A DNA stretch of 64,000 bases from an uncultured Actinomycetes bacterium (GCA_963750255.1 CAVVPZ010000009.1:322069-386068), one strand, 5' to 3'. Counted from the first letter of the stretch, positions 1 through 64,000 are shown. Numbers and translations: made by a program. Notes: generated by a model from the letters alone, not told the origin.

Positions 1-1301
1 CTTGGGCCAGGACGCTTCGACGTTGTCGAGGAACGTCTTGCGGTCGATCGTCCCCAGCACCCAGTTGGTTCCCTGCTTCCAGAAGGTGCCCGCTCCGACC
101 TCGCTCGGCATGTTGTCGGAGCCATCGAAACGCACGGGGTCTGCTTCGACGAGCGTCTTCGCCAACGTGCGGTCGAGGTCGTCGGCGTAGGCCGACGTGT
201 CGTGGGCCTTGTTGGGTGACAGGAAGCCGCCCTTGGCCGCCTTGTTGCGAGCGTTGGCGTAGTCGGGGCTGGCCAGGAACTCCATGGCCTTCATGGTCGC
301 CTCGTTGTCGTTGAAGGCGACGACGTAGGTGCCGCCCGACAGCAGGACCTTGCCGAAGTCGTTGCTCATCGTCGGGAGGTAGAAGACGTTGACGTCGCCG
401 TTCTCGCCCAGCGTGTAGCCCTTCTCCTTGAACTGGGCGGCGTAGAAGTTGGCCTGGCGATGCATGCCGCACGTGCCGTCGGCCACGGGGATGCCGGCCT
501 GCTGCGAATCCGGTCGAGGCGATCGACTGGCGGCCATTGAGCACGTTGCCGTCGGTGAACCAGATGCTTCTCGACCTCTGCCGCCGCAGCCTGGACCTTG
601 GGATCGTTGAACGGGATCTCATGCTTGACCCACTGGTCGTAGACGTCGGGGCCGTGCATGCGCAGCATGATGTCCTCCATCCAGTCGGTCAGGGCCCAAC
701 CGGTGGCGTCGCCCGACTCGATGCCGATGCACCACGGCGCGATGCCGTCGGCCTTCATCTTGTCCTGGAGCTTGAGCATGGCGTCCCAGGTCGTGGGGAT
801 CTCATATCCCTTGTCCTTGAAGGTCTTGGGCGAGTACCACACCAGGCTCTTGACGTCGGCCTTGTTGGGCACGCCGAGCACCTTGCCGTCGACGGTCACC
901 AACTCCCACAGATACGGGTTGAACTGGTCCTCGTGGGCGTCGAGCGTCGTCTTCGCGACCGGGGTGATCTTGTCGGCGAGATCCTTGACGAGACCTGGCT
1001 GTGGGATCACGGCGATGTCGGGCAGGTCGCCGCCCTCGGCCGACACGCGGATCTGGGTCTCGAAGTCGCGCGAGCCGGTGTAGCTCACCTTGATGCCACT
1101 CTCCTCGGTGAACGGAACGAAGGCCTCCGTGAATCCGTCGGCCTCGGAACCGGTCTCCGGGCCGGAGATGGTGATGGTCTTCTTGGCCGCGCCCGAGTCG
1201 CTGCTCGATGACTTGTCCTGTGCACACGCCGAGGCCATAAGACCGACGACACCGACACCGGCGGCGAGTCGCCACCATCGGGACCGAAACTGGTTTTGCA
1301 T
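1..1301 (-). CDS. Sugar ABC transporter substrate-binding lipoprotein (alpha-glucoside type); runs off the window edge, frameshifted near 500-570
   Basis: Lipobox-like MASAC; motifs GDLPDIAVIPQPG, KSLVWYSPK and PWCIGIESGDATGW; GGGGGA RBS before the ATG at 1301; the reading continues in another frame (MHRQANFYAAQF). Confidence 0.85.
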
Positions 1302-1417
1302 ACTTCCCCCTGTCACTCCATCCCGGCGCAGTCACGCCAGGACCTGCCCCCCACCCTTACCAGAGGTCGGCGGGTTCATGTCGGTTGTGTGTCATTTTCC
1401 GTTAGCGTCGCCGGCCA

Positions 1418-1807
1418 ATGGTCACCCTCGACGACGCGTCCGAGATGGCTCTCGCCCTCCCCGAGGTAACCGAGGGTTTTCGACACGGCAACCGGACCTT
1501 CTTCGTGGGCAAGAAGGCGTTCGCGTGGGAGCGACCGTTGACCAAAGCCGACATCAAGCGCTTCGGCGACGCTCGCATTCCGACCGATCCGATTGTGGCC
1601 GTGGCGGTCGCTGACATGGCGGAGAAGGCCGCCGTGTTGGCGTCGGCGCCCAAGGGATTCTTCGACATGGAGCACTTCGCCGGGTACCCGGCCGTCCTGA
1701 TCGAGTTGCCAAAGGCGGGCAAGCGAGCCGTACGCGAAGCGATCCTCGACGCGTGGCTCGCCTGTGCACCCGCTCGACTCACCAAGGACTACCGCGTCAC
1801 CGGCTGA
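1418..1807 (+). CDS. MmcQ/YjbR family DNA-binding protein
   Basis: 129 aa with ALALPEV..G, FFVGKKAFAW, HFAGYPAVL and DAWLACAP motifs. Confidence 0.75.
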   Translation: MVTLDDASEMALALPEVTEGFRHGNRTFFVGKKAFAWERPLTKADIKRFGDARIPTDPIVAVAVADMAEKAAVLASAPKGFFDMEHFAGYPAVLIELPKAGKRAVREAILDAWLACAPARLTKDYRVTG

Positions 1808-2360
1808 CGCGACGCCACACCGACCAGGTACCCCAACCCGCGTCGGCGCCCATGCCCGTCCACGTGCCAGGCAGGGCCTGTTCGACCTCGGCCGCGGACA
1901 GGTGGATCGGCGTGCGGTCACCGGCGGTGTTGACCCACACGATGACGCCGGCGGGAGCCAGCACCCGGTCCATCTCGACTGGGAACAACAGCGCGTTGAC
2001 GAGCACGACGGCGTCGAAGGAGCCGTCGGGCATCGGGGTGGCCGACGTGTCGGCTCGGACCCGGTCGCCCGTGGCGCGTACCAACATCTCGAAGGAGAGA
2101 TCGGCGGCCACGACGGTGTCGTGATGGTCAGCGAGAAACGCGGTATTGGCGCCATCGCCCGACCCGACCTCGAGGCAAACGCCACCCGGGGTGATGGCGC
2201 CTCGGGCGTAGGCGTCCTCGAGGGCCGCGCCTCGCTGGGGATCGTTCCGGTGCGTGTGCCACTCGGGCGCCAAACCGTCGAACAGGTCGGCGACCTTGCG
2301 GCGACGCTCCGCCGTCCACCCTCCGGGCTCGAAAGCCACCTGCCGGGTGACGGCCCGCAT
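1797..2360 (-). CDS. Class I SAM-dependent methyltransferase
   Basis: LEVGSGDG motif I, DLSFEML, FDAVV, RVLAPAG; start approximate. Confidence 0.8.
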   Translation of the reverse strand: MRAVTRQVAFEPGGWTAERRRKVADLFDGLAPEWHTHRNDPQRGAALEDAYARGAITPGGVCLEVGSGDGANTAFLADHHDTVVAADLSFEMLVRATGDRVRADTSATPMPDGSFDAVVLVNALLFPVEMDRVLAPAGVIVWVNTAGDRTPIHLSAAEVEQALPGTWTGMGADAGWGTWSVWRRVSR

Positions 2361-2461
2361 CGGGTGCTCGGCACCGCCGCCGTCCGGCGGCTTGGGCGGA
2401 TCCTCGGCGACAACGCATTCGAGCGGGCCGGTACATGGAGGCGACGGTAGCGTGGCCGCCC

Positions 2462-3288
<827 letters not shown>

Positions 3289-3292
<4 letters not shown>

Positions 3293-4380
3293 GCACAGCG
3301 ACCGACCTGCTCGCCGCCACCGCCGAGCTGGTCGACATCCCGTCGGTCAGCCACGACGAGGAGGCCATCACCGCCCACATCGAGGCCCGCCTCCGCGCCG
3401 CTGCCGTGGCTCGAGGTGACCCGGGTCGAGCGACAACCTCGTGGCCCGCACCGAGCTCGGCCGCGATCCAGCGGCTCGATCCTCGCCGGCCACACCGACA
3501 CCGTCCCGGTCAACGGCAACGCCGCGCGCCCGCGTCGACGGCGACACGCTGTGGGGGCTCGGGTCGCGCGACATGAAGGGCGGCCTGGCCGTCATGCTCG
3601 AGCTGGCCCGCACCGTCGCCGAACCGGCCGTCGACGTCACCTACGTCTTCTACGAGTGCGAGGAGGTCGGCGCCGGAGTTCAACGGGCTGCGTCAAGCTG
3701 TTCGGCCGAGCGCCCCGAGCTGCTGGCCGGCGACGCCGCCATCCTCGGCGAGCCCACCGGCGCCCGCGTCGAGGCCGGCTGCCAGGGCACCATGCGCGCC
3801 GCGGTTCGCCTTGCCGGCGCGCGGGCGCACACGGCCCGGCCGTGGATGGGCCGCAACGCCATCCACCGCCTCGGCGTCGTGCTCGACCGCCTCGCGGCGT
3901 ACGACGGAGCGCCGGCCGGTGCTCGACGGGTGCGAGTTCCGCGAGGCCCTGCAGGCGGTGCGCGTCGAGCGGGGGCGTGGCCGGCAACGTCGTGCCCGAC
4001 CGAGGCCGAGGTCACGCGTCAACCACCGCTTCGCCCCCGACCGGTCGCTCGACGAGGCTGTCGCCCACGTGCGCGCGGTGCTCGGTGACGCCCTCGACGA
4101 GGCGGCGGGGACTCCTTCGAGGTGCTCGACTCGGCCGTCGCCGGCGCCGCCGTCGCTCGACCACCCGCTGCTGGCGTCATTGGTGGCCGCCACCGGCGCA
4201 GGCGCCACGGGCCAAGCTGGGCTGGACCGACGTGTCGTTCTTCGCCGCCGCCGGCATCCCGGCCACCAACTTCGGTCCCGGCGACCCGACCCTCGCCCAC
4301 ACCCGCGACGAGCGGGTCGAGCGGGCTCGTCGATCGAGGCCGCCTTCGCCGCGCTCCACCGGCTGATCACCGCCGGCTGA
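3289..4380 (+). CDS. dapE: Succinyl-diaminopimelate desuccinylase, M20 family (several apparent frameshifts)
   Basis: [51 protein letters not shown]; GTGA overlap with dapD. Confidence 0.9.
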
Positions 4381-4869
4381 GTGAGCGAGCCGACCTTCGT
4401 CGAGCGTCGCCGGTTCCGCCGAGGACCGCTTCCGTTGTTTCACGCTGGTCTCGGGGCGCTGATGTTCGCCTTCGGTCTTTGGCTGCACGGTCCGATCGAT
4501 GTCTTCCGCGGCGCGCTGCTGCTCGTGGGTCCGGTCCTCGCCTTGCCCGTGTTCTTCGCCGTGGACACCGTGGTCACGGCCGACTCCCTGACCGTGGCGC
4601 TCTCGCCGCCATGGTGGAGACGAACTGTCTGTCTCGATGACGTCGACAACCTTGAGGTGGTGCTGAGCGACTACAACACGCCACTGTTCGGCGGGTGGAG
4701 CGTGCGCGACTCGATCGGCGGCGCGTTCATCAACGACCTCGAGGGCGACCGGTCCTTTGGCAACAAGGCGGTGCGACTCACCCTCAGCAACGGCCGCGTT
4801 CTGCAAGTCGGCTCGTTCAAGCCAGTGGCCCTCTGCCGGGCGCTACGACGCGACGTCGACGCGCCGTAA
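4381..4869 (+). CDS. Hypothetical membrane protein (two N-terminal hydrophobic helices)
   Basis: 162-aa ORF directly after the dapE stop, with a hydrophobic N-terminus. Confidence 0.6.
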   Translation: MSEPTFVERRRFRRGPLPLFHAGLGALMFAFGLWLHGPIDVFRGALLLVGPVLALPVFFAVDTVVTADSLTVALSPPWWRRTVCLDDVDNLEVVLSDYNTPLFGGWSVRDSIGGAFINDLEGDRSFGNKAVRLTLSNGRVLQVGSFKPVALCRALRRDVDAP

Positions 4870-4908
4870 CCCGAGCGCAGTCGCCGATACCTGGACAACA
4901 GTGGTGGG

Positions 4909-5467
4909 ATGGATCACGAGACCGGTCGTGTCGTGTTGTTCACGGGGCCGACGGGCCGTGGGCAAGACGACGTGCGCTTCGGCATGGGCGTCCCAGCGAG
5001 CCCGACACACGGCCTGGTTCGATCACGACGAGGCTCGGTTCGTCCTCAAGTCCGGCTATGTCTCGAGGAGCGCGGCGGCGGCCGACGAGTCGTTGCGACC
5101 CGAGGCCGACCGTCAATGGCTCCTCGCCGCGTCGGTGTGCGAAGCCATGGCCCAGGCGTTCATCGCCGAGGGCGTCGACTTCGCACTCTCGGCCTTCCGT
5201 CCACCCGGCGCATGGAAGGGCTGCTGGTCGGTGCTGGACACGCTCGATCCCATCATCGTGGTACTCCTTCCGCCGATGTCGACCGCGCTCGAACGCGACG
5301 AGACGCGGACCGGTCGGGCCCACACGGGTCGAGCCAGCATCGAGCGGGCCTACGGCTACGACTGGGAGGCCTGGCGGGGCGACGAACGAGCCTGGGTGCT
5401 GGACAACTCGTCGATGACCGTGGATGAGGTGGTCGCCCAGGTCGAGCGACTCTGCCTTCGGGCTTGA
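4909..5467 (+). CDS. P-loop kinase / AAA-family small ATPase (frameshift near 4955)
   Basis: VVLFTGPTG..GKTT Walker A split across two frames; DHD..R and LDNSSMTVDEVV kinase-like tail. Confidence 0.7.
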
Positions 5468-5600
5468 CACTCGTGGTGCGTTCGACAGCCCGTTGACCTG
5501 AATGCGGGCAAGCGGGTCGGCCGCCATTCCGGGGTGGGTTGCACGACCTGGGAGCTCACTGACTACGGCCAGAACCAGCGGGCGCTGATTGCCGGTTCGT

Positions 5601-6032
5601 TCAGCTCGTCGTGAGGGTGGCGTCGAGGGTGATCTCGGCTGCGGCCAGCACCACCGACACCGGGCAGGTCTCCTTGGCCGTGTTCGCGATCTCTTGGAAG
5701 GCGGCGTCGTCGAGGCCAGGAACATCGGCCTGGGTGACGAGGTCGATGCGCTCGATGCGGAAACCGGCGTCGGTCTTGTTGAGGTGGACCGAGGCCGTGG
5801 TGGCGACGCTGTTGGGCTCGTGGCCGGCGCGTCCGAGCGCACCCGAGAGGGCCATGCTGAAACAGCCGGCGTGGGCGGCGGCGATCAGTTCTTCGGGGTT
5901 GGTGCCGTTGCCGTCCTCGAAACGGCTCTGGAACGAGTACGGCCCTTCATAGGCGCCCCCGCCGAGGCGCATCGTGCCGTTGCCCTTCTGGAGCGAGCCT
6001 TCCCAGCGGGCGTCGGCCTTGCGTGCGGGCAT
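5601..6032 (-). CDS. osmC: OsmC family peroxiredoxin
   Basis: GTNPEELIAAAHAGCFSMAL and AKETCPVS; AGGAGG RBS. Confidence 0.95.
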   Translation of the reverse strand: MPARKADARWEGSLQKGNGTMRLGGGAYEGPYSFQSRFEDGNGTNPEELIAAAHAGCFSMALSGALGRAGHEPNSVATTASVHLNKTDAGFRIERIDLVTQADVPGLDDAAFQEIANTAKETCPVSVVLAAAEITLDATLTTS

Positions 6033-6141
6033 GTGGGTCCTCCTGCGGTCGGGGTCCGCCGGCGAGTGGGCCGTCGGTCGGGAGCGAACCTAGCGGCTCG
6101 CACGCGGCCCGGACCCTCGATCACCGTGCGACCATGGTCGG

Positions 6142-7593
6142 GTGTCGACGCGTGGAATCCGACGGTTGAGGGCCTCGGTCGCCGTGGCCGGCGCCCTCGC
6201 TCTGGCACTCGTGACCACGCCGGCGCTGGCCGTCGGAACCGACCCGGGGTTGCCCCAACAGTGGGGGTTGGCCCAGATCGGTGCTCCGCAGGCCTGGGCC
6301 GGTGGGGCGCTGGTCGGCGCCGGGGTGCCCATCGCCATCATCGACACGGGTGTCGACCTCACCCACCCCGACCTCAAAGGCCAGATCGCCACGGCCGTCA
6401 CCTGCGTCGGCACCAAGGGCGATCCGGCCAAGTGCGTGACCGACGGCGCCGACATCGAGGGGCACGGCACCCACGTGGCCGGCATCGCCGCCGCCGCCGC
6501 CAACGACATCGGCGTGTCGGGCGTCGCCCCCGGCGCCCGGATCATCGCCGTGCGCGTCTTCGCCAAGGACAGCAACGGAGATTTCACGGCCGGATCCGAC
6601 GACATCAACGCGGGGATGAAGTGGGTGATCGGTCACGTCCCCGGCCCGGGCGTGTTCAACCTCAGCCTCGGGGGTGACTTCGTCGTGACGACCGTGTTGT
6701 CGGCGTCGTTCTCCGACGGCATCGAGGCGGCCTGGAGCGCGGGATGGCTGTCGGTGCTGGCCTCGGGCAACGAGAACTATTTCGGCCTCGGCTCGTCCAA
6801 CTACGGCAACCTGCACGCCATCGTCGTCGGCGCCACCGGTCCCGACGGCAAGCTGGCCGGCTACTCGAGCCCGACCGGCAACACGAAGTGGGCCGTCGCC
6901 GCCCCCGGCGGCAACGCGTCGTCGTGCAACGACGAACCGGCCAAGTGCGTGCTGTCGACCTACAAGGGTGGGGAGTACGCCTTGTTGCAGGGCACCTCGA
7001 TGGCCACACCACACGTGGCCGGGGCCGCCGCGCTCCTGCTCGGAGCCGGCCTCTCGAATCAGGCGACGGTTGATCGCTTGTTGTCGACGGCCAACAAGGG
7101 CTTGTCGTGCGGGTCGAGTTGCGCCGGACGGCTCGACGTGGCCAAGGCGGCGTCTGGCCTGGCGCCGGCCGGGTCGAGCGGCGGAGGGTCCGCGTCGACC
7201 ACGATCCCGGCGACGACGGTGACGTCGACGACGGCTCGACCCGCCGCCGGCGGCGGGTCGACACCGAGTCGAGTTCCTTCGACCACTGCGCCTCGTTCGT
7301 CGTCGTCGACGTCGGCCGGGACTCCATCCGTCGACGACCCCACGGCCACGTCGGGTCCCGAACCGGCGGTGCCCTCGGCCGAGCCGCCGGCCTCGGATGG
7401 GGTCACCGACCTCTCGATCGGCGAGGCCGAGGCCGCCATCGCCGAGGGCGCCCCAGCCTCCCGACCGCCGCTGCTGGCCGTGATCGTCGGCGGCCTGGCC
7501 GTCGTCCTCGCCGCCGGAGCCACCACCCGCACCGTTTTGGGCAGGACCAGAGCGCGATCGCGCTCTGACGCTGCCCAAAACGGGAGGGGTTAG
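6142..7593 (+). CDS. S8 (subtilisin-family) serine protease with signal peptide, S/T/P linker and C-terminal membrane anchor
   Basis: Catalytic triad IDTG / HGTHVAG / GTSMATPHVAG. Confidence 0.92.
   Translation: MSTRGIRRLRASVAVAGALALALVTTPALAVGTDPGLPQQWGLAQIGAPQAWAGGALVGAGVPIAIIDTGVDLTHPDLKGQIATAVTCVGTKGDPAKCVTDGADIEGHGTHVAGIAAAAANDIGVSGVAPGARIIAVRVFAKDSNGDFTAGSDDINAGMKWVIGHVPGPGVFNLSLGGDFVVTTVLSASFSDGIEAAWSAGWLSVLASGNENYFGLGSSNYGNLHAIVVGATGPDGKLAGYSSPTGNTKWAVAAPGGNASSCNDEPAKCVLSTYKGGEYALLQGTSMATPHVAGAAALLLGAGLSNQATVDRLLSTANKGLSCGSSCAGRLDVAKAASGLAPAGSSGGGSASTTIPATTVTSTTARPAAGGGSTPSRVPSTTAPRSSSSTSAGTPSVDDPTATSGPEPAVPSAEPPASDGVTDLSIGEAEAAIAEGAPASRPPLLAVIVGGLAVVLAAGATTRTVLGRTRARSRSDAAQNGRG
7532..7583. 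repeat. 52-bp palindromic REP-like element, family A copy 1
   Basis: CCGTTTTGGGC-N6-AGAGCGCGATCGCGCTCT-N6-GCCCAAAACGG; second copy at 29358-29409. Confidence 0.8.
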
Positions 7594-8222
7594 AGCTTGC
7601 GAAGGACGGTGACGACTTTGCCGAAGATGGTGACGTCGGCCTCGTCGAACTCCATGGGCGAGAAGCGCTCGTTGGCAGGGAGCAGGACGACCTTGGAGCC
7701 CTTGCGGGTGTAGGTCTTGACCGTGGCCTCCTCGCCCGGGATGCCGGCGACCACGATCTCGCCCTTGTTGGCCTCGGGCTGTTGGCGGACGACGACGTAG
7801 TCGCCGTCGAGGATGCCGGCGTCGATCATCGACTCACCGCGGACCCGGAGCATGAAGACCGAGCCGGGACCGGTGAAGTCCTCGGGCAGGGGCAGGAGCT
7901 CTTCGACGTTTTCGTGGGCGAGCACGTCGGTGCCGGCGGCGACGTCGCCGAGGAGGGGCACGTGACGAACCCGGCCCTTGTCGACGGCGGCACCAGACTC
8001 GGCGTCGTAGCGGACCTCGATGGCGCGGGGCTTGGTCGGGTCGCGGCGCAGATACCCGAGCTGTTGGAGGCTGGCGAGGTGGGCGTGGACCGTCGACGAC
8101 GACGTCAACCCCACGGCCTCGCCGATCTCGCGCACCGAGGGCGGATAGCCGCGCTCGCGCAGGCACGACTCGATGAAGTCGAGGATGGCTCGCTTCTTGC
8201 CACTCAGCTGGGTGTCGGGCAC
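7590..8222 (-). CDS. lexA: SOS repressor LexA
   Basis: GYPPSVREIG HTH, VAAG cleavage site, GESM (Ser) and ATVK (Lys) dyad; GTG start at 8222. Confidence 0.97.
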   Translation of the reverse strand: MPDTQLSGKKRAILDFIESCLRERGYPPSVREIGEAVGLTSSSTVHAHLASLQQLGYLRRDPTKPRAIEVRYDAESGAAVDKGRVRHVPLLGDVAAGTDVLAHENVEELLPLPEDFTGPGSVFMLRVRGESMIDAGILDGDYVVVRQQPEANKGEIVVAGIPGEEATVKTYTRKGSKVVLLPANERFSPMEFDEADVTIFGKVVTVLRKL

Positions 8223-8264
8223 GTCGGCAGCTCCTAAGAGAGTTGGGAGTCGGGCGGTCAGGGG

Positions 8265-8386
8265 TCGAACGTGTGTTCCACAGAAACGTAACATCGCTGG
8301 TGGGCGGTGGCAAACATTTGTTCGGTTTCTGGTTGACACGAACGGGCGTTCGGGTATTGGATGGTGGCCAGGGAACGCACGTTCGG
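8265..8386. promoter_or_regulatory. Four Gram-positive-type SOS boxes (GAAC-N4-GTTC) between lexA and the LysM gene
   Basis: TCGAACgtgtGTTCCA 8265-8280; GCAAACatttGTTCGG 8310-8325; ACGAACgggcGTTCGG 8338-8353 next to TTGACA 8333-8338; GGGAACgcacGTTCGG 8371-8386. Confidence 0.88.
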
Positions 8387-8423
8387 TTCCCACCCCACAC
8401 GAACCACCCGCCCGGAGGCCCCG

Positions 8424-8813
8424 ATGGCAGCCATCACCTTCACCCCCGATCGCAGTTTCCGCCCGGCGCCCCGTCGCCGCCCGGTCCCGTCCGGCGTGTA
8501 CCTCCGCCGGCGGCTGGCCGCCGTGGCCCTCGTTCTCGGCATCCTCCTGGCCGGCAGCTGGGTGCTGGGTGCCCTCGGGGGCGGTTCCCTCACCGCCTCC
8601 GAGGCTGGATCTGGGTCGGCGACGCTGACCCTCGAGCCCGTGGCCCGGTCCACCTACGTCGTCGCTCCCGGCGACACGCTGTGGTCCATCGCCCGACGCT
8701 TCGCCCCGGAGGGGGATGTCCGACCGGTGGTCGACGCGCTCGCCGCCCACCGCAACGGACGCCCCCTCCAGGTCGGCGAACGCCTCGAGTTGCCTCTCGG
8801 CGTCACGCCGTAG
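8424..8813 (+). CDS. Membrane LysM protein, probable SOS cell-division inhibitor (ChiZ/YneA/DivS-like)
   Basis: YLRRR, a TM helix and a LysM domain (YVVAPGDTLWSIA); GGAGG RBS; divergent from lexA and upstream of nrdR. Confidence 0.85.
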   Translation: MAAITFTPDRSFRPAPRRRPVPSGVYLRRRLAAVALVLGILLAGSWVLGALGGGSLTASEAGSGSATLTLEPVARSTYVVAPGDTLWSIARRFAPEGDVRPVVDALAAHRNGRPLQVGERLELPLGVTP

Positions 8814-8861
8814 CGTCGAGCGGTGACGGGCCGCCCTGGTCGCGTCGGTAGCGTGGCCGGC

Positions 8862-9357
8862 GTGCGTTGCCCGGGGTGTGCAGGAGTCGACGACAAAGTC
8901 ATCGACTCCCGCACCGCCGACGAGGGCGCCGCCATTCGCCGCCGGCGGGAGTGCCTCACCTGCGGGCGACGGTTCACGACCTACGAACGCCTCGAAGAGG
9001 CGCCGCTGATCGTGGTCAAGCGATCGGGCCAGCGGGCCCCCTTCGACCGACAAAAGATCGTGGCCGGCATCCGGGCCGCGGCCAAGAACCGTCCCGTGCA
9101 CGAGTCGGCCCTCGACACGCTGGTGTTCGAGATCGAGGAGGCGCTGCGTCTCGAGGGGCCCGAGGTGGCCACCGAGGCAGATCGGTCGCGCGGTGCTCGA
9201 CCGTTTGCGCGAACTCGATGAGGTCGCCTACCTCCGGTTCGTCAGCGTCTACAAGGGATTCGAAGATCTGACCGACTTCGAGCGCGAGGTCGTGCTGCTC
9301 ACCCGGCCGCCCGGCGACGCCGCTTCGCCGTCTTCGGAGGCCGACCCCAGCCCGTAG
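8862..9357 (+). CDS. nrdR: Transcriptional repressor NrdR (frameshift near 9177)
   Basis: [30 protein letters not shown] zinc ribbon, ATP cone, and [12 protein letters not shown] in the shifted frame. Confidence 0.95.
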
Positions 9358-9367
9358 GGTGATCTCC

Positions 9368-10396
9368 ATGCGAATCGGTGTCCTGACCGGTGGAGGCGAC
9401 TGTCCCGGCCTCAACGCCGTCATTCGAGCCGTGGTCCGCAAGGGCGAACAGCACTACGGCGATGATTTCGTCGGCTTCCGCGACGGCTGGCGGGGACCGA
9501 TCGAGGGCCTGACGATGGAGCTCGACGTCGAGCGATGCCGCGGCATCCTGCCTCGTGGCGGCACCATCCTCGGCTCGTCGCGCACCAACCCGTACAAGAT
9601 CGAGGGCGCCGTCGACCGGCTCAAGGCCACGCTGGCCGACCTGTCCGTCGACGCGCTCGTGGCCATCGGTGGCGAGGACACGCTCGGCGTCGCCCACAAG
9701 TTGGCCGGTGAAGGCGTGGCCGTCGTCGGCGTGCCCAAGACCATCGACAACGACCTCAACGCGACCGAGGTCACCTTCGGTTTCGACACCGCGGTGCAGG
9801 TGGCCACCGACGCCATCGACCGGCTCCACACCACCGCTGAGAGCCACGATCGCGTGCTCGTGTGCGAGGTGATGGGACGCCACGCCGGGTGGATCGCCAC
9901 CCACGCTGGTATCGCCGGTGGCGCGGCCGAGGTCCTCGTCCCCGAGGTCGCCTTCGACATCGACAAGGTGTGCTCCGACCTCAAGAAGCGCCACGAAAAG
10001 GGGCGCTACGCCTCGATCGTCGTCGTGGCCGAGGGGGCCCGGCCAAAAGAGGGCACGATGGTCGTGTCCTCCGGCGAGGTCGATGCCTTCGGCCATGTCC
10101 GTCTCGGCGGCATCGGCCAGATGCTGGCCGAGGAGATCGAGAAACGCACGGGATTCGAGACCCGGGTGACCGTGCTCGGCCACATCCAGCGGGGCGGCAC
10201 GCCGACGGCGTTCGACCGAGTCTTGGCCACGCGATTCGGGGTCGCGGCCATCGACGCGGCCCACGACGGCGACTTCGATTGCATGGTTGCGCTCCAGGCT
10301 GGGCAGATCGTTCGTGTGCCTCTCGCCGACGCTGTCACTGAACTCAAGACCGTGGACCCTGGCCTCGTCGCCGTGGCCGAGTTGTTCCATGGCTGA
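9368..10396 (+). CDS. pfkA: 6-phosphofructokinase (actinobacterial group III type)
   Basis: TGGGDCPGLN, GGTILGSSR, GGEDT, PKTIDND, EVMGR, LGHIQRGG. Confidence 0.96.
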   Translation: MRIGVLTGGGDCPGLNAVIRAVVRKGEQHYGDDFVGFRDGWRGPIEGLTMELDVERCRGILPRGGTILGSSRTNPYKIEGAVDRLKATLADLSVDALVAIGGEDTLGVAHKLAGEGVAVVGVPKTIDNDLNATEVTFGFDTAVQVATDAIDRLHTTAESHDRVLVCEVMGRHAGWIATHAGIAGGAAEVLVPEVAFDIDKVCSDLKKRHEKGRYASIVVVAEGARPKEGTMVVSSGEVDAFGHVRLGGIGQMLAEEIEKRTGFETRVTVLGHIQRGGTPTAFDRVLATRFGVAAIDAAHDGDFDCMVALQAGQIVRVPLADAVTELKTVDPGLVAVAELFHG

Positions 10397-10850
10397 ACCC
10401 ATCCGCCAGATCAGCGTGGGGCGCATCATCGATGCCCCCGCCGAACGCATCTTCGCCCTGTTGAGCGACGCCGCCCGGCACCACGAGATCGACGGATCGG
10501 GCACCGTGCGCGCCGCAGCCTCAGCCCCGGAGCGGCTGACGCTCGGCTCCAAGTTCTCGATGGGCATGCGCTTCGGCGTGCCCTACCGCACATCCAACGA
10601 AGTCGTCGAATACGAGGAGAACCGACGCATCGCGTGGTGCCACTTCGGCAAGCACCGGTGGCGGTACGAGCTCGAACCCCAGGCTGACGACCGCACCCTC
10701 GTGCGGGAGACCTTCGACTGGTCGACGGCAGTCAGCCCCCGTGTGATCGAGTTGATCGGGGCGCCAGCCCGCAACCAGCCGGCCATGGAGCGCACGCTCG
10801 AGCGGCTGGCCGACGTCATGGCCGCCGAGCAACGGCGGGAGACCGCGTGA
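10389..10850 (+). CDS. SRPBCC family protein
   Basis: IDAPAERIF..HHEIDGSGTV..WRYELEP..VRETFDW. Confidence 0.85.
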   Translation: MAEPIRQISVGRIIDAPAERIFALLSDAARHHEIDGSGTVRAAASAPERLTLGSKFSMGMRFGVPYRTSNEVVEYEENRRIAWCHFGKHRWRYELEPQADDRTLVRETFDWSTAVSPRVIELIGAPARNQPAMERTLERLADVMAAEQRRETA

Positions 10851-11674
10851 GCGACGACCGCACCGTGTTGACGACGGGCGCCAACTCAGGCATCGGCTTG
10901 GCCACCGTGATCGAGGTGGCGCGCCGCGGGTTCCGTTCGGTGGGCTCGGTGCGATCCGACGCCAAGGCCGAAGTCGTCCACGACGCGGCCAAGACCGCGG
11001 GTGTCGAGGTCGAGACGGTGCTGCTCGACGTGACCGATGCCGACCAGTGCGAGCGGGCCATCGCCGGACTCCACCTCTTCGGACTCGTCAACAACGCCGG
11101 CTATGCCGTGACCGGGGCCATCGAAGACGTCGGCGACGACGAGGCCCGCGCCCTCTTCGAGACGATGGTGCACGCGCCGATGCGTCTGGCCCGCCTCGCG
11201 CTTCCGGCCATGCGCATCTCCGGTGGAGGCCGCATCGTCAACGTATCGTCGATCGCCGGACGCACCTCGGCCCCTTTCGCCGGCCACTACACCGGGGCCA
11301 AGCACGCCCTCGAGGCGATGTCCGACGCACTCCGGATGGAGGTGGCGGGCGCCGGTATCAAGGTGGTGTTGGTCGAGCCGGGCGGGTTCAAGACCGGCAT
11401 CTGGGAAGAGTTCGAGCGCGACGTCGCCAAGCGGGAGGCGGCCGGATCCCGCTACGTCGACGCGTACCGGCGGTCGTTGCAGGGCCAACGGTTCATGGAG
11501 CCGATCATGGGTAACCCCGAGGCCTGCGCTCGCGTGATCGCCACCGCGCTCACCTCTCGCCTGCCCCGCTCCCGCTACCTCGTCGGCCTCGACGCCCAAG
11601 CGATGAGCGTGGCCGACGCGTTGACCCCGACCTTCCTCAAGGACCGCTTCCTGCGCCTCGGGCTCGGCATCTGA
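10847..11674 (+). CDS. SDR family oxidoreductase
   Basis: TGANSGIG, NNAG, YTGAK. Confidence 0.93.
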   Translation: MSDDRTVLTTGANSGIGLATVIEVARRGFRSVGSVRSDAKAEVVHDAAKTAGVEVETVLLDVTDADQCERAIAGLHLFGLVNNAGYAVTGAIEDVGDDEARALFETMVHAPMRLARLALPAMRISGGGRIVNVSSIAGRTSAPFAGHYTGAKHALEAMSDALRMEVAGAGIKVVLVEPGGFKTGIWEEFERDVAKREAAGSRYVDAYRRSLQGQRFMEPIMGNPEACARVIATALTSRLPRSRYLVGLDAQAMSVADALTPTFLKDRFLRLGLGI

Positions 11675-11693
11675 TCGCCGGTCGGGCGTCGTC

Positions 11694-12458
11694 TCAGCCC
11701 ACGAGGGCGACGAGGGGATCGAACAGCGCAGGGGGCGCCACGAGGTAGGTGCCGTTGGCGAGGATGGCGGTCCGGGCACCCGCTTCGGCGGCGACGAGCG
11801 AACCAGCGGCCCAGTCCCACGGAGCGAGCCCGCGTTCGAAGTAGGCGTCGAGTCGCCCGGCGGCCACCCAACACAGGTCGAGTGCGGCGGCGCCGGCCCG
11901 GCGCAGGTCGCGGACGGCGGGAAGGACCCGGGCGAGCACCAGGGCTTGCTCGCCCCGCACTCCCGCGTCGTAGGAGAAACCGGTGCCGACGAGGGCGGTG
12001 GCGAGGCTCGGCGGACCGGCGACCTCCAACCGTCGGTCGCCGCACCACGCCCCGGCGCCGGCGACGGCCCGGTACGTTTCGTGGTGCAGCGGGTCGTGGA
12101 CGACGCCGGCAACGGCCCGGCCGTCGATCTCGACGCCGATCGACACGGCGAAGGCGCCGAATCCGTAGAGATAGTTGGTGGTGCCGTCGAGGGGGTCGAT
12201 GATCCATCGGACGCCGGTTCGGCCGGCGCGTTCGGCCCCTTCCTCGCCGAGGACGCCGTCGTCGGGCCGGGCCACGAGGAGCCGTTCGACGATCAAGCGC
12301 TCCGAGGCGTGATCCATCTCCGACACCATGTCGGTGGCGCTGCTCTTGGTGGTGATGTCGGTCCGCACCTGGCGGTGCCCGGCGAGGAGCAGCGCGCCGG
12401 CCTCTCGGGCAAGGTCGGCGGCGAGGTCGCAGAGGGCGGCGGGATCGGCGTCGGGCAC
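11694..12458 (-). CDS. suhB: Inositol monophosphatase family protein
   Basis: GEEG, WIIDPLDGTTNY, GAAALDLCWVAAG, WDWAAG. Confidence 0.92.
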   Translation of the reverse strand: MPDADPAALCDLAADLAREAGALLLAGHRQVRTDITTKSSATDMVSEMDHASERLIVERLLVARPDDGVLGEEGAERAGRTGVRWIIDPLDGTTNYLYGFGAFAVSIGVEIDGRAVAGVVHDPLHHETYRAVAGAGAWCGDRRLEVAGPPSLATALVGTGFSYDAGVRGEQALVLARVLPAVRDLRRAGAAALDLCWVAAGRLDAYFERGLAPWDWAAGSLVAAEAGARTAILANGTYLVAPPALFDPLVALVG

Positions 12459-12475
12459 GCAATAGCCTCGCACCG

Positions 12476-13510
12476 ATGCTTGGACCGCCCGTCGACCTCC
12501 GCTCCGACACCGTCACCCGACCGACGCCGGCCATGCGGCGGGCCATGGCCGATGCCGAAGTGGGCGACGATGTCTACGGCGAAGACCCGACCGTCAACGC
12601 CCTGCAAGACGCCTTCGCCGAGCGGGTGGGCAAGCCGGCGGCGCTGTTCGTCCCTTCGGGAACCATGGCCAATCAACTGGCGCTTCGTCTCCTCGCGCCA
12701 CCAGGCAGCACCGTGTTGAGTGGGGCCCGCCAGCACGTCGTGGTCTACGAGAACGGCGCCGGGGGTCGCAACGCCGGCGTGCAGTTCACCTCGCTGCCCG
12801 ACGGCGACGGCACGCTCGATCCGGCCGACGTGGCCTGGCACATCGAGGCCGCCGACCATCACTATCCCAAGCCCGGACTCCTCTGCGTCGAGAACACCCA
12901 CATGCCCGCCGATGGCGCGCCCTGGGCGATCGAGCGACTCCGTCAGGTGGCCGAGGTCGCTCGAGGTGCCGGGTTGCCCATCCACATGGACGGGGCCAGG
13001 CTGTTCTCGGCCGAGGTGGCCACCGGTACCAGCGCGGCCGATTACGCCGCCGAGGTCACGACCGTGATGTGTTGTCTCTCCAAGGGACTCGCGGCGCCGG
13101 TCGGGTCGGTGCTGGCCGGACCGGCCGACCTCATCGCCGCCGCCCGGGGGGAGCGCCAACGGCTGGGGGGCGGCATGCGCCAAGCCGGCATCGTCGCCGC
13201 CGCCGGTCTCGTCGCCCTGCAAGGCATGGTCGAGCGACTGGCCGAAGACCACGCCCGCGCCCGCGAGTTGGCCACCGCGGTGTCCGAGCGGTGGCCCGAG
13301 GCGGGCGTCGACCCGGCGTCGATCCGCACCAACGTCGTCACGTGGACACACCCTGACCCCGCAGCGGTAGTCGAACACCTGGCGGACGAAGGCGTCCTCG
13401 TCGGCACCATCGCCCCGGGGGTCCTGCGCCTCGTCACGCATTGCGACATCGACGATGAGGGCACTCGGCGAGCGGTCAAGGCGATCGCCTCGGTGCCCGG
13501 GTCCGGCTGA
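12476..13510 (+). CDS. ltaE: Low-specificity L-threonine aldolase
   Basis: DLRSDTVTRPT, GDDVYGEDPT, SGTMANQ, HMDGAR, CLSKGL, GGGMRQAG. Confidence 0.93.
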   Translation: MLGPPVDLRSDTVTRPTPAMRRAMADAEVGDDVYGEDPTVNALQDAFAERVGKPAALFVPSGTMANQLALRLLAPPGSTVLSGARQHVVVYENGAGGRNAGVQFTSLPDGDGTLDPADVAWHIEAADHHYPKPGLLCVENTHMPADGAPWAIERLRQVAEVARGAGLPIHMDGARLFSAEVATGTSAADYAAEVTTVMCCLSKGLAAPVGSVLAGPADLIAAARGERQRLGGGMRQAGIVAAAGLVALQGMVERLAEDHARARELATAVSERWPEAGVDPASIRTNVVTWTHPDPAAVVEHLADEGVLVGTIAPGVLRLVTHCDIDDEGTRRAVKAIASVPGSG

Positions 13511-13511
13511 T

Positions 13512-14198
13512 ATGCCCGACCGCGTGCTCGCCGTCTACGCCCATCCCGATGACGCCGATGTGTCGTGCGGCGGCACGTTGGCAACCTGGGCTGCTGCGGG
13601 CGCCGAGGTCCACGTGGTCGTCTGCGCCGCGGGCGACAAGGGTTCGCTCGACCCCGACGTCGACAGCGATGACCTCGCATCGCGACGAGCGGCTGAGGTG
13701 GATGCCGCCGCTCGCGCGCTGGGCGTGGCCGATCACCACGGCCTCGGCCATCCCGACGGCGAATTGGTGAACGACGCTGGGCTCCGGGCCGAGATCGTGG
13801 GTCTCGTGCGCCGCCTCCGCCCCGACGTGGTCGTGTGTCCCGATCCAACTGCGGTGTTCTTCGGCTCGAGTTACCTCAACCACCGCGACCACCGCGTCGT
13901 CGGGTGGGCGACGCTCGACGCCGTCGCCCACGAAGCCGGCAATCCCCATTACTTTCCCGACGCCGGTACGGCCCATGGCGTGAACGAGGTCTGGCTGTCG
14001 GGTTCACTCGAGCCCGACGTGTGGGTCGACATCGCCGACGTCCTCGAGGCCAAGACCGAAGCCCTGCGGGCGCACGAGAGTCAACTGGCCGAGGCGGGGG
14101 AGTGGTTACGGACCTTCGTGCAGGAACGGGCCGAGGAGGCCGGTCGCCAGTCAGGTGTTCGCTACGCCGAAGGCTTCCGTCGCCTCACGTTCCGCTGA
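13512..14198 (+). CDS. PIG-L family deacetylase
   Basis: AHPDD, HRDH, HESQ, AEGF. Confidence 0.9.
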   Translation: MPDRVLAVYAHPDDADVSCGGTLATWAAAGAEVHVVVCAAGDKGSLDPDVDSDDLASRRAAEVDAAARALGVADHHGLGHPDGELVNDAGLRAEIVGLVRRLRPDVVVCPDPTAVFFGSSYLNHRDHRVVGWATLDAVAHEAGNPHYFPDAGTAHGVNEVWLSGSLEPDVWVDIADVLEAKTEALRAHESQLAEAGEWLRTFVQERAEEAGRQSGVRYAEGFRRLTFR

Positions 14199-14200
14199 GG

Positions 14201-14274
14201 CGTTGGCGTGGCCGAAACGGTGGCTGAAAGTGGTTCGTTCTGCCCTTGTGGCGACCGGAAGGGCCACCCCAACG
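14201..14274. repeat. 74-bp hairpin REP/MITE-like element, family B copy 1
   Basis: Terminal inverted repeat CGTTGGCGTGGCC / GGCCACCCCAACG; same length and internal motifs as 39522-39595. Confidence 0.7.
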
Positions 14275-14281
14275 TGCGGGG

Positions 14282-15058
14282 TCAGGTGAAGAGGCAGGTG
14301 GCGCGGAGCTCGATGCTCGAGCGGGCGGGTTGTCCGACGGGGACGCTCGGATCGCGGAAGGCCGAGTGGGGCGTCCAGAACGGGCGTCCGTCGGCGGCGC
14401 GATCGCTGTCGTAGGTGCGGAAGGCGACGGCCTCGTCGGGGGTCATGTCGAGGAACGCGTACCAGTCGTGGTCGGCAGGATCGGAGGGAGCGACGACGGC
14501 GAGGGCCTCGAAATCGATGCCGCCGCCGGCGTAGTTCTTCACCGGAAACGCCCGGATCTGTTCGCGGGGAACGCCGCGGGCGTCGCAGAACGCAAGGGGC
14601 ATGTCCATGCGGGCGGGACCGACGTTGCGCCAGAACTGCAGGATGACCACCCGGGAGGCGTCGGCCACGAGGTCGCCGTCGTCGCCGAGGCGGGCTTCGA
14701 GCACCTTCACGTAGCTGTCGGCGAAGTCGGAGTGGACCAGCGTGATCGGCTGCAAGTCGTGGTGCTGGGCCGCCTTCTGCGGGTTGCGTTTGATGTGGCC
14801 GTTGACCAGGGCGCGGTCGCAGCCCGTCATCTGCTGGGCCAGGTGTCGGATCTCTTGGTAGTGGGTCGACACGATCTGGTCGTCGTCGTCCCAATCGGTG
14901 ACCGCTGACGGGTGTCGGATGAGTTCGAACCCGCACGTCTCCCAGCCGGGGAGGTCGGCGCGGCGTCCGTCGTGCACGTCGACTTCGGTCGAGCCTCCAC
15001 CTCGGCCGCCGACGGTGGCGGGCACGTAGTTGAGCGTCGTACGACAGAGCGTCTCCAC
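14282..15058 (-). CDS. CmcJ/NvfI-family non-heme iron oxidoreductase
   Basis: LNY..DGR..GFEL..HPS, VHSDF, QFWR..PLAFCDA, YDS..TPHSAF..RSSIELR; TAGGAT-N7-GTG start (alternative ATG at 15067). Confidence 0.8.
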   Translation of the reverse strand: METLCRTTLNYVPATVGGRGGGSTEVDVHDGRRADLPGWETCGFELIRHPSAVTDWDDDDQIVSTHYQEIRHLAQQMTGCDRALVNGHIKRNPQKAAQHHDLQPITLVHSDFADSYVKVLEARLGDDGDLVADASRVVILQFWRNVGPARMDMPLAFCDARGVPREQIRAFPVKNYAGGGIDFEALAVVAPSDPADHDWYAFLDMTPDEAVAFRTYDSDRAADGRPFWTPHSAFRDPSVPVGQPARSSIELRATCLFT

Positions 15059-15091
15059 GACGCGCATCCTAGGGATGGTGACGGGTGGCCG

Positions 15092-15373
15092 TCAGGGCTC
15101 GTTGTAGATCTCGTCGTCGTTGATGCGCTTCCACTCGCCCATCGCACGCAGGGTGAGCACGGCGACGACGGCGACGCCGATGGCGGCCCCGACACCGCCG
15201 ACGAGGGCGCCGATCCCGCCCGGCGTCGTGCAGTCGCCCACGCATTGCAGGTCGACGAACGACCACCCGATCAGGGCACCGCACAGTCCGGCGAGCACGA
15301 TGGCGGCGACGGCGAGCCCCCGAGCCAGTGGCGACGGAAGGGCGGAGAGCGGCCGCTCGTCGGGGGTGGGCAC
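15092..15373 (-). CDS. Small conserved two-TM membrane protein
   Basis: SALPSPLARGLA..CGALIG..LQC..VVAVLTLRAMGEW; TACGAT-N6-GTG start. Confidence 0.75.
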   Translation of the reverse strand: MPTPDERPLSALPSPLARGLAVAAIVLAGLCGALIGWSFVDLQCVGDCTTPGGIGALVGGVGAAIGVAVVAVLTLRAMGEWKRINDDEIYNEP

Positions 15374-15395
15374 GGGTGGATCGTAGAGTGCGCCC

Positions 15396-16373
15396 GTGCC
15401 CAACTCCGAGTCGGCCGCGGCGATGGCGGGCGCCGCCCGCGCCTTGCTCGATCGTCTCGATCCCGTCGCCGACGAGCGCGCCCGCTTCGGTCTCGACGAC
15501 GAGACCCAACGCCGGGATTGGAGCTACGTCCCCCGCGACCGAGCCGGGTTGGCCATCGGCGATCTGGGGCAATCCAGCGCCCTGCGAGCCATGGCGTTGC
15601 TGTCCTCCGGCTTGAGCGCGAGCGCGTACGCAGTTGCGACCGCGGTCATGGCTCTCGAGGATGTGCTCGACAGGGCCGAGGGCGGCCACCGGCACCGGCA
15701 CCGAGGCGACTACGCCGTCTCGATCTTCGGCGACCCACAAGAACCGGTGTGGGCGTGGAGGTTCGAGGGCCACCACGTGTCGATCAACGTGACGATCGTC
15801 GACGGTGAGGTTGCTGCGCTCCCGCTGTTCCTCGGCGCCAACCCGGCCGAGGTCCTTGCTCCGGCCGGGGCGATCCCGGTGGCCCGTCCCTTGGCGGCCG
15901 AGGAGGACCTCGCCCTCGAACTCTTTGCCGCGCTCACCGGTCCCGAACGCGATGCGGCCCTGGTGGCGCCCGACGCACCTGACGACATCCTCAGCGCCAC
16001 CGCGGCCGCCGTCGAACCGGGCGTCATCGACGCCGCCCTCGGCGTGCGACTCGCGGATCTGTCGGGATCAGCGACGGCGTCGGCCAAGACGCTGGCCCGG
16101 CTCTACGTCGGCCGCCTGCATGACGACATCGCCACCCGACGGTGGAGAACCTTCGAGGCCGAGTGGGGCGACATGCGGTTCGCGTTCGCGGGCGAGGCGG
16201 CCCACCTCCGACCCCACTACTACCGGCTGATCGGTCCGTCGCTGCTCGTCGAATACGACAACACCCAGAACGGTGCCAACCACGTGCACACCGTCGTGCG
16301 CGATCCCTCCGGCGACTTCGGCGACGACCTGCTCCGTGCCCATCACGCCCAGCACCACGACCACCACGACTGA
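15396..16373 (+). CDS. DUF3500 domain protein
   Basis: WSYVP, IFGDP..WAWRFEGHHVSIN, FLGANP, HYYR, EYDNTQNGANHVHTVVRD..DFG; His-rich tail. Confidence 0.88.
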   Translation: MPNSESAAAMAGAARALLDRLDPVADERARFGLDDETQRRDWSYVPRDRAGLAIGDLGQSSALRAMALLSSGLSASAYAVATAVMALEDVLDRAEGGHRHRHRGDYAVSIFGDPQEPVWAWRFEGHHVSINVTIVDGEVAALPLFLGANPAEVLAPAGAIPVARPLAAEEDLALELFAALTGPERDAALVAPDAPDDILSATAAAVEPGVIDAALGVRLADLSGSATASAKTLARLYVGRLHDDIATRRWRTFEAEWGDMRFAFAGEAAHLRPHYYRLIGPSLLVEYDNTQNGANHVHTVVRDPSGDFGDDLLRAHHAQHHDHHD

Positions 16374-17552
16374 GGGCGGCGGGCCCGGATGGCGGACTCT
16401 GGCGTCGGTGATCGGGGTCGTCACCGGCGGCGCGCTCCCCGGCTTCCTGACCGGCGGCGTGAGCGTGCAACTGCGGGCCGACCTCGGATTCGGCGAATCG
16501 GGCTTGGGCTTCGCCGTCGGCGCCTTCTTCACCGCCGCCGCGCTCTCGTCGGCGGTGTTGGGCCGAACGGCTGAGCGGCTCGGGCCCTCGCGCGCGATGC
16601 AAGCGAGCGCGGTCGTGAGCGTGGTGTCGCTCCTCGGCGTGGCCGCCGGTGCTCGTTCGTTCACCACGCTGTTGTTGTGGTTGGCGGTCGGAGGTGTGGC
16701 CAACGCACTGGCCCAACCGGCGGCCAACCTGTTCATCGCCCGCACCGTCGAGGCCAGCCGGCTGGGCATGGCTTTCGCCGTCAAGCAATCTGGCATCCCG
16801 GCCGCGACCCTCCTGGGCGGCCTGGCCGTGCCCGCCATCGCCCTGACGGTGGGATGGCGGTGGGCCTTCGTCGCCGGCGCCGCGGTGCCCCTCGGCGGCG
16901 GCCTCACGCTGCCCCGGGTCGGGGGGCGCGTCCGCGTCCGGATCGTTCCCGCGGCGAGGGCCGCATCACGCTGCGCCCGCTGGTCGTGCTCGGCATCGGC
17001 ATCGGATTCGGAGCCGCGGCCGCGGGCACCCTGGGCGCCTTCCTCGTCAACGCCGCCGTCGCCGCCGGGGTGGGAGAAGGTCCGGCGGGCCTGCTCGTGT
17101 CGGCCGGGAGCGCCATCGGCATTACCGTGCGCCTCCTCGCCGGACGCCGAGCCGATCGCCGAACCGGCGGGCATCTCCGCGCCGTGTCGTTGATGCTGGT
17201 CGTCGGTTCGCTGGCCTACGCCGCCTACGCCACGGAAGTGGCCTGGGTGCTGGTCGTGGCCACGCCCCTTGCGTTCGGCGCGGGGTGGGGTTGGCCGGGA
17301 CTGTTCAACCTCGCCATCGTCCGAGCCCATCCCGATGCGCCCGGCCGCGCCTCGGGCGTGACGCAGACCGGGACGTACGCCGGCGCCGTTCTCGGGCCAG
17401 TCGTATTCGGTGCAGTCGTCGAAGCGGGCTCGTACCGCGCGGCGTGGGCCATGGCGGGCGCCACGGCCCTCGTTGCCGCCGCCGTCATCGCCTACGGACG
17501 CGCGCTGGTGCAGCGGGCCCGTCCCGCAGCGGCAACCGCAGGTGGCACGTAA
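16336..17552 (+). CDS. MFS transporter (frameshift near 16940; start uncertain)
   Basis: About 12 hydrophobic segments; GRTAERLG and GRRADRR motif-A variants; AFAVKQSGIP. Confidence 0.85.
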
Positions 17553-17581
17553 CCGCCTGACAGATTTCCCGGCCTGACAGA

Positions 17582-18082
17582 ATGAGCCGCGTGCGCGAGT
17601 GGGTGGTGGCCTCCGGCATCATCGAAGGACCCGAAGGGCTGTTGTTGGTCCAGAACCGCCGCCGCAACGGGTCGCTCGACTGGTCGACTCCCGGCGGTGT
17701 CATCGAGGTGGCCGACGGTGAGACCGTCCTCGACGGCCTGACCCGAGAGGTCCACGAAGAGACGGGCATCCGCGTGAGCGAGTGGTCGGGACCCGTCTAC
17801 GAGGTGGCGGCCGAGGCGTCGGGCTTCGGATGGTCGCTGCGAGTCGAGGTGCACCGTGCCGTCGACTACGCCGGCGACCTCGTGCTCGAGGACCTCGACG
17901 GCATCGTGGTCGACGCGCAATGGGTCGACCCCGGCCAGTGCGGTCCCCACCTCGAGGGCTGCCCGGTGTGGGTGCGCGAACCGCTCTCGTCGTACCTGAC
18001 GGACCGCTGGAACGACCCACGCAGCTTCCGCTACCGGGTCGACGGCTCCGACCGGGCGGCGATGACCGTCGTGCGTCTCTGA
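17582..18082 (+). CDS. NUDIX hydrolase
   Basis: PGG..GETVLDGLTREVHEETG Nudix box. Confidence 0.9.
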   Translation: MSRVREWVVASGIIEGPEGLLLVQNRRRNGSLDWSTPGGVIEVADGETVLDGLTREVHEETGIRVSEWSGPVYEVAAEASGFGWSLRVEVHRAVDYAGDLVLEDLDGIVVDAQWVDPGQCGPHLEGCPVWVREPLSSYLTDRWNDPRSFRYRVDGSDRAAMTVVRL

Positions 18083-18093
18083 GTTCCGGATCC

Positions 18094-19392
18094 GTGTCCG
18101 ACGAGCCCCGGACCATCCTCCACGTCGACATGGACAGCTTCTACGCGTCGGTCGAGGTGCTGGCCGATCCTTCCCTGGCTGGGAAGCCAGTGATCGTCGG
18201 TGGGAGCGGCGAGCGAGGAGTGGTCGCGTCGTGCAACTACGAGGCCCGGTCCTACGGCGTGCACTCGGCCATGCCGTCGATGCGAGCGCGGCGGCTCTGT
18301 CCCGACGCCGTCTTCGTCCACGGCCGCTTCGATGCCTACAGCGACTACAGCCGCCGCTTCCACGAGATCTTCCGCTCGTACACGCCGCTCGTCGAAGGCA
18401 TCAGCCTCGACGAGGCCTTCCTCGATGTCACGGGCTCACGCCGTATTTTCGGCGACGGGCCGGCCATCGGCGCCGCCATCCGCACCCAGATCGAGGCCGA
18501 CCTCGGGCTTCGGTGCGCCGTCGGCGTCGCCCGATCGAAGTTCCTCGCCAAGTTGGCGTCGAAGGAGGCCAAGCCCCGACCCGGTCCCCGAGGACGCGGG
18601 CCGATCGCTGGGGTGGGCGTGCGGGTGGTCCTCCCCGGTGACGAGCTCGCCTTCTTGCATCCTCTGCCGGTCGGCGCACTCTGGGGGGTCGGTCCGTCGA
18701 CCCGCCAACGCCTCGACCGATTCGGCATCGTCACGGTGGGCGACCTCGCCGAGCTTCCCGTCGACACCCTCGTCGGCGCCCTCGGCCAGGCTGCAGGCCG
18801 CCACCTACACGACCTGGCCTGGGCCCGCGACGACCGGCCCGTCGTGCCCGAAGCCAGGGTCAAGTCGATCAGCCACGAGGAGACCTACGCCCGCGACCTC
18901 CACGATCATGATGCGTTGGGTCGCGAGGCGGTGCGGCTCTCCGACGCGGTGGCCCACCGGATGCGCAAGGCGGCGGTCGACGGGCGCACGATCACCATCA
19001 AGGTCTGCTACCACGACTTCCGGGCGATCACCCGCAGCCGGACGGTGGCAGCGCCGACGTCGACGGCCGCGGTCATCGCCGCCGTCGCCAAGGAACTCTT
19101 GGCCACTGTCGATCCCGGGTCGGGCGTGCGACGCTTCGGCGTGGCGGTGTCGAACTTGGCCGAGACCGCCGACCAGCAGCTGAGCTTCGACCTCGAGGCC
19201 GCCCCCGCACCCGCCGGCGCCGATGACCACGCAGGGTGGGATGACGCGTCGAGGGCTGTCGACGCCATTCGGGCCCGATTCGGCGACGGTGCGGTCGGCC
19301 CGGCGGCCCTCGTCGACCTCGACGGCGGCGGCCTGCGCCGCAAGCGTGAGGGCGACACGCAGTGGGGCCCGAAGGGACGGGCCGATCGTTGA
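18094..19392 (+). CDS. dinB: DNA polymerase IV
   Basis: HVDMDSFYASVE, YEARSYGVHSAMP, SLDEAFLD, KLASKEAKP. Confidence 0.96.
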   Translation: MSDEPRTILHVDMDSFYASVEVLADPSLAGKPVIVGGSGERGVVASCNYEARSYGVHSAMPSMRARRLCPDAVFVHGRFDAYSDYSRRFHEIFRSYTPLVEGISLDEAFLDVTGSRRIFGDGPAIGAAIRTQIEADLGLRCAVGVARSKFLAKLASKEAKPRPGPRGRGPIAGVGVRVVLPGDELAFLHPLPVGALWGVGPSTRQRLDRFGIVTVGDLAELPVDTLVGALGQAAGRHLHDLAWARDDRPVVPEARVKSISHEETYARDLHDHDALGREAVRLSDAVAHRMRKAAVDGRTITIKVCYHDFRAITRSRTVAAPTSTAAVIAAVAKELLATVDPGSGVRRFGVAVSNLAETADQQLSFDLEAAPAPAGADDHAGWDDASRAVDAIRARFGDGAVGPAALVDLDGGGLRRKREGDTQWGPKGRADR

Positions 19393-19479
19393 CCGCGGTG
19401 AGGTGACGTAGCTCGTCGGCTGCGCGATGATGACGGTGTTCCCGTGTTGCCGGGACGAAGGGGTGGAAGGGAACCCAGC

Positions 19480-19851
19480 GTGCCGCTCTCCGAAGACGAA
19501 CAGCGGATCCTCCAGGAGATCGAGAGGAACTTCTACGACTCCGATCCGGCGTTCGCGCGGGAGGTCAGCACCACGACGCTGTATCGACACGCGGGCCGCA
19601 ACCTCAAGTGGGCCGGCGTCGGGTTCGTCGTCGGGTTGGCCGTGCTGATCGCCGGCTTCACCCAGTCGGTGCTGCTCGGGTTCCTCGGCTTCCTCGTGAT
19701 GGTCGCCTGCGCCTTCTGGTTCTACGTCAACCTGGCCAAGATGGGCCGGGCCGGGCTGCAGTCGGTGTCGCAGCGCACCGGCAACATCAGTGACCTGATG
19801 GGTCGTCGCAGCCAAAAGCTCAAAGAGCGCTTCAAGCGCGAGGGCGAGTAG
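19480..19851 (+). CDS. DUF3040 domain membrane protein
   Basis: MPLSEDEQRILQEIER..DPAF plus two TM helices; usual neighbour of dinB. Confidence 0.9.
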   Translation: MPLSEDEQRILQEIERNFYDSDPAFAREVSTTTLYRHAGRNLKWAGVGFVVGLAVLIAGFTQSVLLGFLGFLVMVACAFWFYVNLAKMGRAGLQSVSQRTGNISDLMGRRSQKLKERFKREGE

Positions 19852-19854
19852 CGC

Positions 19855-22122
19855 TCACTCCCGGCGGCCGCTCGTGAGCAGCGGGCGGGGGTCGAGCCAC
19901 GTGGCGAAACGTTCGGGCAGCGACTCCTGGTCGTGCACGGCCACCCGCACGACGTGGGCATCGTGGGCAGCGCGAACCGCAAGGGGTTCGGGTACGTCGC
20001 CGTCGGTGTAGGCGGCGATGGCGGCGTCGCCGGCGAGGCGACGCAGCGAGATCGCCGGGTCGGGCTGGAGTCCGGCTGACGCCACCGCCCGCTCGGCGTA
20101 TTCGTCCATCGTCTCGGACGGGCGGCGTCCGATGCCGGCACCGGTCAGCACTTCGACGGTGTCGTCCCAGTCGGCGAGGACCTGGCCGGCGAAGCCGGGT
20201 CGAGCGCGTCGCTGGCGGCGGCGCCGGACGTGGAGGGCGGGGACGACGACGGCCCACACCCCGGCCAAGGCGAGCAGCACCAAGAGCAACCTGACGATCC
20301 CGCTCGGGCCCCTGTCAGGTGTCGCGGTCTCTGGGGCCGGCGTGTCGTCCGACCCGAAGATGGGATCGGTGGTCGGCGTCTCGGACGGAGGGGCGACCGT
20401 GCTCGGCGTTTCGAGGCCGGCGCCGGCGCCGTCTTGGGCCAGCGAATCATCTTGGGCCGCCGGTTGGCCGGTGTAGCTGGCCGCCTGGGGGTCGCCCCGG
20501 CCCGGCGTCGGGTCGAACTCGACCCAGCCGAAGCCCTGGAGATACACCTCGGCCCAGGCGTGCCCGTGGCCGCCCTTGACGTGATAGAGCCCGTCGTCGG
20601 GATCGAGGACACCGGGGGTGAAGCCCACGGCGACGCGTGCCGGCAGGCCGATGCTGCGGGCGAGCACGGCGTAGACGCCGGCGAACTGCTCGCAGTAGCC
20701 GGCCTTGGACTTGAACAGGAAGGTTTCGAGCGTGCGCTCGTCATGGCCGGCGCCGGCGTTGATGTCGTAGCGGTACGTGGTCTTGAAGTGGTTCTGCAGT
20801 GCCATGGCCCTCTGATAGGGCGTGGTGGCGCCGGCGACGATGCGCAGCGCCTCGGTCCGGACGCGATCGGGGATCGGGGGCAGGGCGAGGTAGGTGTCGA
20901 TGATCGCCTGGGGTGCTTGCGGCGGGGCCTGATCCAGCATCTGCGGCGTCATCTGGGGGATGGCCGACAAGACGTTGTACACCGTCCCGTCGGTCGTGTC
21001 TTCGGCGGTGATGAGGCTCGACGTGTCGGGGGCGAAGCTGACGTCGACGCCCGAGGCCCGCACCGGCCGGAACGCAGCCGGCAACCAGATCGAGGCAAGG
21101 TCGGAGATCGAGAACCGCTGATCAGTCGACGCCACCGGCAGGCCGGCTTGGAGGACCTCGTCCGAGCGGATGGCGCCCCGGACGTCGTGGTAGGTGCTGT
21201 TCGACGACCAGATGTTGCCGTCGAAGGTGTCGAGCGAAGTGAGCCGCCAGTAGGCGGGTCGGTCGGACTTGACCGTGAACACCTCGGTTTCGCGCTGGTC
21301 GACGATGCGACCGCGGATGTCGACGAGCGGGCTGATCGTCGCCCGACTCGAGGGGCCGGGTTCGACCCGGTTCTTGTACTTCACCAAGGGGGAGCTGGGC
21401 CCGGGCAGCAGCGGACCGATCAACAGACCGATCACGAGGGCAGCGACCGAGAGCGTGGCCGCCCGTTGGATCAATGCGCCTGGTCCGCCCGCGGGTCGTC
21501 CGCCGAACCACGCCGTCGTCCGGTTGGTACGCGCCAACCCGTTCACGAACAGGAAGGCGAGCACCGACCCGACGAAGAGCACGAGAGTCCACGTCCGGTG
21601 CCTCGGAGTGCCGAGGGCGGCGGTGAAGAGGAACACGGTGAAGCCTGGGATCAGCGCTTCGAATGCAGCCGACAGTCGGAATGCGGCCCAGTCGGCCATG
21701 AACGCGGCTGAGCCCATGGCCAGGGACGAGGCCAACACGAAGCCGGCCAGCGGTGCCGCCGGCGCCTTCACCGTCGAGAACAAGGCCCTGGCGTTGCCCA
21801 ACGCCTCGGCCGCCGTCCGTACGGTGAGCGGGAGGGGAATCCCGTAGGCCGTCGTCTGGCCCAGAACGGTCCACGCCGTCACCAGGCCCACGGCGCCCAT
21901 GGTGGCGACGAAGGCGACGGCTGTGGGCAGGACGTTGCGCCGGCACCACCACGCCACCGCGTGGCCGACGATGGCCGAGAGCACGACGGGGCCGAGGAAG
22001 GCGGCGCCGGCGAACAGTCGAGACAATCCGAGGGCCACCGACACCGTCAGCACCGTGAGCGCCACCGATCCTGGGAGCGTCCGGTCGTCGCGCCACCCGG
22101 TGAGGAGGGCGGGCGCAGTCAC
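19855..22122 (-). CDS. Membrane transglutaminase-like protein (TgpA/DUF3488 type)
   Basis: Multi-TM N-terminus; GYCEQFA, ARVAVGF, HAWAEVY, WVEFDPTP. Confidence 0.92.
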   Translation of the reverse strand: MTAPALLTGWRDDRTLPGSVALTVLTVSVALGLSRLFAGAAFLGPVVLSAIVGHAVAWWCRRNVLPTAVAFVATMGAVGLVTAWTVLGQTTAYGIPLPLTVRTAAEALGNARALFSTVKAPAAPLAGFVLASSLAMGSAAFMADWAAFRLSAAFEALIPGFTVFLFTAALGTPRHRTWTLVLFVGSVLAFLFVNGLARTNRTTAWFGGRPAGGPGALIQRAATLSVAALVIGLLIGPLLPGPSSPLVKYKNRVEPGPSSRATISPLVDIRGRIVDQRETEVFTVKSDRPAYWRLTSLDTFDGNIWSSNSTYHDVRGAIRSDEVLQAGLPVASTDQRFSISDLASIWLPAAFRPVRASGVDVSFAPDTSSLITAEDTTDGTVYNVLSAIPQMTPQMLDQAPPQAPQAIIDTYLALPPIPDRVRTEALRIVAGATTPYQRAMALQNHFKTTYRYDINAGAGHDERTLETFLFKSKAGYCEQFAGVYAVLARSIGLPARVAVGFTPGVLDPDDGLYHVKGGHGHAWAEVYLQGFGWVEFDPTPGRGDPQAASYTGQPAAQDDSLAQDGAGAGLETPSTVAPPSETPTTDPIFGSDDTPAPETATPDRGPSGIVRLLLVLLALAGVWAVVVPALHVRRRRQRRARPGFAGQVLADWDDTVEVLTGAGIGRRPSETMDEYAERAVASAGLQPDPAISLRRLAGDAAIAAYTDGDVPEPLAVRAAHDAHVVRVAVHDQESLPERFATWLDPRPLLTSGRRE

Positions 22123-23318
22123 CGTCGCCCCGTTGCCGTCTGCGCGCCGCGGGCCCATGCGGCGGCGAAGGGCAGGTCGTCGGTGACCCGAACAACAGCC
22201 GACACCACCGGGACGGCAGGTTTCGACGGGAGCGGTCCGCCGGTCTCGTAACTCGAGCGCTCGAAGATCACGAGCACGATCGTCCCGTAGCGGGTGCGGA
22301 GCCGGGCCAGCGCCTCGAGGTCGGATGCTGGGGTCCGGTCGGTGGTGACGACGGCCAGCGATCCGCCGTTGCCGGCTCGGCGAAGCGACGCCACGACGCC
22401 GGCGAAGTGGTTGGACCGGGTCATCCCGACGGTGGCCAGGTGTTCGAGGATCGCCTCGGAGTGGACGTGTCCCGTGCCGTAGCCAGAGTCCTTGCCGTCG
22501 GTCGAGAGCAGGCGCACGAGGGAGGCCGAACGGTGGCTGGCGGCGTGGATGCTGGCGGCGGCGGACACGGCGAGTTCGAGTGACGCCGGCGTGTGGACGG
22601 CGTGGCGGGTGTCGAGGAGGATCGTGGCCCGCGTCTGCCACGGCATCTCGTCCTGGCGGATCATGAGGTCGTCGAGGCGGGCCGACGATGCCCAGTGCAC
22701 GCGGCGCAGATCGTCGCCCACTTCGTAGGGCCGCAGGGCGTAGAAGTCCTCGCCCGAGCCGAGCAGGGCCCGAGGGTGGCGAGCCCCCGAGTGCGGATCG
22801 GCCCCCTGGGCGCTCGGCAGCGGAGGAATGTCATCGACGCGGGGGTACACCGTGAGCTGCGTGGCGCCGACGGAGGTGAAGTTCGACGTGGCCAGTCCGA
22901 ACGGGTCGGCCAACGAGACCTCGAGGGGGCCGACGTCGAAGATGCCTCGCTCCTCGGTCGGCAATCGGTACGCGGCCCGCGTCGTTGCCCCGGGGGCGAG
23001 CGGCGCGACGAGGAAGCGGGCCCAGCGCCATCCCTTGTCGAACGGGTCGCGGACCTGCAGCACCGGCGTGCGTCGGGTGCCCGTGTTGCGGACCTCGAGG
23101 TCGACCCGGCTCGAGGACCCGGCGTGGACCCGCGGGGGGTGCAGCGTGCGCACCGTGCGGACCTGCACGGGCTGGAAGGCGATGGCGGCCACCGCCCCAC
23201 CGGCGAGGACGAGCACGATCACACCGAGGATCGTCAACTCGACGATGTCGAAGACCCACCCGCCGACGAAGAAGGCGACGGAACTGGCGGCGAGGGTCCA
23301 TCCCCGACGGGTCGGCAC
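22119..23318 (-). CDS. DUF58 domain protein
   Basis: LRPYEVGDDLRRVHWASSAR; lies between MoxR and the transglutaminase. Confidence 0.92.
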   Translation of the reverse strand: MPTRRGWTLAASSVAFFVGGWVFDIVELTILGVIVLVLAGGAVAAIAFQPVQVRTVRTLHPPRVHAGSSSRVDLEVRNTGTRRTPVLQVRDPFDKGWRWARFLVAPLAPGATTRAAYRLPTEERGIFDVGPLEVSLADPFGLATSNFTSVGATQLTVYPRVDDIPPLPSAQGADPHSGARHPRALLGSGEDFYALRPYEVGDDLRRVHWASSARLDDLMIRQDEMPWQTRATILLDTRHAVHTPASLELAVSAAASIHAASHRSASLVRLLSTDGKDSGYGTGHVHSEAILEHLATVGMTRSNHFAGVVASLRRAGNGGSLAVVTTDRTPASDLEALARLRTRYGTIVLVIFERSSYETGGPLPSKPAVPVVSAVVRVTDDLPFAAAWARGAQTATGRR

Positions 23319-23327
23319 CCTGGGCGC

Positions 23328-24300
23328 CTACCCCTTGGCCGTGGGGACGGGAACGGAGCCGAGCACGTCGTCGAGCAGGTCGCCCTGCCCTGCGCCCGAC
23401 ATCGAGGCCTCGGGCGTGAGGACCAGCCTGTGCTCGAGCACGGGGCCGGCCAGCGCCTTGAGGTCGTCGGGGAGTACGAACTCTCGTCCGACCGAGGCGG
23501 CCAACGCGCGAGCGGCCCGCATGAGCGAAAGGGTGCCGCGGGGCGAGACGCCGAGGGCCAGGCGAGGGTGGCGGCGGGTGGCGTCGGCCAGATCGACGAG
23601 GTACCCCTTGAGGCTCGGCGCCACGTGGACGGTGGCGGCCAATCCGGCCATCTCCTCGATGTCGCCCGACGTCACCACCGGCTTGACGGCGTCGACCTGG
23701 CTGATGCCGTGGTTGTCGAGGATCTCGATCTCCGACACCTTGTCCGGGTAGCCCATCTCGATCCGCATGAGGAACCGGTCGAGTTGGCTCTCGGGCAACG
23801 GATAGGTGCCTTCGTGCTCGATCGGGTTTTGGGTGGCGATGACCATGAAGGGCTTGTCGAGGAGGTAGGTGGTGGAGTCGACCGTGACCTGACGTTCTTC
23901 CATGGCTTCGAGGAGTGCCGACTGGGTTTTGGGACTGGCCCGGTTGATCTCGTCGCCGAGCACGACGTTGGCGAAGATCCCGCCGTGGCGGAACTCGAAC
24001 TTGTCGCTGTTGCGCTTGTAGACCATCACGCCGGTCACGTCGCTCGGCAACAGGTCGGGCGTGAACTGGATCCGGCTGTACTCACCATCGATGGACCGGG
24101 CCAGCGCCTTGGCCAGGCTCGTCTTGCCCACGCCGGGGACGTCCTCGATCAGGAGGTGACCCTCGGCCACCATGCAGACGAGCGCGAGGCGGATGGCGTC
24201 CTCTTTGCCCGAGATCACGGTGGCGACGTTGTCGACCACGGAATCGAACCGGTCGGCGAAGGACGAAATGCCGCGCTGCCGACGTTCGCTGTCTGGCCAT
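23328..24300 (-). CDS. moxR: MoxR-proper AAA+ ATPase (indel just after the ATG)
   Basis: EDVPGVGKT, RIQFTPDLLPSD, DEINRASPKTQSALLEAM, TQNP, QLDRF; TAACCT-N7-ATG at 24300. Confidence 0.95.
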
Positions 24301-24310
24301 CGGCGGGAGG

Positions 24311-25159
24311 TTAGCGGGCCAGGTCCGTCTCGGTTCCGTCGCCCGCGACGCGCCACACCGTCTTCGTGAACCCGCCGAACAGGCCGGCCCGCTGCAGGTT
24401 GCGGTGGCTCGTCGACGCCAACGATGCCTGACTGCACGCAACGTGACATCCAGCGCTGCGGGCCCGAGCGAGTCGCTCCTCGATGAGCGCTCGCTGGACG
24501 CCACGGCCGCGGAAGGCAGGCAACGTGGCCGCGTCCGCGAGGTAGGCGATGCCGTCGCCGACGGTGAGCGCGGCCGTGGCTGCGGGTTGGCCGCCGACGC
24601 GGGCGAGGATGAGGGCGGCGTCGCCCGCCGTGCGCCAGCCCGCGAGATCGGCCGTCGCCTGCTCGACCACTGCTCGAGGCAGATCGTGGCCGGCCACTCG
24701 GATCTGACAGAAGGTGGCGAAGTCCTCCTCGTCGCCGGGGTCGATCACGTCGATGACCATGTCGGCCGGCAACGCCGGCGGCGGCGCGTCGGCCCGGACC
24801 GGTCCGAACACGACGCCGTGGTAGCCGATCGGCCGAGCGCCGACGGCGTGCAGTGCAGCGAGGAGGTCGTCGCTCTCGTCGTGGGGCACGATCTCGAACC
24901 AGGGCCGGACGTTTCGCTCGGTGTACCACGCCGCGATCCCGGCCACCAGGCCGGCATCGGTAGCCCGCAGCCCGTTGACCCGGTTCTGGAAGTCGAGGTC
25001 GGGTCGCTCCGGGTGACAGGGAACCAGGAGGTGGTCAGCGACCTCGGCCAGCTCGAGTCCGGCGACGCCCGCCAGCCACGACCGCCCCCACCCGACGCCC
25101 CTCGCCTCGATGGCGTCGGCGAGCGCATCGGTGAGCGGAGGGAAGGATCCGGGGTCCAT
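24311..25159 (-). CDS. GNAT family N-acetyltransferase
   Basis: ATLPAFRGRGVQRAL..SHRNLQRAG acetyl-CoA-binding motif. Confidence 0.85.
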   Translation of the reverse strand: MDPGSFPPLTDALADAIEARGVGWGRSWLAGVAGLELAEVADHLLVPCHPERPDLDFQNRVNGLRATDAGLVAGIAAWYTERNVRPWFEIVPHDESDDLLAALHAVGARPIGYHGVVFGPVRADAPPPALPADMVIDVIDPGDEEDFATFCQIRVAGHDLPRAVVEQATADLAGWRTAGDAALILARVGGQPAATAALTVGDGIAYLADAATLPAFRGRGVQRALIEERLARARSAGCHVACSQASLASTSHRNLQRAGLFGGFTKTVWRVAGDGTETDLAR

Positions 25160-25182
25160 CCGGCTCACGCTACGGTCCGCCC

Positions 25183-26043
25183 GTGGGCACCGTGTTGGCC
25201 GTCGACATCGGCGGCACGAAGATCGCCGCCGGCATCGTCGACGCCGCCGACGGCACCCTGGTGCATTCGGCCTCGGCCCCGACCCCGGGCGACGACCTGT
25301 TCGCCCGCCTGACCGACCTGATCACTGCCGTTCGACGCGACGCCGACGCGGCCGGGGTCGAACCTCCGACGGCGTGCGGGGTCGGGTGCGGCGGTCCGAT
25401 GACGGCGGGAGGCGAGGCGGTTTCGCCCCTCAACATCGCCCAGTGGCGCGGCTTCGCGCTCCGGACGGCGCTGGCCGAGGCGACGGGGCTCCCCACCGCC
25501 GTCGACAACGACGCCAAGGCGCTGGCTCGGGGCGAGGGCTGGGTCGGTGCTGCGGTTGGCGTCGCCGACTACATCGCCATGGTCGTGTCGACCGGCGTCG
25601 GCGGCGGCATTGTGCTCGACGGCCGCCTCCTCGACGGCGCCGCCGGCAATGCCGGCCACATCGGCCACGTCATCGTCGTGCCCGGAGGCCGCCGGTGCGT
25701 GTGCGGGGCCCGTGGGTGCCTCGAAGCCGAGGCGTCGGGTACTGCGTTGGCGGCCCGCACCGGACGTCCGGCGGCGGCCGCCGATCGCCTCCTCCGCCGC
25801 GAGACCGGCACGCTCGTGGGTCGGGCGGTGGCGTCGGTGGCCAACCTGCTCGACCTCCGCCTCGCCGTCGTCAGCGGGAGTGTCGCCCTCGGGTTCGGCG
25901 AACCGTTCTTCGCTGCCGCGCAGGACGAAGTCGACCGGTCGGCCCGACTGGACTTCTCGGCCGGCACCCGCATCGTGCCCGGGGCGCTTGGTCCTGACGG
26001 ACCCCTCGTCGGCGCCGCCGCCGTTGCCCTAGCCGCTCGGTAG
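25183..26043 (+). CDS. ROK family sugar kinase
   Basis: [34 protein letters not shown]. Confidence 0.92.
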
Positions 26044-26053
26044 CGTGGAGGGC

Positions 26054-27323
26054 ATGGACGTCGCCTATCCCCCCGAGGCCGAGACGTACCGGGAAAAGGT
26101 GCAGGCCTTCTTGGCCGAACATCTCCCGGCCGGGTGGCAGGGCATCGGCGCCCTCGGTCACGACGAGGCGGCGGCGTTCACCGAGGACTGGCGCACGATC
26201 CTCTTCGAGAACGGCTACCTGGCCGTGTCGTGGCCCAAGGAGTACGGGGGTCAAGCGCTCAGCTCGCTCGAGCAGGTCGTCCTGGCCGAGGAGTTCGCTC
26301 GAGCCGGCGTGCCCGCCGGTGGACCCAACGACGTGTTCGGCATCCAGATGGTCGGCAACACGATCATCCAGTGGGGCACCGAGGAGCAGAAGCGACACTT
26401 CCTGCCCCGCATCCTCTCGGGCGAGGATCGCTGGTGTCAGGGCTACAGCGAGCCCAACGCCGGATCCGACCTCGGCAACCTCGGCTGCCGGGCCACGCTC
26501 GACGGCGACGAGTGGACGATCAACGGCCAGAAGATCTGGACGTCGGCCGGCCATCTGGCCAACTGGATCTTCGTCCTCACTCGCACCGACCCGACGGCCC
26601 CGAAGCACAAGGGCATCACGTTCTTGTTGGTGCCGATGGACCAACCCGGCATCGAGGTCCGGCCCATCAAGATGATCTCGGGCGAGTCGGAGTTCAACGA
26701 GGTGTTCTTCACCGACGCCCGCACCCCGAAGTCCAACGTGATCGGCGAGGCCAACGGCGGGTGGGCGGTGGCGATGACCCTTCTCGGCTACGAGCGGGGC
26801 GAGGCCGCGGCCACGTTGCCGATCCGGTTCCGGACCGAACTCGACCGGCTCATCGAGTTGGCCCGCGAGCGGGGCCGGGCCGACGACCCGATCGTCCGCC
26901 AACGACTCGCCGACTGTTTCACCAAGGTCGAGCTGATGCGCTATCTCGGCATGCGGGCGCTGACCGCGTTCCTCGCCGGCTCCCAGCCCGGTCCCGAGGC
27001 CTCGATCTCGAAGGTGTTCTGGAGCGAGTACCACCAGCAGTCGACCGAGTTGGCCATGGACATCCTCGGCCTCGACGGCCTCGTCCCCACGGGCCGTCCG
27101 CCGGCTCCGCGCGTTCCAGACCGACGACCCCGGCGCGCCCAACGACAGCGCCTCGTGGGCCGGCGTCTTCCTCAACGCGAGGGCGGGCACCATCTACGCC
27201 GGAACGTCGCAGATCCAGCGCAACATCATCGGCGAGATGGTGCTCGGCCTGCCCAAGGAACCACGTGCCGACGGCGGTCCGTGGGCTCGCACCGGAGCGG
27301 GAACATCGTCCGAGACGCCCTAG
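26054..27323 (+). CDS. Acyl-CoA dehydrogenase (frameshift near 27105)
   Basis: [28 protein letters not shown], and [16 protein letters not shown] in the shifted frame ending at TAG 27323. Confidence 0.93.
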
Positions 27324-27734
27324 GGCCCCAACTCACGGCCCGCGAGTTGTACGCCTTGTTGCGGCTGCGATCTGAGGTGTTCGTCGTCGAGCAGGACTGT
27401 GTCTACGCCGACCTCGACGGTCGCGACCTCGATCCGACGACCCACCACTTCTGGATCGACAATGGCGGAGACATCATCGCCGCCGTCCGCGTCCTGGCCG
27501 GCGTCGACGGATCGGGCTCGATCGCTCGGCCGAGTGGTCACCGAATCGCGTCACCGCCGGCAAGGCCACGCGGCCACGCTCATCGCCGCGGCCCTCGTCG
27601 GGGCCCGTCGCCCGGTTCGCATCCACGCCCAGGCCCACCTGACCGAGTGGTACGCCCGATTCGGGTTCGCCGTCGACGGCGACGAGTTCGACGAGGACGG
27701 CATCGCGCACCGGCCGATGGTGCTGACGTCGTGA
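27281..27734 (+). CDS. elaA: ElaA-like GNAT acetyltransferase (frameshift near 27525)
   Basis: [27 protein letters not shown]; LGRVVT..AQAHL..WYARFGF..EDGIAH. Confidence 0.85.
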
Positions 27735-27988
27735 GCGGCCGCTGGTTCGGACGCGCGGCGCTGGCCGTCCTCTCCCGCCCGGGGCTGTGGATCACCGCGC
27801 TCGTCCAGGTGCTTCGCCTGGCACGACCGGGGTGGTGGCGCCACTGGCCCCCGCTTCCCGTGCCCGACGCCGCCTACCTCCGCTTCCGTCTGCAGACGCA
27901 GTACGGCGACATCGATCGCGAGCCCGACCCGGCCGACGTCGTCACCTACCTCCACTGGTGCCGGGGCTACGGACGGGCGGCGCGGTAA
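27731..27988 (+). CDS. Small hypothetical protein
   Basis: 85 aa, GTGA-coupled to the upstream gene; [29 protein letters not shown]. Confidence 0.7.
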
Positions 27989-28056
27989 TCTGCCCGACGA
28001 TGCGGGTCCTCCCACCACCGGGCGGGCGCCGAAGGGCGCCACGGTAGGTCCCGGTC

Positions 28057-28590
28057 ATGTCGCGAGCGCTCGTCCTCAATGCGTCCTACGAGCCGCTCTG
28101 CGTCGTCGCCACCCGACGGGCCCTCGTCTTGGTGCTCGACGAGAAAGCCGAGTTGTTGTCCGACACGGGCCGCGAGTTCCATTCCGCCCGCGCTGCCTTC
28201 CCCGAACCGTCGGTCGTGCGCCTGTTGACCTTCGTGCGCGTGCCGTTCCGCACCCGGGTCGCCCTCAACCGCCGGGCCGTGTTCCTCCGCGACGGCCACC
28301 GCTGCCAGTACTGCGACGCGCCCGCGGAGAACATCGACCATGTCGTTCCCCGCAGCCGGGGCGGGACGCACGCCTGGGACAACGTGGTCGCCGCCTGCCG
28401 ACCCGTGCAACGCTCGCAAAGAGGACCGGCTGCTCACCGAGGTCACGACCATGAGGCTGCGCCGGCCCCCGTCGCCCCCACCGGCCGCACCTGGATGTTG
28501 CTGGCCATGGGCGCGCTGCGGCCCGAGTGGCGGCCCTACCTGCGCCTTCCGGAAGGCGAGGTTCGTACCCCAGCGGGGCTTTCCGCCTAA
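28057..28590 (+). CDS. HNH endonuclease (conserved actinobacterial type; two compensating indels)
   Basis: LVLNASYEPL, RDGHRCQYC..IDHVVPRSRGG..NVVAAC(R)PCNARK. Confidence 0.9.
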   Translation: MSRALVLNASYEPLCVVATRRALVLVLDEKAELLSDTGREFHSARAAFPEPSVVRLLTFVRVPFRTRVALNRRAVFLRDGHRCQYCDAPAENIDHVVPRSRGGTHAWDNVVAACRPVQRSQRGPAAHRGHDHEAAPAPVAPTGRTWMLLAMGALRPEWRPYLRLPEGEVRTPAGLSA

Positions 28591-28624
28591 TTGACGGTTG
28601 TCTCAAGCAGGATCGGGGCCGTTG

Positions 28625-29357
28625 ATGGCGAATGTCACACCAGGGCTTGGCGGGGGCGGTCGGGGGGACCGCCCGCGCCAGCCCGGTTCGCTCTCCACTC
28701 ACTGGCGTGTGGAGCAGAACCGTGGGGGCGCCGGTTCGCTGTTTTCGAACAGCGAACCGGCCGCGCCCGCAGCCCGATCGGTGCGGATCCTCACCGTCGA
28801 TCGTCCGGCGTTGGTGCTCGGGTCGACCCAGATCGTCGATGACGGGCTCGGCGGACGAGCGAGCGCCGCAGGCGTGGAGATCGTCCGGCGCCGGAGCGGC
28901 GGCGGCGCCGTGTTGTTGCGGACCGATGAGGTCGTCTGGGTCGACGTCGTGGTACCCGCCGGCGATCCGCTCTGGTCCGACGACGTGGGCCGGGCGTTCT
29001 TCTGGCTCGGTCGCGTGTGGGCCGACGCTGCTCACCGCCGTCGGGGTGGCCGGCGTGGTCGTTCATGAGGGTGGGCTGGTGGCAACGCCCTGGTCGCACG
29101 CTGTCTGTTTCGCCGGCGTCGGCCCTGGCGAGGTGGTCCGAGGCCAGGGCAAGGTCGTGGGCATGGCCGCCCGCCGCACCCGCCACTGGGCCCTCTTCCA
29201 GTGCGCCGTGCCCCTCCTGTGGGACCCCCGGGCCTATGTCGACCTCCTCGGCCTCCCGGCCGCCGCCACGGGCTCGCTTGCCTCCGTCGCCTCCCCGGTG
29301 GCCGCCGTGGACGGCGACGCGCTCGTCGCTCGGTTCTGCGAGGGCCTCCCTACCTAG
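28625..29357 (+). CDS. Lipoate-protein ligase family protein (frameshift near 29025; start uncertain)
   Basis: ALVLGSTQ, VRRRSGGGAVLL, CFAGVGPGEV..KVVG. Confidence 0.85.
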
Positions 29358-29409
29358 CGGTTTTGGGCTTCGTGAGAGCGCGATCGCGCTCTCACGAAGC
29401 CCAAAACGG
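29358..29409. repeat. 52-bp palindromic REP-like element, family A copy 2
   Basis: Perfect 48-bp palindrome 29360-29407 centred on GCGCGATCGCGC; starts immediately after the ligase TAG stop. Confidence 0.82.
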
Positions 29410-29896
29410 GGTGGTGGCCCGCTCGAGGGCGGCGCGGAGGGCGGCCTCGGCCGCCTCGGCCCGGGCCTCGGCCACCCGGGCCCGTTCGGTGGCCGCAGCA
29501 CAGGCGAGCTCGGCCAGGCGGACGATGGCCGCAGGGGTCGACATGGCGGACTCCTCGGCGGCTTCGGATCGGGCTGCGCCGGTACGTGGCCCGGTGCGGG
29601 GCGAGCGCGACGCCCGGTCGAGCACCGCTTCGAGGGGCACGAGCCGCTGCACCCCGTGGGGGCCGGGGGTGAGGCGCGAAGCGATGACGCCGTTGCGGTA
29701 CCACGTACGCAGCGTCGAGCCGGGACACGCCGGCCTGGCGCTCGGCGTCGGCCAGCGACACCCAGGTGTCTCCGGGGTGGGGGCGAAGGGTGGCGAGCTC
29801 CGCCTCGAGGTCGAACTCTCGGCTCCACTGGCGCACCAGGTGTCCGAGTTCGACGATCTCCTCAGCGACTTCCTCGGCGACTTCCTCGTTTGGCAC
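29392..29896 (-). CDS. MerR/excisionase-like HTH protein with C-terminal coiled coil (frameshift near 29720)
   Basis: Joined frames read WVSLADAERQAGVSRSTLRTWYRNGVIASRLTPGPHGVQRLVPLEAVL...ERARVAEARAEAAEAAL; TTGACC-17-TATCGT-N7-GTG start. Confidence 0.75.
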
Positions 29897-29903
29897 GGAG
29901 CTC

Positions 29904-29947
29904 ACGATAGACAGGGTGTTGACAGGGGTCAAGCATGGTGGTCGAAT
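29904..29947. promoter_or_regulatory. Back-to-back sigma70-type promoters with interlocked -35 elements
   Basis: Plus strand TTGACA(29919-24)-17 bp-TCGAAT(29942-47)-6 nt-ATG; minus strand TTGACC(29932-27)-17 bp-TATCGT(29909-04)-7 nt-GTG; GACAGGG direct repeat at 29910 and 29921. Confidence 0.7.
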
Positions 29948-29953
29948 GGGTTC

Positions 29954-30835
29954 ATGTTCGAACGATTCACTGATCGGGCCCGCCGGGTGCTGGTGCTGGC
30001 CCAAGACGAGGCCACCGCCCTCAACCACTCCTTCCTGGGCACCGAGCACGTGCTGCTCGGCCTGCTGGCCGAGGGCCAGGGCGTGGCCGCCAAGGTGCTC
30101 GTCGAGTTGGGGGCCGACCTCGAGGCAATGAGGACCCGGGTCGTCGAGACCGTCGCCGCCGGTGCGCCTGGGTCGGTCACCGGTCCTCAGCCCTTCACGC
30201 CCCGGGCCAAGCGGGTGCTCGAGTTGTCGTTGCGCGAGGCGCTCGACCTCGGGCACAACTACATCGGGACCGAGCACATCATCCTGGGGTTGATCAAGGA
30301 GGGAGAAGGCGTCGGCGCCGAGGTGTTGCGGCAGTCCGGGTTCCAGGCAGCCGACGTTCGGGCCAAGGTCATCGAGTTGCTCGCCGGCTACACCCCTGCG
30401 CCCCGGCCGGTGTCGGCCACCCCGCCGGCGGCGCCGGCAAAAGCGACCACCCCGGCGGTGAACCTGTTGCGCACCAGGGCGGTTGCTCGTGCCGGGGCCG
30501 AGCCGCTCGGTTCCCACCACTTCCTCGCCGCGCTCCTCGAAGACCCCAACTGCCTGGCGGCACGGGTGCTGGAGTCGTTGGGTGTGACCCGCACCGCGGT
30601 CGAGGTCCGCGTGGCCGAACTGGGGACGGCGGGCTCGACCGACGCCATGCCCGATCCCCCCGGTCCGGCCGTGTTCCCGCTCGGCGCCGGGATGGCGCTG
30701 ACGATCGGCGACGACGACCTCGCGGCCCAGGCCAAGGCGTGGTTCGGTACCGGAGATCGCACCCCGGCCCAGTTGGTCGAGTGGCTGCGCCAGCGGCTGG
30801 AACAGGAGCCGCCGCCCACCCCGCCTGCCCCCTGA
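29954..30835 (+). CDS. Stand-alone Clp N-terminal repeat protein without ATPase (ClpC2/ClpC3-like)
   Basis: MFERFTDRARRV..GTEHVLLGL; FTPRAKRVLELSLREA..GTEHIILGL; third degenerate repeat GSHHFLAALL; no Walker motifs. Confidence 0.88.
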   Translation: MFERFTDRARRVLVLAQDEATALNHSFLGTEHVLLGLLAEGQGVAAKVLVELGADLEAMRTRVVETVAAGAPGSVTGPQPFTPRAKRVLELSLREALDLGHNYIGTEHIILGLIKEGEGVGAEVLRQSGFQAADVRAKVIELLAGYTPAPRPVSATPPAAPAKATTPAVNLLRTRAVARAGAEPLGSHHFLAALLEDPNCLAARVLESLGVTRTAVEVRVAELGTAGSTDAMPDPPGPAVFPLGAGMALTIGDDDLAAQAKAWFGTGDRTPAQLVEWLRQRLEQEPPPTPPAP

Positions 30836-30859
30836 GCTCGAGCGTGACAAGGTGGTGCC

Positions 30860-31952
30860 GTGCCCTCCCAGGACGTGACCGTCGAAGCCCTCGGACTCGC
30901 GGTGGCCGCCGGCGTTCCGGTGCTGTTGTGGGGCGCGCCCGGGACGGGCAAGACCAGCGCCATCGCCGCGTTGGCCGAGGCCGCCAGCCTCCCGTTCGAG
31001 ACGGTCATCGCCGCCATCCGCGAACCGTCCGATTTCAGCGGCCTGCCCGTCGTGGTCGATGGCGTGGTTCGCTTCGCGCCCCCGCGGTGGGCCGAGCGCC
31101 TGGCCGACGCGGGCCGGGGGCTCCTCTTCCTCGACGAGATCTCGACGGCGCCGCCGGCTGTGCAGGCGGCACTCTTGCGGGTCGTGCTCGAACGGGTGGT
31201 GGGCGACCTCGCCCTCCCGTCCGACGTCGTCGTGGTGGCGGCCGCCAACCCGCCCGAGCAGGCCGCCGACGGGTGGGACCTCTCGGCCCCGCTGGCCAAC
31301 CGGTTCTGTCATCTCGATTGGGACGTCGACCCGATGGGATTCGCCGAAGGCATCGCCGGGGGCTGGAAACCGGCCCGGGTGCCGACGCTGCCCGAGGGCT
31401 GGGAGACGACCTGGCCGCGCGCCCGCGGCATGGTCTCGGCCTTCGTCACCGTTCGCCCGTCCTCACCCTCGACGTGCCCGTCGACGGCGCCCGCGCCGGG
31501 CGGGCGTGGCCCAGCCCCCGCACCTGGGAGATGGCCGCTCGGCTCTGGACGGCGGCCGATGTGGCCGGCGCCAGCCTCGAGGCGCCGAGCCGCCTTGATC
31601 TCGGGAGCGATCGGCGATGCCGCCGGCCTCGAGTTGCTGACCTGGCACCACGAGATGGATCTGCCCGACCCTGAAGCCGTGCTGGCCGACCCCGATGGCG
31701 TCGAGTTGCCCGACCGCGGCGACCGCGCCTACGCCGTGTTGTGCGTCGGTGGCCGCGGCCGTCGCCGCCGATCCGACGATCGAGCGGTGGAACGCCGGCT
31801 GGCGGGTGCTGGCCCGGGCCGGCGAACGGGCGCCGGACGTCGCCGCCGTCGCCGCCCGCGTGCTGGCCCAGTGTCGGCCGGAAGGGGCCGCGGCCCCGCC
31901 CGAGGTCAAGCTGTTCCTCCCCTTGCTCCGGGACGCCGGCCTCTTTTCTTGA
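30860..31952 (+). CDS. MoxR-like AAA+ ATPase of the DUF2201-associated type (about 3 frameshifts in the 3' half)
   Basis: WGAPGTGKT, IREPSDFSGLP, LLFLDE, AANP, LANRF, WPSPRTWE, MDLPDPE. Confidence 0.9.
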
Positions 31953-33230
31953 TCGTCGAACCGGGTCCGCGACGCACCTCGACCGCCACCGTTGGCGGCG
32001 GCTCGCTTGTGGGCCGCCAACCGCTTCCCCTACCTCGCGTCGGCCCTGTTCGCCACCGGGGTGATCGAACGTGAGGGCCTCGGCGGCGACGGGGTGGCCG
32101 TCGACGCCGAGTGGCGGCTCTACATCGAGCCCGCGGTGGCGGCCCGGTTCTCGGTGGCCGAACTCGGCGCGCTCCTCGTGCATCACACCGGCCACCTCAT
32201 TCGCGACCACGCTGGACGAGCCGAGACCTTCGGCGTCGGCGAGTCGACGGCCGAGCGGTGGTCGACAGCGGCCGACGCAGAACTCAACGACGATCTCGCC
32301 GACGTCGGCATCGTCGTGCCCGGCAAGGCCATCCTTCCCGAGCACCTCGGCTTCGAACGCGGGCGGTTGGCCGAGGAGTACTTCGCTCGCAGGCGGGCAC
32401 AGCCCCCGACCGAACCCGACGAAGACGACCCCGACGGGGACGCCGGGGAGCCGACGTCGGATCACGGCAGCGGCGCGCACGGACACCACCGGCCGTGGGA
32501 GGACCCGAGCGGCGACGAGAGCGCCGGCGACCAGCCACCGGGATTGACCAAGCACGAGCGCGACTTGTTGCGGGCCCAGACCGCCCAGCAGATGCTCGAC
32601 GCCGTACGCACCGGGCAGGGCAACGTGCCCGGCAGTTGGCAGCGATGGGCCGAAGAGCTCCTGGCGCCGACCGTCGACTGGCGCCACGCCCTCGCGGCCG
32701 AGGTCAGGCGCGGCGTCCAGCATGTGGCCGGCGCCGTCGACTACAGCTATCGACGCCCGTCGCGACGGGCCTCGACGAGTCCGACCATCGTCCTACCAGC
32801 GCTGGAGAAGCCGGTGCCCGAGGTCGCCGTCGTGTGCGACACGTCGGGCTCGATGGGCGATCGGCAACTGGCCCGGGTGCTGGGTGAGGTCGAGGGCATT
32901 CTCGGCGGGATCGGCCTGCGCTCCCGGGGGGTGCGGGTGCTGGCCGTCGACGCCAGCGTGCAGACCGTGCGCCGGGTGTCGTCGGCCCGCCAGGTCGAGC
33001 TGATCGGTGGCGGTGGTACCGACATGTCGCGGGGCATCGAGGCCGCGGTTGCGCTCCGGCCCCGCCCCTCGGTGCTCGTCGTGCTCACCGACGGCCTCAC
33101 GCCGTGGCCCGAACGGGCGCCCCGAGGCGTTCGTGTCGTCGTGGGCATGCTGACCGATGCTCCCGGGGCGAGCCGCCTCCCGCCGACCCCCGGTTGGGCC
33201 CGGGTCGTCCGCATCGACGACGAGCGGTGA
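31949..33230 (+). CDS. DUF2201-type protein: N-terminal metallopeptidase-like domain plus C-terminal vWA domain
   Basis: ARLWA..PYLASALF, AVD..WRLY, HHTGHLIRDH, AADAELND, YRRPSRR, MIDAS DTSGS/GGGTD/LTDG; start approximate (indel near 31975). Confidence 0.88.
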
Positions 33231-33972
33231 ACCCAGGCCCGCCTCGAGCACGGCCCGCGTCGCGCCGGTGGGCCCGCCGGCTCCCTTCCGTGAGCGTGGA
33301 AATCCCGTGCGGCGGTGCCGTGCATCGCGTCGTCCTGCGTCGTGGGCGGCTGGCGCTCGCCGACCACAGTGTCGGCGCCGAAGCCGTCGCGGTGTCGTTG
33401 GGCGCGCCTTCGCCGCCGTGCTTCGAGGTGTTTCGCAGCTGGCGAGCCCGCCCGCTGTGGGAGGAGGCGTTGCAACCTCGCGGCCCCGGCTTCCACCAGT
33501 TGTACCGCCGGCCGCCCCTGCCCAAGGAGCTGGCGATGCCACTCGAACGGGGCGTCGTGCGGGGTTGGGAGCGGCGGGCCGATCGTGAGGGGGCGCGGCG
33601 GCGGGCATGCTCGATCGAGCGACGCGAGCTCGGGCCGAGCCAACCCTGCGGTCGGCACTGGCGTCGGCGATACGCAGCCACGGCGGCGGACCCGTCGAGC
33701 GGCTCGAGCTCTCGATCGGCTCGTCGTGTTGGGCGTGGGGGAGGATCGACGACCAGGGCTCGTCGTTGCTCGTCCGCGTCACCTCCGACTGGTTGCGCAC
33801 CGTCGGCATGGCTCAGTCGGCAACCCAGCCCGGGGAGCCAAACACGTTCGTGGTCCAGGCCCGGCTGGGTCCGACCCCCGCCCTCGTCGTGGCATGGGCG
33901 GCGGCCGGTGACGGCGCCGTCGTGGCCCGGTTGGCCCCGGCTGGGCCCACGACGCGCAACTCCGAAGCGTGA
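33227..33972 (+). CDS. Hypothetical protein A, paralog of the next gene (frameshift near 33600)
   Basis: GTGA-coupled to the vWA gene; VEIPCGGAVH..LADH..AEA..LG..PPCFEVFRSWR; continues as MLDRA..VTSDWLRTV. Confidence 0.75.
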
Positions 33973-34718
33973 CGTGGTGTCGCGGTGTGCCGGCTCTCGA
34001 TGTCGAGGTCGCGTGCGGCGGTCGACGTCACACCGTGCGGTGGCGGCGAGGCTCGTTGGTGCTCGTCGACCATGACGCGGCCGCCGAAGCGGCCGTGGCC
34101 GCGCTCGGCGGTGAGGCCCCCGCGTGCCTCGAGGTGCTCCGCTCGTGGCGCGACGGCTACGTCGAGGCTGAACACGACGGCGCCGTCGCCGGCCTGGTGC
34201 GCCCCTTGTCGAGCCTGGCCCGCTGGATGAGTGGCGCCGGTCCGCTTCCGGTGTACCTCCCCGAGCCGCTCCGGCGTCTCCGCGAGACCAGCATCGCCGC
34301 CACCTGGGCCCGCGGCCTTCGCGAACCGCAGGCATCGGCCGCCGCAGCCCAGACGTTCTACGACCGGGCCGTGGCCCGTCGGCTACGCGAGGTGCTGGTC
34401 GTGCAGGCTCGATCGGTGGGGGCGGTCGACCCCGACGTCGTCGTGATCGTCAGCGATGATCCCGACGATCTCGAGGGCGTCGGCCGATGCGAGGGCACGC
34501 GAGCGATCGTCCGAGTGACCGTCGCACGCACCTGGCTGACCGACGTCTGGGCGCCCGGAGTCGAGTGGTCCGGCGCCGACGTCGTGGTGCATCCGCGCCG
34601 ACCTCACGCCACGGTTCTCCGGTGGGACCGGGACGAGGGCGGTTCGGGTTTGGCGCTCGCCCTCGGCGCCGAGCGCGACCCTCAGGCCAACTGGCGAAGA
34701 ATGCCGGCGGTGTCTTGA
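33969..34718 (+). CDS. Hypothetical protein B, paralog of the previous gene
   Basis: GTGA-coupled; VEVACGGRRH..LVDH..AEA..LG..PACLEVLRSWR..YDRA..VARTWLTDV. Confidence 0.8.
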   Translation: MTWCRGVPALDVEVACGGRRHTVRWRRGSLVLVDHDAAAEAAVAALGGEAPACLEVLRSWRDGYVEAEHDGAVAGLVRPLSSLARWMSGAGPLPVYLPEPLRRLRETSIAATWARGLREPQASAAAAQTFYDRAVARRLREVLVVQARSVGAVDPDVVVIVSDDPDDLEGVGRCEGTRAIVRVTVARTWLTDVWAPGVEWSGADVVVHPRRPHATVLRWDRDEGGSGLALALGAERDPQANWRRMPAVS

Positions 34719-35071
34719 TACGTCACCCGTTCGACGATCAACCCGTCGACGACGCGAGTGACGTGGCACAGCGGCAGGGTGACCGCGCGACCGGTGGGCG
34801 CCAGACCGGCAAACATGCCGTCGTGGGTTCCCTCCATGACTTCCTCCGTGACCACGATGTCGCCTTCGACAACCCAGCGCTCGACTCGGACCTTCACGTC
34901 GGGAAAGGCTTCGAGCGTGTCGGCCAGGAGGCGTCCGAGACCGGCCAGCGTCATGACCCGACCACTGCCGGCCACGATGCGGGCGTCGGGATGAAACAGG
35001 GTGCGTCCGGCGATCGGATCATGGGAATTGATCGTCTCGTGCAACTGCTCCAGCACTTCTCGCGGCCCCAT
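34682..35071 (-). CDS. SnoaL-like ester cyclase / NTF2-fold protein
   Basis: AFPD..EGD..GTHDG..APTGR..DGLIVE..YQD. Confidence 0.88.
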   Translation of the reverse strand: MGPREVLEQLHETINSHDPIAGRTLFHPDARIVAGSGRVMTLAGLGRLLADTLEAFPDVKVRVERWVVEGDIVVTEEVMEGTHDGMFAGLAPTGRAVTLPLCHVTRVVDGLIVERVTYQDTAGILRQLA

Positions 35072-35088
35072 GGGCCCATCCTCGCGCG

Positions 35089-36528
35089 ATGAGACTTCGA
35101 CGCGGCCAAGCCGTGCCGATCACCTGGATCCGGCGACTCCAAGTGGTCGCGTTCGCCATCGTTGGTGCGATCATCGCCGTCGCCCTCGCCGGGCGAACCA
35201 CCGCAGTAGTCGGGCCCTTCGAGGCCTCGGCCTGGGTGCGTCCCTCATGGGGCGGGGAGACGACGGTCTTGCTCGCCCCGTTGGGCCGCATCCGCCTCGA
35301 CACCCATGACGCGCCCATCGGGTTGGTGCTGCAGGTCGACGAACTGCGCCTCGGCGACGCTGAGCGGTTCGCCCAGAATCCGGCCCTGATCGAGACCGTC
35401 GGCGACGACCTGATTGGCGAGGTGCGCCGGGTCATGATCCACCTTGCGCTGCGCTGTCTCGCCGTCGGCGCCGTTGGCGGACTGGCCGGAGCCCTCGTCG
35501 CCCGCGTCCGTTGGCGGGTCGCGCTCGCGGGCAGCGCTATCGGCGCGCTGCTCGTCGCCGCCGCCGGCGGGGCGGCTGCGCTCACCTACCGGGCGTCGGC
35601 CATTTCCGAACCGCAGTACACCGGTCTGTTGACGATCGCACCCACGGCCGTCGGCGACGTCAGGTCGATCGTGGACAACTTCGGTCGCTACCGGGTGCAG
35701 TTGGCCGAGCTCGTGGGCAACGTGGCCACGCTCTATCAGGCGGCGCAAGGCCTTCCGGATCTCGACCCTGGCGCCAGCACCATCCGCGTGTTGCATGTGA
35801 GCGATATCCACCTCAACCCCCAAGCCTTCGACCTGATGCGCGAGTTGGTCGACCAGTTCGGCATTTCGGCCGTGCTCGACACGGGTGATATCACCGACTG
35901 GGGTTCAGAGCCCGAGGGCGCGTTGCTCGACGAGATCCCGACGCTGGGCGTGCCCTACGTCTGGGTGCGGGGCAACCACGACTCGATGCAGACGCAGGCC
36001 GCCGTCGCTGCCCAACCCGACGCAGTCGTGCTCGACGGCGACGCCGCTTCCGTCGCCGGACTGCGCATCTGGGGCATCGGCGACCCGCGCTATACGCCCA
36101 ACAAGGACCAGCCCACAGGCGGCAAGGTCGAGCAGGACGCGGCGTTGGCGTTCGCGCCTGAGGTTGCCCATCGGCTCTCGGTCAGCGAGGGCGAGCAACC
36201 CGTCGAGGTCGTCATGGTGCACGACGCGCGGGCGGCCAAAGACGTGGGCGGGTCCGTCGATCTTGTGCTCGCCGGCCACACGCACAAGGCGCGTGAAGGT
36301 CGGATCGGCGCGTCCACCCGACTGCTCGTCGAGGGCTCGACCGGTGGCGCGGGCCTGCGGGGCCTGCAAAAGGACGACCCGGTGCCGCTCGCGTGTTCGG
36401 TGCTCTACTTCGATCGTCTCACGAGCGAACTCGTCGCCTACGACCGCATCAGCGTGCGGGGCCTCGGCCAGGCCGGCGTCACCATCGAACGCCATGTGGT
36501 GCAGCCGCTCTCGCCTCCGGCTGGCTGA
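35089..36528 (+). CDS. Membrane-anchored metallophosphoesterase
   Basis: HVSDIH, DTGD, GNHD, VH, GHTH calcineurin-like motifs after TM helices. Confidence 0.9.
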   Translation: MRLRRGQAVPITWIRRLQVVAFAIVGAIIAVALAGRTTAVVGPFEASAWVRPSWGGETTVLLAPLGRIRLDTHDAPIGLVLQVDELRLGDAERFAQNPALIETVGDDLIGEVRRVMIHLALRCLAVGAVGGLAGALVARVRWRVALAGSAIGALLVAAAGGAAALTYRASAISEPQYTGLLTIAPTAVGDVRSIVDNFGRYRVQLAELVGNVATLYQAAQGLPDLDPGASTIRVLHVSDIHLNPQAFDLMRELVDQFGISAVLDTGDITDWGSEPEGALLDEIPTLGVPYVWVRGNHDSMQTQAAVAAQPDAVVLDGDAASVAGLRIWGIGDPRYTPNKDQPTGGKVEQDAALAFAPEVAHRLSVSEGEQPVEVVMVHDARAAKDVGGSVDLVLAGHTHKAREGRIGASTRLLVEGSTGGAGLRGLQKDDPVPLACSVLYFDRLTSELVAYDRISVRGLGQAGVTIERHVVQPLSPPAG

Positions 36529-36540
36529 CCGGCGCGAGGT

Positions 36541-37122
36541 TCAGGGCTCCAGGAGCGGTCGGAGGCCGTCGGCGAAGAAGTCGGCCAATGGCATCGGCGG
36601 CGGAGCGAGGATGGCGGTGATGACGATCCGTGCGATCCAGTCGGCGAGGGCGACCGGATCGCGGCGGGCGATGCGTCCTTCGGCCATGGCCCGATCGAAC
36701 ATGGCGATGGTGGCCACCGCCGATCGGCCCAACACCTCGGGGAGGTCGCGCAGCAGGTACGGACCGAGAAGTTCGGGTTCGTCGGCCACGACCTTGGTCA
36801 GCACCGGGTGGGAGCGGAAGACCGTCACGACCTCGCCCAACAACGTGATGAGGGCGGACACGGCGTCGTCGGCCGCGGCCCACGCCGCGAGATCGGGGAG
36901 CGAGCGGCCGATCTCGCGCTGCAACAACAACTCGGTCATGTCCCGCACCGTGCCGACTTGGCGATAGACCGTGACCCGGTTGACGCCGACGGCATCGGCG
37001 ACGTCGCGCACCCTGGTTCCGGCCAGGCCACGGTCGAGGACGAGTCGGGCGAAGGCGTCGAGGTACGGATCGGCGCCGGGGCGCTGTCCCGGCCAGGGAG
37101 GGGAGGGGTCGGCCTGCAACAA
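36541..37122 (-). CDS. TetR/AcrR family regulator (TTG start approximate)
   Basis: YLDAF..GLAGTRVRDVADAVGVNRVTVYR HTH. Confidence 0.88.
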   Translation of the reverse strand: MLQADPSPPWPGQRPGADPYLDAFARLVLDRGLAGTRVRDVADAVGVNRVTVYRQVGTVRDMTELLLQREIGRSLPDLAAWAAADDAVSALITLLGEVVTVFRSHPVLTKVVADEPELLGPYLLRDLPEVLGRSAVATIAMFDRAMAEGRIARRDPVALADWIARIVITAILAPPPMPLADFFADGLRPLLEP

Positions 37123-37140
37123 AGCGGCCTCATTGTTGCA
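37115..37140. promoter_or_regulatory. Putative TetR operator TGCAACAA-N10-TTGTTGCA
   Basis: Perfect 8-bp AT-rich inverted repeat over the TetR start, divergent from the SCP2 gene. Confidence 0.7.
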
Positions 37141-37211
37141 CCGACCGCCGCGAATGGGGAAGAGTGTCGCCGGAACACCGTCGAGTCGACCCCCCAAGGA
37201 GATCACCCCAC

Positions 37212-37607
37212 ATGCCCGAAACCTTCCTTTCCGACGCCTGGTTCACCGAGGTCGAGAAGATCCGCGACGAACTCGGCGGGGCCGACGCCGGTCTGGGCGA
37301 CGACCTGCAGCTCAACATCGTCGTCACCGGCGGCCCCGAGGGCGACAAGGAAATGCACCTCAAGGCCGGCCAGTTCGAAAAGGGCCTCGTCGACGATGCG
37401 CCGACCAAGGTCATCGTGCCCTTCGACGTGGCCAAGTCCATGTTCGTCGAGGGCAACCAGTCGGTGGCCATGCAGGCCTTCATGTCCGGCCAGATCAAGA
37501 TCGAGGGCGACATGTCCAAGCTCATGGCCATGCAGGGTGGCGGCGGCGGAGCCCCCAGCGAGGACGCCCAGAAGCTCCAGCAGCGGATCAAGGACGTCAC
37601 CGCGTAG
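37212..37607 (+). CDS. SCP2 sterol-binding domain protein
   Basis: FLSDAW..AMQAFMSGQIKIEGDMSKLM; AAGGAG RBS. Confidence 0.88.
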   Translation: MPETFLSDAWFTEVEKIRDELGGADAGLGDDLQLNIVVTGGPEGDKEMHLKAGQFEKGLVDDAPTKVIVPFDVAKSMFVEGNQSVAMQAFMSGQIKIEGDMSKLMAMQGGGGGAPSEDAQKLQQRIKDVTA

Positions 37608-37656
37608 TTCAGCCAGCGTCGTCCAGCGGCCCCCGATCCCGGTGGCGTCGCCGGCC

Positions 37657-38369
<713 letters not shown>

Positions 38370-38373
<4 letters not shown>

Positions 38374-39485
38374 GTGCGCACCGGCAGGCTGAGCTGGAAC
38401 CTCGCCCCGCCACCAGGCGCCTCGGTGGCCTCGATCCGTCCGTCGTGGGCCTCGACCACGGCGCGGCAGATGGCGAGTCCGATGCCGCTCGACGTGCTGC
38501 CTTCGCCGACGCGAAAGGGCTCGAAGATCCTGGCCCGTTCGAATGGCGGAATCCCGCGTCCTTCATCGTCGATCCAGACCCGCACTGCCGTGGAATCGGC
38601 CGCGCCCCCTACCCGGATGCGGCCGCCAGCGGGGGAGTGTCTGGCCGCGTTCTCGAGGAGGTTGATCACCACCTGGGCGAGTTGCACGAAGTCGCCGTCG
38701 ATGGGGGGCAGCCCGGTGGGGAGATCGATCTCGATGCGGTGGCCCGTCAGTGCCCGTTCGAGGAGATGGGCGGCATGGTCGACGAGTTCGCCCACGTCGA
38801 CCGAGCGGCGGTCGGGTCGCAGCGCGCCGGCTTCGATCCGGCTGAGGTCGAGGAGGTTGGCGACCAAGCGATCCAGCCGTCCGGTCTCGTCGAGCACCAG
38901 ACGGAGCAAGTCGTTGCGGGCGGCCTGGTCGTAGTGGTCGCCATCGAGGACGTCGGACACGACCGCAGCGATGGTGGCGAGCGGGGTGCGCAAGTCGTGT
39001 GACACCGAGCGCAGGAGCGCCGATCGCTGCTCATCCACGCGTTCGAGCACGTCGATGCGTCGGGCCTCGTCCTCGAGTTCGGCCCGGCGGTCCTCGACCG
39101 ACCGGAGTTCGATGTTGAGGGCCGCGAGTTCGGCGGCGCGCACTTCGGCCGACGACCGACGGTCGGTTTCCCGTGCCACCAACGTCCCGGCCACGGCGGC
39201 GACCAGTCCGAACACGGCCAGGGCCAACACGTCGACACCGGAGCGGACCTTGAACGTTCCCGACGGCGGGAGGAAGGCGACGTTGAGGGCGGCAGCAGCG
39301 GCGGCGGCGACGACGAGTGCCGGGAGCCGTCCTCCGACCAGAGCGGAGATGACGACCGGCACCACGAGGAGCAACGCGGGAGACGCAGGCGACACGTCAG
39401 CGCGGAACGGCCAGACCGCGACGACCGCCAGTCCCACCAGCACGAGGCCGGCGGCAGCGGCCCGGGCACCGGACGAGACGGACAT
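38370..39485 (-). CDS. KdpD-like sensor histidine kinase (DUF4118 TM domain, no N-terminal KdpD/Usp domains)
   Basis: Four TM helices, VSHDLRTPL, NLLENA, DEGRGIP, GIGLAIC. Confidence 0.9.
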
Positions 39486-39521
39486 GGCCCGATTCTCACC
39501 CACCGCCGCGGGCCTCCGGGG

Positions 39522-39595
39522 CGTTGGTGTGGCCGTTCCGGCGGTCGAAAGGCGTCGTAGCGGTCGATCTGGCCGCCGCAACGGCCACACCAACG
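39522..39595. repeat. 74-bp hairpin REP/MITE-like element, family B copy 2
   Basis: Perfect 16-bp terminal inverted repeat CGTTGGTGTGGCCGTT / AACGGCCACACCAACG. Confidence 0.75.
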
Positions 39596-39617
39596 GGGGA
39601 TTGGGGGTGTTGGTGTG

Positions 39618-39670
39618 TTGACCGGTGGCGCGGAGGGGCGTAAGGTGGCGGCAAGTGGCGCGAAGGGGAG
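39618..39670 (+). promoter_or_regulatory. dcw promoter with MraZ-binding direct repeats
   Basis: TTGACC(39618)-17 bp-TAAGGT(39641); G[T/G]GG[C/A]G at 39625, 39635, 39645, 39655 and 39665 (10-bp period). Confidence 0.85.
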
Positions 39671-39724
39671 CCTGAGGGGGCCCCAACCGTGTCTTGAGGG
39701 AGAACCGAGTGCAAGGGCGAGCGA

Positions 39725-40135
39725 GTGGCGCGATTCATCGGGAGGTACGAGCACTCGCTGGACGCCAAGGGCCGCGTCATCCTTCCGGTCAAGTTCCGCA
39801 TGGAATTCGAGCGGGGTGGCTTCTTGTCCAAGCACGCCCAGGGCTGCATCGCGTTGTGGACACCCGACGAGTTCGACCTGCAGTTGGAGGCCAACCGGTC
39901 TCGGGCCGAGCAGAGCAAGGACGACCGCAACCTGGCCCGCATCTGGGCGAGTGGCTCGGCCGAGGTCGAGGTCGACAAGTCGGGCCGGATGCCGATCCCG
40001 GCCTTCCTCCGATCCTTCGCCGAGTTGGAGAACGAGGTCCTGGTCATCGGGGCCATCGACCGCATCGAATTGTGGAGCCCCTCGGTGTGGGAGGAGCGGG
40101 TGCTGCCCTCAGAGCAGCAGATGGTGGAGCAGTAG
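39725..40135 (+). CDS. mraZ: Division/cell-wall cluster repressor MraZ
   Basis: [33 protein letters not shown]. Confidence 0.96.
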
Positions 40136-40170
40136 GTGTGTCGTCGGCGACGTCCGACGTCTGGAGCATG

Positions 40171-40274
40171 CGCAGCCCCTCGGCCGGCACGGTGGAAGAA
40201 CCCCACTCCGCCCACTTCTGCCGAGTTCGATCGGGGAGAAATCCCGACGACGCCCGTCGCGTCGGGGGGCTGCG
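40171..40274 (+). ncRNA. Probable structured leader of rsmH (mraW RNA motif-like)
   Basis: CGCAGCCCC(40171) pairs with GGGGCTGCG(40266-74) just before the ATG; internal hairpins; same location as the actinobacterial mraW motif. Confidence 0.5.
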
Positions 40275-40275
40275 G

Positions 40276-41272
40276 ATGAGCCAGACGGACCAGGCGAGCG
40301 TCTTCGAGCACCGACCCGTCATGGTCGACGAGATCGTCGACCTTCTCGGGCCGGTCCCGGCCGGCACCGTCGTCGACGCCACTGTCGGCGGCGGCGGCCA
40401 CACCCGGGCGATCCTTCTCGCTCATCCCCATCTCCGTGTCGTCGGCCTCGATCGCGACGCCGACGCGATCGCCGCAGCCACGTCCAGCCTGTCCGACCTC
40501 GGCGACCGGGTCACGCTCCGGCACACCCGCTTCGATGCGCTGGCCGCCACCCTCGACGCCCTCGGGATCGAAGGTCTCAGCGGCGCGCTGTTCGATCTCG
40601 GGGTCAGCTCGCCGCAACTCGATCGCGCCGAGCGTGGCTTCAGCTATCGAGGTGATGCCCCCCTCGACATGAGAATGGATCGCCGTGAGTCGCGCGACTG
40701 CGGCCGACGTGGTCAACACCGCGTCGGTGAGCGAACTCGCGGAACTCTTCGCTGACAACGGCGAACGTCGTTTCGCCGGCCGCATCGCCTCGGCCATCGC
40801 CAGGAAGCGGCCCATCACCACGACGACGCAGTTGGCCGAGATCGTCCGCGACGCGATCCCAGCCGCCACGCGACGCACCGGAGGGCATCCGGCCAAGCGG
40901 GTCTTCCAAGCACTCCGTATCGCCGTCAACGCCGAACTCGACGTGCTCCCGGTGGCGGTCGACGCCGCCATCGAGCGGCTCGTGCCCGGTGGCCGGCTGG
41001 CCGTGCTCAGCTACCACTCGGGCGAGGACCGCATCGTCAAGGACCGGTTCTTGGCCGCCGAGGGCGCAGCCTGCACGTGTCCGCCCCGGCTGCCGTGCGT
41101 CTGCGGGGCCGCCGACCGGCGCACCGTCCGACTGCTCCATCGCGGAGCCCGCAAGCCGTCGCCGGCCGAGGTCGCAAGGAACCCCCGGGCCGAGAGCGCC
41201 CGCCTTCGCACCCTCGAAAAGCTCGTACCACCGACACCGTCCATCGCACCCACCCCGAGAGACCCGTCATGA
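40276..41272 (+). CDS. rsmH: 16S rRNA m4C1402 methyltransferase (frameshift near 40690)
   Basis: [55 protein letters not shown]. Confidence 0.96.
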
Positions 41273-41788
41273 CCGCACCCGTGCTCGACCGACCGACCGC
41301 TGCCACCGCCCGCCCGCTGGGGCGTCCCGAGGGCGCGGCCCGCTCCCCGGCCCAATCTTCGTGTGCTGCGGGGCGACGACATCGAGACCGAGGCCGAACG
41401 ACGGCGACTGGTTCGGCTCCTGGCTGCCGCCGTCGTGGTCTCCGCTCTGTTGTGCCTCTTCGGCGTCGTGGTCTTTCACGTGGTGCTCACCCAGAATCAA
41501 TTCCGTCTCGACTCGCTCCAGAACGATGCCCTCGACCGTCAGGCTCGCTACGACCGGCTCCGCCTCGATGTCGCCGAACTGGAGTCGCCCGATCGCATCG
41601 TCGCTGATGCCCAGCGCCTCGGGTTGGTCACGCCCGACAAGGTCACCTACCTGGCGCCCGTGATCGATGGGCAGCCCGCTTCCAGCGCCGCCGACGCCGC
41701 CTCCCGCATCCGGCCGTCCGACGATCCCGCCGGCGCCGCCGCCGGCACGGGGTGGTCCGTGGTCAAGCCCCACCTGGCGGACGGCTGA
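41269..41788 (+). CDS. ftsL: Cell division protein FtsL-like (frameshift near 41360)
   Basis: Single TM helix plus coiled coil and LESPDRI..A..LG; lies between rsmH and ftsI. Confidence 0.8.
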
Positions 41789-43706
41789 TGGCGGGGACGC
41801 TTACCCCACCTCGTCCCCGCCCCCGACCTCCCTCCCGACCTCCGGTCCCCCGCACCGGTGGTTCCGGTCGCCCGCCGACGACGGCGCGGCGCGCCCGTGA
41901 ACGGGTGGCGGAACGTCGTCGTCTCGTGGCCTTCCTGGTCGTGGCCGTCCTCGGTTTCTGCGCCCTCGGCGGGCGTCTCGTCTCGCTGCAGGTCAACCCG
42001 CCAGCGGCGGCGACGGCACTCAGCGAGCGACAGATGGTGCACCACCTGACCCTGCCCGCGGCCCGCGGCGCCATCTTCGACCGCAACGGTCAGGAACTGG
42101 CCCTGTCGGTTCGGCAGTCCACCGTGTGGGCCAATCCGCGGCAGGTCACCGACCCCGCCGGTGAGGCCGCGACCCTCGCACCGATGCTCGGCGTCGACGA
42201 AAACCTTCTGCGGGCGCGCCTCAGCCGCGACGCTGCGTTCGTCTACCTTGCCCGGACTGTGCCCGACTCGGTCGCGGCCCAGGTCGACGACCTCGGACTG
42301 CCGGGAGTGCACCTGCTCGAGGAGCCCAAACGGTTCACGCCCGCCGACGGCCTCGCCGCTCCCGTCCTCGGCAAGGTGGGCACCGACAACTCCGGACTCT
42401 CGGGCGTCGAGATGCAGTACGAGAAGGTGCTCGCCGGTCGTGCGGGCACGAAGATCGTCGAGCAGACGCCGGCCGGTCAGCCCTATGACGGGCTTCGTTC
42501 GTTGACGGCCCCGGTGCGGGGCGATGACCTCGTGCTTACGCTCGACCGTTCGCTGCAGTTCGAGACCGAGCGGGCCTTGGCCGACGAGATCTCGGTGGCC
42601 AACGCCCACGGCGGCGTCGCCATCGTGATGGACACCGTGTCGGGCGAGATCCTGGCGTTGGCCAACCTCACCGCCGACCCCGAGGGCAAGGGCCGCCGGT
42701 GCCGGCGGCGAAGAACGCCGCCGTCACCAACGTCTACGAGCCCGGATCGGTGAACAAGCTCATCACCATCGCCGGGGCGCTGGAGGAGGGCCTCGTGCGT
42801 CCCGATGCAACGCTGTCGGTGCCCGGCAGCATCAAGGTGTCGGACCACGTGTTCAAAGAACACGACCCGCATCCCACCGTCGACTGGTCGGTCACCGACA
42901 TCATGGCCAACTCGTCCAACGTCGGTTCGATCCAGATCGGCCAACGGTTGGGCAAGGATCGCCTCGATACCTATCTCCGGGCCTTCGGGTTCGGCGAGAA
43001 GACCGCCCTCGCCTTCCCCGGGGAGAGCGGCGGGATCATGCTCGACCCGGCCAAGTGGTCGGGCACGTCGCTGCCGACCATCGCCATCGGCCAGGGCATC
43101 GCCGTGAGCGCCATGCAGATGCTCGCCGCCTACAACACCGTGGCCAACGGGGGCGAGTACGTCGCCCCGAAGTTGGTCAAGGCGACCGTCGACAGCCGCG
43201 GCGTGACGCACCCGACGCCGCCTTCGGACCGGCGCCGGGTCATCTCGACCAAGACGGCCCGCGAGGTCACGGGCATGTTGGCCGAGGTCGTCCGCGTCGG
43301 CACTGGCACCAATGCCGCCATCGACGGCTACACCGTGGCCGGCAAGACGGGCACGGCCCGCAAACCCCTCGAGGACGCGGGGGGTACAAGGACGGGCGCG
43401 TACATGTCGTCGTTCGCCGGATTCGTGCCGGCCGAGAAGCCCGCCCTCACCTCGATCGTGATGCTCGACGAGCCCCGCCCGATCTACGGCGGACTCGTCG
43501 CCGCGCCGGTGTTCGCCGAGATCAACCGCTACGGACTCCGCCAGTTCCGCATTCCGCCGCCGGCCACCGCTCTGGCGGGCGTCGTGCCCGAGGTGTCGGT
43601 CGAGGCCATCAAGGCCGGGAGCAGCGAGCCGGTGGGTGTCGCGCCACCGGCCGGCCCCTCGACCACCAGTACTGTTCCCCCCGCCACTCCCGACCCGAAG
43701 CCCTAG
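41788..43706 (+). CDS. ftsI: Class B penicillin-binding protein FtsI (frameshift near 42697)
   Basis: RGAIFDRNG, EPGSVNK, SSN, KTGT. Confidence 0.95.
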
Positions 43707-43722
43707 AGAGAACGTCGCCGCG

Positions 43723-45133
43723 TTGCAACTCACCCGCCTCGTCGGTGTCGTTGCCCCTCTTGACGTCCACGGCGACGCCAGTGGGGTCGACGTCGCCGAC
43801 GTCACCCATGACTCGACGGCCGTTGGCGCCGGTGCGCTCTTTTGCTGCCTGCCAGGGGCGAGACGCGACGGACACGAGTTCGCGGCCGACGCACGTGCCG
43901 CGGGCGCGGTCGCCCTTCTGGTCGAACGGGTGTTGCCCGACATCGACCTGCCGCAGATCGTCGTGGCCGACGCGCGGTCGGCCATGGCCCCGTTGGCCGC
44001 CGCCGTCCACGGCGATCCGTCGCGTGTTCTCGACGTCGTCGGCGTCACCGGCACCAACGGCAAGACGACCACCACCTACCTCGTCCGTTCGGCCCTGGAG
44101 GCCGGCGGCCGGCCCACGGGGGTGCTCGGCACCATGTCCGGCGCCCGGACGACCCCCGAGGCCCCGCAGCTGCAGGCTGCGCTCGCGGCCTTCGTCGCCG
44201 AGGGCAAAGCCGCGGCGGCCATCGAGGTGTCATCGATGGGCCTCGTCCAGCATCGCGTCGACGCCGTCTGGTTCGCTGCGGTTGTGTTCACGAATTTTTC
44301 CCAGGATCATCTCGATGATCACGGGACCATGGAGGCGTACTTCGAGGCCAAGGCGATGCTCTTCGACGAGGGAAGGGCGGGCGTGGCGGTGATCAACGTC
44401 GACGACGAGTACGGTCCCCGCCTCGCCGATCGCGGTCGGGATGCCGGTGCGCGCGTACTCGATGGCTGACGCCGAAGACCTGCACCTCTCGCCCGGTCGG
44501 TCCGTGTTCGGGTGGCGGGGGGCCGAGATCGACCTGGCCCTCGACGGCGAGTACAACGTGGCCAACGCGTTGGCGGCGGCGACCGCGGCCGCCGAACTCG
44601 GTGTTCCTGTCGCCGACATCGCACGCGGTCTGTCGTCGATCGACGGCGTGGCGGGCCACGGACAAGCCGTCGAGGCGGGACAGGACTTCCGCGTCGTCGT
44701 CGACTATGCCCACACGCCGGTAGCGCTGGCGTCGGTGCTCAAAGCTGCCCGGCGAGCGGCGGCGGAACGTGGACGGGTCATCGTGGTCTTCGGCTGCGGC
44801 GGCGGTCGCGACCCATCGAAACGTCAGCCGATGGGGTGGGCGGCGTCGAGCGAAGCCGATGTCGTCGTCGTGACCTCCGACAACCCCCGCCACGAAGACC
44901 CCGACGCGATCATCGCCACGGTGGTCGACGGCGCCACCGGCGGTGCACAGGTGGTCGTCGAGCCCGACCGGCGCACGGCGATCGGCCTCGCCTTCGCCCG
45001 CGCGTCGGCCGGCGACGTCGTCGTCATCGCCGGCAAAGGTCACGAAACCGGGCAGGTCGTCGGTGAGCGTGTGCTGCCCTTCGACGACCGAGCGGTGGCC
45101 ATCGAGTTGCTGACAGGAAGGCGTACCCCGTGA
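43723..45133 (+). CDS. murE: UDP-MurNAc-tripeptide synthetase, meso-DAP type (frameshift near 44450)
   Basis: GTNGKTT, TTPE, EVSS, QDHLD, DYAHTP, DNPR, AGKGHE. Confidence 0.95.
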
Positions 45134-46164
45134 TCGCCCTGCTCATGGCCGGAGCGGTGTCGATCGTCGTCTCGCTCATCGGGACCCCGATCCTCATTCG
45201 CTGGCTCCAAGCCAATGGCATCGGCCAGCCCATTCTCGAGGAGCTGGCCCACGCCCACGTGGTCAAGACCGGCACGCCGACCATGGGCGGGCTCACGATC
45301 GTGCTCGGCGCCCTTGCCGGGTACCTCGCCGGTCACCTCTCGGGGCAGATCTTCACCTGGGGCGGGCTCGCCGCAATTGCCCTCATGCTCGGCGCCGGCG
45401 CCACCGGCCTGTGCGACGACTGGATCAAGGTGCGCAACGAGCGCAACCTCGGCCTCTCCAAGCGGGCCAAGAGTCTCGGTCTCGTGCTCGCCTCAGGTGC
45501 GTTCTCGGTGATCGCCATCCGCTACGCCCACGTTCGGACCAACTTGTCGTTCACCCGATGGGACTCCCTGCTGGCGCATCCCATGCCGACGTGGCTCTGG
45601 GTGATCTGGGCCTTCGTGATCATCTACGCCGTGACCAACGGGGTGAACTTTGCCGACGGCCTTGACGGGCTGGCGGCCGGCTCCTCGACGTTTGCACTGT
45701 CGGCCTTCGCCATCATCGGCTTCTGGCAGTTCCGTCACCTCGACGTGTACGAGGTGCCCCAAGCACTCGACCTCGCGCTGGTGGCCATCGCACTCGCCGG
45801 TGGCTGCATCGGATTTCTCTGGTGGAACGCTCCGCCGGCCAAGATCTTCATGGGTGACACCGGCGCGCTCGGGATCGGGGGCGGCATCGCTGCGCTCGGT
45901 CTGTTGATGAACGTGCAGCTCTTGTTGCCCGTGATCTGCGGTCTGTTCGTGCTCGAGTGGCTCTCGAACCTGATCCAGATCTTCAGCTTCCGGGTGTTCC
46001 ACCGTCGGGTCTTCAAGATGGCGCCGCTCCATCACCACTTCGAATTGATCGGATGGCCCGAGACCACCGTCATCGTTCGCTTCTGGATCCTGGCCGGGTT
46101 GTGCACGGCGATGGCCCTCGGGGTCTTCTACGCCGACTTCATCGCGCTCGGGGCGGCTGACTGA
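45130..46164 (+). CDS. mraY: Phospho-MurNAc-pentapeptide transferase
   Basis: KTGTPTMGG, DD, DGLDGL, FMGDTG, MAPLHHHFE. Confidence 0.97.
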   Translation: MIALLMAGAVSIVVSLIGTPILIRWLQANGIGQPILEELAHAHVVKTGTPTMGGLTIVLGALAGYLAGHLSGQIFTWGGLAAIALMLGAGATGLCDDWIKVRNERNLGLSKRAKSLGLVLASGAFSVIAIRYAHVRTNLSFTRWDSLLAHPMPTWLWVIWAFVIIYAVTNGVNFADGLDGLAAGSSTFALSAFAIIGFWQFRHLDVYEVPQALDLALVAIALAGGCIGFLWWNAPPAKIFMGDTGALGIGGGIAALGLLMNVQLLLPVICGLFVLEWLSNLIQIFSFRVFHRRVFKMAPLHHHFELIGWPETTVIVRFWILAGLCTAMALGVFYADFIALGAAD

Positions 46165-47495
46165 TGCACGCCCTCGTGCTCGGTCTGGCCATCACCAACG
46201 AGGCCGTGGTCCGCCGTCTTCAGGCTCGGGGAGACACTGTGGTCGTCGTCGACGACCGCCCCGGCGAGGCGGCCCGTGGTCGAGCCCTTGACCTCGGCAT
46301 CGAGCTCCACGTCACCGACGAGGTCGACGTCGACGTGCTGTTGGCCGGCAGCGACGTCGTGTTGCCGTCACCGGGCGTACCCATCAGCCACCCGATCCTC
46401 GTGTCGGCCGAGACCGCCGGCGTACCGGTGTGGAGCGAGTTCGAGCTCGCCGCTCGGTGGGACGACCGGCCGATCGTCGCTGTGACCGGCACCAACGGCA
46501 AGACGACCGTCACGACGTTGATCGCCGAGATGCTGACCGAGAGCGGGCGGGTCGTGGCCCTGGCCGGCAACAACGACGTCCCTCTGGTCGACGCCCTCGC
46601 CGACGAGTCGGTCGAGGTGTTCGTCGTCGAGGCCTCGTCGTTTCGATTGCAGTTCACCGACCGGTTCCGGGCCGCCGTCGCCGTCTGGCTCAACCTGGCG
46701 CCCGACCACCTCGACTGGCACCCTGACCTCGCCCACTACGCGGCGGCCAAGTTCCGCATGTGGGCCAATCAGCAGCCGGGTGACGTGGCCCTCGCCAACG
46801 CCGACGACCACGAGGTGATGGCGTGGGCGGCGAAGGCTCCCGGCACCGTGCAGACCTTCGGCCTCGGCGCCGCCGACTTCCGGATCGAGGACGAAAAGTT
46901 GGTCGGCCCCGACGGACTGGTGATTGCCGAAGTCGCGCGCCTTCCGCGACGGTTGCCGCACGATCTCTCCAACGCGCTCGCGGCGTCGGCGGCTGCCATC
47001 GCGTCGGGCGTCGACGTCGCCGCCGTCCGCGCTGTGCTCGAACGTTTCGGTGGCCTCCCCCATCGTGTGGAGCGGGTCGGCGACGCTGGTGGGGTGACGT
47101 GGTACGACGACTCCAAGGCCACGACGCCGGCGTCGGTCGTGGCCGGCGTCTCGGGCTTCTCATCAGTGGTACTCGTCGCCGGTGGCCGAAACAAGGGGCT
47201 CGACCTGAGCGAACTACGGGTGCTCGCCCCCGCGCTGCGCGGCGTGGTCGCAATCGGTGAGTCCGCGGCCGACATCCGCTCGACCTTCGAGGGGCTGGTG
47301 CCGGTCGCCGACGCGTCGACGATGGACGAGGTCGTCGCCGTGGCCGCCACCATGGCCCGCGACGGCGACGCCGTGGTGCTCTCGCCTGGCTGCGCCTCGT
47401 ACGACTGGTACCGCAACTACGGCGAGCGGGGCGACGACTTCGCCCGCGCCGTGCGCGACCACCTCGGACTCGACACGGCCACGGTGGTCTCATGA
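46164..47495 (+). CDS. murD: UDP-MurNAc-L-Ala:D-Glu ligase
   Basis: SPG, GTNGKTT, PDHLDWH, DDSKAT, LSPGCASYD. Confidence 0.96.
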   Translation: MHALVLGLAITNEAVVRRLQARGDTVVVVDDRPGEAARGRALDLGIELHVTDEVDVDVLLAGSDVVLPSPGVPISHPILVSAETAGVPVWSEFELAARWDDRPIVAVTGTNGKTTVTTLIAEMLTESGRVVALAGNNDVPLVDALADESVEVFVVEASSFRLQFTDRFRAAVAVWLNLAPDHLDWHPDLAHYAAAKFRMWANQQPGDVALANADDHEVMAWAAKAPGTVQTFGLGAADFRIEDEKLVGPDGLVIAEVARLPRRLPHDLSNALAASAAAIASGVDVAAVRAVLERFGGLPHRVERVGDAGGVTWYDDSKATTPASVVAGVSGFSSVVLVAGGRNKGLDLSELRVLAPALRGVVAIGESAADIRSTFEGLVPVADASTMDEVVAVAATMARDGDAVVLSPGCASYDWYRNYGERGDDFARAVRDHLGLDTATVVS

Positions 47496-48676
47496 CGGCG
47501 ACCAGCGCCCGCCCGACGGCCAACCGCCTGGTCGCCCGCCGCCGGACCGCGGCTAAGGCGAGGCCGCCGGCGACCTACGTGATGCTGCTCCTCGTCGTCG
47601 GGGCGCTGACCGTGCTCGGGCTCGTCATGGTCTTGTCGGCGTCATCCGTGCAGGCCCTGCGCAATCACGGTTCGTCTTGGTACTTCTTCAATCGACAGAT
47701 CATTTGGGTCGGCCTCGGCCTCGTGGCGTTGGTGGCGACGTCGCGGGTCGACTACAGGCGCTGGCGGACCGTCGCCGTGCCCGTGTTCGGGCTGGCGATC
47801 GGCCTGATGGTCCTCGTCCTGGTGCCCGGTGTGGGGATCCGGGTCAGTGGTTCGAGTCGTTGGCTGGGTGCAGGGCCGCTCCGGCTGCAACCGTCGGAAC
47901 TGGCCAAGCTCGGCCTGCTCCTGCTGTGCGCTGACCTGCTGGCTCGACGCAGCGACAAGGTGAGTGACTTCCGACTGACGACCCGTCCGGTGCTCGCCCT
48001 GTTCGGTATCGCCGCCGTGCTCCTCCTCCTCCAGCCCGACCTGGGTACGACGCTGGTGTTGGGCTGCATCGTGCTCACGATGCTGTTCCTCGCCGGCACG
48101 CCGCTGCACTGGATGGGCGGAATTGGGCTGTTCTCCGCCGGCCTCACCCTCTTGCTGGCCAAGGTGGAGCCGTATCGCTGGCGGAGGATGACCTCGTTCC
48201 TTGACCCGTTCGCCGATCCCAGCAACACCGGCTACCAAGCCGCGCAGGGTCGAATCGCCTTGGCCAACGGCGGGTGGAGCGGTGTCGGACTCGGGAGCAG
48301 TCGGGCCAAGTGGGGGTTTCTCCCTGCCGCGCACACCGACTTCATCTTCGCCATCCTCGGCGAGGAGCTCGGCCTCGCCGGAAGCCTCGCCGTCCTCGCG
48401 CTCTTCGTCACCTTCGCCGGGCTCGGCGCCCGGGCCGCGCTGCGGGCGCCGGACCGTTTCGGATTTCTGCTCGCCGGGGGAATCACGGCGTGGGTCGTCG
48501 GGCAGGCGGTCATCAACATCGGCGCCGTCGTCGGCCTCCTTCCGATCACCGGGGTCCCGCTGCCGTTCGTGTCGTCGGGAGGATCGTCGCTCGTACCGAT
48601 GATGGCCTCGCTCGGCGTCCTGCTCAACGTGACGAGGCAGGGTAGGGGCCCGGCCAAGCGGCGCCCGGCGGCGTGA
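47492..48676 (+). CDS. ftsW: SEDS peptidoglycan polymerase FtsW
   Basis: QPSE, QPDLGT, LPAAHTDFIF..GEELG, PFVSSGGSS. Confidence 0.96.
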   Translation: MTATSARPTANRLVARRRTAAKARPPATYVMLLLVVGALTVLGLVMVLSASSVQALRNHGSSWYFFNRQIIWVGLGLVALVATSRVDYRRWRTVAVPVFGLAIGLMVLVLVPGVGIRVSGSSRWLGAGPLRLQPSELAKLGLLLLCADLLARRSDKVSDFRLTTRPVLALFGIAAVLLLLQPDLGTTLVLGCIVLTMLFLAGTPLHWMGGIGLFSAGLTLLLAKVEPYRWRRMTSFLDPFADPSNTGYQAAQGRIALANGGWSGVGLGSSRAKWGFLPAAHTDFIFAILGEELGLAGSLAVLALFVTFAGLGARAALRAPDRFGFLLAGGITAWVVGQAVINIGAVVGLLPITGVPLPFVSSGGSSLVPMMASLGVLLNVTRQGRGPAKRRPAA

Positions 48677-49794
48677 GCGACTGTTTCGCCGTGATCGCCG
48701 GCGGCGGCACCGCCGGTCATGTGGTGCCGGCCATCGCCATCGGCCGCGCCCTCGTCGAACGCGGCCACGACCCCGACACCATCCTCTTCGTCGGGTCGCG
48801 GCGAGGCATCGACCGAGAGCTCGTTCCCGCCGCTGGGTTTCCTCTCGCGCTGCTCCCGGGGAGGGGCCTGGCCCGGAAGCTGACGCTCGACAATGTCCAA
48901 GCCATGGCTGGCTTCGCCGCCGGCCTCGTGCTGGCGGTCGTGCTGCTGGCCCGTAAGCGTCCCAGGGTCGTCGTGTCGATGGGCGGGTATGCCGCCGCGC
49001 CGTGTGCGCTGGCCGCGGCGCTGTTCGGCATTCCGCTCGTGCTCTCCGAACAGAACGCGGTGCCGACGGCCACCCACCGACTCGTGGGCCGCTTTGCCAC
49101 CGCCTCGGCCGTTCCTTATGCGGGCACCCCACTGCCGCATCCCGTGGTCACGGGCAACCCCGTCCGCCCGGAGATCCTCACGGTCGACGCGTCGAAGGCG
49201 GGCCGATCCGCGGCCAGATCCCGATTCGGGCTGCCCGACGATGCGATCGTTCTCGTGGCCTTCGGGGGGTCGTTGGGGTCTCGGACCATCAACGAAGCAG
49301 TGGCCGGTGTCGTCCGGGACTGGGACGGCCCCCAGTTGGCCGTCCGGCACGTGATCGGTCGCCGCGACTGGCCGGCCTTCGAAGCCGATCCCCCCGAGCC
49401 CGGCGCAGGGGTGGTCGTCTACCAAACTGTGGCCTACGAAGACCGCATGCCCGAGCTGTTGGCCGCAGCCGACGTCGTGGTCTCGCGATCGGGGGGCAGC
49501 GTCGCCGAGTTGGCCGTGGTGGGACGGGCGTCGATCTTGGTACCGCTGCCGATTGCGCCGTACGACCACCAAGCCCACAACGCCCGCCAACTGGTGGAGG
49601 CTGGGGCGGCGGTGATGCTCCGCGACCACGAGTGCACGCCGGAGCGGCTCGCCGCCGAACTTCACCGGATCCTGGAAGCGGGTCCCGACCGGCTCGAGGC
49701 CATGGGCCGGGCCGCGACCACGATCGGCCGGCCCGACGCGGCTGGGGCCGTGGCCGAACTCGTCGAACGCTCGGCTCGAAGGAGAAAGAAATGA
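48673..49794 (+). CDS. murG: Lipid II GlcNAc transferase
   Basis: GGGTAGH, GGY, EQN, GNPVR, GGSLG. Confidence 0.96.
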   Translation: MSDCFAVIAGGGTAGHVVPAIAIGRALVERGHDPDTILFVGSRRGIDRELVPAAGFPLALLPGRGLARKLTLDNVQAMAGFAAGLVLAVVLLARKRPRVVVSMGGYAAAPCALAAALFGIPLVLSEQNAVPTATHRLVGRFATASAVPYAGTPLPHPVVTGNPVRPEILTVDASKAGRSAARSRFGLPDDAIVLVAFGGSLGSRTINEAVAGVVRDWDGPQLAVRHVIGRRDWPAFEADPPEPGAGVVVYQTVAYEDRMPELLAAADVVVSRSGGSVAELAVVGRASILVPLPIAPYDHQAHNARQLVEAGAAVMLRDHECTPERLAAELHRILEAGPDRLEAMGRAATTIGRPDAAGAVAELVERSARRRKK

Positions 49795-51179
49795 CCGACC
49801 CGATCGACCTGGGACGCCGCCGTCGCCTGCACGTCATCGGGTGCGGGGGAACAGGCATGGCGCCGATCACCACGGTGCTGGCTGCGATGGGCCACGACGT
49901 CAGCGGCAGCGATCTCAAGGACGGTCCGATCCTGGATCGCCTCCGCGCCCTCGGGGTCGACGTGTCGCTCGGGCAGCGGGCTGAGAACCTGGGCGCCGAC
50001 CTCGATGCCGTGACCCGTTCGACCGCCGTCCCCGACGAGAACGCAGAGGTCGTCGCCGCCCGGCAGCGGGGCGTGGCCGTGTTGCGCCGAGCCGAGATCC
50101 TCGCCGGGATCTGCGCCCAACGGCGCACGATCGCCGTGGCGGGCAGCCACGGGAAGACCACGACCTCGTCGATGCTGGCGCTGGTGCTCGGCGAAGCCGG
50201 GATGCGTCCGTCGTTCATCGTCGGTGGAGAACTCGCCGGCGGAAACGCGGTGTGGAGCCAACCCGAAGAGGGGGAGCGGGGCTGGTTCGTCGTCGAGGCC
50301 GACGAGAGCGACGGCACGTTCCTCGAGCTCGGCGCCGAGGTGGCGATCGTGACGAGCGTCGAACCCGACCACCTCGAGCACTGGGGTTCGTGGTCAGCGC
50401 TCCAGGCTGGTTTCGACCGATTCCTGGCCGAGGCCTCCGGGCCTCGCATCGTGTGCGCCGACGATCCAGGCGCGGCCGCGGCTGGCTCCCGCTGCTCGGC
50501 CGTTACCTACGGCACCGCCGCCGGTGCGGACTATCGGATGTCGGATGTCGCCGGCGGCCGCACCGGCATTGCGTTCACCCTGAGCCGCCGCGGCACGCCC
50601 TTGGGCGAGGTCCGGCTGCCGGTGCCAGGCATCCACAACGCCCGCAACGCGGCGGCGGCGGCGGCGACGGCCATGGAACTCGGCGCACCTTTCGAGGCCG
50701 CCGCATCGGCCCTCTCGCGCTACGCCGGCGTCGCCCGCCGGTTCCAGTTCCGCGGCGAACGCGACGGCGTGACGTTCGTCGACGACTATGCCCACCTTCC
50801 GGGCGAGATCCGGCCGATGCTGGCCGCGGCCCGAGAGGGCGGGTGGGGACGGATCGTGTGCGTGTTCCAACCCCACCGCTATTCGCGGATGGCCACACTC
50901 GACCCCGCCGATTTCGCAGAAGTCTTCGACGACGCCGACGTGCTGGTGGTGACCGAGATATACGCCCAGGGCGAGGCGCCCCGACCCGGGGTGTCCGGCA
51001 AGCGAGTGCTCGAGGCCGTGCTCGAGGCCCGGCCCGGGCGGCCAGCGTTCTGGTTCCCCAGCCGTGCCGACCTGGCCGTCGATGTGGGCCGCATCCTCCG
51101 GCCCGGTGACCTCTGTCTGACCCTCGGTGCCGGCGACCTCACCCAACTCCCCGACGAACTCCTCGGCCGGGTCACGTGA
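49791..51179 (+). CDS. murC: UDP-MurNAc:L-Ala ligase
   Basis: GCGGTGM, GSHGKTTT, EADESDG, DDYAH, FQPHRYSR, GAGD. Confidence 0.96.
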   Translation: MTDPIDLGRRRRLHVIGCGGTGMAPITTVLAAMGHDVSGSDLKDGPILDRLRALGVDVSLGQRAENLGADLDAVTRSTAVPDENAEVVAARQRGVAVLRRAEILAGICAQRRTIAVAGSHGKTTTSSMLALVLGEAGMRPSFIVGGELAGGNAVWSQPEEGERGWFVVEADESDGTFLELGAEVAIVTSVEPDHLEHWGSWSALQAGFDRFLAEASGPRIVCADDPGAAAAGSRCSAVTYGTAAGADYRMSDVAGGRTGIAFTLSRRGTPLGEVRLPVPGIHNARNAAAAAATAMELGAPFEAAASALSRYAGVARRFQFRGERDGVTFVDDYAHLPGEIRPMLAAAREGGWGRIVCVFQPHRYSRMATLDPADFAEVFDDADVLVVTEIYAQGEAPRPGVSGKRVLEAVLEARPGRPAFWFPSRADLAVDVGRILRPGDLCLTLGAGDLTQLPDELLGRVT

Positions 51180-52102
51180 TGGACAAGGTCGCCGAGGCCG
51201 CCGCCATCATCGGGCCGCGAGCCCGGGTCGGCGTGCCCCTGGGGCCGCTGACGACCTACCGGGTGGGCGGGCCAGCCGCGCTGCTGGTCGAACTCGCCAA
51301 CGGCGACGACCTCGAAGCCGTGGGCGCGGCCGTTGCCGCCACGGGTATCGAGACCCTGGTCATCGGCAACGGCTCCAACCTGCTCGTGGCCGACGCGGGC
51401 TTCCCCGGGCTGGTCGTGGTGCTCGGCGGAGAATTCGAGGCGATTTCCGTCGGCTCCGACGGTCGGGTGACGGCCGGCGGTGCGGTGAGCCTTCCCGTGC
51501 TGGCCCGCCGGACCGCCGCCGCCGCCCTCACCGGCTTCGAGTGGGCCGTCGGCGTGCCCGGTTCGTTGGGTGGCGCGGTGCGGATGAACGCCGGTGGTCA
51601 CGGGTCTGACATGAGCCGCTGCCTCGTCTCGTGCGACGTGGCCGATCTCCGCACCGGGGAGACGGCGACGTGGGCCACCGCCGACCTCGACTACTCCTAT
51701 CGGCACTCTGCCCTCGCCAGCCACCACATGGTCCTCGTGGCCGACCTCGCCTTGGCCCCCGGCGATCGGGCCGAGGCGGAGGCCGAGATCCGCGAGATCG
51801 TGCGTTGGCGGCGCGAGCACCAACCCGGCGGACAGAACGCGGGATCGGTCTTCACCAACCCCGCCGGCGACTCGGCTGGGCGGCTCATCGAGGCGGCCGG
51901 ACTGAAGGGCCACAGGCGGGGATCCGCGTTCGTCTCCGAGAAGCATGCGAACTTCTTCCAGGCCGCCGAGGGCGGCTCGGCCGAGGACGTGAGGGCATTG
52001 ATCGACGAGGTACGCGAGCGAGTGGAGCAGCACGCCGGCATCCGCCTCGTGCCGGAACTCCGAATGGTCGGTTTCGTCGACGCAGGCGGGACGACCTCGT
52101 GA
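51176..52102 (+). CDS. murB: UDP-N-acetylenolpyruvoylglucosamine reductase
   Basis: TTYRVGGPA, GNGSNLL, GVPGSLGGAVRMNAG, AGSVFTNP, SEKHANF. Confidence 0.96.
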   Translation: MMDKVAEAAAIIGPRARVGVPLGPLTTYRVGGPAALLVELANGDDLEAVGAAVAATGIETLVIGNGSNLLVADAGFPGLVVVLGGEFEAISVGSDGRVTAGGAVSLPVLARRTAAAALTGFEWAVGVPGSLGGAVRMNAGGHGSDMSRCLVSCDVADLRTGETATWATADLDYSYRHSALASHHMVLVADLALAPGDRAEAEAEIREIVRWRREHQPGGQNAGSVFTNPAGDSAGRLIEAAGLKGHRRGSAFVSEKHANFFQAAEGGSAEDVRALIDEVRERVEQHAGIRLVPELRMVGFVDAGGTTS

Positions 52103-52911
52103 GCGACACGACCATCAGCGACACGACCATCGGGGCCGAACCCGCTCCCGGCGAACGGTTGCGCATGGACCCGCGGATTCGCGAGCGCCGGGTGGCCGTG
52201 CGGCGAGACGAGGGCCGGCGACGGCTTCGCATCCTGCTCATCACTGGCAGCGTGGTCGCCGCCTTCGGGGTGGCCTACGGCGCCACCCGCTCCCCGTTGT
52301 TCGACGTCGATCGGGTCGTGGTCCAGGGCGCCCGGCACACCACGCCGGCCGAGATCGAACAGGCCGCCGGGCTTCGGGCCCGGGTGGCGCTGGCCGACAT
52401 CGACCCCGTTTCCTCGGCCCGGACGATCGAGGGTCTGCCCTGGGTCAAGGACGCCGTCGTGTCCCGGCAGTGGCCGGGCACGGTCAAGGTCCGTCTGGTC
52501 GAGCGTGCGCCCGTGGCCGCGCTCCCTGCCGCTGCCGGGGGCTGGGCCCTCGTCGACGGCACCGGCCGGGTGGTCACCAACGTGGAGGCGCCGCCGCCGG
52601 GCATGGTGACGGTGGCTGGTCCCGCCGCCCCCGGCGTCGGCGACCAACTCCCCGACGTGACCCGTGCGCCACTGGCCGTGCTCGACCACCTGCCGCCCTC
52701 GCTGGGGGAGCGGGTGAACGGGTTGACCGTCGCCGATGACGGCAGTGTCGATGTCCACGCCACCGGGCTGCCCGTGGTCCGCTTCGGTCCTCCGACCCAG
52801 GTCAGGGAGAAGGTCGTCGCCCTCGAGACCCTGGTGGCCAAGGCCGACCTCAGGCGGGTCGAAGCGATCGACGTGCGGGTGCCCACCGCTCCAGTCTTGA
52901 CCAGACCATGA
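52099..52911 (+). CDS. ftsQ: Cell division protein FtsQ/DivIB
   Basis: TM helix, POTRA domain (LPWVKDA..RQWPGTV..VERAP), C-terminal IDVRVP. Confidence 0.92.
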   Translation: MSDTTISDTTIGAEPAPGERLRMDPRIRERRVAVRRDEGRRRLRILLITGSVVAAFGVAYGATRSPLFDVDRVVVQGARHTTPAEIEQAAGLRARVALADIDPVSSARTIEGLPWVKDAVVSRQWPGTVKVRLVERAPVAALPAAAGGWALVDGTGRVVTNVEAPPPGMVTVAGPAAPGVGDQLPDVTRAPLAVLDHLPPSLGERVNGLTVADDGSVDVHATGLPVVRFGPPTQVREKVVALETLVAKADLRRVEAIDVRVPTAPVLTRP

Positions 52912-52952
52912 ACGTCAACGTAGACTTTCCACCACTTCGAGAGGTTCACAGT

Positions 52953-52983
52953 AACTCTCGATCTACACATGAGGGTGAGAGTT
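52953..52983. promoter_or_regulatory. AT-rich inverted repeat upstream of ftsZ (FtsR-site-like)
   Basis: AACTCTC-N17-GAGAGTT in the ftsQ-ftsZ spacer. Confidence 0.5.
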
Positions 52984-53038
52984 TGAGGCCGAGCGCGCAC
53001 GCGCCCGGCCTCTTCGCCCGTTTCTCGAGGGAGAGCTG

Positions 53039-54127
53039 ATGGCCGGCGCAGGACCCAACTACATCGCGGAGATCAAGGTGGTGGGCGTCGGCGGTGGTGG
53101 CGTCAACGCCGTCAACCGCATGATCGACGCCGGCCTCAAGGGCGTCGAGTTCATCGCCGTCAACACCGATGCTCAGGCACTGTTGATGAGCGACGCCGAC
53201 CTCAAGCTCGACATCGGTCGCACGATCACCCGAGGGCTCGGCGCCGGGAGCGACCCTGACGTCGGTCGGGCCGCAGCCGAGGAACATCGCGATGAGATCG
53301 AGGAGGCGCTCAAGGGTGCCGACATGGTCTTCATCACCGCCGGCGAGGGCGGCGGCACCGGAACGGGTGCGGCCCCGGTCATCGCTGAGATTGCCAAGAA
53401 CCAGGGCTCGCTCACCATCGGCGTCGTCACCCGCCCCTTCGCGTTCGAGGGACGCCGACGGGCCGTGCAGGCCGAGCTCGGCGTCAACGGCCTCAAGGAC
53501 CGGGTCGACACGATCATCGTGATCCCCAACGACCGGCTGCTCGACATCGCCAACGACAAGACCTCGATGGTCAACGCGTTCAAGATGGCCGACGAGGTCC
53601 TCCTGCAGGGCGTGCAGGGCATCACCGACCTGATCACGACCCCGGGCCTGATCAACACCGACTTCGCCGACGTCAAGATGATCATGCAGAACGCGGGCTC
53701 GGCCATCATGGGCATCGGCACAGCGTCGGGCGAGGGCCGGGCGGTGACGGCGGCCAAGCTCGCCATCACGAGCCCGCTGCTCGAAGCGTCGATCGACGGC
53801 GCCAAGGGCATCCTGCTCAACATCGCCGGCGGTACCGACCTCGGGTTGTTCGAGGTCACCGAGGCGGCCGAGACCATCCACCAGGTCGCCCACCCCGACG
53901 CCAACATCATCTACGGCCAGGTCATCGACGACGCCATGGGTGACGAGGTGCGGGTGACGGTCATCGCTGCCGGTTTCAATCGGTGGGACGACGCCGGCAC
54001 CGGGACCGGTGACCGACCGCTCGGTCGGAGCGGGCTCGGTCTCGACGAAGCCGACGACGACTTCGACGACGACGAGGTCGATCTCGACCCCGACGACGAC
54101 TTCGACGTTCCGTCCTTCCTCAAGTAG
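53039..54127 (+). CDS. ftsZ: Cell division protein FtsZ
   Basis: GVGGGG, GGGTGTG, NTDFAD, C-terminal DVPSFLK. Confidence 0.99.
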
Positions 54128-54130
54128 GCC

Positions 54131-54820
54131 GTGCCCTTCGAGGCGGTCGAGGTCCGGATCACCGGGCGGGCCGAGGGTGACCTCGGCTCGATGGTCGAAC
54201 GCGGTCCCGACGGCCCTGGGCCCGAGGTCGAGGAGCGCCGCCGCGCCATCGTGGATCTTCCCTGGACCTGGCTGCGCCAGGTGCACGGCCGGGAGGTCGT
54301 CGACGTTTCCCAGCCGGGTGGCGGCGCAGGCGCGACAGCCGACGCCGCCGTCACCGACCAGCCCGGCGTGGCCCTCGCCGTCGTGACCGCCGACTGCGCC
54401 CCGATCGCCCTCAGTAGCCCTGAGGGGGTGATCGGGGTCGCTCACGCCGGCTGGCGAGGTCTGGCCGAGGGCGTGATCGAAGCGACCGTCAGCGCGATGC
54501 GAGACAAGGGCGCCAGCCGCGTCGAGGCCTGGCTCGGTCCCTGCATCCACCCGGGCTGTTATGAGTTCTCGCCCGGCGACCTCGACGAGGTCGCGGCGCG
54601 ACTCGGTCCCCACGTCCGCTCGGTCACATCGACGGGCGCGCCGGCCCTCGACCTGCCCGGCGCGGTCAGGGCCGAGTTGGAGGGTGTCGGCGCCGACCTC
54701 GTCGTCGACTCGTCGTCGTGCACGGCCTGTGCCCGCGGACGCGACGGCGATCCGAGCTGGTTCTCGTACCGAGCTCGCGGGGATGAGAGTCGCCAAGCCC
54801 TCGTCATCTGGCGGACATGA
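54131..54820 (+). CDS. pgeF: PgeF/YfiH purine nucleoside phosphorylase
   Basis: QVHG, TADC, AHAGWRG, GPCI..CYE, FSYR. Confidence 0.93.
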   Translation: MPFEAVEVRITGRAEGDLGSMVERGPDGPGPEVEERRRAIVDLPWTWLRQVHGREVVDVSQPGGGAGATADAAVTDQPGVALAVVTADCAPIALSSPEGVIGVAHAGWRGLAEGVIEATVSAMRDKGASRVEAWLGPCIHPGCYEFSPGDLDEVAARLGPHVRSVTSTGAPALDLPGAVRAELEGVGADLVVDSSSCTACARGRDGDPSWFSYRARGDESRQALVIWRT

Positions 54821-55486
54821 CCGCCCGGGTGCAGCCCGAGGTGGTGGGCGAGCGGGTCGAGGAGCTACGCGCTCGCATCGCCGCCGCCGGCGGCGGACGC
54901 GACGTCACCGTGGTCGCCGTCACCAAGGGCTTCGGCCCCGAGGCCGCGGCGGCCGCGTTCGCGGCCGGCGTGGCTGACTGCGGTGAGAACCACGCGCAAG
55001 CGCTCTTGGCCAAGGCGCCGCTCGTCGCCGACGCTGTCCGATGGCACTTCCTCGGGCCCGTGCAGCGCAACAAGGTCAACGCGCTGGTCCCGGTGGTCGC
55101 TCGATGGCACGCCATCGACCGCGACACCGTTGGCCGGTCGATCGTCGCTCGGGGCGGGCCGGCGCCGGCGCTGGTGCAGGTGAATCTCACCGGCGACCCC
55201 GCTCGCCCGGGTTGCGCGTGGGACGACGCCGCCGCGCTCGGTGGCGCGGTGTCGAGCGGCAGGCCTGGTCGTCGACGGGCTGATGGGGGTGGCGCCACGT
55301 CACCCCGACGAGGCCCGAGCGGCCTTTCGCCGGCTGGCCCGATTGGCGGCGACCGAGGGACTCGAGCACCTCTCCATGGGGATGAGCGGCGACTACGAGA
55401 TCGCCGTCGAAGAGGGCGCAACCCTCGTCCGTATCGGCACCGCATTGTTCGGTGCGCGCCCCGGACCCGTTCAGGTGCGACGATAG
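54817..55486 (+). CDS. yggS: YggS PLP homeostasis protein (frameshift near 55245)
   Basis: VAVTK, GEN, WHFLG..QRNK; LSMGMSGD..GATLVRIGTALFG in the shifted frame. Confidence 0.93.
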
Positions 55487-55507
55487 GCTCGCTGACAGGA
55501 GGCGAAC

Positions 55508-55975
55508 ATGGCCGGATTGAAGCGGATGATGAGCTATCTCGGGCTCGTCGACGATGACGAGTACGACGACTACGAACCGTTCGACGAACCGCGGCAGGCC
55601 CCGATGCGCACGGCGCGTCCGACGCCCGCGCCCGAGCCCGAGCCGGTGAGCAACGGGTTGCGGACGTTGCCGTCCTACGGCGAGCAGTCATCGGGGGTGA
55701 CGGTCCAACCACAGCGCTCGTCGGTGGTGCGCCCGATCATCCCGGTGGCGTCGACCAAGCCCCAGACCGTCACGCCCAAGTCGTTCCAAGATGCCCAAGA
55801 GATCGCCGATCGGCTCAAGGCCGGCGTCTCGGTGATCGTCAACCTCCAGGCTGCCGACCGCGACCTCATGCGCCGCATCATCGACTTCTCCAGCGGTTTG
55901 ACCTATGGCATCGGCGGCGAGATGGAGCGCACCGCCGATCGCGTCTACCTGTTGACACCTACGAGCCGGGGCTGA
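55508..55975 (+). CDS. sepF: Cell division protein SepF
   Basis: N-terminal amphipathic MSYLGL; DAQEIAD..VIVNL..RIIDFSSG..YLLTP. Confidence 0.93.
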   Translation: MAGLKRMMSYLGLVDDDEYDDYEPFDEPRQAPMRTARPTPAPEPEPVSNGLRTLPSYGEQSSGVTVQPQRSSVVRPIIPVASTKPQTVTPKSFQDAQEIADRLKAGVSVIVNLQAADRDLMRRIIDFSSGLTYGIGGEMERTADRVYLLTPTSRG

Positions 55976-55982
55976 ACTCACG

Positions 55983-56240
55983 TTGTTGCAGGAACTCGTC
56001 ATCAACCTTCTTCGCCTCTACGTGTTCTGCGTGTTCGGTCGCATCATCTTGAGCTGGTTCCCGATCAGCCCAGGTAGTCCGGTGGCGTCGATCTCCCGGG
56101 CCCTCTACGCCATCACCGAGCCGGTGCTCGGTCCCATTCGCAGAGTGGTGCCGTCGTTCGGCATGCTCGACCTGTCGCCGATGATCGTCATCTTCGGCGT
56201 CAACCTGGTTCTCATCCCGTTGGTCCGGAGCGCCTTCTGA
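55983..56240 (+). CDS. YggT family membrane protein
   Basis: RIILSWFP..ITEPVLGPIRR..LDLSP. Confidence 0.93.
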   Translation: MLQELVINLLRLYVFCVFGRIILSWFPISPGSPVASISRALYAITEPVLGPIRRVVPSFGMLDLSPMIVIFGVNLVLIPLVRSAF

Positions 56241-57151
56241 TGGACATGACGCCCGAGAGCATCCGGGCGGTGCAGTTCCGGGAGAAGCTTCGCGGGTACC
56301 ACCCTGACGACGTCGATGCCTTCGTGGCCGAGGTCGCCAAGGGTTTGGAAGACCTCGCCGCTCGATCGAGGGAGGCCGAGGTCGCGCTGGCCGAGCTGGA
56401 GACGAGGGCGGCGGGGGCCACCGACGCCGAGGACTCGCTCCGGCGGACCCTTGTGCTGGCGCAGCGAACGGCCGACCTCGCCATCCAGGAGGCGCGGGCC
56501 GAGGCGGCGCAGTTGGCGGCGGAGACCGCCGAGTCGAGGCGTCGGGCCGAGGCCGAGGCCGCCGAGCTCCGCGACCGGCTTCGGGCCGACATCGAGGCCG
56601 AGGAGCGCGAGCTGCGCGACCACCTCTTCGCCCAGCGGGCCGCGCTCCAACGCGATGTCGACGCCCTCCACGACCACTTGGCTCGAGAGCGGGAACGTCT
56701 CCGCATCTACTTCAACGACCAGCTCCGACGCGTCGATCAAGGCGACCCGTCGATCGCTCCGGCACCCGAGCCCGAAGGCCCGCCCGACCCCGAGCCGGTC
56801 GTCGTGGGCGACGACGGCCTCGACCCCGCCGCCGTCGACGAGTTCTCGGCGGGCGCCGCTGATGGCCCTCGCGTCTACGACGACGACGCCCACGATGACT
56901 CCGTCGATGCCGGCGACGCCGCCGACCACGTGGACGATCCCCACACCGTCGACGACGGCCACACCGACGACGACGCGTTCTTGGCCGAATTGCGTCGGGC
57001 CGTCACCGACGACGAGCCGCTTGGCCCCCGCGACCATGAGCCGACCACCTCGGGTGGCGCCGACGACACCGATGACGACGGTTTCGACCTGTTTGCCCGA
57101 AGTGACGACGACGCCGGTCGGTTCGGCTCCCGGCTCCGCCGGCGGCGCTGA
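56240..57151 (+). CDS. divIVA: DivIVA/Wag31 domain protein with acidic tail
   Basis: MTPESIR..F..LRGYHPDDVDAF plus coiled coil (LVLAQRTAD). Confidence 0.92.
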   Translation: MDMTPESIRAVQFREKLRGYHPDDVDAFVAEVAKGLEDLAARSREAEVALAELETRAAGATDAEDSLRRTLVLAQRTADLAIQEARAEAAQLAAETAESRRRAEAEAAELRDRLRADIEAEERELRDHLFAQRAALQRDVDALHDHLARERERLRIYFNDQLRRVDQGDPSIAPAPEPEGPPDPEPVVVGDDGLDPAAVDEFSAGAADGPRVYDDDAHDDSVDAGDAADHVDDPHTVDDGHTDDDAFLAELRRAVTDDEPLGPRDHEPTTSGGADDTDDDGFDLFARSDDDAGRFGSRLRRRR

Positions 57152-57228
57152 TCCGAGCGGGGATGCCGCGTCCCCCGCTGGCAACCGTTTAGGATGCCGC
57201 CCGTTCCTTCGGAGGATGGTGAGCTTTC

Positions 57229-58299
57229 GTGTTGCTGCTGGTGACGATCGTATTGGTGCTCTTGGCTGCGTTGACCCTGGCTATTGGCATCGTCGGTGAC
57301 AATCTGGCGTTGATTTTCGTGTCGATCGGCGCCAGCGCCGTCGCCGCCATCGTGCTGGCCGTGCTTTCGGCCACCAACAAGCGCCGCTCGCCGGCTGATG
57401 CCGCCCCCACCGCCGACCTGGCGGCCAAGTCCGAGGTCCAGGAGCACGCTGCGGCCTCGATCGCCGGCGTGGGCCAGCCCGTGGGCAAGACGGGCGGCGA
57501 GGCGCCGACCCAGGCCACTCCCGTCACCCGCGACACGAGCACCACCGTGGGGCTGCCCATCGACGACTACGACAGCCTTCGGGTGAGCGAGATCCTTCCG
57601 CTCTTGGGCAACCTCGATCTTGATGAGCTCGAGGATGTCGCGCAGCACGAAGAGGCCAACAAGAACCGCGCGACGGTCCTCAACAAGATCGACGCTTTGA
57701 TGGACGGTCTCGAGGCCGACGAGGCGGCCTCGCCCAGCGGTGGCGGGGTGGCCGAGGAAGCGGCAGCGTCCATCGAGGAGATCGGCGAGCCGATCGTTGC
57801 GGTGCGCAGCGCCACCAGCGACGACGACTTCCCGATCGCCGGCTACGACGATCTCGATGAGGACGAGCTCATCGCCCTACTCGCCGACCTCGATGCCGAC
57901 GAACTCGAGACGGTGGCCGACCGCGAAGAGGCCGGCGCCAACCGCGACGCCGTGCTCGATGCCATCGACGATCGCCTCGACGTGCTCGAGGGCGTGGTCG
58001 CCGCCCCGGCGAAGAAGACGGCGGCGAAGAAGACGGCGGCCAAGAAGACGGCGGCCAAGAAGACCGCGGCCAAGAAGACCGCAGCCAAGAAGACCGCAGC
58101 CAAGAAGACGGCGGCCACGCAGGCCCCGGCCCGCAAGACGGCGGCGGCCAAGGCGCCGGCGGCGAAGAAGACGACGGCCAAGAAGACCGCGGCTCGCAAG
58201 ACGCCGGCCAAGAAGACGGCGGCGGCGAAGAAGACCACGACCAAGCGGACACCGGCCAAGAAGGCAGCGAAGTCGACCAAGCGGGCCACCAAGCGCTGA
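57229..58299 (+). CDS. Membrane-anchored protein with two acidic helical repeats and a histone H1-like AAKKT tail
   Basis: Two N-terminal TM helices; repeats [25 protein letters not shown] and [25 protein letters not shown]; K/A/T-rich C-terminus. Confidence 0.8.
58006..58115 (+). repeat. Coding 15-bp tandem repeat (AAKKT units)
   Basis: About 7 copies of GC(G/A)GC(C/G)AAGAAGAC(G/C). Confidence 0.85.
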
Positions 58300-58335
58300 T
58301 CGGCTGCTCCGGCGGCCGAATCGCCGGGCTGGAGT

Positions 58336-61300
58336 TCAGTCGTCCCGGGCGACGCCCACGTGCAGGTGGCGGCCATCGGGCAGTTCGAGCCGGTGGCCGT
58401 TGACCAGCGCATCGACGAGCAGCACCTGGGTGGCCAGGGTCTCGGCCGCGATGTAGGGCCGGTGGGCCTCGACGGCGGCAGCGACGTCGTCGGGTGCCAC
58501 CAACGTGAGACGGATGCGGTCGGACACCTCCAGCGCGGCGTCCTTGCGGGCCTGGTTGGCCAGTCGCACGACGTCGCGAGCCAGTCCCTCAGCCGCCAAC
58601 TCGGGTGTGGTGACCGTGTCGAGGATCACGAGCCCGTCGTCGCCGGGGAGGGCTCGGGCGGTGGCCTCGTCTTTGGGCTGAAGCCGGAGCTGGTACTCGT
58701 CGTCGGCGAGGCGATGGCCGGCGGCCTCGACCGACCCGTCGGGGTTGCGCGTCCACTCGCCTGACCGGACAGCCTTGATGACCTTCTGCACGTCGCCCCC
58801 GATGCGAGGTCCGAGCACGCCCGGCACCACCTGGAGCACGTGGTCGCCGTGGGCGCTCACGTCGTCGGTGAGTACGACGAGTTTGGCGTTGACCTCGTCG
58901 GCGATCAGTCCGGTGAAGCCTTCGAGGTCGCCGGCACCGGGAGCCGCGATCGTGACCGAAGCGATCGGGAGGCGCACGCGGAGGTTGGCTGCCTTGCGCA
59001 CCGACGACGCCGCCGAGCAGACGTCACGGACGCGGTCCATCGACGAAACGAGCGCGTCGTCGGCGGGAAGTGATGCGGCGTCGGGCCAGTCGGTGAGGTG
59101 TACGGACCGGTCCTCGGTCAGGCCTCGGTAGATCGACTCGGTGAGCAGGGGCAACAATGGAGCCGCGACCTGGCAGAGCAGCGTGAGCACGGTGAAGAGC
59201 GTGTCGAAGGCGTCGTGGTCGCCGGCCCAGATGCGATCGTGTGAGCGACGGATGTACCAGTTGGTCAGCGCGTCGAGGAACCCCTCGATCTCGGCGCAGG
59301 CGCCGTCGATGTCGTAGGCGTCAAAACGGGTCTCGACGTCCTCGACCAGCCGCCGGGTCTTGGCCAGGATGTAGCGGTCGAGGAGCCCGGGAGCATCGGT
59401 GCGGAAGCTCGCTCGGTAGCCGTCGGTGTTGGCGTAGAGCGTGAAGAAGCCGTACGCGTTCCAGATCGGATTGAGCACGGACCGGACTGCGTCGGTCATG
59501 TTCTTGCGGCTGACGACGAGGTCACCGCCACGCAACACGGGTGAGGACAGCAGCGCCCAGCGCATGGCGTCGGACCCGAAGGTGTCGAAGACCTCGTTCG
59601 GGTCGGGATAGTTGCGCAGACTCTTGGAGAGCTTGAGTCCGTCGTCGCCGAGCAACACCCCATGGGCGATGCAGTTCTCGAACGGGGGACGGTCGAAGAG
59701 CGCGGTGGCGAGCACGTGCAGTGTGTAGAACCAGCCCCGGGTCTGGTTGTTGTATTCGACGATGAAGTCGGCCGGGAAGTGGTCGTCGAACCACTCGCGG
59801 TTCTCGAACGGGTAGTGGACCGACGCGAACGGCATCGATCCGGACTCGAACCAGCAATCGAGCACCTCCTCGACCCGTCGCATCGTGGAGTTCCCGGTCG
59901 GATCGTCCGGGTTCGGGCGGGTCAACTCGTCGATGGCCGGACGGTGGAGATCGTCGGGCCGGACACCGAAGTCGCGCTCGATCTCGTCGAGCGACCCGTA
60001 CACGTCGATGCGGGGGTAACGGGGGTCGTCGCTCTTCCACACCGGCAGCGGAGAACCCCAGAACCGGTTGCGGGAGATGGCCCAGTCGCGGGCATCCGCG
60101 ATCCAGCGCCCGAACCGGCCGTCGCGCACGTTGTCGGGCACCCAGTTGATCTCCTGGTTGAGCGCCACCATCCGGTCCTTGATGTCGGTGACCTTGACGA
60201 ACCACGACGAAACGGCCTTGTAGATGAGCGGGGTCCGGGTGCGCCAACAGTGGGGGTAGCTGTGGGTGTAGCTGTCGTGGCGCACCACGACCCCGCGCGC
60301 TTTGAGGTCGCGGATGATCGGCGTGTTGGCCTCGAACACTTGGAGCCCGGCGTAGGCCGACACCGCGTCGGTGAACCGCCCGGCCTCGTCGACCGGTACC
60401 ACCACGGGGATGCCGTAGGCCTCGCACACCCGCTGGTCGTCCTCGCCGAAACCGGGCGCCACGTGGACCGTGCCGGTGCCGTCGTCGGTCGAGACGAAGT
60501 CAGCGCCGACGATCTGGAACGCATTGGCCGTATCGGCGAAGTCGTCGAACAGGGGAACGTAGGTGCGGCCGACGAGGGCCGATCCCTTGACGGTGCCGAC
60601 ACGCTCGGCGCCGGCCAACTCCTTGTCGTACTTGGCCAGGGTGGCATCGCCCACGTAGATGCGGGTGTCGCCGTCTTGGAGCACCGCGTAGTCGATGTCG
60701 GGACCGACGGCGAGCGCGAGGTTCGACGGCAACGTCCACGGCGTCGTCGTCCACACCAGGATCTCTTCGATGCCGGCGTCCTCGGTGCTCGCCACTGGGG
60801 CGAGCGTGAATCGCACGGTGAGAGCCGGGTCCTGCCGCTCGCGATAGGCGTCGTCCTGGCGGGTCTCGAAGTTGGACAGCGGCGTCTCGCACTCCCAGCA
60901 GTAGGGGAGCACCTTGTAGCCCTCGTAGATCAGTCCCTTGTCCCACAGTTGCTTGAACGCCCACATGACGCTCTCCATGTAGGTGAGGTCGAGCGTCTTG
61001 TATTCGTTGTCGAAGTCAACCCATCGAGCCTGACGGGAGACGTACCACTGCCAGGCCTCGGTGTACTGGAGCACGGATCGCCGACAGGCCCGGTTGAACT
61101 TGTCGATGCCCATGGCCAGCACGTCTTCGTGGCCCGAGATGCCCAGCTCCCTCTCGGCCTCCATCTCGGCCGGGAGGCCGTGCGTGTCCCAGCCGAAGCG
61201 GCGCTCGACCCGACGCCCACGCATGGTCTGGTAGCGGGGGACGGCGTCCTTGACGAACCCCGTGAGCAGGTGGCCGTAGTGGGGGAGGCCGTTGGCGAAG

Positions 61301-61485
61301 GGCGGCCCGTCGTAGAACACGAACTCGTTCTCGCCCTGTTCTCCCGCGGGACGGGACGCAACCGACTCGCGAAATGTGTCGTCCTTTCGCCAGTACTCGA
61401 TGACATCCGCCTCGATGGCCGGAAACGACGGCTGCTGAGGGACGCGCGGGTACGGCAAAGAATCGGGTGCGGACTGCTCGGCCAT
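58336..61485 (-). CDS. ileS: Isoleucine--tRNA ligase (type 2)
   Basis: [41 protein letters not shown]; TACTGT-N7-ATG start at 61485. Confidence 0.97.
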
Positions 61486-61503
61486 GTTCCCTACAGTACG
61501 GCG

Positions 61504-61863
61504 GTGGTCCACGAACTCTTCGACGATTCGGGCGACGGTGCCCTTGTGCTTCGTCTGCACGTTCAGCCCGGCGCAGGCCGCACCTCGGTGCTCGGCGTCC
61601 ACGGCGATGCCCTCAAGGTCCGGGTGGCGGCGCCGCCCGAACAAGGACGAGCCAACGACTCGTGCGTGTCGCTCCTCGCCGACCTGCTCGGGATCAAGGC
61701 TGCCGCCGTCGAGTTGGTGTCGGGAGCGACGAGCCGCTCCAAACGGTTTCGGGTGGCCGGCGTCGAGGTCGAGGATGTGACCCACCGTCTCGACTTGGCC
61801 CTCGAGGAAGCGGGCGGGAATGCCCGGGGTCGCGGCAGCGTTCCGAAGCCCGGCGCCCGCTGA
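61504..61863 (+). CDS. DUF167/YggU family protein
   Basis: [30 protein letters not shown]. Confidence 0.92.
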
Positions 61864-61940
61864 CGACCCTGGATGGCTCCGTCGGGGCGACGTCGGGTGC
61901 TAACTTCCTCCGACTTCGCGAACCCCGAGGGGACCCGCTG

Positions 61941-62705
61941 ATGCCGAAAGCATCCAACGCAGCTACCACCAAGAAGGCCGCCACCCCGTCGCGGGCCGCC
62001 GCCAAGGGCGCAGCCAAGACAGCGGCGGCGAAGGCGACCAAGGCGACCAAGGCGGCCAAGACCCCGGCCAAAGCGACGAAGGCCGCCAAGGCGACCAAGA
62101 GCCCGGCCAAGACCACCGCCAAGGCCACGAAGGCGCCGGCCAAGTCGGCGAAGACACCGGCGAAGGCGGCGAAGACGCCGGCCAAGACCACCAAGGCGAC
62201 CAAGGCGACCAAGGCCGCCGAGGCCGCGGTCAAACCGCAGCCCCGCACCATGGGGGCGGCCAACATCCCGCCCAAGCGACCGGGGGCGCCGACGCCGGTG
62301 GCCAAGAAGGCCCCGGGGCCCTTGAGCGAGGCCGACAAGAAGTTCTTCGCCGAGCAGAAGAAGCTGCTGCTCGAAGAGCGCGAGAGCTACGACCGCCAGG
62401 CCACCGAGCTCAAGGCCGAGGCCGACCAGTTGGCGGCCGAGATGGAGCCGGGCGACGTCCAGTTCGACGAAGAGTCCGGCGAGGGCGACTCGATCGGCAT
62501 GGAGCGCGAGCGCGACCTCCAACTCGCCGGCCAGGCCCGGGCCGCCATCGAAGAGATCGACCGGGCGCTGGCCAAGGTCGCCAACGGCACATATGGCACC
62601 TGCGAGCGTTGCCACCAGCCGATCCCGAAGCCCCGCCTGAAGGCCCTGCCGTACGCGGCGTTGTGCGTGGCCTGCAAGAGCGGGGGACTGTCCTCCCGAC
62701 GGTGA
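61941..62705 (+). CDS. TraR/DksA C4 zinc-finger protein with K/A/T-rich N-terminal extension
   Basis: IDRALAKV..GTYGTCERC..IPKPRLKALPYAALCVAC. Confidence 0.9.
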   Translation: MPKASNAATTKKAATPSRAAAKGAAKTAAAKATKATKAAKTPAKATKAAKATKSPAKTTAKATKAPAKSAKTPAKAAKTPAKTTKATKATKAAEAAVKPQPRTMGAANIPPKRPGAPTPVAKKAPGPLSEADKKFFAEQKKLLLEERESYDRQATELKAEADQLAAEMEPGDVQFDEESGEGDSIGMERERDLQLAGQARAAIEEIDRALAKVANGTYGTCERCHQPIPKPRLKALPYAALCVACKSGGLSSRR

Positions 62706-63196
62706 GCGCTCCGGCCGACGCCACGCGCGTCGGTCCGACCTCTCGCCTCCACCTGCTTCGCCTCGGCCTCCCCGCCGCCGTGGTCGCCGTCGACCAGATC
62801 ACCAAGTCACTGGCCGTGGACCGGCTCTCCGACGGTCCGGTCGACCTGTTCTGGACGCTCCGGTTGAACCTCTCGTTCAACTCCGGGCTCGCCTTCAGCC
62901 AGGGCACCGGCATGACCGGTCTCATCACGATCGTCGCCGTTGCCCTCGTCGCCGGCCTCGTGTGGTGGAGCTTTCGCCTCACCCGACCCGTCGCCGTCGT
63001 CGCCGCCGCCCTCTTGTTGGGCGGCGCCGCGGGCAACCTTGCCGACCGCCTCTTCCGAGCCCACGGCGGCGCTGTGATCGACTTCGTCGACCTCCAGTGG
63101 TGGCCGATCTTCAACGTGGCCGACGTCGCCATCTCGGCCGGTGCCATCCTTCTTGTCGTGGTGTCCCTGGCCACGCCGGCCGAGCGAGCGTCGTGA
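62702..63196 (+). CDS. lspA: Lipoprotein signal peptidase II
   Basis: DQITK, NSGLAFS, GGAAGNLADR, VIDF, PIFNVAD. Confidence 0.96.
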   Translation: MSAPADATRVGPTSRLHLLRLGLPAAVVAVDQITKSLAVDRLSDGPVDLFWTLRLNLSFNSGLAFSQGTGMTGLITIVAVALVAGLVWWSFRLTRPVAVVAAALLLGGAAGNLADRLFRAHGGAVIDFVDLQWWPIFNVADVAISAGAILLVVVSLATPAERAS

Positions 63197-63235
63197 AAGA
63201 CCGAGCGTTGTGAAAGACCGAGCGTTGTGAAAGAC
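63185..63235 (+). repeat. 17-bp tandem triplication across the lspA stop / rluD start junction
   Basis: CGAGCGT(C/T)GTGAAAGAC x3. Confidence 0.9.
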
Positions 63236-64000
63236 ACTGTCCCGTCTGCGCTCGACGGCGAACGCATCGATCGCGTCGTGTCGATGCTGACCGAGTTGCC
63301 CAGGGCCGAGGTGGCCGAATTGGTGACCGCCGGCGAGGTTCATCTCAACGGCGCCCCCGTCAGTCGGGGAAGCCGCAAGGTGCGAGAGGGCGACGTCGTC
63401 GAGGTCGCCGTCCCGGCGCGGCCGGTCGAGGCCGTCCTCGAAGCTGACCCCGCCGTCGACGTGGTCGTCGTCCACGAAGACGACGACGTCCTGGTCGTCG
63501 ACAAGGCGCCCGGTGTCGTCGTGCACCCGGGGGCCGGCCATCACACCGGCACCCTCGTCCAGGGCCTGCTGGCCCGCTACCCCGACCTCGCTCGCCTGCC
63601 GGTCGAGGGAGCCGGCGAGGCTGATCGCCCGGGCATCGTTCACCGACTCGATGCCGGCACCTCGGGCCTCCTCGTCGTGGCCCGTAGCCCCGACGCCTAC
63701 CACGCGCTCGTGGCCCAACTCGCGGCACGCACCGTGCGCCGCGAGTACCGCGCCCTCGTTCTCGGCTCGGTCGAGGCCAACGCCGGTGAGGTCGACGCGC
63801 CCATCGGCCGTTCCGAGCGCGACCCGACCCAGATGGCCGTCGCCACGGGTGGCCGAGAGGCCCGCACCCGGTACGAGGTGCTCGGCCGCTACCGCTATCC
63901 CGTCGAGACCACCGAGTTGTCCTGTCGGCTCGAGACCGGCCGCACGCACCAGATCCGCGTACACCTCGCCGCCATCGGCCACCCGGTGGCCGGCGATGGC
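63227..64000 (+). CDS. rluD: RluA/RluD family pseudouridine synthase (runs off the window edge)
   Basis: MKDTVPSALDGERIDR S4 domain; VVDKAPGVVVHP, GIVHRLDAGTSG, LETGRTHQIRVH. Confidence 0.93.
   Translation, partial: MKDTVPSALDGERIDRVVSMLTELPRAEVAELVTAGEVHLNGAPVSRGSRKVREGDVVEVAVPARPVEAVLEADPAVDVVVVHEDDDVLVVDKAPGVVVHPGAGHHTGTLVQGLLARYPDLARLPVEGAGEADRPGIVHRLDAGTSGLLVVARSPDAYHALVAQLAARTVRREYRALVLGSVEANAGEVDAPIGRSERDPTQMAVATGGREARTRYEVLGRYRYPVETTELSCRLETGRTHQIRVHLAAIGHPVAGDG

Follow-up and report, generated by a model that had tools for sequence, protein, structure and literature searches.

The window, by which we mean the whole analysed stretch of 64,000 nucleotides from a soil actinobacterium, holds a group of six genes: one with a weak HTH match on the minus strand and then, on the plus strand, genes for a Clp_N protein, a MoxR-like AAA+ ATPase, a DUF2201_N/DUF2201 vWA protein and two C-H-H-C paralogs. 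The features and the evidence for them are as follows.

29360..29407: perfect palindrome of 48 nt, 3' of both the HTH gene and the upstream plus-strand ORF (direct sequence reading)
29392..29896, minus strand: HTH gene, weak MerR/excisionase-like match (minus-strand frames; two-frame match to the intact 167-aa ortholog in genome G004)
29897..29953: divergent promoter region between the HTH and Clp_N genes (promoter scan on the minus strand, direct reading on the plus strand)
29954..30835, plus strand: stand-alone ClpC1-N-domain paralog (Pfam Clp_N, ClpC1 NTD structure matches)
30860..31952, plus strand: MoxR-like AAA+ ATPase, ~365 aa if intact (Pfam, alignment with the G004 ortholog, Walker A/B, PHROG)
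31992..33230, plus strand: vWA adaptor, 412 aa, DUF2201_N + DUF2201 (Pfam, motifs)
33227..33972, plus strand: C-H-H-C paralog A, frame change near 33595 (family alignments)
33969..34718, plus strand: C-H-H-C paralog B, intact, 249 aa (family alignments, AlphaFold2 model)

All genes of the preliminary description are thus recovered by Pfam, motifs and reading frames, as a co-oriented run of five divergent from the HTH gene. Two of its three stop-start overlaps are borne out, both as GTGA (33227-33230 and 33969-33972), but the one at the AAA+/vWA junction is not: the AAA+ stop (31950-31952) does share bases with a TTG, yet this TTG is in a different frame from the vWA ORF, whose first in-frame start is TTG 31992, so that the vWA start lies 39 nt downstream of the ATPase gene. 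The palindrome at 29360..29407 is likely to be a bidirectional terminator, left out by the terminator scan because it lacks a T run.

Three of the six genes (HTH, AAA+ and A) are interrupted by a total of five frame changes with respect to their G004 orthologs, at ~29718 in the HTH gene, at ~31455, ~31575 and ~31740 in the AAA+ gene, and at ~33595 in A. Five such changes within 5.3 kb could mean that the window copy is a decaying pseudogene cluster, from which function should then not be inferred for the source organism. We regard this as very improbable. The neighbouring housekeeping genes are frameshifted too (an acyl-CoA dehydrogenase at ~27106 and the ORF 28625-29351), and because these flanking genes are broken as well, the five changes look like assembly indels in a source genome that is a 13-contig bin. 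Identity is high on either side of every break, e.g., 88% past the last one in the AAA+ gene, the orthologs are intact in short-read assemblies, and one independent low-depth contig has an additional G after 31457, the very position of the first AAA+ break.

The ATPase belongs to the MoxR class, as defined by the helix-2-insert clade models, with modest Pfam scores that lie above the cut-offs (AAA_5 35.5 bits, cut-off 22; AAA_3 36.2, cut-off 27; bpMoxR 35.1, cut-off 27). It matches PHROG phrog_1297 at 1.4e-50, and its best PDB sequence matches are midasin, PspF and ZraR, with the MoxR entry 2r44 at 0.0018. Its Walker A (GAPGTGKT at residue 25) and Walker B (LFLDE at residue 89) motifs are intact, and so is the MIDAS motif of the vWA protein (DTSGS at 283, GGGGTD at 339 and LTDG at 365), the residues of which are invariant in 55 sequences; ATPase activity and ring formation are predicted by analogy. 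Membership of the DUF2201 vWA family, defined by PF13203 together with PF09967, follows from two domain matches above cut-off, DUF2201_N at 3.4e-33 (115.8 bits) and DUF2201 at 9.2e-21 (74.7 bits). An HExxH zincin motif is the defining feature of the N-domain of this family. Where it is expected, the window protein has HHTGH, at residue 64. With this protein as query, 80 loci were fetched, which are the best 80 of 332 relatives, and among these the motif reads HHxxH in 74, HExxH in two and HQxxH in one, with three unmatched. By sequence the window protein belongs to the DUF2201 family. Since HHxxH stands here in place of the HExxH motif found in a distant family member (L030, HEVLH), it is unlikely to act as a peptidase.

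Both C-H-H-C paralogs carry C-x4-H-x13-H-x17-C. That A and B are paralogs, as had been proposed, is confirmed by a match of B to the A region with 51% identity over 59 aa (E 1.4e-13) and of the G004 A ortholog to B with 29% over 232 aa (E 1e-17). A is the more divergent copy, with W25 and D36 of the family consensus changed, while B has the invariant C16, H35, C53, W60, W189 and W219; over 52 sequences C16, H35 and C53 do not vary, and conservation of H21 is 90% or higher. The protein, of ~250 aa, consists of a β3-α2 N-domain with the Cys-His-His-Cys set, followed by an α/β C-domain (AlphaFold2 model of B, pLDDT 80.4), and from its four conserved residues the set is probably a metal site. The family is large, with 1452 clusters, and includes a database protein of 516 aa (P0147) with two complete C-H-H-C units in one chain. 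As the preliminary description had it, A and B match no named family: searches of Pfam, NCBIfam, PADLOC and PHROG gave no match for the paralogs or their family, no PDB fold was matched, and the best fold-search matches of the N-domain model had a Foldseek E of 2.6 and a VIA Z of 3.7.

Linkage across genomes then decides which of the six genes belong together. Of the best 80 of 332 loci, 73 have an AAA+ match upstream of the vWA gene, and the other seven have less than 600 nt of upstream sequence. A C-H-H-C gene is found at the AAA+/vWA pair in 69 of these 80: on the same strand at most 600 nt downstream of the vWA gene in 57, at most 600 nt upstream of the AAA+ gene in ten, which are Streptosporangiaceae-type, and ~2.7 kb upstream in two. 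The linkage therefore survives rearrangement, since the C-H-H-C gene may lie either downstream of the vWA gene or upstream of the AAA+ gene. At five loci the contig ends, so that presence is not assessable there; five have no C-H-H-C gene despite room on both sides, one has none with little upstream room, and these six remain negative at E<=10 with filters off. In genome G010, the vWA gene abuts the next gene and there is no C-H-H-C gene. As the best 80 of 332 loci are related to one another and most come from Acidimicrobiales, the counts overstate independence. Among 41 relatives, DUF2201_N occurs in 14 genomes, with one copy each, and a C-H-H-C gene is adjacent in 11 of the 14. In a phylum-level sample, all five genomes have at least one DUF2201_N gene with a same-strand C-H-H-C family match within ~2.5 kb; counted by place the number is six of eight, as one genome (G410) has two further places without a match.

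The association of the paralogs with the AAA+/DUF2201 pair, as first proposed, is thus upheld by the best 80 of 332 loci and by every genome of the phylum-level sample. The outcome that the preliminary description named as refuting, homologs mostly away from this pair, holds only for the broad family: 26 of 46 C-H-H-C matches in the 41 relatives lie elsewhere, and these are other subfamilies. In the window's own genome three of the five C-H-H-C copies lie elsewhere, beside unrelated genes. Two paralogs had been taken for a core feature, but the core has a single C-H-H-C gene: among the best 80 of 332 vWA loci the tandem pair is confined to three of the window's genus, and the three tandem copies of a distant genome (G178) have arisen independently. 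The conserved unit in many Actinomycetota is therefore three genes, AAA+, vWA and one C-H-H-C, and not six. In 780 pairs from 40 loci the median pairwise identity is 78% for the AAA+ protein, 65% for the vWA protein and 42% for the C-H-H-C protein, which by this lowest identity would behave like the specificity part of a machine. The divergences of the vWA and C-H-H-C proteins are correlated (r 0.89), for which common descent alone could account.

The Clp_N and HTH genes, divergent and with promoters of their own, make up a separate cassette, which is an add-on to the three-gene unit. On the plus strand, TTGACA (29919-29924) and TCGAAT (29942-29947) are separated by a 17-nt spacer and followed by ATG 29954 (direct reading); on the minus strand, the promoter scan gives TTGACC (29932-29927), a 17-nt spacer, TATCGT ending at 29904, and GTG 29896. 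Both genes look leaderless, and all nine of nine orthologous upstream regions share TTGACAG and the ATGTTCG start without change. The divergent gene is present as described, but its MerR/Xis-like assignment is weak: the frameshifted window copy has no Pfam match, and the intact G004 ortholog reaches 16.9 bits with both MerR and HTH_17, below the cut-offs of 28.2 and 27, with matches to PADLOC mad1 (3.9e-5) and to phrog_66, 'excisionase and transcriptional regulator' (9.8e-5). The Clp_N protein matches Pfam Clp_N (2.2e-34) in three stretches; its ClpC1-like part is residues 1-149, the C-terminal extension is ~145 aa, and the C-terminal half has no DNA-binding match. A full-length ClpC is encoded elsewhere in the source genome (C1:69529-72102). 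The CAAGGT proposed as a -10 box of the ATPase gene is within AAGGTGG (30849-30855), 4 nt ahead of the GTG start at 30860; the promoter scan finds nothing there, and the site reads better as a ribosome-binding site. The cassette lies directly upstream in part of the family and may read through into the ATPase gene.

Mycobacterial ClpC2 resembles the Clp_N protein in being a stand-alone ClpC1 N-domain paralog, and in having a repeat that overlaps the promoter and a start that is apparently leaderless, according to the available text of PMC10030653. In ClpC2, however, a DNA-binding region comes first and the C-terminal 160 residues are the ClpC1-like part (same source), whereas here Clp_N comes at the N-terminus and the HTH is a separate divergent gene, so that the architecture is not that of a ClpC2-type regulator. 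The Clp_N protein is far closer to ClpC1 NTD structures (1.5e-54) than to ClpC2 (2.3e-25). The ClpC2 operator is CGTCAAC-n5-GTTGACG by the start codon; the window upstream region has GTTGACAGGGGTCAAG, with the half-sites in reverse order, which doubles as two back-to-back -35 boxes in the HTH/Clp_N promoter region.

All six genes might instead form a stress or conflict system, with Clp_N as the sensor of proteotoxic stress (or of phosphoarginine or a compound that targets ClpC1), the HTH protein as the regulator, and the paralogs as effectors on which the AAA+/vWA proteins would act. The order HTH / Clp_N -> AAA+ does recur, with Clp_N-ATPase gaps of 24-160 nt: five genomes from the window's genus have it, as do two further genera of the family (G010 and G012). 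The terminator scan finds no terminator-like site in the window's gap, and mycobacterial ClpC2 is described as a ligand-responsive repressor in the available parts of PMC10030653 and PMC13345244. Against this, Clp_N is near the vWA gene in only two of the best 80 of 332 loci, in addition to G010 and G012, and is missing at the locus in two genomes of the window's own family (G011, G009); it adjoins the module in some members of a single family only. A further genome (G024, 70% complete) has the HTH / Clp_N pair with no adjoining ATPase and no C-H-H-C or DUF2201_N match. MoxR-vWA ternary conflict systems are known, and the window module resembles them in joining MoxR, vWA and a dedicated third component, with an ATPase just above the bpMoxR cut-off. 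As far as they are described in the available text of Kaur et al. 2020 (PMC7159879), their vWA proteins have 850-1450 aa with effector domains, and the third component is VMAP, iSTAND, a beta-propeller or similar. The window's vWA protein has 412 aa with DUF2201_N and DUF2201 only, its third component has no Pfam domain, and no effector domain was found, so that it is not assigned to these systems. In the 2023 library of PADLOC-DB, the vWA protein, A, B and Clp_N have no match and the ATPase has generic AAA+ matches only, of at most 29 bits. The locus is syntenic and single-copy in each genome, its housekeeping neighbours do not change from genus to genus, and it is not in a variable island. 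A defence role is not supported, and the six-gene system as first proposed is improbable.

A service of the module to DNA repair is less improbable, though still doubtful. Here, the C-H-H-C protein would be a zinc-dependent protein that binds DNA or a repair factor, loaded or removed by the AAA+/vWA proteins together with a helicase or a ligase/primase-polymerase. By ORF clustering, the gene immediately 3' of the C-H-H-C gene is a same-strand SF1/UvrD-like helicase gene in 15 of the best 80 of 332 loci, confirmed by Pfam in L070 and in L040, where it overlaps the C-H-H-C stop. An ATP-dependent DNA ligase gene starts ~20-110 nt past the C-H-H-C gene in seven of the eight loci with a downstream ligase (859 nt in L075), LigD Prim-Pol is downstream in seven loci, an unlinked paralog (L023) overlaps the end of a UvrD/PcrA gene, and throughout one family (f1) there is an HNH gene upstream in the same orientation. 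However, the helicase and ligase neighbours are each confined to one or two subclades of the tree and may therefore reflect two arrangements passed on by descent instead of many separate events. In the window's genus neither neighbour is present, and a SnoaL-like gene converges on B; in 12 loci of Streptosporangiaceae type a gene for a DUF1275 membrane protein follows; and the other unlinked paralogs adjoin radical SAM, LOG, TauD and MarR genes. Fold searches found no nucleic-acid-binding fold, and no literature was found that ties these genes together. The repair genes directly 3' of the module in two subclades are a possible lead for function.

Gene content, linkage and motifs, as observed, point to a remodelling machine of the MoxR/vWA type, whose dedicated client or adaptor would be the C-H-H-C protein; to this reading we give a probability of about one half. 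Counted against it are the breadth of the C-H-H-C family, which is not bound to the module, and the five or six vWA loci among the best 80 of 332 without a C-H-H-C gene. Couples of a MoxR AAA+ ATPase with a vWA partner are also formed by CbbQ/CbbO, CoxD/CoxE and RavA/ViaA, like NorQ/NorD. In the model for NorQ/NorD the vWA domain plugs the pore of the hexamer, and ATP-driven remodelling leads to metal insertion (available parts of PMC9976466 and PMC13036017). As there, a small MoxR-class ATPase lies beside a vWA protein with intact MIDAS and a dedicated target nearby, but, unlike NorD, the vWA partner has a zincin-like DUF2201_N domain, and the target would be a small soluble protein of an unnamed family rather than a respiratory enzyme; compared with couples of this type, the window proteins have no sequence match above general AAA+ similarity. 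The yehL-yehM-yehP-yehQ operon of E. coli, annotated as of unknown function, likewise joins a MoxR ATPase and a vWA protein to a Cys/His (SWIM) zinc-finger protein, but has additional YehM and DUF4132 genes. The two ATPases are 27% identical over 177 aa (E 3e-5) and of the vWA proteins the vWA domain alone aligns (hhalign probability 82%). The C-H-H-C profile itself gives no match to YehQ (hhalign probability 0.1%), and A and B have no Pfam or NCBIfam match to a SWIM or other named zinc finger.

In the remodelling machine, the contacts and direction of action being predicted by analogy with MoxR/vWA couples that have been characterised, the vWA protein would be clasped by the ATPase ring and, through its MIDAS face and its zincin-like N-domain, would hold the C-H-H-C protein. 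With the hydrolysis of ATP, the C-H-H-C protein would be remodelled, or its putative metal or a partner would be loaded or unloaded. In the window's genus, where this third gene is duplicated, the copies A and B may act as a pair.

The locus at 29392-34718 contains a three-gene variant of the MoxR/vWA theme that is real, well conserved and undescribed, and in which a MoxR-like AAA+ ATPase and a DUF2201-type vWA protein are accompanied by a new candidate client family, named C-H-H-C after its motif C-x4-H-x13-H-x17-C. The six-gene system of the preliminary description is a lineage-specific elaboration of this unit. In the window, which has a G+C content of about 72% and belongs to a genome bin of 13 contigs and 85% completeness whose near relatives bear the label Acidimicrobiales in public records, the genes are arranged as follows.

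Genes of the module in the window
Within 29392-34718, minus strand: HTH-like gene, from reading frames and Pfam scans
29954-30835, plus strand: Clp_N protein (Pfam 2.2e-34)
30860-31952, plus strand: MoxR-like AAA+ ATPase (AAA_5, AAA_3 and bpMoxR, each barely over cut-off)
31992-33230, plus strand: vWA protein (DUF2201_N 3.4e-33, DUF2201 9.2e-21)
33227-33972, plus strand: paralog A, without Pfam match
33969-34718, plus strand: paralog B, without Pfam match

At its 3' end B is met by a convergent SnoaL-like gene, and upstream there is an HNH gene. The stop-start overlaps claimed earlier hold for GTGA at the vWA/A and A/B junctions, while the TTGA between ATPase and vWA is out of frame, with the in-frame start 39 nt further on. 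The -10 element proposed for the ATPase gene lies inside AAGGTGG, 4 nt ahead of the ATPase start, and this is better read as a putative ribosome-binding site. A perfect 48-nt palindrome occupies 29360-29407, with an upstream plus-strand ORF on one side and the HTH gene's 3' end on the other, and a further AAA+-like stretch on the minus strand (23817-24209) has 31% identity to the module ATPase over 137 aa (E 4e-5).

Five frame changes set the window apart from the intact orthologs of G004, a reference genome from the same genus: one falls in the HTH gene, three in the ATPase gene and one in A, which would fit a cluster of pseudogenes. Such decay is unlikely, and the changes are read as probable assembly indels, because the flanks are likewise broken, identity to the G004 orthologs stays high on either side of each break, the orthologs in short-read bins are intact, and in one independent low-depth contig an additional G stands at precisely the position of the first ATPase break. 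In the flanks, the acyl-CoA dehydrogenase gene shifts frame near 27106-27111 and the ORF 28625-29351 near 28900-29029, again relative to G004. The shares of the region in the sequencing runs are small (0.10, 0.05 and 0.00), and contigs span one of the five break sites. The flanking frameshifts over 26045-29357 point to indel noise throughout the assembly.

With B as query, matches occur in 16 of 41 related genomes, including all 12 from the window's family. The order Clp_N-AAA+-vWA-A-B is kept in genomes of the same genus, and AAA+-vWA with a single C-H-H-C gene in other genera and families. Fourteen of the 41 carry DUF2201_N, one copy each, and in 11 of these 14 the C-H-H-C gene is adjacent; of the three exceptions, one (G010, from another genus of the family) has a vWA gene abutting a SnoaL gene, and two have distant DUF2201 proteins. 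A vWA-centred scan of species-representative genomes gave 332 loci, of which the best 80 were surveyed; these are kin, so that the following counts are not independent.

Position of the C-H-H-C gene in the 80 best vWA-centred loci
At most 600 nt downstream of the vWA gene: 57 of 80
At most 600 nt upstream of the ATPase gene: 10 of 80
About 2.7 kb upstream: 2 of 80
No C-H-H-C gene, with room on both sides: 5 of 80
No C-H-H-C gene, with little room upstream: 1 of 80
Contig ends at the vWA gene, position not assessable: 5 of 80

Relaxed thresholds still revealed no C-H-H-C gene in the six negative loci. Farther away, all five genomes examined from a phylum-level sample, two large ones among them, have at least one DUF2201_N with a same-strand family match within about 2.5 kb, and the large genome G410 has additional DUF2201_N places without a nearby match. 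Other genomes matched in 0 of 120 cases at class level and in 9 of 300 at phylum level, where, with 21 or 8 candidates scored per genome, absences are soft. No DUF2201_N match was obtained in G003, a 98% complete genome of the window's genus; its contig with A, B and a third copy starts inside the cluster, and on its contig with the HTH and Clp_N genes the 535 nt past Clp_N show no ATPase, which may be due either to gene loss or to a gap in the assembly. Joint function of the three genes is suggested chiefly by their linkage, which outlasts changes in gene order across distant lineages.

Both Walker motifs, A and B, are present in the ATPase, and the MIDAS motif of the vWA protein is complete and invariant in 55 sequences. 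The zincin-like motif of the vWA protein reads HHxxH in 74 of the 80 loci, HExxH in two (L098 and L084, the sole loci with HELAH) and HQxxH in one, whereas a distant DUF2201_N protein reads HEVLH; it follows that the catalytic glutamate has been replaced in the vWA clade. By sequence the module belongs to the MoxR and vWA families, with a degenerate peptidase motif, and by analogy it probably works like a MoxR/vWA couple. Median pairwise identity over 40 loci is 78% for the ATPase, 65% for the vWA protein and 42% for the C-H-H-C protein, which appears to be the fast-evolving, specificity-like component. Matches of ATPase (1.4e-50) and vWA protein (5.9e-40) to PHROG families imply that related pairs exist in phages; a tblastn search of phage records with the vWA protein gave a single weak match, in a jumbo phage. 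The phage family matched by the vWA protein (phrog_1314; Agrobacterium phage Atu_ph07 202634-202966) is labelled 'HNH endonuclease', at odds with its domains, and the label looks carried over from the annotation of one record.

When 1.84 billion representatives were searched with a profile, 1452 C-H-H-C proteins passed E<=1e-3; the number falls to 740 at E<=1e-10 and to 148 at E<=1e-30. The majority are 230-320 aa long, and every member with a name is a 'hypothetical protein'. The 14 members scanned have no Pfam domain, save the artefact P0151; comparison with NCBIfam, PADLOC and PHROG gave no match, and an ESM Atlas search no usable one. Among 52 sequences, W3, C16, G28, H35, G47, C53, W60, W189 and W219 never vary, and H21 is kept in at least 90%. 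An AlphaFold2 model of B has two domains (pLDDT 80.4, pTM 0.76), and the N-domain modelled alone is a confident β3-α2 (pLDDT 90.2). Fold searches gave no claimable match, either for full-length B (best Foldseek PDB E 0.07, best VIA-wide Z 2.9) or for the N-domain (E 2.6, Z 3.7), and the lack of a PDB match is not proof of a new fold. In L098 (7513-8817) and L084 (7601-7882) the N-domain is fused to a different, tryptophan-rich repeat C-terminus, and the database protein P0147 has two full units in one chain. P0151 (803 aa, DUF2201_N plus C-H-H-C region) was considered as a Rosetta-stone fusion and dropped, being a frameshifted read-through of ATPase end, vWA and C-H-H-C genes; its out-of-frame stretches illustrate how numerous indels in an assembly can give the appearance of a domain fusion.

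The family is broader than the AAA+/vWA module: of the 46 matches among the relatives 26 lie away from it, as do three of the five copies in the window's genome. The surroundings of these unlinked genes are conserved yet unrelated (radical SAM, LOG, 2OG and TauD oxygenases, MarR, UvrD). One unlinked subfamily, represented by L027 8351-9268 on the minus strand (contig C4 of genome G000), is always preceded by a conserved ORF of about 300 aa without Pfam match, and is flanked by genes for a radical SAM protein, a LOG-family protein and a 2OG-Fe(II) oxygenase.

Tandem C-H-H-C copies occur in only three of the 80 loci, all from the window's genus, with a third copy in G003 (L005 930-1577). A genome from a distant, unrelated family, G178, has three tandem copies behind its vWA gene (C126:6198-8694, minus strand), and the multiplications in G178 and G003 are independent. 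A quick SH-aLRT tree separates a B clade (100) from an A clade (99), and A clusters with the single-copy genes from another genus (93); a group uniting every copy from the family is weak (88). The family consensus is retained by B, and two nearly invariant residues are lost in A. Clp_N is found in two of the 80 loci. The divergent HTH and Clp_N genes followed by AAA+ recur in two further genera of the family (G010 and G012); this arrangement is absent at the locus in G011 and G009, and G024 has the pair without an adjoining ATPase. In the Clp_N protein, residues 1-149 form a close ClpC1 N-domain paralog (1.5e-54), followed by a C-terminal extension, and a full-length ClpC is encoded elsewhere in the same genome. 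The HTH and Clp_N genes are predicted to share back-to-back promoters and appear leaderless; nine orthologous regions all keep the -35 TTGACAG and the ATGTTCG start unchanged. The pair resembles mycobacterial ClpC2 (PMC10030653) in theme and differs from it in architecture.

One real lead on what the module serves is DNA repair. A same-strand SF1/UvrD-like helicase gene lies directly 3' of the C-H-H-C gene in 15 of the 80 loci, L070 and L040 among them, and in L040 (helicase 7920-10199) it overlaps the C-H-H-C stop. An ATP-dependent DNA ligase gene follows the C-H-H-C gene in eight of the 80 loci, starting about 20-110 nt on in seven of the eight, and a LigD-type primase-polymerase gene lies farther downstream in seven of the 80; in L064 the ligase is at 7585-8931 and the primase-polymerase at 10186-11094. 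One unlinked paralog, moreover, abuts UvrD/PcrA. These arrangements are confined to a few subclades and absent in the window's genus. In another 3' arrangement, a DUF1275 membrane protein gene lies 3' of the vWA gene in L096 (7067-7933) and 11 other loci, which are of Streptosporangiaceae type (order C-H-H-C, AAA+, vWA) or in some cases lack the C-H-H-C gene. The conflict system envisaged in the preliminary description finds no support: PADLOC defence models gave no matches for the vWA, A, B and Clp_N proteins, no effector domain is present, the vWA protein is small, and the locus is single-copy and syntenic. The three-gene module is not among the ternary conflict systems that have been published (PMC7159879). 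The nearest thematic analogue is E. coli YehLPQ, which has a zinc-finger protein and whose third component shows no homology to C-H-H-C. The literature searches made returned no paper on DUF2201 function, as judged from the listing, and none on the gene trio, including the Prim-PolC/LigC/AAA/VWA combination.

In NorQ/NorD, according to two reports (PMC9976466, PMC13036017), the ring of the ATPase is plugged by the vWA domain, and remodelling powered by ATP allows metal to be inserted. By analogy, the C-H-H-C protein, probably a metal-binding client or adaptor, would be what the ring acts on through the vWA adaptor, and the duplicates A and B of the window's genus may work as a pair. Gene content, linkage and motifs are what the sequences show, and contacts, metal and direction of action are inferred from them and from the analogy.

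A bolder picture, and a distinctly improbable one, is that C-H-H-C proteins are undescribed metal-dependent sensors or adaptors with a fold unseen in solved structures, that the AAA+/vWA machine places them on DNA-repair assemblies (SF1 helicase, LigC-type ligase with Prim-Pol) or takes them off, and that the unlinked paralogs are further clients of the same single machine. If true, bacteria would have their own equivalent of the extraction of repair factors by AAA+ machines.

MoxR/vWA couples are common, and to our knowledge few of their clients are known. Here a candidate client is encoded next to the machine in Acidimicrobiales, Solirubrobacterales, Streptosporangiaceae-type and large-genome actinomycete lineages, and its family comprises at least 1452 sequence clusters, for which there is neither a name nor a domain model, nor any solved fold that could be detected. 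The module thus offers a simple three-protein system for probing how a MoxR/vWA couple acts on its target, and the recurrent helicase and ligase neighbours provide a concrete phenotype to look for.
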